Origin: Eledone cirrhosa
Lineage: Eukaryota
Length of the DNA stretch: 64,000 nucleotides
Reading direction: 5' to 3'
Assembly (NCBI GenBank): GCA_964016885.1
Contig: OZ024755.1
Coordinates: 2,976,001 to 3,040,000 of the forward strand
Shown here: one piece after another, positions 1-64,000 of the stretch
Numbering within the stretch: the stretch's first letter is position 1
Layout: every line of letters begins with the position of its first letter
Position numbers and translations under genes: made by a program
Notes under the pieces: generated by a model
Told to the model about the DNA's origin: nothing
What the model saw: only the letters and a program-made list of their open reading frames with translations
Database searches by the model: none

Positions 1-17621: not shown

Positions 17622-17836
17622 CGATCGACTTTCGTCAAATCGGACCGAGGAAACAATCTTTTTGTCGGTCTTGCCAATTGTTAGTACTATCTATCGGTCA
17701 CAACTCCAGGTAGAAGGGGCAACGTGAAATAAAGTGTCTTGCTCAAGGACATAACGCATCGCCCGGTCCAGGAGTCGAACTCACAACCTCAAGATCGTGA
17801 ATCCAGTTCACTAACCACTCACACACACGCCTTCAC
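17622..17836 (-). mobile_element. tRNA-derived SINE family B (CORE-like central domain)
   Basis: Reverse complement gives B box GAGTTCGACTCC followed by GTCCTTGAGCAAGACACTT, resembling the CORE-SINE domain. Confidence 0.85.
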
Positions 17837-17864
17837 AGATATATATATATATATATATATATAC

Positions 17865-17942
<78 letters not shown>

Positions 17943-18243
17943 AAAAGATGTATTTCTAAATTAAAATAAAACAATGAATATTAACTAAATGAATAGAGAG
18001 TAGTCACATGAGTAGATGCAATTATATATTATAATTTTGTTGAGCGTGGTTTCAAGATTTCCCCCAAAGTAAGTTATTCAAGCTGTCAGGTTGAATAAGC
18101 TGCCAGGGGCGAAACAGCGCGGTCGTCGTTATATATAGCCAGGTGAAGCCGTCGAAGCGACATGTCTATGTCTAGATACCGAATATTTGAATTTATATTC
18201 ACATTCACGCAGCTTCGGCTACCTATCTACAATTGCATGTGTG

Positions 18244-18279
<36 letters not shown>

Positions 18280-18382
18280 AGAGAGAGTGAGAGAGAGAGA
18301 GAGAACACTGGAGAGTAATATCCGTAGCGGTAGAGCTCTCAGTCCATGGGACGAGTTTGGTAGAAGTAGTAACAAAACAGTC

Positions 18383-18420
18383 TGAGCTGAAGATCCGCTA
18401 AGGTGAAACAATTGTTCTCA
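18383..18420 (+). ncRNA. Minimal type I hammerhead ribozyme
   Basis: UGAG-CUGAAGA-U-CC-GCUAA-GG-U-GAAAC-AAUU-GUU/CUCA: stem I UGAG:CUCA, conserved core, palindromic stem III AACAAUUGUU. Confidence 0.7.
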
Positions 18421-18564
18421 ATATGGTGAACTAACTGTTGTGTTACTACTTATATATATATATGTATATATATGAGAGACAGAGAGATATCAGAATTTTA
18501 CCAGTATTAACCAAGTGAGACAATAATTCAGTAGAGTACTCGATACTTGGCTAGAGTGTAACTA

Positions 18565-18731
18565 TATTAGAAAGTCGGGACTTGATGGGTGAGCTGCGGC
18601 CGTTTCGATACAGCCGGAGCTCAACCGTCGGGGTCCTGACTCTTTTCCTATTACCCACTCTACTACCCATAGTATAAAGTACTCTGGTGCGTTATGGTCC
18701 ACCTGGCTCCTTACCACACTTCCTCCGTTAT

Positions 18732-18732
<1 letters not shown>
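18565..18732 (+). mobile_element. TA-embedded short element family D (hairpin partly collapsed)
   Basis: Shares CCGTCGGGGTCC...TTTTCCTATTACCCACTCTACTACCC...CTCTGGTGCGTTATGGTCCA with 42316 and 56081. Confidence 0.85.
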
Positions 18733-18803
<71 letters not shown>

Positions 18804-19493
18804 GCGAGCGGCCCAAATGCAGAAAATAATCATAATAACAAACAATCTCTATAAATAATAGTTGACAAAATTTAGTAAATTATAGAGACAGAAAAAGTGA
18901 ACTGGGGCGCGTATATATTTGTCTGTGTGTGAGTTCGTATTTATATTATATATATATATATGCGTGTATATGTGTGTGTATATATGTGTGTTTATATTAA
19001 AACGTAATTAAGAACTTGGAAATGTGCAGACGGGAACAGTATAGGTTAGGCGACAGACGTCTTTTAATCTGACTATATAATTAACAAACATAATTTGATA
19101 AGAACAGACATGGTATTTGTATGTTTATATTTAATCAACGCTTTAACATCTATATGTGTGTGTGTGTGTGTATATGTGTGTCTGTGCGACTGTGTCTGTG
19201 TATTTGTCTATTTGTTTGAGTGTCTGTGTATGTATTTATATATAAGTGTGGTTTTGATATAAAAATATTTCTCTCGTTTATAATATTTATTTATTTTTAT
19301 TTGCGTTTCAGCCGAGGGGCTGAGGCCATGCTGGGACTCCGCCACAATATATATATATATTGAATGAAACAGTTCTAGTCCTGTAGAAGCTCTTCTATAT
19401 ATATATATATATATATATATACTTATATCTGTAAAAATGTATATAAATTTATATTTATATATGAGTATATATATAGATATATATATATATATT

Positions 19494-19680
19494 TAATATA
19501 GAAAAGGCTTCTACAGGACTAGAACTGTTTCATTCGGGAGAAATCATCAGGGCTTCCTAATGATTTCTCCCGAATGAAACAGTTCTAGTCCGGTAGAAGC
19601 CTTTTCTATATTAAATATTTATACACTGCTTTGTATTGAGTACCTTACTTATGTGGTTACCCTCGATTGAACCCGGGATA
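19494..19680 (+). mobile_element. Hammerhead element family C with 5' fold-back palindrome; ribozyme 19551-19601 carries two substitutions
   Basis: About 60-bp inverted arms; near-identical inverted copy at 23390-23585; partial copy at 19362-19400. Confidence 0.85.
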
Positions 19681-19687
19681 GAGAGAG

Positions 19688-19895
19688 GTGTCCTATGTAG
19701 TTAGACAATTGGGTTCTCAATCGTGAGGTTGTGAGTTCGATTCCTGGACCGGGCGATGCGTTATGTCCTTGAGCAAGACACTTTATTTCACGTTGTTCCT
19801 TCTACCTGGAGTTGCGACCGATAGATAGTATTAGCAATTGGAAAGACCCATGGAAACATTGTTTCCTCAGTTCGATTTGACGAAAGTCGATCGTT
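19688..19895 (+). mobile_element. SINE family B
   Basis: GAGTTCGATTCC B box, GTCCTTGAGCAAGACACTT and shared tail. Confidence 0.85.
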
Positions 19896-19900
19896 TATCG

Positions 19901-19973
<73 letters not shown>

Positions 19974-20419
19974 AATACGTATGCCTTTGTGTTTATATGA
20001 ATTTCTGTGCATGTTCTTGAGCTTCTGTTTATTTTTTTTGTTTTGTTATTTTTATTATTTTTGTGTGTCTTCTTTACCATTCTCTCATCAAACCATCTTG
20101 TCTATTTACTAATGTTATTCGAGGCAAAAAACAAATTAACTCTATAACTTAAAGAATATTTGCAACACTAAACACACTGGAGGTAGCAGACATGCATACG
20201 CACATAGTCCTACATTTAAAATCTAAATTGGTAATGCCTTAGCCTATTCTACAGAAACATTGAAAAGCTTTCAAATGGATATATATTGTCTCAATGATGG
20301 CTTACAGCGTCCATATTAGCGTGTTTCTCATGTCTATTATCGTATATGGAACAATCCATTTCTTCCAACATTTGCGCTGCTATTCAAATACACTGGAATA
20401 AATACAAATTTACGAATAC

Positions 20420-20670
20420 ACACTCGTGTAGATATACACAGACACTCACACACACTCGTGTAGATATACACAGACACTCACACACGCAGGCATATACATA
20501 GTTATCTCTTCACCTCTTTCACTATATATATATATATATATATACACACATAGTTATCTCTTCATCTCTTTCACTATATATATATATACATAGTTATCTC
20601 TTCATCTCTTTCACTATATATAATTATATATATACATAGTTATATCTTCACCGCTTTCACTTTATATATA
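20420..20670. repeat. Two small minisatellites (32-bp x2; CATAGTTATCTCTTCAYCTCTTTCAC(TA)n x4)
   Basis: Direct inspection. Confidence 0.85.
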
Positions 20671-20674
20671 CGTG

Positions 20675-20708
<34 letters not shown>

Positions 20709-20803
20709 GTACACATGCACACACACACACACAGACACATACATATATATATATATGAGTTCGGATCAAGCTGCCGAAACTCAGCCGTCGGGGTCCTGAC
20801 TCT

Positions 20804-20841
<38 letters not shown>

Positions 20842-20845
20842 CAAT

Positions 20846-21058
20846 GGGCGGTGGATTGTCAGTATCGGTAGAGCGTCGGACACCATCTTTCGTGGCATAG
20901 TTACGACCCTTTACATTCTGATTTCAAATCCCACTGAAGCTAGTTTTGCCTCCTTCTTGGAGGTCGATAAAATAAAGTATCAGTAACGCAATGTGATCGA
21001 TTTAACCTACTTTCCCCTCCCCAAAAATTATTGGCCTTGTTCCTAAATTCAAAACCAT
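20846..21058 (+). mobile_element. SINE family A, diverged
   Basis: Head GGGCGGTGGATTG.CAGTATCGGTAGAG and core GGTCGATAAAATAAAGTA. Confidence 0.85.
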
Positions 21059-21427
21059 TATTATCTCGCATTAAATCTATTGAAACTGAGAACGTATAAA
21101 ATGTTGAAATACTTTAATCTCCTAAGAAATGTTAGGTTAGTCTACAGCATTAGTAAAAATAATTCACCACTGATATATACAAAATGTAGGAAATACATAT
21201 GTAAACAAAATAATTGCTGAAATCTGTTGCTTTCATGTTATTAGTTTTTGATAAAGACCCGTTTCTACACTGACATGTGGAAAATGTGAAAGCGATGTTC
21301 TTCGTTTTAAGCTGTATTGGAAACGTTAAGAATTGAAAGCGTTTATCTTCGTCTAAGAAGCTAATATATTTAACAAAATAAGCTGCGAACATTAGTGGTA
21401 ATATATGTATGAAGGAATGTATGAATG

Positions 21428-21463
<36 letters not shown>

Positions 21464-21465
21464 TG

Positions 21466-21518
<53 letters not shown>

Positions 21519-22050
21519 ATACATGCATTGTATATATATGCATACGTGCATACATATATATGAGTATGTGTCTATATATATATGTATGTGTGAGTGTATT
21601 TGTGTGTGTGTGCGCATTTGTACTTGTGTATCAGTGTGCACGAGTCTAGTACAGACGTTTTTGGAATGGCTTAGAATTTTAAAACTGGCGGATTCATTGA
21701 GTGATCGCGGAAAACTTAAATCATTTTGCATCCTTTGTGACTGTGGTAATATAAATATCACACATCAGCCAACAAACACAAACTTAGAAACAGACAAACA
21801 AACCAACAAACAAAATGGCGGAATTTTCGTTTCCGGCTTTATTCTAAACACACACATAATCTAAAATGTTGAATTTGATCAAAATAAGGAAATGTTGAAT
21901 GTATGAGATAATAGACAACGGTTTCCCAGCCTCTTTCCATTTTATATTTTTTCATAATTCGTGTTCTCACTGTTTCTAAAAGTAGTTTAGTATTTGTGAA
22001 AGCCTTTAACTCACTTCAGCTAAACTACTTATCAAAATATATACATGCAC

Positions 22051-22110
<60 letters not shown>

Positions 22111-22699
22111 TGTATATTTGTGTGTGTGTGTGTGTGAGGGAGAGAGAGAGGAGAGAGAGATTTATATGAGCACGCACACATCTTTATAAATCTGTTTTAT
22201 GCTCTGTACATTAACAAAACATCATTGAAATTATATATATATATATACGTATGCATGCAAATATGCATATATATATAATCATGTATACATAAAAATACAC
22301 ACACACATACACTGACGTTTATACATACATGCATACATATAAATACATATAAATATATATATATATATATATTTAATGTATAATATATATGTATATATAC
22401 ATACATACTGAGCTTTATGTGTGTAGCTTTATGCAGGTTTGTGATCGTGTATTTGCCTGTAAACGACCATACATATCTCTATATATATTTCTGTGACTGT
22501 ATGTACTTAGAAACTAACTACAAACACAAGAATCATATGAAAACACATTATTTATATTATTTACACAAAGACCTTATTTCGCTGAAATCTCTCGTTGCTT
22601 CCTTTCACTGTAATTTCCTGAAAGTGCTGCTAACAACTCTGTTTGAAAAGTTGTTCAATGTTGGTGATTTCATGCGGCCGTATAGACATAAATGTCTGC

Positions 22700-22704
22700 A
22701 CACA

Positions 22705-22739
<35 letters not shown>

Positions 22740-23180
22740 ATTTACACATTTACATACACACACATACACACGTGCATACACACACATACATACATGTACA
22801 TACACACACTTACACACATGTGCATACACACACTTACACACATGTGCATACACACACTTGCACGCATGTACATACACACACTTGCACGCATGTACATACA
22901 CACATCTACATATACACACTTACACACATGTACATACACACATGTGCATACACACACATACACACATGTGCATGCACACACATACACACATGTACATACA
23001 CACACATACACACATGTACATACACACATCTACATACACACACTTACACACATGTGCATACACACACATACACACATGTACATACATACATCTACATACA
23101 CACACATGTGCATACACACACATACATACATACGTGCATGCACACACATACACACATGTGCATACACACACACACATAAA
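22700..23180. repeat. CA-rich satellite (CACATGTRCATACAC units)
   Basis: Direct inspection. Confidence 0.9.
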
Positions 23181-23284
23181 TATGGATATTATATATATAT
23201 TTATGCATACATTGTAGATTATACATATATGTAGTTGTACACAAATATATCCTATATGTGTTTATATATATATTTATATATATA

Positions 23285-23378
23285 TAGGAAAAAAGTATGA
23301 CCCGACGGCAGAGCTCAGTATTGAGTACTCTGGTGCGTTATGGTCCATCTGGTTCCTTACCACAATTCCTTTGTTATA
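23285..23378 (+). mobile_element. Family D copy with internal deletion
   Basis: AGGAAAAAAGTATGACCCGACGGCAGAGCTC joined directly to the tail AGTATTGAGTACTCTGGTGCG (compare 56081). Confidence 0.8.
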
Positions 23379-23389
23379 TATATATATAA

Positions 23390-23578
23390 AGTTTATCCCG
23401 GGTTCAATGGAGGTAACCACAGTAAGTAAGGTACTCAATACAAAGCAGAGTATAACTATTTAATATAGAAAAGGCTTCTACAGGACTAGAACTGTTTCAT
23501 TCGGGAGAAATCATCAGGAAGCCCTGATGATTTCTCTCGAATGAAACAGTTCTAGTCCTGTAGAAGCCTTTTCTATAT

Positions 23579-23585
<7 letters not shown>
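23390..23585 (-). mobile_element. Hammerhead element family C with fold-back palindrome
   Basis: Reverse complement of 19494-19680; arms about 23458-23518 and 23523-23583. Confidence 0.85.
23473..23523 (-). ncRNA. Type I hammerhead ribozyme with intact core
   Basis: GGCUUC-CUGAUGA-U-UUC-UCCC-GAA-U-GAAACAG-UUCUAGUC-CUGUA/GAAGCC: 6-bp stem I, 3-bp stem II, 4-bp stem III, GUA cleavage triplet (predicted cut between 23479 and 23478). Confidence 0.8.
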
Positions 23586-23642
<57 letters not shown>

Positions 23643-23772
23643 TGTGAGTTTGTGCTGATCGTGTGAGTGCGCAGGAGAATCTCAGAGTAACAAGGCTCAC
23701 CACTTAGCCGTAAGAAAAGTACCAGTCTTGTACTGGGTTCGATTCTTCCTCTATATCTCTTTCTCACATCCA

Positions 23773-23834
<62 letters not shown>

Positions 23835-25379
23835 GGGTAATCTTCTGTGTTCGCACTTGGAGAAGAAATGGGATCTGCCAAGTTCAATAAATACCCCTAG
23901 AAACTCTGTATGTCAATACGGTGCCCCTACGACTTCCTCGTCATTAGGTCGTTGTCTACCTGAGATTTCTTACCTGTAGGAAACTTAGCGTGTATATTTA
24001 TATTGTGTTATTATGTGTTATGTATTGTGTGCAACTTTGGCTTGTCAGAATCTGTTTAGAAGCCCGATAGATTGTAATTGTAATTCAAAGAAAAGGCCAG
24101 GCTTGTCAACCTCTGTGCTAACCTGAATCTCTGTTAGAATCATATGTTTGCTCAGCCACTTCACGTTAAATTTTTTAGCAGGTTGTTCTGTTAGTGGAAC
24201 AAATTAAACATGCATCGTTAAACCGATGGAGATCCATTCTATTCCATTCTATATGTCCTGGTTAAACACTTCTTAACAGAGTGACGACATATTTTGCAAT
24301 TTCCGTTTTTACACAAATGTTGACTAGTTTATTAAAGCATATAACGATTACGGGATAATGAAGATTTATTTCAGTTCTTCACTTCTGCAAGTCTAAACTG
24401 TAGATTAAAAGAATGTTTCAAAAATGTTGTAGTGAGGATTGTACAAGGATAATTTAACCAAACAGTGTTGCAAAAATAAAAGTTGGAGAATAAACGGATA
24501 TGGAATGAAAGTTCCCAGGAATGGAACGCCACATTCACAGCAAATTGGCTATGAGAGAGAAGGAGCACTCTCATCTTCCTCTCTTGGTGAACTTTAAAGA
24601 ATGTGCATGAGGGTAGGTACTAGTAATGTTAATGTAGATGATGATGATGATGAAGTTAATGTAAAAGAGAAGTTCGGCAGTGAGGTGAAAGGGGTGACAG
24701 TGTATGTAGATGTTTATGGCTGAGATTTACTTTGTGTAGAAGTATGTTAATGTAGAGAACGAGCTAAGAATGTTTAAAGATTTTGTATTGAAAGCAAAAC
24801 TAACGGAAAATTTTTCAAACAAGAGTAACATAAAATTATGTAAAGTATAGAGAAATAGTTTACGAAATATATCATTTAAAAACGAAATACTGAGATATAA
24901 CATCAAACTCATAAAAACAAAAAAAATACAGGAGTATATTTTTAACAACATAAACAACAACAAAAAATGGAAAAACACAATCAACAAACAAGATAAATAA
25001 ATGAAAAATATACACAAAAAAAATAATAATAATGATATGAAAATCACAAATATTCTTAAAAAGATGAATTGAAGATTGTTAGTTCAAATTCACGACTCAT
25101 TAATCTCAACAAGGTTCTTCTGATCGATATTTCATTAAGTGTTCGATCGTGTTCTTTCTAAAGGTTGCATTTTACACAGTAGCTTCCGGCTCGTCATAAA
25201 TCTTTAACTGGTTAGCGACATACGTATGAGGGCATGCATATATGTATACGTGTGTAAATATATATATATGTGTATGTGTGCGTGTGTAACTTTGAAAATT
25301 AGTGTGCGCAATGAAATAAATGAATTTGCATACATGAATATGTATATGAGTACATATGAGATGAGTGTGATTAGTTGCA

Positions 25380-25397
25380 CTATATATATATATACAC

Positions 25398-25445
<48 letters not shown>

Positions 25446-25638
25446 AATATATATATATATATATACACACATACATGTATATATATATATACATATATAT
25501 ATGTATATATATACACATATATGTATATATATACACATATATGTATATATATATATACATATATATATGTATATATATATATACATATATATATATATAC
25601 ACATACATATATATATATATACACATACATATATATAT

Positions 25639-25685
<47 letters not shown>

Positions 25686-25755
25686 CACATACATGTATAT
25701 ATATATACATATATATATATATACACATATATATATATATATATACACATACATG

Positions 25756-25787
<32 letters not shown>

Positions 25788-26828
25788 CACATATATATAT
25801 ATACATACACATACATGTATATATATATACATACACATACATGTATATATATATACATACACATACATGTATATATATATACATACACATACATGTATAT
25901 ATATATACATACACATACATGTATATATATATACATACACATACATGTATATATATATACATACACATACATGTATATATATATACATACACATACATGT
26001 ATATATATATACATACACATACATGTATATATATATACATACACATACATGTATATATATATACATACACATACATGTATATATATATATATACACATAC
26101 ATGTATATATATATATCTATACACATACATGTATATATATATATATATACACATACATGTATATATATATATATATACACATACATGTATATATATATAT
26201 ATACACACATACATGTATATATATATATACATATATACACATACATGTATATATATACATGTATATATATATATATATACAGATACATGTATATATATAC
26301 ATATATACACATACATGTATATATATATACATGTATATATATATATATACAGATACATGTATATATATATATATACAGATACATGTATATATATACATAT
26401 ATACACATATATATACAGATACATGTATATATATACATATATACACATACATGTATATATATACATGTATATATATATACACATACATGTATATATATAT
26501 ATATACACATACATGTATATATATATATACACATACATGTATATATATATATACACATACATGTATATATATATATACACATACATGTATATATATATAT
26601 ATACACATACATGTATATATATATATATATACACATACATGTATATATATATATATACACATACATGTATATATATATATATACACATACATGTATATAT
26701 ATATATACACATACATGTATATATATATATACACATACATGTATATACATCCATACACATACATGTATATACATCCATACACATACATGTATATACATCC
26801 ATACACATACATGTATATACATCCATAC

Positions 26829-26879
<51 letters not shown>

Positions 26880-26916
26880 TACACACACACATATATATAT
26901 ATGTATGTATGTATGC

Positions 26917-26948
<32 letters not shown>

Positions 26949-27082
26949 ACAACATGGATATAAAATAATCCTCATGTAGGCAGGATTAACTCATTTACAA
27001 TAAATTTATTTATATATTCACACCACCTCAAAAACGTGAGCACACAAAATATATCTTCGCCTCATATATATGTGTATATATA

Positions 27083-27139
<57 letters not shown>

Positions 27140-27410
27140 TTATATATAGTGCGTGAGTGTGTGTATCTGTGTACGTGTATATGCATATATATATACATGT
27201 ATATTTATATATATATATATACATATGTGTTTAAATATATATACATACACATATATACATATATATTTATATATATACACATACACATATATACATATAC
27301 ACATGTATACATATATACATATATATATGTATATATATATATACACATATATATATATGTATATATATATATAAGTATGTATGTATATATACATATATAT
27401 AATGTGTGTG
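25380..27410. repeat. CACATACATG(TA)n satellite and flanking TA/CA microsatellites
   Basis: Direct inspection. Confidence 0.95.
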
Positions 27411-27694
27411 TATATATTAACCTCACTGTGTATTAATCACACGTGCCTTTAGAAATTGGTCAGCATAAATGAAAATTTAAGAGAAGCCATCTTTGCATAA
27501 TATGTTTTATTACATAGACGTGTGTGTATTTTACTGAAAGAGGTTTCTACGCCCGTATGGAAGATATTGCACACACACACACGCACACGCACACAGACAC
27601 ATACACACACACACACACACCTGTGTATATATACATATGTGTTTGAGTATGTCTTTGTCTATGAATTTCACACATACACATACACTAATATAAC

Positions 27695-27876
27695 TGTTTC
27701 TACGTTTGGCACAAGGCCAGCAATTTCAGTGTATTACTGGTACTTTATTTTATCGACCGGGTAAGGATGAAAGGCAAAGTTAACCTCGGCGGGATTTGAA
27801 CTCTGACCATAAAGGGCCGTAACTCTTTGATGCAAAGCATGGCGTCCGACCCTCTACTGATACTACCAATCCACCA
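27695..27876 (-). mobile_element. SINE family A
   Basis: Full reverse-complement copy. Confidence 0.9.
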
Positions 27877-28558
27877 ACTTTCATACTTTTATGCTGTTCT
27901 TGCAGTTCAAGATGAGCTCTATCTATCTTATTCTACATTATTGGTGTGGTGTGTTGGTTTAGGAATTGTACCGTTTTGAAACTAACTACAAGGGAGGGAC
28001 GACCACTCTAAATATTTCACCATGCGGCGTCAGTAAACAAGAACGGGGTTGTTCAGTTCTTTCAGGACACGTCTTTTAATAGCTCTAACGTTTTTCTAAC
28101 TTGTTCTGTTTATTGTTTCTTGTCAGATAATCGCTGAAAGACATAACTCTAACTCAGAAAGTATCAAGACACGCTGTAATCGTTACCGTAAAGTCAGAAC
28201 ATAGTGATTTAGAGATTGCTCTCCTCTTGAAGGTTGTTTGTTGCCAAAGTTCGCAAAAAGCTGGAAAAAGTTGACGAGGATTCTGCAGCAGTAGCCAAAC
28301 GTTAAACGTGTTTTATTTCTCTCTCTCGCTCTCTCTCTATATATCTATCTATCTATCTATCTATCTCTCCCTCTCCCTCCCTCTCTCTCCCTCTCTCTCC
28401 CTCTCGCACTCACTCACTCACTTTCTCAGGAATTACCTTCACGGTATATTGCACTGTTGATATCAGCCTCCCAAACTCTGTTTGAGATCGAGATGGGTGA
28501 CGAGATGAAGTACAAGGTCAAGCACGCTCGTATATATATATATACTGGCTAGAGGTAC

Positions 28559-28620
<62 letters not shown>

Positions 28621-29070
28621 GTAAGTAGATAAAAAGGTGTGTAAATTTTCTTGATAACGGAAAAGAAGCATTTAATGAAGTGATTATAAATGGACATCGG
28701 TGTATTTCCGATAGAACGGAAGGAACCACGCTGGTAATGACTGACAAGTAAAACACGGTATCAGCAAGTTTCACCTATACACTTACACAGACGTTCTTAC
28801 TACAGCACATTCATGTAGTTATTTCTTATAAACATGCACACACACACACACTTACACATGCACACAGATATATTGATTGACATATATATATACATATATA
28901 TATCTATGTGATCTACCATGTACCTATATACACACACACACATACATACACATGCGTATATATGTACCTATAGACGCTGATACGGGCACAGACATACAAT
29001 TGTATATAAATACATACACATCTATGTATGACTGTGTGTGTGTGTACGTATGAATGTATCTATCCATCTC

Positions 29071-29136
<66 letters not shown>

Positions 29137-29467
29137 CTAGCCAGCCAGCCACCTAACTACACATACACAGTGTGTAATCCAAAATGGCAGTAAGGCAAAT
29201 AGCTACGTTTACGCTAAAATGTGTTTTAAGACATTACACCTCTTTAAACTGTTGCTGTTTAAATAAGGTTAGTGATATTACCAGAATTAGCGGGAAACAC
29301 GCCGGAAGTAGACTTGTATTGGTCTTATGTATCTCCACCCCCGTTTAGTTTTATTTATTTATTTTTTTTTTTATATATAATCGTTTTAGGTTGCATGTTA
29401 TAATTATTATTTAGGACATGGCATCAATATACACACACTATATATATATGGAGAGAGAGAGATATAG

Positions 29468-29790
29468 AGAGAATGCGAAGTAGTTTCAGATGTTAAAGTC
29501 CTTTAATGATAATACTGTTATACATATTTCAATGACGACAGTGGTTTTGTTGATTCAATTTAGATTGCCTCGGTAACGTAACCTTATTATGTATGAAGCT
29601 GTCGGAAGATGTCACGGCACTGGGTACACGGAATCATGTAGCCTCTGTCGTCTTTGAAATATGTATCACAGCATTATCATTAAAGGACTTTAACATCTGA
29701 AACTAATTCGCATTTTCTTATTTTATATATACTCCGTCACTCCTATGTGAAAAAGGTACGTTGAGTGCTTGAATTGAATTGCATCAATAT
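29468..29790 (+). mobile_element. Short element with ~77-bp inverted arms (29468-29544 and 29642-29718) plus a 3' tail
   Basis: The arms read as reverse complements; flanked by TA/GA microsatellites. Confidence 0.7.
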
Positions 29791-29884
29791 TTACCTTGAG
29801 TATATATATATATATATATGGTGGCTGCCAACTCGTTTTCGAGTACGGCCACTACTTTATATCCATGTAGGAGAACCCCTACCG

Positions 29885-30150
29885 ATGCGCTGAACGAGTG
29901 TGACTTTTAGTCCAGCCAGCGACTTGAAAACTCTGGTACAAACACTACACTTGTGACAATTATTGACACAGTGCTGGGCCCATGGTACCATGTGACGACA
30001 AGTGCAGAGAGATCTCCAGATATAAAGCAATGCCTGTGCCGTGAAGCTTTTATAGTGAGCAAAGGCACTGCACAAAGCCAGTCCCACTCTCTTAACCAAG
30101 ATGATATTTACCAAAAAGAAGAACAAGTCAACATCATTGGATACCATCAG
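29885..30150 (-). mobile_element. Decayed RTE/BovB-like LINE C-terminus
   Basis: WRSL motif followed by zinc-finger-like CSVCTRVFKSLAGLK. Confidence 0.5.
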
Positions 30151-30480
30151 GGTTGCAGGTGTTATATCAGAGTTTTCCTTCTCTTAGAATTCTGCCTTGA
30201 CAAAGGCTAAGGGGTCATCTCTCCCAGTGATTTTATGTATATGTATGTATGTATATATATATGTATGTATATATGTATGTATATTTATGTCAGGTCACCA
30301 CTTGGTGCTGTACTGGTAACATGTATCCCAGTACAACCTGTCTCATGGTCGGGTCGTTGGCGACTAAACTGGCAACTCCACCAAGGTTTCTTGGTGAGGA
30401 GGGGTGACTTTGGACATCCTGCAGGACTAAAAAACAAAACCTGTCGAAGGGCAAAGGAGCTCTTAAGAGTCAATGGCCAT

Positions 30481-30517
<37 letters not shown>

Positions 30518-30575
30518 TATAGTAGTGAAAGATTGAAGAATAACATGGTCGGCTGTACAAAAAGGGTTTTATTTA

Positions 30576-30690
30576 CAGTATTAACAATTGTTTCATTGAT
30601 CAGGTGAGTCTAAAGGCCGCTAATCACTCGAGGTTGCGTCACTTGACCTTAAATACAGTGTTTACCTCTGATCAAATCATCGGAATACTG
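30576..30690 (-). ncRNA. Type I hammerhead fold with long stem II and U4C core variant
   Basis: CAGUAUU-CCGAUGA-U-UUGAUCAG...CUGAUCAA-U-GAAAC-AAUU-GUU/AAUACUG, with AAUAAA just downstream. Confidence 0.65.
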
Positions 30691-30735
30691 GAGCAATACA
30701 TATGGCATTGGTATTTATAACGATAACTTGTTATC

Positions 30736-30786
<51 letters not shown>

Positions 30787-31134
30787 AATTACATGGCACA
30801 AAGTAATTAGTTGATACAAAATAAATGATAGTTGTTAACGGGTTTGCTGAAAGATACATGGTTATATCATTTGTATTTTTGTTTTTTAACGATCGGTTTT
30901 AGCTATGAATAGCAATTCAAAGTTACATTTCAGCTACTGTTTCTTTTTTGTGGGAAGAGGGACTTCTTTTAACACCGACCTTATGTGACACATACTTTTT
31001 CCGAGGTCAATGGACGCAACAAAATATATCTTTGTTGTCACTTATATTGTTTGTGACAAAGGATGAAACTCTGGTCTCAATACAAACAGGATTCAGTGTC
31101 GTATGCTAGTTGAAAAACTTCTTTGCCCACTTAT

Positions 31135-31315
31135 TCCTGAGGGTGTTAAATATTCCCTTCCAGCGTCCCCTGTCTAAAGCAACTGTCTCCAATTGTTCCA
31201 GCTGGATCTACAAACAAGACCAGCCGAACTCGTGAATGTTATTCAACCCTCTTGCTCGGGGTCTTTCCCTGGATCCCCTGCCAGTTGACTGTGGCCGTAA
31301 AATCTGTCTTGGAGT
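31135..31315 (-). mobile_element. Decayed RTE LINE 3' fragment
   Basis: PRQIL...GRGSRERPRAR...LETVALDRGRWK. Confidence 0.6.
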
Positions 31316-31412
31316 TCAGGAATGTTAATTCTCCTGGCTAAACTTTTTATCTCTTCTAGTCTGTAGTCTACTGTTGTTTTGTTTTGCGAATACTGTGTAG
31401 ATTAGATTTGAT

Positions 31413-31462
<50 letters not shown>

Positions 31463-31659
31463 ATATAAAAATAACAGGAGGCTGGACTGGTGTAAATCCT
31501 TATTATTTTATTTATAATTAACTCCGTATTCGCACCACCAACTACACAAACGAAGACGGGTGAACTGCACTACTTTGAGTACTCTCCACAATATTACACC
31601 AAGATTGACCATACGGAATAATCAATTCTATCCAGTGGTGAACCAACAAACCTAAAGAT

Positions 31660-31705
<46 letters not shown>

Positions 31706-31854
31706 GTATATTTCCTCTTAGCAATGACGGATGCGAGAATGAGTACTAAATAACATGGTAGAGATTAATATTTATTTTATTGTTTCACATGTGAATACAC
31801 AGGAACAGTTGCAGAGTAACGGAATTCTTCATCGGCCATAATGAAGGATGTATG

Positions 31855-31912
<58 letters not shown>

Positions 31913-31970
31913 TGTTTATATTTATATAGATATTTATTTATATATATATTTATAAATATATTTATATAGA

Positions 31971-32020
<50 letters not shown>

Positions 32021-32176
32021 GGTGTGGATGTGTGTGTGTGTGTGTGTGTATGTATGTGTGTCAGTGTGTGTATGTATGTGTGTGTGTAAATATAAATAAT
32101 GCCCTCGTACACACCACACATCTCTATTTAGATAAAGATATATATATACATATATGTATATGAGTGAGTACGTCTC

Positions 32177-32211
<35 letters not shown>

Positions 32212-32546
32212 CTCTGAGCATACAGCTGCAAATAGAAATCACGGAAAGAGAAAAATATCACAGCACACATACACATACATATATATATATATATAATATA
32301 CATATATATATGACATCACATGTCATTCAGTATTACCTGTCTATCTCAATTAACTAAACATTTCCTCTCCTATTCTAAGCATTGAACAATCGATAACTAA
32401 TATTCCCTTAAGAAAATGTTTAACAAATTAGTTTTCGATTGTATATCTTTTCTGTATAATACAATGGTTAAAGCCTTAGCTACAGGGCTTTAAGTATTTC
32501 TGGCAGAACACACTCTCTGGTTTATAGTGTAAATACTATGTATATA

Positions 32547-32590
<44 letters not shown>

Positions 32591-32684
32591 TGTAATATGT
32601 GTGTGTGTTTCGATATCGACGTTAAATCCTTTCTTCGCAGCTTCATAGTTCTAGGTTTCGATCTGGGCATTTTCAGTAAACCGT

Positions 32685-36530
<3,846 letters not shown>

Positions 36531-36865
36531 ATCATAAGCCTATATTACTTAGATACATACTCATATCACACCACACCATCCAACCTTATTCAAACAGCCC
36601 CACTAAGGGCCCCTATGACCCTAAACCCAGATGCAATGTTGATTTCGAATGTCCCCATCGCACAAAGCGAAGAACAATGAAATAAATAGGATAAGGTCTA
36701 ATTTGTTGGAGGGTAAATTAATATCTCGAAACTTAGCACTCATAAAGCTTTCACATATGTGACCTTTGCATTACCATGAATAGCTATGAAGAAAGGGTTT
36801 TTTATGAAGGTAAACCGATTGGTTAAAATACTGCCGATTCTACTGTATATATATATATATAAAGG

Positions 36866-37055
36866 ATCGATCGACTTTCGTCAAATCGGACCGGAAAAAC
36901 AATGTTTTCGTCGGTCTTTTCAGTTGCTAGTACTATCTATCGGTCGCAACTCCAGGTAGAAGTAGCAACGTGAACTAAAGTGTCTTGCCCAAAGACATAA
37001 TTCATCGCCCGGTCCAGGAATCGAACTCACAACCTTAAGATTGTGAATCCAATTC
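36866..37055 (-). mobile_element. SINE family B
   Basis: Matches 17622-17810. Confidence 0.85.
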
Positions 37056-37084
37056 TCTGTCTCTCTCTCTATATATATATATAA

Positions 37085-37208
37085 TGATAATAAAAGGATG
37101 ATTTGTTATGTCTTCCTTACGCTTATTGAGTAGTGACGCGCGTTTCGCTATTGATCAGCTCAATGTTCGAACTAATGAAGACATAACAAATCGTCCTTTT
37201 ATTATTAT
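37085..37208. repeat. About 30-bp inverted repeat enclosing a half-hammerhead
   Basis: Arms 37085-37115 and 37177-37208; minus strand GA-GCU-GAUCAAU-AGC-GAAAC-GCGC-GUC. Confidence 0.65.
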
Positions 37209-37376
37209 ATTTACACTTTATTTAGTTCTACACCTCCTTACAGACGTGAAACTACGTATCCAGTACTCACCTGGGTGAACCTAGAGTAACTGTACGTTAT
37301 ACTCCCTGCTTTCCTTCGGTTGCAACGTTTTTCGAAATATTTACTTCTGCGTTCACAGATTGATTTTTTTTTAGTT

Positions 37377-37525
37377 TCAGAAGATCCCGTTAAGAGTGAA
37401 AGCAGCTATTCTTTGCTTAAACTTTATCTGTTATTTTAATAAATATTTACTCTAGGGTTCTAATATATTTTATATATATTTATCCTTATCGAGCCCTCTT
37501 TGGATTTTAGTCTTCACATTTATTA

Positions 37526-37530
<5 letters not shown>
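37377..37530 (+). mobile_element. Short element family E (starts at a decayed hammerhead core)
   Basis: Second copy at 52070-52220. Confidence 0.75.
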
Positions 37531-37601
<71 letters not shown>

Positions 37602-37907
37602 TAATAAATGTATATATATATATTGTTATACTTGGGGAGGGTCATATTTGTGTAATATTGCCAGAATTAATAACAGAACACACTCACTGTTTGGTTGGTT
37701 TTCGATTCTCGCTGTCTTTTATATCGGTAATCTAACTTACTCGGTCCTCAATGTTGCCATTGACTGACCGACGGTCAAAAATAATACAGATACAATATAG
37801 ACACAAACACATATATATAGTTTATCATAAATCGCCGCTATATATATATATATGTTTATATATATATAGAGAGAAATAATAATAAATGTATATATATATA
37901 TATAATA

Positions 37908-38083
37908 ATTGTTTCTACTTTTGGCACAAGGCCATCAATCACCCAGTACATTACTGGTACTTTATTTTATCGACCTCGTAAGGATGAAAGGCAAAGTTAA
38001 CCTCGGCGGGATTTGAAGTCAGACCGTAAAGGGACGTAACTATGCTGCAAAGCATGGCGTCCGACCCTCTACTGATACTGCCA
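37908..38083 (-). mobile_element. SINE family A
   Basis: Reverse-complement head, core and tail. Confidence 0.9.
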
Positions 38084-39899
38084 TATATAATAATAATAAA
38101 TGTATATATATATATATATATTAGTAGTACAGATTTTGGTCTTCATAATTATTATTACTATATATATATATATTACACACACACATATATGTGTTATATA
38201 TATTATGCATGTATGTATGTTATATATATATATATATATGTGTGTGTGTGGTCTAGTAATTGATCGGCTGTCATTACAATTCAGTGTGACAGTCCATTAG
38301 GTGAAAACCTTCCATATAATTTCTCTTCCAGTATGGCTACTAGAATGTTACTGGAGTTACTGAGAGCGAGGTTTGTTGACTGAAGGAGATTTACTACCAA
38401 TCAGTCGGATTCACCAGTCACTGGAGATCACTTTTCTCATTGAAACTAGCTTATATTCCTAGCATTGATTTTCAATTGTGTATCTCAAAACATACAACGT
38501 CTCTACTTCACATTCATGTGATGTGCACTTACTTACATACGTACACACGCCGTGCGCAAGCACATACATACATACATACATACATACATACATACATACA
38601 TACATACATACATACATACATACATACATACTTGCTCACATCGACAGACAGACGCACATATACATACATACATACACACATACATGTATACACGCATATA
38701 TGCATACATACATATATACACACATACATATATATGATACTGAAAGAAAAGCAGTAGAGAAATGACCTTGGGCGGTACAAGTATACAAACCCAGCAGACA
38801 ATATTTTGTAGTCAGTCATGTTGTTAAGCCTTCTTGTGGATTCGGCTGTCAAGAGACGGGACATTTATTCCTAAGGAGCTGATCTCAGCCAACTAGTTGT
38901 AACTATTTACTATATTATGTTTTTTATGTATCTATTAAAATCGTGAGAGGAGTGGGAAACAAGATCACTCGCTAGATGAGGAAAAACTGCAGGGGGGGAT
39001 ATCTAGGAGTTATGACCTAAGTGGTCCCGGCTCCTTTAACGTTTTAGGAAGAATCAGGGGTCTAAACACTTGCTAGATGTGAGTTCTTCTTCTCAGGATC
39101 CTCCTACTCTCCACTGCCCCTGTCACGAGTTTTCTTCTACTGTAACTAATTGCGGTAGACATAAAACTCCCCCAGTTTCTCAATGAGCTTGAAATTGCGG
39201 CAAATACCGTGTAGGCTTACGTTATTTTTATTTCATTGTTTAATCTGGCGGTTGGCATGATGTTCCCAAGAGATATGTGATCGATACGGTTTATGTTCAG
39301 CTTCAATATTTTTTAAATCGATATCTTTAGAAAAAGAGTGCTCATAAAACGTTGGAACACTATGCTGAATAGCTAGAGTGATGTACGAGAAAAGAGCCTG
39401 TAATTGCTAAGACAGTGAAAAGGTAGAAATACTTTAGTCTACGAAGGTACCAAAATAGAATACAGGATCCCTAATTTCAGTTGCGTAAACTGTGAGGTTC
39501 AGTTGCCCGAGACTATGGAGGCATCGCTATGAGTTGTAACCCCTTCAGCTACAAATATGTAACCGTGTAAATTTATGGAATTGAGAAGATCATGGACACT
39601 TCCTAATTAAATCATGAAATAGAAATAATATATGATTAGAGAGTATGTAAAGGTACGTGGCCTAGTGTTGAAGGTGGTGTAGGTACGATCATAAAGTCGT
39701 GGGTTCGATCGCTGCATCAGGTGATACGTTGTATTTTTGAGAGAAACAATTCATCAAAGAGAGGAATGCATTATGCAGGAAAGTAAGAGGATATAAGAAA
39801 CAAGAAGAGAAAATAAAATATGTGTGGGTTTGTTTATAAATCATAATATATACAAATACCGAGAAATACGAGAGAATGGGGACGAAGTAGAGGAGGAAA

Positions 39900-40155
39900 G
39901 TGGGAGAAATAATTGGAGTAACCATGTATACAAAGTGACCGTATACAGTAATATGCCAATTGATACATCCAGGGATATTAAAACAGTATTGTCTTTTAAA
40001 TGGTGTATCAATTCGGAGAAATAGCAATAACCTCTTACTGAAATAGAGAAACTATAGAAATAGAATTACCTAGCAATTCAGACACGGAATAATGGGTATT
40101 AAAAACAGTAAGAATCCCCACATTAATAGGTGTCTTGGGAACGATACGAATTAGA
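39900..40155 (+). pseudogene. Decayed R4/Hero-type RLE endonuclease relic
   Basis: Frameshifted motifs MPIDTSRDIK, EIEKL, LKTVRIPTLIGVLGTI resemble the consensus DMPIHTD...KE.EK...IPVVIGALG. Confidence 0.5.
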
Positions 40156-41574
40156 ATTTCTAACACGTAAGCATTGTTTTATGAGAAGGTAGAATCAGTT
40201 ATATTGACTCTCAGCACTTGAACGACACTTGTTTTATCGAACCCTACCCTCAACTCCCACTCCACTCCAAGAGATGAGAGTTAACAATATCAAGATATGA
40301 ACTCAACGTGTAAAGTGAGGTATGGAAGAACTAAATACTTCGAGTTATTTCGTCAACTTCTCAGCCGATCATACCATTAGATTTCCCATAGGAATGGTAA
40401 TTATTGTTCTGTCAAGAACTACTGTAAAGTAATAATCATTGCTGTCTTTGTAAGAAGACCATAAATTACTAGGGGTTTCTAGGTCCCAGTGGGATGAAAG
40501 ACAAAGGTGACAATGTAAAGTATCAAAATACGTAGTGCAAAGCTTTTTGTCTTATAATCTACCGAGTTTACCATTCAACCCCATTGCACTTTATAATAAT
40601 TCTTTCTAGAATTGGCACAAAGTCAGCAACTTGTGAAGAGGTTTAAATGCCCAAGACATATCGTATGTTACAACAGTGTCTCTGCATTTCCATCAGATGT
40701 TAAGAGTTCATGGTTAGATAAGTCTCACCAGTCTTTTTACAGCTATACAATGTAATACCACCGCTTGTTGCCTTCACTTCTCAACCATAATAAAAACCAG
40801 CTGCTTGGTTCTATCATATATGCCCCACTAAAATGTTTGAAGAACACATTATCAGACCTGTGAAATCTCTCCGTCCGACGGAAAGATCTCCAACCCACTT
40901 TGTGGTGGGTGAGGAATGTCTTCTCTTGTGAAAATGGGTATAGTTTTCATTATGTAAAATCTACCCATTTTGTTTCATTTCTCCTCGTTTTGGGGCACTT
41001 TTGTTCATGGTACTCCCCGTTTGGGTCTTTAGAGATTGGCAGGCCTACATCATTCCATACCCATCTAGTCTTTCAATCAACATTTGGGAACTTCCTCCGT
41101 TTTTAGATTAACGAAGATACCTTACACTTCTTCATTTCATTGTAATTCTGTGAGGATATACTTGTAAAATACTACAGGAGTTATTTCCATTGTAATAGTA
41201 ATACTAGAAAAACTTCTCTCATATTTCTTTTTGATATTGTTGCATTTTTCCTTTATTTTGCTACAGTGTAAATAAGTATGTCTACTGTGTATAAAATTTC
41301 ATTGTATTTATTTTTTGTTTCTTATTTTTTTCTGTTTGTCTTTTTTTAAATCTGTGCTATTGTCTTCAACAATATTTTCCTCGGAGGCGAAAACAGAGCT
41401 ACTTCATTTGTTGCTAACGTTACGTTCTACTCTCCCAGAAGAAAACTTATTAAATTACAAATAAGCGACAATTTTGTTGTTATATATATATATATATATA
41501 TATATATGACTGAACACTTCTCTTTACGAGGTAAGGGGCACGATGTTCAAACTTTACGAAATATATTTACAAAA

Positions 41575-41935
41575 TCGTCACTACAACACCCACCTCTATC
41601 TTCACTACAAACACCTCTACTATCCTCACTATAAACAACACCACAAATAGCACCACTACTATAACCACCACCACAAACTCCACTACCACCACTACAACCA
41701 CCACCACTAGCTCTACTACAACCACCCATAGCTCCACTACTACAACCATCCCTAGCTCTACTACAACCACCCCTAGCTCCACTACTACAACCATCCCTAG
41801 CTCTACTACAACCACCCATAGCTCCACTACAACCACCCATAGCTCCACTACAACCACCACTAGCTCGACTACAACCACCACTAGCTCGACTACAACCACC
41901 ACTAGCTCTACTACAACCGCTACCACTATTCAATC
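41575..41935. repeat. ACC/ACT-rich 21-24 bp minisatellite (CTAGCTCTACTACAACCACCA)
   Basis: Direct inspection. Confidence 0.9.
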
Positions 41936-42287
41936 TAACACCCAGCCTACCACGAGGTCAGTTTACAATTTTTCCTTCTGTTTCGCTTGTTCCATTAGTC
42001 ACAGTTTAAAACATATCTGAAATAAAGTTAGTTGAGGAGGTGGGCATTTCCTTTCTATGAGTGTATGGTTGTTGTTATTGTTGTTGTATTCTAGAAACTT
42101 CTGATCATGAAACATTTCAGTTAGCATTCAAAGACTTACACTTGACATAACATCGCTAAAAATGGAATAACCAATTGAATAATTCTGTTATTCTCTGAAT
42201 AAAGTACAAACACACACACATATATATCCATACATACACACACACACATATATATCCATACATACACACACATATATATCCATACAT

Positions 42288-42315
<28 letters not shown>

Positions 42316-42318
<3 letters not shown>

Positions 42319-42515
42319 GGAAAAGGTTCAAGCCCCCGACGGCAGAGCTCAAGCCGTTTCGACGGCTATATCTGGACTGATATAGCCGTCGATACGGGTT
42401 GAGTTCTGCCGTCGGGGTCCTGAACCTTTTCCTATTACCCACTCTACTACCCAAAGTATCGAGGACTCTGGTGCGTTATGGTCCACCTGGTTCCTTACCT
42501 CACTTCCTTCGTTAT
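42316..42515 (+). mobile_element. Family D element: 120-bp palindrome plus 80-bp tail
   Basis: Palindrome 42316-42435 centred on TGGACT; flanked by (TA)n. Confidence 0.85.
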
Positions 42516-43476
42516 ATATATATATATATATATATAACATATATAATATATATATATAATATATATATTATATATAACATATATAATATATATATATAAT
42601 ATATATATATAATATATATATATAATATATATATATATAATATATATAATATAATATATATAATATAATATATATAATATAATATATATAATATATAATA
42701 TATATATATAATATATATAATATATAATATATAATATATAATATATAATATATAATATATAATATATAATATATATATATAATATATATATATAATATAT
42801 ATATATAATATATATATATAATATATATATATAATATATATATATAATATATATATATAATATATATATATAATATATATATATAATATATATATATAAT
42901 ATATATATATAATATATATATATAATATATATATATAATATATATATATAATATATATATATAATATATATATATAATATATATATATAATATATATATA
43001 TAATATATATATATAATATATATATATAATATATATATATAATATATATATATAATATATATATATAATATATATATATAATATATATATATAATATATA
43101 TATATAATATATATATATAATATATATATATAATATATATATATAATATATAATATATAATATATAATATATATATATAATATATATATATAATATATAT
43201 ATATAATATATATATATAATATATATATATAATATATATATATAATATATATATATAATATATATATATAATATATATATATAATATATATATATAATAT
43301 ATATATATAATATATATATATAATATATATATATAATATATATATATATAATATATATATATAATATATATATATAATATATATATATAATATATATAAT
43401 ATATAATATATATATATAATATATATAATATATAATATATATATATATAATATATAATATATAAATATATAATATA
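42516..43476. repeat. A(AT)n satellite (mostly 13-bp unit)
   Basis: Direct inspection. Confidence 0.95.
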
Positions 43477-44332
43477 CTAGCAGTAAAGCCCGGCGTTGCT
43501 CGGGGTCGCTCAGTAGCTGTGTTAAAGTTACAATGTTAAGTTTCTTTTTTGGCTTAAAAACTGTAGTGTCTACTGTGCAGACTTGCATGTGGTGTTTTTG
43601 ATTAATATTCCCTCAACCAACAATATGCCTTATGAAGTTAAGAAAACATAACGATAACCCGAATGTTATAACAAAAGAGGATGCTGGGGATAAAAACTGA
43701 ACTGGTTATTTATTAACAAAGATCGAAAATGTAAACACTGCAACGCAGAGAAAAACATTAGCGTAACCAAATTATCAGTTACGTCTGTCTGCACGCCTAT
43801 ATCACCTCTCTGCACGACTGTCTGTCTGCACGCCTATATCACCTCTCTGCACGACTGTCTGTCTGCACGCCTAACGAAATTTACAGATACATATATTTTA
43901 AATAAACTTATATAATTTTTGCTTTTTTTTACGAAATATTTGCTTGTTTTAAGTAGTTTTTAAATAGACTTGTTTTCAAGTAAACATATTGTTTTAAAAG
44001 GCTTGTTTTACGTAGTCTTTAAATCGTGTATTGTGTTAATGTCATTTTAAACGTTGAGAAAGCCAGCGTAATTTTTTTAATTTTTGCACGCAGACGCTCA
44101 ATGTAAACAGAACAAAGGAAAATAACTGATCACTTACGCTCAAAAATCGATACATTATATTCGATTTCGTCAGATAGGGCGGGTCAATTTGAAATATTTT
44201 TTTTCCGATGTCTTCGCTAGGGCTCATTGTACAAGTATAGCAATTTCGGTGCAATTCCGTGAGAGATTCTAAGAGGAGATGTGTGCCAAAAATCGATAGA
44301 CAGACAGACAACCTCAGTTTTATATATATAGA
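43477..44332 (-). mobile_element. Non-autonomous Helitron, 856 bp
   Basis: The minus strand starts A|TCTATATATATAAAA with a (GTCT)n tract and ends with hairpin CCCGAGCAACGCCGGG, 8 nt, CTAG|T. A/T target and no TSD; internal 37-bp tandem repeat at 43786-43872. Confidence 0.85.
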
Positions 44333-44858
44333 TATATATATAATATATATATATATATAATATATATATATATATAATATATATATATATATAATATATA
44401 TATATAATATATAATATATATATAATATATAATATATATATAATATATAATATATATATAATATATATATATATAATATATATATATATAATATATATAT
44501 ATATAATATATATATATATAATATATATATATATAATATATATATATATAATATATATATATATAATATATATATATATAATATATATATATATAATATA
44601 TATATATATAATATATATATATATAATATATATATATATATATAATATATATATATATAATATATATATATATATATAATATATATATATATAATATATA
44701 TATATATAATATATATATATATAATATATATATATATAATATATATATATATAATATATATATATATAATATATATATATATAATATATATATATATAAT
44801 ATATATATATAATATATATATATAATATATATATATAATATATATATATAATATATAT

Positions 44859-44889
<31 letters not shown>

Positions 44890-45088
44890 ATATATATAAT
44901 ATATATATATATATATATAATATATATATATATAATATATATATATATAATATATATATATATAATATATATATATAATATATATATATAATATATATAT
45001 ATATAATATATATATATATAATATATATATATAATATATATATATAATATATATAATATATATATATAATATATATAATATATATATC
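44333..45088. repeat. A(AT)n satellite (mostly 15-bp unit)
   Basis: Direct inspection. Confidence 0.95.
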
Positions 45089-45259
45089 AGACATTTATTT
45101 TTATTTTCAGTCCTCCAAATAAACATCATCATACAAAAGTAACATGTCCTCTAATATCATTGTGTCAGTAAATGTGTGTGGGCACAAGATTGATTCTAGA
45201 TTCGATCTCAATGCTGGAGCATTGTTATTTACATTAAAGTGTATTATATAGACATACCA

Positions 45260-45475
45260 GGGTGGTGGATTGGCAGAATCGGTAGAGCGTCGGATACCTT
45301 GCTTCGCGGCATAGTTACGTCTCTTTACGTCCTGAATTCAAATCCTGTTGAAGTTAACTTTGACTTTCATCCTTACGGGGTCGATAAAATAAAGTACCAG
45401 TCACACACTGAGGTCGATTTAATCGACTTTTCCTTCTCCCAAATTGTTGGCCTTGTGTCTAAATCAGAAACCTTT
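45260..45475 (+). mobile_element. SINE family A (long-tail variant)
   Basis: Head, core and GGTCGATTTAATCGAC tail. Confidence 0.9.
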
Positions 45476-45699
45476 ATTATTAGTTATTATTGTGATGATC
45501 TTGTTGTTGTTGTTGTTGTTGTAAGAAGCTTTATTGTAGTACCGCATTTGGTTGGAGTAAAAACGCAATAATTTTTTTGTCTTCAATTCTTTTCAATATA
45601 TTGAATGTGGCCTACCAACATATATATGAGCACCGCACAGTTTGGCTATTTTCTCTTGTGTAAGTCCTGTGGTTTACGTTATAAATTTCTTTACATCAT

Positions 45700-45900
45700 T
45701 TTCATAAATCCCAAGGCACCTATTCTTATTGGAATAGAGTTTCTTTCCACCACGTAAATTCTGGATGTTTCTATTTTCAATTTTTTATATTTATATAGTT
45801 TGTTCATTTCTTTCGGAGATATATTGCTTTCAGTTTTTATAGCAATGTCGATTAAGTGAAGTTTTTCTTTTTTCTTGGCGATGATTCTCGGTCATTGACC
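45700..45900 (-). pseudogene. Decayed R4/Hero-type RLE endonuclease relic
   Basis: KKEKLHLIDIAI...NISPKE..KL.KY..LKIE...IPIRIGALGFMK. Confidence 0.65.
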
Positions 45901-46569
45901 AGCTTGTGGCTTTTTCTTTAGACTTAGAAATATATTTTATAATTCTTTTATTAATTTAGCTTTTAGTTATATTTCCTGCTATTGTCTCTTTAGCATCCTT
46001 GCTGTTATCACAGACGCTCTGTTGTATATATTTTCTGGTTTCCAAATCCAAAAATGCCGGAGACGGTTTTCTGTGTTTTACATTATATCTTAAGTAATTT
46101 TAATATTTTCATTTTCTTCTTTACATTATATATTTGTAATCCAATAATACATACTGTTTGATGATTTACTCATTGTAGAAGACTAGATTGCTGTTATACA
46201 TAGCTAATATGACTGTTCTCCCTTTGGGTGGTTTAATCTAAATACTGCTATTGATTCTTCTTCTCTTGTTTCGTCTTGTTAATTCATTTAGCTTCTAGTT
46301 GAGAATACCATTACTAAAACCTCATACAACGGTTGCTCAAACAATTCTAAGTACTTGCATATGTTTTAGCATTCAGCACTGTTTTGGTATGGTAAGGTAT
46401 GGGACCATAACTCATGAGGGAGTCGCAGGGGTGCCATATCGACATGCGACGTATCTTCCGGAATTTTTTAAACCTGAGGGAGACCATATCCTATTCAGGG
46501 ATGAGTAGAGCAGATTTCTTCCAGAGAAGGAAAGAAAATGAGAGAAAGGAAATGAGAAAGTGATATAGA

Positions 46570-46692
46570 GGAAGAATCGACGCCAGTACTACACTGGTAC
46601 TTTTTTTATTGACCTCGGTGAGATTTGAACTGAGAGAGTGTAGAGAGCCGGAGCGAATACCACAAAGCCCTTTATTCGACCTTCACCGCCTT
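46570..46692 (-). mobile_element. Old SINE family A relative, internally deleted
   Basis: CCAGTACT...CTGGTACTTT, GATTTGAACT, ATACCACAAAG. Confidence 0.6.
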
Positions 46693-47682
46693 TATCATTG
46701 TTTTACATTAATACTTCAATCATTTTTTTTCCTTTTCTTTTCCTTTGTGTCGGACGAGTTCATTAATTTCTGAGTATTGGTATGCTCGTTTCTCGTCTCA
46801 TATGTTAATAAATACGATAACATTATTTTCTGGTACTTTTGTTTGTAGTTATACACGTTTCTAGAAACCAAGTCTGTGACAATTTTTTCTCACTTGAGAG
46901 ATTTTTCACTCATTAGAAAACTGTGGCGTATAATTTACGTTAAAACATACACTGGATTTTATGACTTCAAATTTCTTGCACATAATTTCAGCCTGGATTA
47001 TCTTGGTTAAAAATATTAGCGTCACACCGCAGATGGCTGTAGGTAAGGAAACGTTTCTTTAAATTACCTTTTCTAATAGAAATTTACTGTTTTTTGTTTT
47101 GTTTGGGGGCGAGAGTTATGAGGTGGTTTAAGAATATCTATTTTGTATTGGAACTGTCGTCTATTTATGTTTTGTATGTTTGATAAATTTGTTTGTTACC
47201 TGTGATAACTTATCTAGGACTGAGATGAACATTATTAAAACCTTTTTGGAGGGTAATGTATTCCCTCCATGCTCGGGTCGTTTGTTTTTTATTTTATTTA
47301 ATTTCAGTAATGGCCTCCTTAATCTGAAACCATCTTTACCTTCATTTATTCTTTTATCGCCGTAGTTTCATCCCCTTTAACAGGTGAACATACATCATTC
47401 ACGATAAAATAAATGGGAAGTACTTGAGTAATGTAAGCGGGTAATTTATGAGCCGGTAGTTTTTTAGGGGAGGTGGATGCTATGTTTTTAGTCTTGGGGA
47501 TTAAGAAGTATATTTTTCACTTTCAGTAAGTTGTTCAAATACTATTTCTGTCTGTTCAGCAAACAGTTGATTATTTTTGGATCTATTTTCTAGATACCTG
47601 TTAACATATTTTAGCCAGTGATTCGGCAGATTATTATTCTTAGCTGCTTTCTATTGGTTCCTCCATTATTTATCATGTAGTC

Positions 47683-47958
47683 AGTGGATTGGCAGTATCG
47701 GTAGAGGCTCGGACGACATGCTTTGCAGTGTAGAGTTACGGCCCTTTATGGTCTGAGTTCAAATCCGCCGAGGTTAACTTTGCCTTTCATCCTTACGGGG
47801 TCGATAAAATAAAGTACCGCTAATGTACTGGGATCGATTTAATCATCTTTCCCTTCGACTCCCAAAAGATTGTTGCCCTTGTGGCTAAATCAGAAACCAA
47901 ATAAAGTACCAGTAATGCACTGGGATAATTGCTGGCCTTGTGCCTAAAGTAGAAACCA
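47683..47958 (+). mobile_element. SINE family A with two tandem tails
   Basis: Long tail ending ATCAGAAACC followed by a second AATAAAGTACCAGT...AGTAGAAACC tail. Confidence 0.85.
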
Positions 47959-48463
47959 TTATTTTCATCATGACAAACCATTGTTCTTCCCATGTCTCTC
48001 CAAAAGATTATATTTACTTCTGTATTAAACGTTAGATTTCTCTCTAACTCAATTTTAGTCGCAGATGATTTTTTTTTTCCTTCATAAATGCGTTATCACA
48101 TTTCACAGAGGCGTTTCTGCAATTTAGCAAAAATCTCTTATCTTAGTCGTTCTTTGATTTTCAGTACATTTTTTATTATATATCTAATTGCTATTTACCT
48201 TTATTTTTTTTACTTCCTTAATTTTTTTGACTTTTTCTCGATATCGTTAATGATTGAAGCATCTTTCATTCTATTTTTATTTCTTGTTTTATTTGCTTAT
48301 ATATCGGTTTCTGGAGTCCAGGAAGAGACATGAGCCAGTAACCACTTCGCTGCTGTCCCTGCTACATAGATTAATATCTTATACTTAGTCACATCTGTTT
48401 TCAGTATATCTCTATTACCTATTCGTCATAATGTTTCATTATATAATGATGTCAGAGGCAGAT

Positions 48464-48654
48464 AGGGCGATGGATTGGCAGTGTCAGTAGAGGGTCGGAC
48501 GCCATGCTTTGCAAGCAAAGAGTTACGGCCCTTTATGGTCTGAGTTCAAATCCCACTGAGGTTAACTTTGCCTTTCATCCTTACGGGGTCGATAAAATAA
48601 AGTACCAGTAATACACTGGAAGAATTGCTGACCTTGTGCCAAAAGTAGAAACAA
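48464..48654 (+). mobile_element. SINE family A
   Basis: Full copy. Confidence 0.9.
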
Positions 48655-50069
48655 TTATATAATTATGTCAGAGATTTTATATTTGTATAATTAGAAGCAG
48701 ACTCTTTCTATTTCATCATTATGAGTAAAGTATTTCGTTGGTCAAACGGACCCGCTCTCGTTTTGGATTATCTGCAACCCACAACCCACCTCTTATGTAT
48801 TATTGCCAAGAGAGAATCTTCTAGTTTTAGTAATTTCTATTCTGAAATCTTTCATATATTCACTTCTCTTCATATCTTCTTTCATGTATTTCCGCTGTGG
48901 CTTTTGTTGTTTTTTATTATGTTTATACTGAAAATTGTTTCAGTTTTGTCATTTCTAGATTTCTTTTCGTTTTGTTTTATTCCTGTTCGTTTTTATCTGC
49001 CAAATATTTTCCTTATTTATTGTTTTAATGTTTTTATAGTCACCGTTTTTATTGTTATTGTTTGGTTGTGGTTTTATTACATATTATTTGTTTGAAGTCT
49101 TCTGTTTTTATGCCAGGCATATTCTTAGATTTTCACTATCTACCTATCTACCTATCCATTTACCCATCTATCTCTCTATCTACCCATCTATCTATATATA
49201 TCTCTATCTACCCATCTATCTATCTATCTACCTACCTACCTATCTATCCAACTATCTATCTTCTGAAAGTAGCTAACTGATTATGTTCCAGCGTAACTTC
49301 TATATCAAGGTTATTTTTCTCTTGATGTGTTAGACTAGTTTGGGAAATCTTGTGGGGCTATAAAATATGCATTTAATATGGAAGCGTATATCTTTCAAGC
49401 ATTTTGCTTTATTTACAGGAATCTCCAGCTATATAAAAGACTGTCTTTTATTGAATAGTGGTTTATTAATTCTTGGAGATGCTGCGCTTTGCTCGCTGCA
49501 ATATTGCATTTTATGCATTCAATTTAACAGGCTTATTCTCCTTGTTAGCGTTATACCGAACTATACAGTTTTCATTATATTATATAGAGATACTGTGATT
49601 CTTTTTATTATTTTTTTAGCTGTGTGGAAATGATTTAATTTGTGCACATTAGTGGCTACCGAAGGCGACTCTATCATTCCATCCTGTTTCCATAAAATAT
49701 AATATAAATAAATCTAGTATATCTTAGTTCTCCAAATATTTTTGGAATGTCCGTTAGTTATAAATTATCATTATTATTATTATAGTGGATATGTTTAGGA
49801 AGCTGCTATGATGCAGACGGAGTTGTAAATATTGACATAACAAAAGCGAATAAGAAAGGTAAGAATGAATGGGAAGAGAAGGAAAAACGTAATATGAGAG
49901 ATTCTGCTACCTTGGTAATATTTATTATCCCCGATATATTTTGGATAATCTATCTCTTCTGTTAGGAGAGCTTCAAGCAAACTATAACTATAACATATCA
50001 CAGTATTTTCAAACAATTCCATACAAAATTATTTTATATCATTAAATGCATCTGAGTATTGTTGAGGTG

Positions 50070-50340
50070 TGGGCACCGTTGGATTGCGGATTATGTGCGC
50101 TCATAATGTTGTGGGTTCGATTCCTGGACTCGGTTGTGTGTTGTTCTTGAGCAAAACATTTCATTTCACGTTGCTACAGCGCACTTAGCTGAAAATAAGT
50201 TCTAACAGTAAAGGATGGGGTTTTAATCCTGAGATGGACTGGTGTCCTTTCCAGGGGGAAGTCTTGTATCCTCAGTCACTTCATGCCACGGAAGCTTTGA
50301 TAAGCATCGGCCTTATGAGACTCCGGGCTCAAGACAAACT
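50070..50340 (+). mobile_element. SINE family B relative with a different tail
   Basis: GGTTCGATTCC then TTCTTGAGCAAAACATTTCATTTCACGTTG. Confidence 0.7.
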
Positions 50341-51102
50341 TTTGAGATTTTTAGACCTTCTTTTAACCCGCTAAAATATTCAGTCCTTTGCGACCAGAAG
50401 GCTCATTTGTATCATGTGGTATTTGCTAATATTTTAGTAGCTAAACACTTAAATTCTATTTATACAGCTTTACTAGGTTCATGATCCTTCCAAATGTACC
50501 GAAACCAGATAGCTATAGGAGCAACTTATAAGTGGAGTTTGGTGTTTGTCTTGTTTGTATATGTATACGTCTTCTTTATATTATCTTTTACTGCTATTTG
50601 GAGCACCCACACAGTATCTTCATCTCTCTCTCTCTCTCTCTCTCATGTATGTGTGTGCGTATGCAGATACATACTTACGCGCACACATGCATAATACATG
50701 ACTCTCCCCATATCTATCGAGATTTCCATACATCTACCAACATATATATATATATATCACGTCAATATATCAGCTACAGGAACGGACAAACACTTGTGAT
50801 TCCCCTTGCAAAAATGATATAAATGCTATTTAAGCATAAAACTGACAACCCTGCATAGCATGGACATATTTACACTCTTCTCATTGAAGCACATTCATCA
50901 CACACTCACAAGTTCTGCCTCCTAGATATAGATAGATTTCTCATCTCTCTCCTCTCTCTCTCATCTCTCTCTTTCTCTCTCATCTCTCTCTCTCATCTCT
51001 CTCTCTCATCTCTCTCTCTCATCTCTCTCTCATCTCTTTCTCTCTCATCTCTCTCCTCTTTCCTCTCTCTCTCTCATCCCTCTCTCTCATCTCTCACCTC
51101 TT

Positions 51103-51152
<50 letters not shown>

Positions 51153-51559
51153 TATATAAATGTATGTATATATATATATATTTCTCATTCCATCCACATA
51201 TCCATCTATCATGCATCATTTGTCCATTTCCAATAATGTGAGAATAAACATTTGCGCTTAAAACTTTTCTATGTTGACCATATTTCAATACAGTTTCTCC
51301 TTTTAAGCAACATTTATCTCCATCAACCTATATCGTTCTCAGGATACACATAACAATGAAGAGTTTCAACATAATTATAAGACTGACGAGAAATGAATGA
51401 TATTGCCCCCAGAGTTACTTAATTTGGTGACCTATAAATTGTCAGTGTAAAACCATTCTGATACCTGTTCATATACACCCGTATATTATGTTCATCCCCA
51501 GAGCTAGTCTCTCTCGTCCTCTCTCTCACTCACTCATATATATATATATATATTATGGG

Positions 51560-51720
51560 TGTAAAAGGTAAACAGAAATAACAACACAATCGGTACAGTA
51601 TATGGAAGGGATATATTAGGTTAACGCTTGATATAGCAGGAAGATGGTCTTAACGTTTCGGACGCTAGTCCTTCATCAGAAGAAAGAATGAGAAATAAGA
51701 TAGATAGAGGGGACGGGCGT
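51560..51720 (-). mobile_element. Hammerhead element family F
   Basis: Homologous to 54461-54628 in inverse orientation; short inverted piece at 52047-52072. Confidence 0.8.
51648..51683 (-). ncRNA. Minimal type I hammerhead ribozyme (Penelope-like, loopless palindromic stem III)
   Basis: UCUU-CUGAUGA-A-GGAC-UAGC-GUCC-GAAAC-GUU/AAGA. Confidence 0.75.
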
Positions 51721-51978
51721 GATGGAATTGGAAAAAATGTCTTTAGATAAAAATAAGAAGTCCATTCATGTTGACATCTCTCTCTTGGCAGTAGAGGGTT
51801 ACCTCTTGGCAGTAGAGGGTTACCTCTTGAACATTGACCTGAATGTTTTGACTCCACAAACTGCTTCATTCCTACATACTGCTTTACAGATGCGACAGAG
51901 AATTCCTGCATTTAGCACCTCCGATGATGCTTCGGGTGGTTTCGGATGTGCCAACTTCTCTTGTAACCGGCGTATAAG

Positions 51979-52038
<60 letters not shown>

Positions 52039-52069
52039 GCACACACCTTAAGACCATCTTCCTGATATA

Positions 52070-52220
52070 TCAGAAGATCCCGTTGAGGGTGAAAGCAGCG
52101 ATTATTTGCTTAAACTTTATTTTAATAAATATTTTCTCTAGGGTTCTTATATATTTGATATTTATTTATCCTTATCGAGCCTTCTTTGGATGTTAGTCTT
52201 CACATTTATTATTATTATTA
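52070..52220 (+). mobile_element. Family E second copy
   Basis: CAGAAGA-T-CCC-GTTGA-GGG-T-GAAAGCAGC and a tail shared with 37377. Confidence 0.75.
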
Positions 52221-53124
52221 CTATATATATATATATGTGTGTGTGTGTATAGTTGCTGAGGTCGATTTAATAGACCCCCATTCAAAGAAATGAATTGTTG
52301 TCGTTGTGCCTAAATTGGAAACCTGTTGTAATAGTAGTCGTAGTAGTTCAATGATCTGATTCTTTTGCTCGCTTCCATTGTACGAAGAATCCCAGCCTCC
52401 TGCTTTGACTGTTGTTTTGTTTTATTCTGTTGTATTAAAGGTCACCCGTATAACATATGTCCAGTACCTCTTAATGTAAAATTCCTGTTATTTCATTACA
52501 TATGTGTCTGCAGTGTTATCAATTCGAAGGTAGATTTCTCTCTTTCTGTTATCAATCTTTCACATCGTGTAAATATATCTATTCGTAGATATTGATATTT
52601 TGATAGAGACTTCATTTCTTTCAGAGAGTTATTGTCGTTCGATTCAATTGATAGAGTGTTTAGTAGATATTGCTTTTCCTGGCGGCCTTTGACAATTGTA
52701 TCTGTACAATTTTATTAAATCTCCATTTTCTATAGAAAAAAAAACTTGCTTGTTGCTGTTTAGAGTCACTTTGACATTCTGATACCTTGTACAAGTCTAT
52801 TTCCCCGCAGCTTCTTTTCAGTATTCTTGCCATATAGCTGGCGGAATTTCCTTTGTATAAACGTTTTAACTTTGTCAGGCAACTTTAGACCACGATACAG
52901 CAATCAGCAACAATGTGTCTTCACATCCTTCACTTATTGTGCATTTGTGGGGGTGGGTATTTCTTCAAGATACATATTCAGTAGTTATGTGCTCAAGGTT
53001 TTGGTACACGGCGTTTCTTGGGAACTTTAAGCCTGACGAAATCTATTTACCTCCAGGTCTGAATAACAACAGATTTCTTCCAGAGAAGCAGAGAAAGCAA
53101 TTGAAAAAGAGGTATAAAAAAAAT

Positions 53125-53288
53125 GAGTCGGCCTCAGTACTTGACTGGTACTTCTTTTATCGACCTAGAATGGATGAAAGGCAAAGTTGACCTCGGCAGG
53201 ATTTGAATTCAGAAAGCAGAGAGTCAGAATGAATACCGCAAAGTATTTTATCACACGACGTTCTAACTACTCTGCCAATTTGCCACCT
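53125..53288 (-). mobile_element. Old SINE family A relative
   Basis: GACTGGTAC...GGATGAAAGGCAAAGTTGACCTCGGC..GATTTGAA. Confidence 0.8.
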
Positions 53289-53773
53289 CGGTGTTTATTT
53301 AGAGTTCCCTTAAACTTCCCTCAATACTTTTATAGGCCTACAGTAAATATTTTATAACAGAAAGTACTATAGAAGGATTTACTGCTCAGTTTTCGCTGTA
53401 AACATAATCACTGTTGGTTTTAGATGATGCATTCTAAAACAGTCATTATCTTATTTCCTTGCCTAGTATTGCTAATTCCCATTAAGTCCAGTTGCGAATA
53501 TTATAACTTATTTCTGGAAGAGCTAGAATGTTGATGCCTATTACCGTATTTTTTTATTTATTTAACTCTGTTTTAAGTATATATCTAATGCTTTTATAAT
53601 ATCCAGCCGTAATCTATTCTTTCATTTTCTGCACATGCTCTGCTTTAGCTCGTCCATTAATCCTTAAGTATTTTTATAATCTCCCTTTGGTCTAAATCTT
53701 TTATCTCTGTTCCATTATCGAATCTGTTGTTAGTGACACATCGTATATACATACATACATCGCGTCCATTATT

Positions 53774-53810
<37 letters not shown>

Positions 53811-54345
53811 GTGTGTGTGTACGGATGTGTGGATGTACTATAATATATCAAAACACAGTGGCATGTTCAGCCGTTTTGTCTTGTGTCCAAAATTATTTTC
53901 AAGGGTAATGATGGCGTCTTTGGTTACTCTGTGAATTGGTCAGTTAGTTTGTAAATAAGTTGGTATGTTCTGGGGAGATCTGTGTAATTAGATCACTTGT
54001 TCCAGGCAAATAAATATAGACACTCATGCATGAAATTTGAAATACACAATGAGTTATTCTAATGAATTTGTGGAGGGTAGTGGTGAAAGATAAGGAAGGA
54101 ATGTCACACTTAAGCTATTCTTAGAGATTGGAGAGGTTGACGGGGAAATGGATGGGGTAAAAGAATAAAAATATTTAGAGAATTACACATTTAGTATCTT
54201 TTAATTTACTTTACAAGGTGTGTTTTGTAGCGAAAAAATAATTTTCTTTGATAGCCAGAATTCCATATGTTTGCTTAGCTGCACACGGAAACTGCATTCG
54301 TTAGCTTGGCTGCAACCATGGCTTCGTTGATGCTGTAATAAATTT

Positions 54346-54386
<41 letters not shown>

Positions 54387-54387
<1 letters not shown>

Positions 54388-54423
54388 AAGAATGAAAAAT
54401 AAGATAGATTGAAATTGAAGGGA

Positions 54424-54465
<42 letters not shown>

Positions 54466-54628
54466 TCCCTTCAATTTCAATCTATCTTATTTTTCATTCT
54501 TTCTTCTTCTGATAGACTAGCGTCCGAAACGTTAAGACCCTCTTCCTGCTATATCAAGCGTTAACCTAATATATTCCTTCCATATACTGTTGTACTGATT
54601 GTGTTGTTATTTATGTTTACCTTTTATA
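54387..54628 (+). mobile_element. Family F copy with a palindrome pivoting on (TA)n; decayed hammerhead at 54505-54537
   Basis: Arms 54387-54428 and 54461-54502 around a pure TA spacer. Confidence 0.8.
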
Positions 54629-55974
54629 TATATTTATATATATATAGTATATGTGCCTATATACACCTCTATTATATATGTCATATCCATTTTAGTGATC
54701 TAACATCTAACACCTTGATCCGACCAAATGTTTCATCATGTTCCACTCAAAATCCTGTCATCTTGACTAAATCTGGGCTGGTGTGGAAATGAAATCAGCA
54801 GCTTGGCTAAAGTATCATTTAGGGCCTAACCATAAAAAGCTGAACTGAGAAGATTGTAGAGCCCTCATACGCCGATATACGACGTGAGAGTCCATCATAT
54901 ATACATATATATATATATATATTATATATATTATATATATATAAATATATATACATATATTCACATATATATATATACCATATGTATATATATATACCAT
55001 GTGTATATATATATGTATATATATTTATGTACATACATACACAAATATTAGTCGTAGTACTAATATAGCGTGATTAATTTTGTTTGTTATACGTAAACAC
55101 ACCGCTCCTGCATTCATATACGCCGATATATATATGTGTGTGTGTATATATATATATATATTCATGCTTGCGTATGTGTGCGTGCGTACATGCCCGATTG
55201 TGTGTGTGTGTGTGTGTGTGTGAATGCCATCTCCATCGCGCCAGCCATATCTTGAAACAAAACGAAGTTATGATATATTTGTAGAAGATGATGGGATAAG
55301 TTAAGATAAAATAGAATACAATAAAATACGATTAAAAATAATACTGCATGCAGCATTTGCTATTCTCATAATATAATCTACATGAAGTATGGCTTATAAA
55401 TGGCGAAATGGCTGTACGTGCAAGCAGAAAAGTAACCACTTTTATAAACACGATTTCTACTGAAAATGAAAAGTGGAAAATTGATTTCACATCACGAAAT
55501 AGCGAGGCACTTTTCATAGTTAGACTACAAACCGAACAAAAAAAAAAATGACTGACTAAGCCGAAAGACGAATGGTTGGTCAAGTTCTGAAAACTTCTAG
55601 ACTATATGAAAGAAACTTTTATTTTTGTTCGATTATATATCGAAACTGAATGGTATACAACATGGAATTGGGAATAATATTGATGAGAGAAAGAAAAAGA
55701 AAGAGCATTGATCCAGATTGATCTGGAAATAAATCTATTGAGTTAGCAGCAGACAACATGCATGTAATTAGATATTTAATAAAAAGAAAAATGACAATGC
55801 TTATGGGAGGTAGGTATCTATTATATAAAATAGATACGCTAATAACGTACATACATATATATGTATAACATATGCATATGTATATATAACATATATATGT
55901 GCACACACATATATATATAATCACAGATATATATATACCTATATATATATACATATATATAGGTATATATATAT

Positions 55975-56075
<101 letters not shown>

Positions 56076-56080
56076 GGTAT

Positions 56081-56280
56081 ATAGGAAAAAGTATGACCAC
56101 GACGGCAGAGCTCAAGCCGTTTCGACGGCTATTTCTGGACTCCAGAAATAGTCGTCGAAATGGCTTGATCTCTGCCGTCGGGGTCATACTTTTTCCTATT
56201 TCCCACTCTACTACCCTAAGTATTGAGTACTCTGGTGCGTTATGGTCCATCTGGTTCCTTACCACAATTCCTTTGTTATA
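56081..56280 (+). mobile_element. Family D element: 119-bp palindrome plus tail
   Basis: Palindrome 56081-56199 centred on CTGG-ACT-CCAG. Confidence 0.85.
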
Positions 56281-56442
56281 TAGGTATATATATATCTATA
56301 TATATATATATATATGTATGTATATATATATATAAATATATATACATATATATACACACACACACACATATGCACATATATATGCATATATCCCTATGTA
56401 TGTATATATATATATGTATGTATATGTATGTATGTATGTATG

Positions 56443-56477
<35 letters not shown>

Positions 56478-56485
56478 ATATATGT

Positions 56486-56533
<48 letters not shown>

Positions 56534-56538
56534 GTATG

Positions 56539-56575
<37 letters not shown>

Positions 56576-56582
56576 ATATATG

Positions 56583-56631
<49 letters not shown>

Positions 56632-56632
56632 A

Positions 56633-56664
<32 letters not shown>

Positions 56665-56871
56665 GGGATATATGTATATATATATATATATATAGGGATA
56701 TATGTATATATATATATATATATATATAGGGGTATATGTATATATATATATATATATATATAGGGATATATGTATATATATATATATATAGGGGTATATG
56801 TATATATATATATATAACAAAGCAACACCTTTTAGACGTGGCTCCTGCAATGTAGACATTGCAGAAATAAT

Positions 56872-57050
56872 GATTTCTGGTCTAAACCCGAGACCCACAA
56901 TTTTGGAGGAGGGGAAATGTCGATATTTTATTGACCTTATAAGGATGAAAGGCACTGCTAACCTTGGAGGGATTTGAACTCAGAATATAAAGGGGTGTAA
57001 ACCCATTATGTAAAGCATGTTGTCAGATGCTCTAATGATACTGCCAACCC
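56872..57050 (-). mobile_element. SINE family A, diverged
   Basis: GGATGAAAGGCA, GATTTGAACTCAG, GATACTGCCAA. Confidence 0.8.
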
Positions 57051-57371
57051 ACGGTAGAAATAATGGATATGTGGATGAGACACGTGCTTATTCTAATGAC
57101 TGCTTATACACAATTGATGTACTCGATCTCGGATGGCTTGGGTTTCAAAAGCAACGACTTATACACCAATAACAATAAAGACAATGAGAGAGTGTATATG
57201 TGTTGGTTCGATGTACCAAAACTAACAGCTAAATCTTTCTCAAATCACACTGCTTTTCGATTTTAGGTTCAATAAGATCTCAAACCACATTCGCTTATTG
57301 AGTTGGGTGGAACATGTCAAATGGGACCAAGGAAACATTTCCACTGATCTGTCCATTGATGATACTACGGG

Positions 57372-57497
57372 CAGAAGGAACAACGTGAAATAAAGTGTCT
57401 TGCTCAAGGACATAGCGCATCACCTAATCCGGGAATCGAACTCATGACCTCATGGTTGTAAATCCAATTCTCAAACCACTATATCACGTGCCTTCAC
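57372..57497 (-). mobile_element. SINE family B, 5' half
   Basis: CAACGTGAAATAAAGTGTCTTGCTCAAGGAC, GGAATCGAACTC. Confidence 0.8.
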
Positions 57498-57823
57498 TAT
57501 TACTAATGAAATAAACCACCACTACAACAAGGCCCCCTACGAGAGTGTACTAAAACACCACCACTAACACTACCACCCAGACTACCATTGTGCGACGAAA
57601 CAAAACCATCTGTACCACTTCTACCACCAATTGTAGAACTATCTACTGAACTAAACCACTACTACCAACGGGGGTCATCACTATTACGACAGTGTACTAA
57701 AACACCACCACTAACACTACCACCCAGACTATCATTGGTGTGTCGAAACAAAACCACCTCTATCACGATGATTGCCACTTTGTACATCATAACTTCTACT
57801 ATGTACAGAAAACCACCACTACC

Positions 57824-58002
57824 ATGGCAGTATCGGTAGAGGGTCGGACGCCATGCTTTGACGCATAGAGTTACGGCCCTTGCCATTTTGAGTTCCACTC
57901 CCGCCGAGGTTAACTTTGCCTTTCATCCTTACGGGGTCGATAAAATAAAGTACCAGTAATGTACTGGGTAATTGTTGGCCTTGTGCCAAAAGTAGAAACA
58001 AT
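57824..58002 (+). mobile_element. SINE family A inserted in an ACC-rich degenerate ~146-bp repeat
   Basis: Full core; host repeat units at 57545 and 57691. Confidence 0.9.
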
Positions 58003-59245
58003 TATGTACTAGAGTACTGACAAAAGCTCCACTACTAGCTGTCTGTATAGAAACCTACTACCTTGTCTATCACTAAGTACTGAAATATTATCAGTACTAC
58101 CATAACTGTGTACTAAAATAAAAGCTCCACTACTATTACTATGACCTGAAACAAGCCACCTGTACCAACCACCGTTAGTACTATAAAACCACCAATCAAC
58201 TAAACAACAATTGCTACCACCACTACCACCACCACCTTTACAGAGAAGAATGCTGAACACTTGCTACTATTACTACGCCCACTACTAGCTGAAGCATTCT
58301 ACCAAGAAAACTGACCAAATATCATCCCCACCATCCAAAATGGTGGTGGCTAGATTTGATGAAAAATCAGGCCAAATGAAAATATAATTACAACCTATCT
58401 TAATTAAAGCACAAAGAAAGACCGGAAATTGATATGAAATTAGTTTTCTATCCTAACCAGAAATCTGATTGGTTCGTTGATTACTTGCTTCGTTCACTAT
58501 TGTTGTGTTGGTTGGTTAGTAGAGTTCATTTTAATTTACTTTCACTTCCTCTCTTCCTTTACTGCTTTCAATCTATCTTCCTTTCTCTCTTCCTTCATAT
58601 AAATTAAGTAGCACATTTCGTTTATATTTAATCCTATATTCTGTTCTATATTTCTCTTCCCCCAACCACACTTTCCCACCCCTCTAACCCTACTGCTTCA
58701 AATTCATCTCTACACTCTTCTTATTAGAATTATCATCACTATCACTAAGAGTAGCTAACTGGCAGCAACAGTACATCATATAACAATATTCCTAACAGTA
58801 TTTATTTATTTACGCTCCCATATGTTCAGAGTTCAAATCACACAACAATAAAGTAGTTTGTGGCACAGTTTCCAACCTATTAAAGAAATCTTCGCACAAA
58901 CACATGCACCTGAACAGCTTTGATATAACTGGACATAACCTTTATGTCTTCTGATTCTTCAAGAGACAAAGATGACAAAGATGTCGAGAGTGACAAAAGA
59001 TTCTGAGAAATTTCAGATGGAAGGTTTGATAATGAAGAAGAGGAAGAGGGGTGTCAAGAGAAAGCAGCAGTCAAGTCACCAATACCTTATCATTTGGCAA
59101 CTTGAAGAGAAAGGATCGCGATGAAACGATCAACGTAGCCAATTGTCCAAACAAACTAGACACAGTGTACCTAGCACTACCAACAACAATAACTACAGCA
59201 ACAAAACAAACAACAAGACCAGAACAACAATAATTATTGTTATTC

Positions 59246-59656
59246 AGGGCGGTGGTTTGGCAGTATCGGTAGAGCATCAGACACCATGCTAGGGTGGTGG
59301 ATTGGCAGAATCGGTAGAGCATCAGACACCATGCTAGGGCGGTGGATTGGCAGTATCGGTAGAGCATCAGACACCATGCTAGGGCGGTGGATTGGCAGTA
59401 TCGGTAGAGCATCAGACACCATGCTAGGGCGGTGGATTGGCAGTATCGGTAGAGCATCAGACACCATGCTAGGGCGGTGGATTGGCAGTATCGGTAGAGC
59501 ATCAGACACCATGCTTTGCAGAATAGTTATGGCCCTTTGTGTTCTGAGTTCAAATCTGCCGAGGCTAACTTTGCCTTTCATCCTTACGGGGTTCGATAAA
59601 ATAAAGTACCAGTAATGTACTGAGTAATCGCTGGCCTTGTGCCAAAAGTAGAAACA
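59246..59656 (+). mobile_element. SINE family A with its 45-bp head repeated six times (59246-59515)
   Basis: AGGGCGGTGGATTGGCAGTATCGGTAGAGCATCAGACACCATGCT x6, then a single body. Confidence 0.92.
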
Positions 59657-60479
59657 CTATTATTGTTGTTCAGAATGCTAACGGGGGTTTAACGAAGTTC
59701 ATTCTGAAGCCCACAGTCATAACACATATGGAGATATTCGACGAAACGTCACGAATACCTGCGGTGGTCAATAGCATGTGAAATATGATTTAAGTTGCTG
59801 AACTAGACAAGATATGAACCAGCTGTGGGCTGCGCCATTCACTGGTTAGAGGATGATATGATTTACAAACTGTATTGTAACATGCCAAACGTATTCACAA
59901 CGGCCTTAATAGATATCCACAACATTATGAAGCAAATAGGAAGTATGCCCTGGTGTATATAACGTTTAGTGGGAATGCTGTTGAGAAGGAACCCGGAAAA
60001 GGGGACATGATAGGTTCTGGCAGATACTCTGATGAATACAGAATTAATGATTTGTGGAAGGATGGTCGCTAAGAATTGGGTATAGGATGTTGAAAGTGTA
60101 GTCTGAGATGTAGGAATCCGACCGAACCCTGTCAGATCTATCCTCGACAAAATCTTTCTCTAAAACAGGGAGTTGGGGAGAAATTTGTATTTCCTAGAGA
60201 TCTGGTCAATTTAGAAAGATTATTCATCAAGAGAACCAGAAAATATTAGATATTATATAAAGCAGCCACAAAATATTGTTATATTTAAGCATCTCGTCTC
60301 AATGACGTTTCTCCTTCTTCAATTTCTTTTTATGTCCTAATAAATCGTATATATAAGCTATTAAATAGGAATACAATCAAAAGAGACTCTACTTGTACTT
60401 CAGAAGCGCCATCAACTATTCTAACTCTAGAAATATATCCTATAACTACAATATAATCTCTCTTACTAATAACCACATC

Positions 60480-60800
60480 ATACCTCGTAATTGTCCTTTT
60501 AACAATAATTGTCTTCCGAAAGGTTTGATCTACTATGCTAAATTCCGTTTAGAGAACAATACTACTCTCATATCTTATATTGCCCTCAATGAAATCTCTT
60601 TCAAAACCAGGTTTTATCAATATATTCACATAATTATGAAATCTGAAATCATTCTGACACAATCCATTTCTAAACATATCTAGTTTTATTTTAGAGGCAT
60701 GAGAAATCCATTATTCCCTGCCATTTAACTGGAGATTATTTCTATGGTAATTCAAAATTTGTTTCTGTTTGCTGTTGAAATTCCATGTTATTCTATAATG
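60480..60800 (+). pseudogene. Decayed Penelope-like GIY-YIG endonuclease relic
   Basis: CPFNNNCLPKGLIYYAK...SYIALNEISFKTRF...SISKHI followed by frameshifted FNWRL; resembles the PLE pattern CPL.G.CL...VY.A...YIG.TE..FK.R...LSKHIW. Confidence 0.65.
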
Positions 60801-60874
60801 AATAACAGACTGGAGATCGGCAACAGGTAACTCAAAATAACTGGGAAGTTTCAGTTTATAAAGGAAGAAAGGAA

Positions 60875-61420
60875 AGAGATAGATGGATAGATAGATAAAT
60901 AGATAGAGAGAGGGAGAGAGATGGATAGATAGATGGATAGATAGATAGATGGAGAGATAGATACGTAGATAGATAGACTGCTGGATAGATAGATTAGTAC
61001 ACAGAAAAATACATACATAAATAAATATATAGATACAAAAATATGTGCATACATACATACAAACATACATACAAACATACATACAAACATACATACAAAC
61101 ATACATACAAACATACATACAAACATACATACAAACATACATACAAACATACATACAAACATACATACATACAAACATACATACAAACATACATACAAAC
61201 ATACATACAAACATACATACATACATACATACATACATACATACATACATACATACATACATAGACATACATAGACATACATAGACATACATACATACAT
61301 ACATACATACATACATAGACATACATACAGATATAAATACATAGACATACATACAGATATAAATACATAGACATAAAACATAAATGCATGCATGCATACA
61401 TAAATACATAGACATGCATA
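60875..61420. repeat. (GATA)n and (ACAT)n/(ACATACATACAA)n microsatellites
   Basis: Direct inspection. Confidence 0.95.
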
Positions 61421-61749
61421 GACAGAAAGTTTGATGCAACACGTGCACATTTCTATGCACGCCTACATCAATAGTTATATATATATAGAGAGAGAGAGAT
61501 GCGACGTTTATCTGTGTGTATATAAGTACGGGAAAGGAAAGGTATAAGAGGTGTACATCTGAATAGATATAGAGGTAGATAAATAGATAGAAAGATTATA
61601 TTTCCGCTTAAATAGATGACATTAAGCAAGGTTGACAGAAGGCTAGTTTGATTCATCATACCACATAAATACACGCAGAGCCTCTTGGAAATAGGTCATA
61701 GATAAAAATGATCTAAACGCAATTTCACTGACTACTTGCATAGCTCTGA

Positions 61750-61784
<35 letters not shown>

Positions 61785-61971
61785 AATACACAATCACACA
61801 CGCACTGACGCAACACATCTTGACACTAAGACAAGTTTAAAGATAAACGTAGACACACAAACGCGTGTGCGTATATGTAAATTTGTGTGTGTGTATCTAT
61901 ATATAGAGAGAGAGAGGAAGAGAGAGAGAGAGAACCTGCAGCGTACCCAATGGATTGGGGAGATCTAGAGT

Positions 61972-62155
61972 GGATATAGAGTTGACACTGCACTCAGTGC
62001 TACTGTGGGAGCCCCTGCATGGACACACTGGAAGAGGAAGACCAAGGTTAACATACGTTGATGCCCTAAGGACAGACACTGGTTTCTTGGAGACGCAGGA
62101 CATGGCAGCGATAATGAGGGACAGAGACCGCTGGAGAGAGCTCGTCCATGGATCA
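61972..62155 (+). mobile_element. RTE LINE 3' fragment, same family as 16880
   Basis: ELTLHSVLLWEPLHGHTGRGRPRLTYVDALRTDTG...DRDRWRELV. Confidence 0.8.
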
Positions 62156-62377
62156 TATAAGGAAAAGAAATCGAAAATGTAACGAGTCTTTTTAAGAATA
62201 TTTATTTGTTTCCTTTACTGGTTTCACAGTTCTTCTGCTTTTCAAAAGTAGAATTGAGATGGAGGGTTTGCGGTTTTTCTCGCATTAGATGTGAGTATAG
62301 TCTGAATATAGCAGATTTCTACCAGAGAAGGATAAAAAGAGTTAGTGAGAGAATGGAAGTGAGAAAGAGATATAGTG

Positions 62378-62916
62378 GAAGAATCAACCCCAGTACTTGA
62401 CTGGTACTTTTTTATCGACCTCGAAAGGATGAAAGGCGAAGTTAACCTCAGCGGGATCTGGACTGAGAGAGCAGTGGGTTTAAACAAATACCGCAAAGGA
62501 TTCTATCTGACATTCTAACCACTCTACCATTCTATCTGACGTTCTAACCACTCTACCATTCTATCTGACGTTCTAACGACTCTACCATTCTATCTGACGT
62601 TCTAACCACTCTACCATTCTATCTGACGTTCTAACCACTCTACCATTCTATCTGACGTTCTAACCACTCTACCATTCTATCTGACGTTCTAACCACTCTA
62701 CCATTCTATCTGACGTTCTAACCACTCTACCATTCTATCTGACGTTCTAACGACTCTACCATTCTATCTGACGTTCTAACCACTCTACCATTCTATCTGA
62801 CGTTCTAACGACTCTACCATTCTATCTGACGTTCTAACCACTCTACCATTCTATCTGACGTTCTAACAACTCTACCATTCTATCTGACGTTCTAACTATC
62901 TCTGCCAAATCGCCAT
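62378..62916 (-). mobile_element. SINE family A relative with a 29-bp head segment repeated 14 times (62500-62907)
   Basis: ATTCTATCTGACGTTCTAACCACTCTACC x14 between the SINE body and the head CTGCCAAATCGCC. Confidence 0.88.
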
Positions 62917-63086
62917 CTTATAGATGATATTTCAGAAGTTAACGCTTTCTGTTTTTATTTGCTTATCTTGTTTGTACTGTCTAGACGTTCCGTAGCTCAG
63001 AATGTTTCATAACATAATTGAACATTTGTTGAGCTCTTTTCATGAAAAATATCGAATACGTATGTATTCTATTACCGATTATATTG

Positions 63087-63138
<52 letters not shown>

Positions 63139-63260
63139 AGAAAGTGAGGCGCATACTAAATGTTATAGATAATTGTATGTATGTATATGTCTCTCTTCTC
63201 TCTGTATATATATATATATGTATATATAAATAAGATATGAAAAAATATTACACACACAGG

Positions 63261-63305
<45 letters not shown>

Positions 63306-63628
63306 GAGATGAGATGATTGTGTTGTTTTGGTATATAGAAACATCGATTATTTTTGATATATTACCAAAAGCAACTGATGCGTTTTAATGTCAGGTCTTG
63401 AGGCGTTTACCTTCGAATATTTCATTCTCTCCAAACACCTTATCTCCGTCTCTCTCCCTACGTCTCTCTCTTTCTCTCTCCTTACGTCTCTCTCTGCCTC
63501 TCACTTTCTCTCTCGCTCTCCCTCCCTACGTCTCTCTCTGCCTCTCACTTTTACTTTCTCTCTTTCTCTTATGCTCTTCACATTTCCTGTTTCTCTATAT
63601 TTGTATACTCTAATTGAAATCTCTCACT

Positions 63629-63629
<1 letters not shown>

Positions 63630-63676
<47 letters not shown>

Positions 63677-63980
63677 GTGAATATGTATTTGTATAGATAT
63701 GTGTATGTATATATATGTATTTGTATGCATGTATTTGTATGTATATGTATGTATTTGTATGTATATATATATGTGTATTTGTATGTAAATATATATGTGT
63801 ATTTGTATGTATATATATATGTGTATATGTATATATATATGTGTGTGTGTATCTGTATGTATGTATATATATATGTGTATATGTATATATATATGTGTGT
63901 GTGTATCTGTATGTATGTATATGTATGTATGTATATGTATGTATGCATATATATATAATGTGTGTGTGTGTGTGTGTATT
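63630..63980. repeat. TA/TG/TATG compound microsatellite
   Basis: Direct inspection. Confidence 0.9.
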
Positions 63981-64000
63981 ATTTGGTGTGCTTGTGTATA

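What the first reader, a model, noticed from the sequence alone, without database searches (positions are those of the whole stretch)
23390..23585. Family C: intact ribozyme locked into a palindrome that pivots at the 5' edge of stem I
Seen: the minus strand carries a full 51-nt hammerhead (GUA site). Immediately upstream of stem I the sequence folds back (CAGG-AAGC-CCTG) into a ~60-bp inverted copy. The copy at 19494-19680 has the same pivot and similar arm length. Inference: either the cDNA 3' end self-primes second-strand synthesis at a defined point, or the palindrome is part of the master RNA, where the antisense arm would silence the ribozyme and form dsRNA.
Basis: partly seen in the sequence, partly recalled or inferred. 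Interest (0 to 1): 0.75.

Follow-up and report, generated by a model that had tools for sequence, protein, structure and literature searches.

The report
Penelope leader copied from both ends
This small palindrome is one of thousands of short insertions of the front end of a Penelope-like jumping gene; copies across the genome stop at the first base of the ribozyme and often carry one extra G there, which likely means that both ends of a DNA cut copied the same capped, uncut RNA to its very start and were then joined head to head.

Summary
In detail: a 51-nt hammerhead motif on the minus strand sits in a 62-bp palindrome, and 19494 is an independent insertion with the same junction. Both are short copies of the 5' leader of a Hydra-type Penelope-like element (PLE). 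A 28-mer of it has 13,193 exact genomic matches, and a whole copy with an RT/GIY-YIG frame was found. The pivot is not one fixed point but a wall at the first base of stem I. That base lies 30 nt after a conserved TATA box. Copies joined straight to (TA)n carry a non-native G before it in 55 of 82 loci (native copies 1 of 24), the mark expected from a 5' cap. The two arms end at two fixed sites, and the same junction occurs with either arm carrying the tail (16:11). This argues against a palindromic master RNA and against single-cDNA fold-back, and favours two cDNAs running off a capped, uncleaved RNA. Head-to-head PLE palindromes are published. The scan proposed two-ended priming before, for retrozymes elsewhere in this genome. 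I did not find the start-site and cap evidence in my searches. No RNA data or cleavage assay exist here.

The parts
23391..23523 (-). Sense arm: PLE leader from -6 (first base of stem I; C3 of CUGAUGA = 0 = 23517) to site A (+126)
   Evidence: same ends in whole element L121 and in 66 of 90 sampled copies ending at site A into a simple repeat
23473..23523 (-). 51-nt type I hammerhead motif; predicted cut between 23479 and 23478 (after GUA); activity untested
   Evidence: compensatory stem I variants in read-through copies AGAUUC/GAAUCU 18, AGCUUC/GAAGCU 3, GGCUUC/GAAGCC 1, one-mismatch pairs 3
23519..23524 (.). Head-to-head junction; the minus-strand G at 23524 can be read as the cap-derived extra G, giving 2 nt of microhomology (inferred)
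   Evidence: (238 loci with this exact junction)
23524..23584 (+). Inverted, tail-less arm from C3 to site B (about +59/+60); lacks the 5' strand of stem I
   Evidence: site B is also the 3' end of whole element L121
23391..23456 (-). Tail (site B to site A, about 66 nt), present on one arm only
23585..23639 (.). (TA)n target at the site B end
23377..23388 (.). (TA)n target at the site A end
19489..19680 (+). Second, independent insertion: inverted arm 19489-19550, sense arm 19551-19680; core mutated (CUAAUGA)
19362..19413 (+). Solo fragment of the same family ending near site B in (TA)n, with no tail and no inverted arm

Best explanation
The palindrome is a short insertion of the 5' leader of a Hydra-type Penelope-like retroelement, likely made when both ends of one cut in (TA)n primed reverse transcription on the element's capped, uncleaved RNA and both cDNAs ran off its 5' end. 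Shown: the parent element, two fixed outer ends (A at +126, B at about +60), a wall of inner ends at -6/-7, TATA at -36 and CCAAT at -90 in read-through copies, a non-native G before -6, and both tail polarities. Inferred steps: (1) the pseudo-LTR promoter starts a capped Pol II transcript at the first base of hammerhead stem I; (2) the RT/GIY-YIG protein nicks both strands of (TA)n; (3) one 3' end primes at site A and the other at site B, in the 5' copy of these sites rather than the 3' copy, giving products like strong-stop DNA; (4) each cDNA runs to the cap, often adding a C, or stops earlier; (5) the free 3' ends snap back briefly or anneal to each other through a few nt of microhomology and are filled in. 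The palindrome would then be a by-product of integration, not a silencing device. The ribozyme is mostly not cut in the templates used. Whether one RNA molecule is copied twice or two RNAs of one source locus are used is open.
For: Parent: L121 holds (TA)n, hammerhead, tail, a 758-codon stop-free frame, TATA, a second hammerhead 5,966 nt on, and ends at site B in (TA)n. Sample: 90 copies taken in positional order from 13,193 matches (88 after dropping 2). 58 of 88 have an inverted arm; its inner end lies at -6..+3 in 42, +4..+36 in 13, <=-45 in 3, and never at -7..-44. 5,335 palindromes pivot within 17 nt at C3, control pattern 1. TATA at -36 in 11 of 15 read-through copies listed; the others are at -30, -38 and -43, and one of the two at -43 is a one-base TATA variant. 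Base before -6 in copies joined to (TA)n, window subfamily: G 55, A 12, T 11, C 4 of 82 loci (hand count); native base C 22, G 1, T 1 of 24 (hand count); Fisher p = 3e-8. An extra G marks capped full-length L1 insertions (PMC11702581). Polarity: tail-less arm longer in 36 against 15, p = 0.005; 27 against 11 of 40 at stem-I junctions, p = 0.014. Copies such as L049 and L089 have little or no overlap between the arms, as in twin priming. An anole PLE protein cuts and extends both strands, starts at two internal sites bounding the tail, and uses uncleaved RNA in vitro (PMC11167929).
Against: No RNA evidence for the start site or the cap. The wall is soft by a few nt: some (TA)n-joined copies, including L121, start at -8 to -10 (4 of 48 loci, hand count). 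In subfamily A the extra G (39 of 76) can also come from stem-I snap-back, so only subfamily B tests the cap. Recombination between the arms could flip a spacer after insertion and blur polarity, which weakens the 16:11 result; it does not explain an excess in the direction fold-back forbids. Snap-back fillers show that cDNA self-priming does happen. 5 of 88 copies start at +34..+42, so cleaved RNA may sometimes be used. All 90 sampled copies come from the first 41 Mb of contig C1, and the 28-mer favours subfamily A. The anole results are from another PLE clade.
Confidence: 0.75

Rival explanations
1. One cDNA primed at site A runs to the RNA 5' end, folds back on 2-7 nt of self-complementarity and copies itself to site B, where the endonuclease or microhomology joins it to the target.
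For: Snap-back fillers exist (L132, L165, L083; TCAG/TCA stubs in 15 of 82 loci). The two commonest subfamily B junctions can be drawn as 2-bp hairpins of a cDNA ending at -6 with or without the extra base (6 and 7 of the first 50 loci, hand count). Both window copies have the allowed polarity. Arms match within a copy (24 of 25).
Against: The tail-less arm is the longer one in 36 against 15 copies and 27 against 11. Copies with little or no arm overlap exist (L049, L089). Site B is a precise end and is also the 3' end of non-inverted copies (L121, window 19362-19413), so it behaves as a priming site.
Confidence: 0.12
2. The wall reflects something other than a capped sense 5' end: a 3' splice site next to stem I, as in D. 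virilis Penelope, or self-priming on an antisense RNA as proposed by Arkhipova et al. 2013.
For: A pyrimidine tract and CAG lie just 5' of stem I in subfamily A and 3 nt further up in B. An intron end maps to helix I in D. virilis (PMC4209133). The antisense self-priming proposal is in PMC3846280.
Against: No recurring upstream-exon sequence in the junction fillers, judged by eye. The wall keeps the same offset from C3 in A and B although the AG differs in place. TATA at -36 leaves no room for an intron. The extra G fits a cap on the sense RNA.
Confidence: 0.07
3. The palindrome is part of a master RNA; the antisense arm silences the ribozyme and makes dsRNA.
For: If transcribed, the hairpin (-98 kcal/mol) would swamp the hammerhead fold (-9 kcal/mol). 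The exact junction occurs at 238 loci.
Against: The same junction appears in different subfamilies (loop II TCCC 20, TCAC 4, others 6 of 30) and with either polarity. Most junctions differ. The parent element has no such palindrome. The copies lack the upstream promoter.
Confidence: 0.03
4. Longer inverted pLTR insertions were trimmed after insertion by central deletions down to the stem I edge.
For: Palindrome centres are unstable (recalled). 3 of 58 inverted copies pivot far upstream.
Against: Non-inverted copies joined to (TA)n stop at the same base and carry the extra G. No inverted arm ends at -7..-44.
Confidence: 0.03

Closest known systems
Hydra-clade Penelope-like elements (Craig et al. 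2021, PMC8557442; section 11 and passages read)
   Same: C-terminal GIY-YIG-like domain, RWR (RWK-like), DKT, CxCX5C linker, CxxC and CxH motifs, hammerhead in the pLTR, insertion in (TA)n, inverted 5'-truncated copy and a tail on one end.
   Different: Copy number of at least thousands, mostly short leader-only insertions. The tail is about 66 nt, against the 30-40 nt quoted. L121 spans about 6 kb because of a microsatellite-rich 3' region (Hydra: generally <3 kb). No tree was built.
Head-to-head inverted pLTRs with junction palindromes in Adineta vaga Penelope (Arkhipova et al. 2013, PMC3846280; passages and Discussion read)
   Same: Inverted pLTR shorter by the tail, palindromes at the junction, TATA and Inr-like motifs in the pLTR.
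   Different: That paper proposes self-priming on an antisense template. Here polarity and the extra G point to two cDNAs from a capped sense RNA.
Poseidon_Ac in vitro TPRT (Frangieh et al. 2024, PMC11167929; abstract, main text and part of methods read)
   Same: Two internal RT start sites bounding the tail, both strands cut and extended, AT-rich target, uncleaved RNA as the main substrate.
   Different: Another clade. The text I read does not explain inverted copies or map the RNA 5' end.
LINE-1 twin priming and cap-derived extra G (PMC11702581; passages read)
   Same: The second DNA end primes internally on the RNA; the inverted junction is sealed by microhomology; an extra G marks the full-length 5' end.
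   Different: In L1 the second site is variable and the arms barely overlap. Here both sites are fixed and both cDNAs usually reach the 5' end, so the arms duplicate.
Non-LTR retrozymes (bioRxiv 10.64898/2026.07.22.740005; part 1 of 5 read)
   Same: Type I hammerhead repeat tied to PLE pLTRs.
   Different: Retrozymes are defined there as tandem arrays with a hammerhead per unit. These are solo leader fragments of a coding element.

Membership tests
EN+ Penelope-like elements | Single ORF with RT and GIY-YIG endonuclease | tested here: met
   L121 frame of 758 codons, first Met at residue 46: YRDD at 392, YIG at 647. Pfam gives only a weak GIY-YIG hit, E 0.019, below cut-off, and no RT hit; RT is read from motifs.
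EN+ Penelope-like elements | Pseudo-LTR repeats with a hammerhead at both ends | tested here: met
   Two hammerheads 5,966 nt apart in L121; partial tandem in L122
EN+ Penelope-like elements | Inverted 5' copy and a tail on one end only | tested here: met
   58 of 88 copies inverted; tail on both arms in 0 of 40 and 0 of 30
Hydra clade | RWK-like, DKT, CxCX5C linker, CxxC/CxH around the conserved E and N | tested here: met
   RIRWR 81, DKT 161, CNCLNKEAC 611, CDLCISE 711, CPNCMH 736 against PMC8557442 section 11
Hydra clade | CCHH motif absent from the endonuclease | tested here: inconclusive
   Judged by eye only; the domain has two cysteines before YIG and one histidine after; no alignment to reference ENs
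Hydra clade | Insertion into (TA)n | tested here: met
   66 of 90 copies end at site A into a simple repeat, mostly TA
Hydra clade | Phylogenetic placement by RT tree | not tested
   Reference proteins were not fetched; the paper's supplements were not opened
Hammerhead ribozyme type I | Conserved core and three stems with covariation | tested here: met
   Core complete at 23523-23473; compensatory changes at two stem I pairs across subfamilies
Hammerhead ribozyme type I | G10.1-C11.1 closing pair of stem II | tested here: not met
   U.U in the window copy and in most of the family; no Rfam hit
Hammerhead ribozyme type I | Self-cleavage | not testable with these tools
   Needs an assay; metazoan PLE hammerheads cleave weakly or need protein (PMC4209133, PMC11167929)
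Non-LTR retrozymes | Tandem array of hammerhead-bearing monomers, non-coding | tested here: not met
   No tandem array covering the element at either window locus; the parent is coding

The most novel reading that the evidence does not exclude
PLE head-to-head palindromes are double strong-stop DNAs: a PLE enzyme routinely primes both ends of a double-strand cut at two programmed sites on a capped sense RNA whose first base is the first base of hammerhead stem I. The ribozyme then does not make the template's 5' end, and the antisense self-priming model is not needed. Thousands of natural copies in this genome record the start site, the cap and both priming sites at single-base resolution.
Probability: 0.5. 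Interest if true: 0.7.

Novelty: new member of a known kind. Interest (0 to 1): 0.5.

Why it matters
How PLEs make their tandem and inverted structures, and what their hammerheads do, are stated as open questions (PMC8557442, PMC3846280, PMC11167929). This family gives exact predictions: start at -6, priming at about +60 and +126, uncleaved capped template, either polarity. It also has an open-frame protein copy to test them with. The locus itself is ordinary: one of at least 5,335 such palindromes, with no sign of a host function.

Tried and rejected
Rfam scans of the window and the locus gave only miRNA-like hairpin and microsatellite hits and no hammerhead. No RNA holder was listed; contigs of four runs of unknown kind hold family sequence and varied junctions but cannot show starts, and none spans the locus. 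Searches turned out to be reverse complements of one pattern (59 loci), so polarity was read from 40 fetched loci instead. A-to-I test on arm mismatches: 10 editing-like against 3 opposite among 63 polarised mismatches in 43 copies; inconclusive, crude polarisation. PDB search of the ORF found nothing meaningful. Alignment A1 held one wrongly cut row and was not used. RT stalling at stem I was rejected by reasoning: RT meets and unwinds the 3' strand first, so a stall would fall near +44, not -6. The cleavage site as main 5' end was rejected (5 of 88 near +39). Local duplication of 19494/23390 was rejected (no shared flank). An assembly artefact is unlikely: the arms differ, the tail is one-sided and there are thousands of loci. 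Look-ups of earlier findings by sequence and by cap/TATA words returned nothing.

Full report
Coordinates below are relative to C3 of CUGAUGA (0 = window 23517, minus strand). Counts marked 'hand' were counted by eye from the first 100 rows a tool listed, collapsed to distinct loci.

Observation. The minus strand at 23523-23473 is a complete hammerhead motif. It sits in a 62-bp palindrome with a 4-nt loop and 1 mismatch; the hairpin folds at -98 kcal/mol, z -21. The copy at 19489-19680 has the same junction in the opposite orientation, about 96% identity, a mutated core and different flanks. The motif alone folds no better than shuffles (z -0.7), has U.U where G10.1-C11.1 is usual, and gets no Rfam hit. 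Stem I nevertheless covaries across subfamilies: 22 of 25 read-through copies pair fully, in three variants.

What it belongs to. A 28-mer of the unpaired part has 13,193 exact matches in the 3.0-Gb genome, control 0. Locus L121 is a whole element: (TA)n, hammerhead, tail, first ATG at +175, a 758-codon stop-free frame, a microsatellite-rich 3' region, CCAAT and TATA, a second hammerhead, and an end at +60 in (TA)n. Its motifs match the description of Hydra-clade PLEs. Pfam support is weak (GIY-YIG E 0.019, no RT hit) and no tree was built. The window copies are the first 132 nt of this unit plus an inverted copy of about 60 nt.

Outer ends. I took the first 90 of the 100 listed matches, all on contig C1. 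I dropped L108 (duplicate of L106) and L117 (element sequence identical to L037), leaving 88. L050 and L097 share a filler and may be one event; both were kept. The sense arm ends at +126 (site A) into a simple repeat in 66 of 90. The inverted arm's outer end falls at +45..+66 by alignment in all 58 inverted copies; by inspection it is about +60 or the TA-like +53 (site B). Site B is also the 3' end of L121 and of a solo fragment at window 19362-19413. Two RT start sites bounding a tail were shown in vitro for an anole PLE, whose protein cut and extended both strands.

Inner ends. The inverted arm stops at -6..+3 in 42 of 58, at +4..+36 in 13, at -45 or beyond in 3, and never between -7 and -44. 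The sense arm of these copies stops at -7..+3 in 33 of 58. Microhomology makes single calls uncertain by 1-2 nt. Genome-wide, 5,335 palindromes pivot within 17 nt at C3, control 1. The window's junction is 6 of the first 50 (hand) and 238 loci in all.

Why the wall. Read-through copies carry TATA at -36 in 11 of 15 listed (others -30, -38, -43, -43) and CCAAT near -90 in most, in subfamilies whose spacer sequence differs. Position -6 is 30 nt after TATA and is a pyrimidine-purine step; these spacings are the textbook Pol II ones (recalled). Non-inverted copies joined to (TA)n start at -7 or later in most cases and reach -8 to -10 in 4 of 48 (hand). In the window's subfamily the base before -6 is G in 55 of 82 loci, A 12, T 11, C 4 (hand). 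The native base is C in 22 of 24, G in 1 (hand; Fisher p 3e-8). The target would supply A or T, and stem-I snap-back would too. Eleven of the 55 have a TCAG stub that could supply the G; 44 do not. In subfamily A the figure is 39 of 76 (hand) but is confounded by snap-back. An extra G marks capped full-length L1 insertions. I infer a capped RNA starting at the first base of stem I. The window junction is then a cDNA ending at the cap joined through 2 nt of microhomology. Only 5 of 88 copies start near the cleavage site, in line with uncleaved RNA being the main substrate in vitro.

One cDNA or two. A fold-back of the tail-bearing cDNA needs the tail on the arm that reaches furthest 5'. Among 55 short inverted copies the tail-less arm reaches further in 36, the tail arm in 15, 4 ambiguous (p 0.005). 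At junctions made through stem I complementarity (59 loci; 40 fetched) the tail is on the short arm in 27, the long arm in 11, and neither in 2 (p 0.014). With the window's exact junction the tail is on the -6 arm in 16, the other arm in 11 and neither in 3 of 30, two pairs being local duplicates. Eight inverted copies begin their sense arm at +43 or later, some with little or no overlap, like L1 twin priming. That hints that both primers sit on one RNA and that full palindromes arise when the site A cDNA displaces the site B one; this is inference. The arms share loop II in 24 of 25 copies against 0.28 expected, so both come from one source locus, or were homogenised later. Against my reading: snap-back fillers show real self-priming, spacer flips could blur polarity, a CAG splice-site-like motif lies near the wall, and no RNA data exist.

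Relation to print. Inverted pLTRs, tails and junction palindromes are described, with antisense self-priming as the proposed cause. D. virilis Penelope has a TATA-less internal promoter in the pLTR, unlike the upstream TATA seen here. Paper searches listed no paper that, in the parts I read, ties PLE inverted junctions to a capped start site or to twin priming. The library lacks most subscription papers, including the 2005-2006 Arkhipova reviews (not seen), and I opened no supplements. Seen: PMC8557442 passages and section 11; PMC11167929 parts 1-2 of 4; PMC4209133 parts 1-2 of 4; PMC3846280 passages and Discussion; PMC2377424 and PMC11702581 passages; the 2026 retrozyme preprint part 1 of 5. 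Earlier agents of this scan proposed two-ended priming for retrozyme arrays in this genome and named a Hydra element. My two-site reading was noted before that look-up; their notes are not independent evidence.

Verdict. A real feature and a known kind of structure in a new, very abundant Hydra-type PLE family. The locus is ordinary. The family-wide evidence on start site, cap and two-ended priming makes an open mechanistic question directly testable. Interest 0.5.

Noticed in passing
window 42309-42510 and 56075-56285; fragment at 23287-23378: A second family with the same layout: head-to-head arms, a one-sided tail that shares the motif GTATTGAGTAC with this family's tail, and (TA)n flanks. 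The two copies pivot a few nt apart; its ribozyme core was not worked out.
   Followed up: partly
window 54384-54505: Inverted repeat of about 60 bp centred on a (TA)n run.
   Followed up: no
window 18387 (+) and 51679 (-): Further hammerhead-like cores of other families.
   Followed up: no
L126:3129-5591 (+): Another PLE-like stop-free frame of 821 codons with a DKT motif and an asparagine-rich linker, next to a copy of this family; no Pfam hit.
   Followed up: no
L121:1400-4460: The parent's 3' region is about 3.6 kb, and the parts read are largely microsatellite; it is shared, with length changes, by other long copies.
   Followed up: no
L001, L003, L011, L018: One arm has loop II CTCTCG and the other CTCCCG in four copies, including the window's. 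This could be a mutation hotspot or two templates.
   Followed up: no
L031, L046, L112, L028: Read-through copies pivot upstream of the promoter wall (-45 to -169; L028 at a local palindrome near -20), so longer templates give longer palindromes.
   Followed up: partly

What the first reader, a model, noticed from the sequence alone, without database searches (positions are those of the whole stretch)
42316..42515. Family D: palindromes pivoting in what would be hammerhead stem II, with a hairpin-collapse series
Seen: the consensus of the arms reads GTC-GAAACGGC-ttgagctct-GCCGTC/GGGGTC, i.e. the GAAA, stem III and GUC half of a hammerhead. The CUGANGA half is replaced by a mirror copy, centred on GGACT in both 42316 and 56081. 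Copies at 18565, 20757 and 23285 lack progressively more of the hairpin. Inference: snap-back at the stem II loop during reverse transcription, followed by cruciform deletion. Five copies in 64 kb imply a very abundant family.
Basis: partly seen in the sequence, partly recalled or inferred. Interest (0 to 1): 0.7.

Follow-up and report, generated by a model that had tools for sequence, protein, structure and literature searches.

The report
Half-ribozyme Penelope retrotransposon palindromes
These short mirror-image repeats are clipped ends of an abundant Penelope-like jumping gene whose intact copies carry a complete but unusual hammerhead ribozyme sequence; each mirror pair was likely made by copying the gene's RNA from both sides of one DNA cut up to a stopping point inside the ribozyme.

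Summary
The palindromes are real. They are terminal fragments of an autonomous Hydra-clade Penelope-like retroelement (PLE) that inserts in (TA)n. A tail 21-mer has 42,845 exact matches; a pLTR-ORF-pLTR copy has an open 786-codon RT/GIY-YIG frame. Helix II is enlarged and covaries. The pivot cluster in loop II is real: 52 of 90 tailed and 53 of 72 tail-less arms end in an 18-nt zone. Snap-back plus collapse fits poorly: the tail-less arm is often the longer one (15 vs 6 short copies; 6 of 14 long ones). Best reading: two cDNAs primed from both cut ends, starting 80 nt apart, run off at an RNA 5' end (likely an internal start site; no RNA data). The inverted-pLTR-plus-tail shape and U3-A8 are published, and this scan reported two-ended priming on other DNA before.

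The parts
42319..42378 (-). Tail-less inverted arm: from start site 1 (base of helix I) back to position -18 relative to the G of GAAA, inside loop II
42379..42432 (+). Tailed arm, hammerhead part: 3' strand of helix II (from -12), GAAA (here GATA, 42391-42394), helix III, GTC triplet 42411-42413, 3' strand of helix I up to site 1
   Evidence: structure from intact copies
42433..42514 (+). 80-nt PLE tail between start sites 1 and 2; in the full element it continues in frame into the ORF
56084..56141 (-). Second copy, tail-less inverted arm ending at -18
56141..56278 (+). Second copy, tailed arm from -16 (1-nt overlap with the left arm) to site 2
18569..18730 (+). Old-subfamily copy: decayed inverted arm (about 18569-18608) joined at a self-complementary TCGA to a tailed arm 18605-18730
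20757..20808 (+). Single tail-less arm between two (TA)n runs: one extra G, then the element from -18 to site 1, with a short internal deletion
23287..23376 (+). 30-nt inverted arm (23287-23316) joined to the last 60 nt of the tail (23317-23376)

Best explanation
Family D is the 3' end (half of the pLTR hammerhead plus an 80-nt tail) of an autonomous Hydra-clade Penelope-like retrotransposon inserted in (TA)n, and each palindrome was likely made from two separate cDNAs primed from the two ends of one cut. Shown: element identity, two fixed outer ends 80 nt apart, independent arm lengths, short overlaps or inserts at the joint, and a stop zone at -25 to -8 inside loop II for both arms. Inferred: the GIY-YIG domain cuts both strands; one 3' end primes at site 1 and the other at site 2; both cDNAs run toward the RNA 5' end and are joined head to head. 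Inferred, about even odds: the stop zone is the transcript start of the internal pLTR promoter, so the usual template holds only half a ribozyme and yields 140-200-bp palindromes, while long arms come from the downstream pLTR or read-through RNA. The full ribozyme is predicted to fold; its activity is untested.
For: Full element: L177 has pLTR-tail-ORF-3'UTR-pLTR with an inverted truncated copy, all in (TA)n; the protein has RWR, DKT, YRDD, CNC-x6-C, NVIY/YIG, CxxC and CxH, matching the Hydra description in PMC8557442 section 11. 67 of 72 inverted arms start exactly at site 1; all 14 long two-armed insertions have one end at site 1 and one at site 2. Tail-less arm longer in 15 vs 6 short and 6 of 14 long copies; 11 of the 15 still end in the stop zone. 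End rate per nt is about 0.05 in the zone against 0.005-0.006 before it; summed contig depth in run X1 falls about 25-fold across it. Start-site hints: Inr-like TCATT/TTAGT/TCAGT at -22 and -18 (consensus recalled); G precedes A(-18) 15 times against A once in 84 arms; 10 of 59 arms joined to (TA)n carry an extra G (by eye). Published support: a PLE protein cuts and extends both strands and starts at two sites that bound the tail (PMC11167929); the Penelope transcript starts in the upstream pLTR from an internal promoter (PMC2377424).
Against: No RNA 5' ends were seen. The extra-G signal is confounded: about 10 of the 15 can come from the other arm, G vs A before A(-18) in (TA)n-joined arms is 6 to 1 (p 0.125), and extra C is also common. 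Ends spread over about 11 nt rather than one base, and many reach -21/-22. 63 of 67 classifiable palindromes have arms of one subfamily, which snap-back also predicts. 51 of 72 short copies have arms within 10 nt of each other. Later one-sided deletion could explain part of the asymmetry. The 90-copy sample comes from one end of one contig and needs an exact tail 21-mer; the 14 long copies were hand-picked. Pfam gave no family for the protein and no tree was built.
Confidence: 0.7

Rival explanations
1. Same element and two-ended priming, but the stop zone is a reverse-transcription stall: the nascent cDNA hairpin spanning GAAA, or the helix II arm of the RNA, releases the enzyme 6-16 nt later.
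For: The zone lies just past a self-complementary 14-mer and inside a conserved structured arm; ends are spread out; 7 of 59 tailed arms and about 19 of 79 tail-less arms (by eye) pass it.
Against: Arms that pass seldom stop in the next 35 nt, which hold more structure (2 of 7); extra-G hints; jumps from the zone to other templates (L207; joints 5073-to-4847 and 5160-to-4853) suit a template end, although a stall allows them too.
Confidence: 0.35
2. First reader's model, close to the self-priming model in PMC3846280: one cDNA folds back at loop II and copies itself; later cruciform deletions shorten the hairpin.
For: Arms nearly always share a subfamily (63 of 67); most short copies are near-symmetric (51 of 72); internal deletions occur (5 of 90 flagged).
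Against: Tail-less arms up to 2.4 kb longer than the tailed arm (L185, L184, L182, L186); the mirror arm starts at a fixed site 80 nt short of the tail end; 4 of 67 pairs differ in subfamily signature (one differs by a single base, one may be two neighbouring insertions); single tail-less arms end in the same zone (window 20757).
Confidence: 0.1
3. A non-autonomous DNA element (MITE or Helitron-like) that moves as a palindrome.
For: Short, palindromic, (TA)n-flanked, very abundant.
Against: Continuous with an RT/GIY-YIG ORF and 3' UTR; every copy has its own joint; one-sided tail.
Confidence: 0.02

Closest known systems
Hydra-clade PLEs (Craig et al. 2021, PMC8557442), e.g. Hydra-1_Obim and Penelope-13_HM
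   Same: Single ORF with C-terminal GIY-YIG, DKT, RW[KR], CxC-x-C linker, no CCHH, (TA)n target, type I hammerhead near the 3' end, inverted 5'-truncated copy.
   Different: All 26 Hydra hammerhead rows in the part of File S2 that was read have a CTGANGA core with short loops II and III; this family has UUGANAA/UUGANGA/CUGANAA, a helix II arm of about 55 nt and a 9-nt loop III. Unit about 3.5 kb against mostly under 3 kb; tail 80 nt against 30-40. Two tail motifs and one HHR motif were not found in the held, cut supplement.
Inverted pLTR plus tail of EN+ PLEs (Adineta Pen2a, PMC3846280; Anolis PAc, PMC11167929)
   Same: Head-to-head arms, tail on one arm only, tail overlapping the start of the reading frame, short overlap at the joint.
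   Different: Here most copies stop inside the ribozyme, so only half of it is mirrored; PMC3846280 explains the shape by self-priming, which the arm lengths here do not fit; no TSD can be read in (TA)n.
U3-A8 hammerheads (Schistosoma Cercyon PLEs, PMC4209133; natural variants, PMC3088659)
   Same: U3-A8 replaces C3-G8; about 1,300 hits reported in Schistosoma; motifs on opposite strands near each other also noted.
   Different: Those are minimal dimer-type motifs; this one has a 5-pair helix III and coexists with U3.G8 (oldest subfamilies) and C3.A8 (1,327 copies) relatives.

Membership tests
EN+ Penelope-like element | Single ORF with RT and GIY-YIG endonuclease | tested here: met
   786-codon open frame; motifs; Atlas neighbours carry GIY-YIG, RVT_1 and HTH_animal on part of their members; Pfam scan itself found nothing
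EN+ Penelope-like element | Partial tandem forming pLTRs, inverted 5'-truncated copy, one-sided tail | tested here: met
   L177 and L183; 14 long insertions
Hydra clade | RWK, DKT, CxCX5C linker, CxxC and CxH around the EN end, no CCHH | tested here: met
   RWR at 104, DKT 184, CNC-x6-C 639, CxxC 737, CxH 765; close by eye to the Hydra alignment in the supplement; linker has 6 rather than 5 residues
Hydra clade | (TA)n target | tested here: met
Hydra clade | Canonical CUGANGA hammerhead | tested here: not met
   9 canonical matches against 5,673 for the family core pattern; the core is a variant, hence filed as a variant
Hydra clade | Grouping with Hydra in an RT phylogeny | not tested
Type I hammerhead ribozyme | Three helices around the core with G10.1-C11.1, GAAA, A15.1-U16.1 and NUH | tested here: met
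   92% of 525 cells paired, 6 pairs changed on both sides, 0 of 500 shuffles reach the covariation score (related sequences, so not a probability); free fold gives the junction or close to it in 5 of 12 representatives. Against: fold z only -0.52, RNAalifold recovers helices II and III but not I, no Rfam hit
Type I hammerhead ribozyme | Pair 3-8 | tested here: inconclusive
   UA 11, UG 10, CG 1, unpaired 3 of 25 deliberately diverse copies; 1,327 C3.A8 copies genome-wide
Type I hammerhead ribozyme | Self-cleavage at GUC | not testable with these tools
   Only a hint: a small cluster of arm ends at +20 to +27 (8 of 72; 5 of 100 at +22 to +24 by eye), which coincides with the base of helix III and a direct repeat
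Naiad | N-terminal GIY-YIG | tested here: not met
   EN motifs lie at residues 639-765, after the RT
Non-LTR retrozyme | Non-coding tandem units of 150-500 nt, each with a hammerhead | tested here: not met
   The tandem unit is the 3.5-kb coding element (L183)

The most novel reading that the evidence does not exclude
This PLE starts its transcript inside loop II of its own hammerhead, so the mRNA is born with half a ribozyme and cannot cut itself; a dimeric enzyme copies that 5' end from both sides of the cut, and the tens of thousands of half-ribozyme palindromes are a genomic record of the start site. Meanwhile the core drifted from U3.G8 through U3-A8 to a mismatched C3.A8 in amplifying subfamilies while the helices were kept, which would mean the fold serves the enzyme more than cleavage.
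Probability: 0.35. Interest if true: 0.7.

Novelty: new variant of a known kind. Interest (0 to 1): 0.45.

Why it matters
How PLEs make inverted copies is open: PMC3846280 proposed self-priming, and PMC8557442 calls for an in vitro system. This family gives an open ORF, young subfamilies (arms 1.2-1.3% apart) and over 40,000 insertions whose arm lengths favour two-ended priming. It also offers natural U3.G8, U3-A8 and C3.A8 cores in one scaffold to test whether pLTR hammerheads must cleave, and shows that CUGANGA-based searches would miss such elements. If transcribed, the 60-bp perfect hairpins would be ready double-stranded RNA; PMC5625713 links such hairpins to hyper-editing and reports octopus as rich in both (the host group here is inferred, not tested).

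Tried and rejected
CTGANGA within 30 nt of the GAAA half: 49 matches, the 30 read were heterogeneous chance joints; the gap allowed was too short and the core is a variant. L009, whose tail runs into non-TA sequence, is a single case inside another repeat. Naiad and its 'HHR_half_core' note were a false lead. Rfam: only microsatellite-driven miRNA hits among the 150 shown of 551 in the window, no hammerhead hit on the intact copy. Pfam 0 families; PDB nothing below E 2.7. No RNA holder listed; contigs of four runs of unrecorded kind cannot show starts. Arm-mapping runs had reference problems and were replaced; one search is used only for the window copies. In one search, 18 of 90 copies had no short inverted arm starting near site 1 (long, single-armed or missed) and were left out of the two-arm counts; L290 is likely mis-parsed. 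L114 was left out of the long-copy count (1 of 15 loci; unclear layout). A self-cleavage footprint at +23 could not be told from a stall or a repeat-mediated deletion. No rooted order of core variants was tested; age rests on arm-to-arm divergence of 3-25 copies per subfamily.

Full report
Observation. Window 42316-42437 is a 60-bp-arm palindrome (-59.9 kcal/mol, z -16.5) followed by an 80-nt tail, between (TA)n runs. The copy at 56081 is built alike, and BLAST finds the three other places. The genome is 3.0 Gb. A tail 21-mer occurs 42,845 times, and 20 arbitrary 10-kb stretches held 8 insertions. Coordinates below count from the G of GAAA.

Finding the intact form. A search for CTGANGA within 30 nt gave 49 matches; the 30 read were unrelated joints. 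Among 30 tail-selected loci, five shared a non-palindromic upstream. It reads ACCCC, then a core, then a long helix II arm. The family pattern matches 5,673 places, with 2 in the reversed control. Of these, 1,327 have C3 with A8. A looser pattern with G8 gives 61, of which 9 are CTGANGA (old subfamilies are undercounted by exact patterns). On 25 diverse copies the hammerhead structure pairs 92% of cells, with changes on both sides in helix II. Free folding gives the three-way junction or close to it in 5 of 12 representatives. Against this, the fold is no more stable than shuffles, the consensus fold misses helix I and Rfam has no hit. U3-A8 is a known natural, active covariation (PMC3088659 passages) and is known from Schistosoma PLEs (PMC4209133 parts 1-2 of 4). 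Arm-to-arm divergence is 8-9% in subfamilies linked to U3.G8, 1.2-4.6% in U3-A8 ones and 4.9% in the mainly C3.A8 one (small samples).

The element. Locus L177 holds, inside (TA)n, an inverted truncated copy with the tail, a truncated unit, then pLTR, tail, ORF, 3' UTR and pLTR. The tail runs in frame into a 786-codon open frame whose motifs fit the Hydra clade as defined in PMC8557442 section 11 and resemble its alignment by eye. The Hydra hammerheads listed in its File S2 are canonical (supplement part 2 of 59; the file is held cut). The window itself has only terminal fragments of this family.

How the palindromes form. In 90 tail-selected copies from one end of contig C1, 72 have an inverted arm; 67 of these start exactly at site 1, 80 nt short of the tail end. 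Inner ends fall at -25 to -8 for 52 of 90 tailed and 53 of 72 tail-less arms, about ten times the rate per base just before. Only 2 and 1 end in -59 to -26; 5 tailed arms are long. Summed contig depth of run X1 drops about 25-fold across the zone. But the arms are not copies of each other: the tail-less arm reaches further in 15 copies and the tailed arm in 6, and in 14 hand-picked long insertions the tail-less arm is longer in 6, by up to 2.4 kb or more. Joints are blunt or overlap by 1-6 nt in 46 of 72 and carry inserts in 26. Arms share a subfamily in 63 of 67. Two cDNAs from the two ends of one cut explain all this. It agrees with the in vitro finding that a PLE protein extends both strands from two start sites bounding the tail (PMC11167929 parts 1-2 of 4), and differs from the self-priming model (PMC3846280 passages).

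Why the stop zone. The Penelope transcript starts in the upstream pLTR from an internal promoter (PMC2377424 passages). Inr-like motifs (consensus recalled) lie at -22 and -18. An extra G, as cap copying would leave (recalled from LINE work), is seen at window 20757, in 15 of 84 arms before A(-18) against 1 A (partly explained by the other arm), and in 10 of 59 (TA)n-joined arms (by eye, where extra C is also frequent). This is suggestive only; a structure-caused stall stays a serious rival, and no RNA run was listed. A small second cluster of ends at the predicted cut site is ambiguous.

The series. The five window copies carry three subfamily signatures and differ in which arm is short. They are a sample of end points, not steps of one decay.

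Novelty. The insertion shape and the U3-A8 core are published. Seven paper searches returned no description of this family, of a non-canonical Hydra hammerhead or of a start site inside loop II; the library lacks most subscription papers and Repbase/Dfam were not searchable. Also seen: PMC8557442 passages, PMC13282606 and PMC5625713 passages, bioRxiv 10.64898/2026.07.22.740005 part 1 of 5 (its supplements were not seen). My two-cDNA reading was recorded, before searches showed that the scan had reached it on other DNA. Verdict: a new variant of a known kind, interest 0.45.

Noticed in passing
window 23389-23582: A second PLE-type palindrome with a one-sided tail, this one with a complete canonical CTGATGA hammerhead in each arm and its turn just upstream of the core; it recurs beside family D in several loci (L003, L024, L026, L027).
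   Followed up: no
window 16701-16829 (-) and 60492-60680 (+): Short fragments of other Hydra-like PLE reading frames (53% over 43 aa; 33% over 63 aa).
   Followed up: partly
window 18509-18548 (-): A decayed inverted tail fragment next to the 18565 copy; possibly an older copy used as the target.
   Followed up: no
L009:1300-1500; L040, L048 upstream of the match: A family D arm joined to an inverted duplicate of flanking or other repeat sequence; in L009 the arm begins exactly at the predicted cut site.
   Followed up: partly
L031, L049, L057: Family D arms of different subfamilies joined to the same inverted piece of another hammerhead-bearing repeat, suggesting template jumps between PLE RNAs (selected by the search pattern).
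   Followed up: no
L207; run X1 joints on L177 (5073 to 4847, 5160 to 4853): cDNA that reached the stop zone appears to have jumped to another part of the element.
   Followed up: partly
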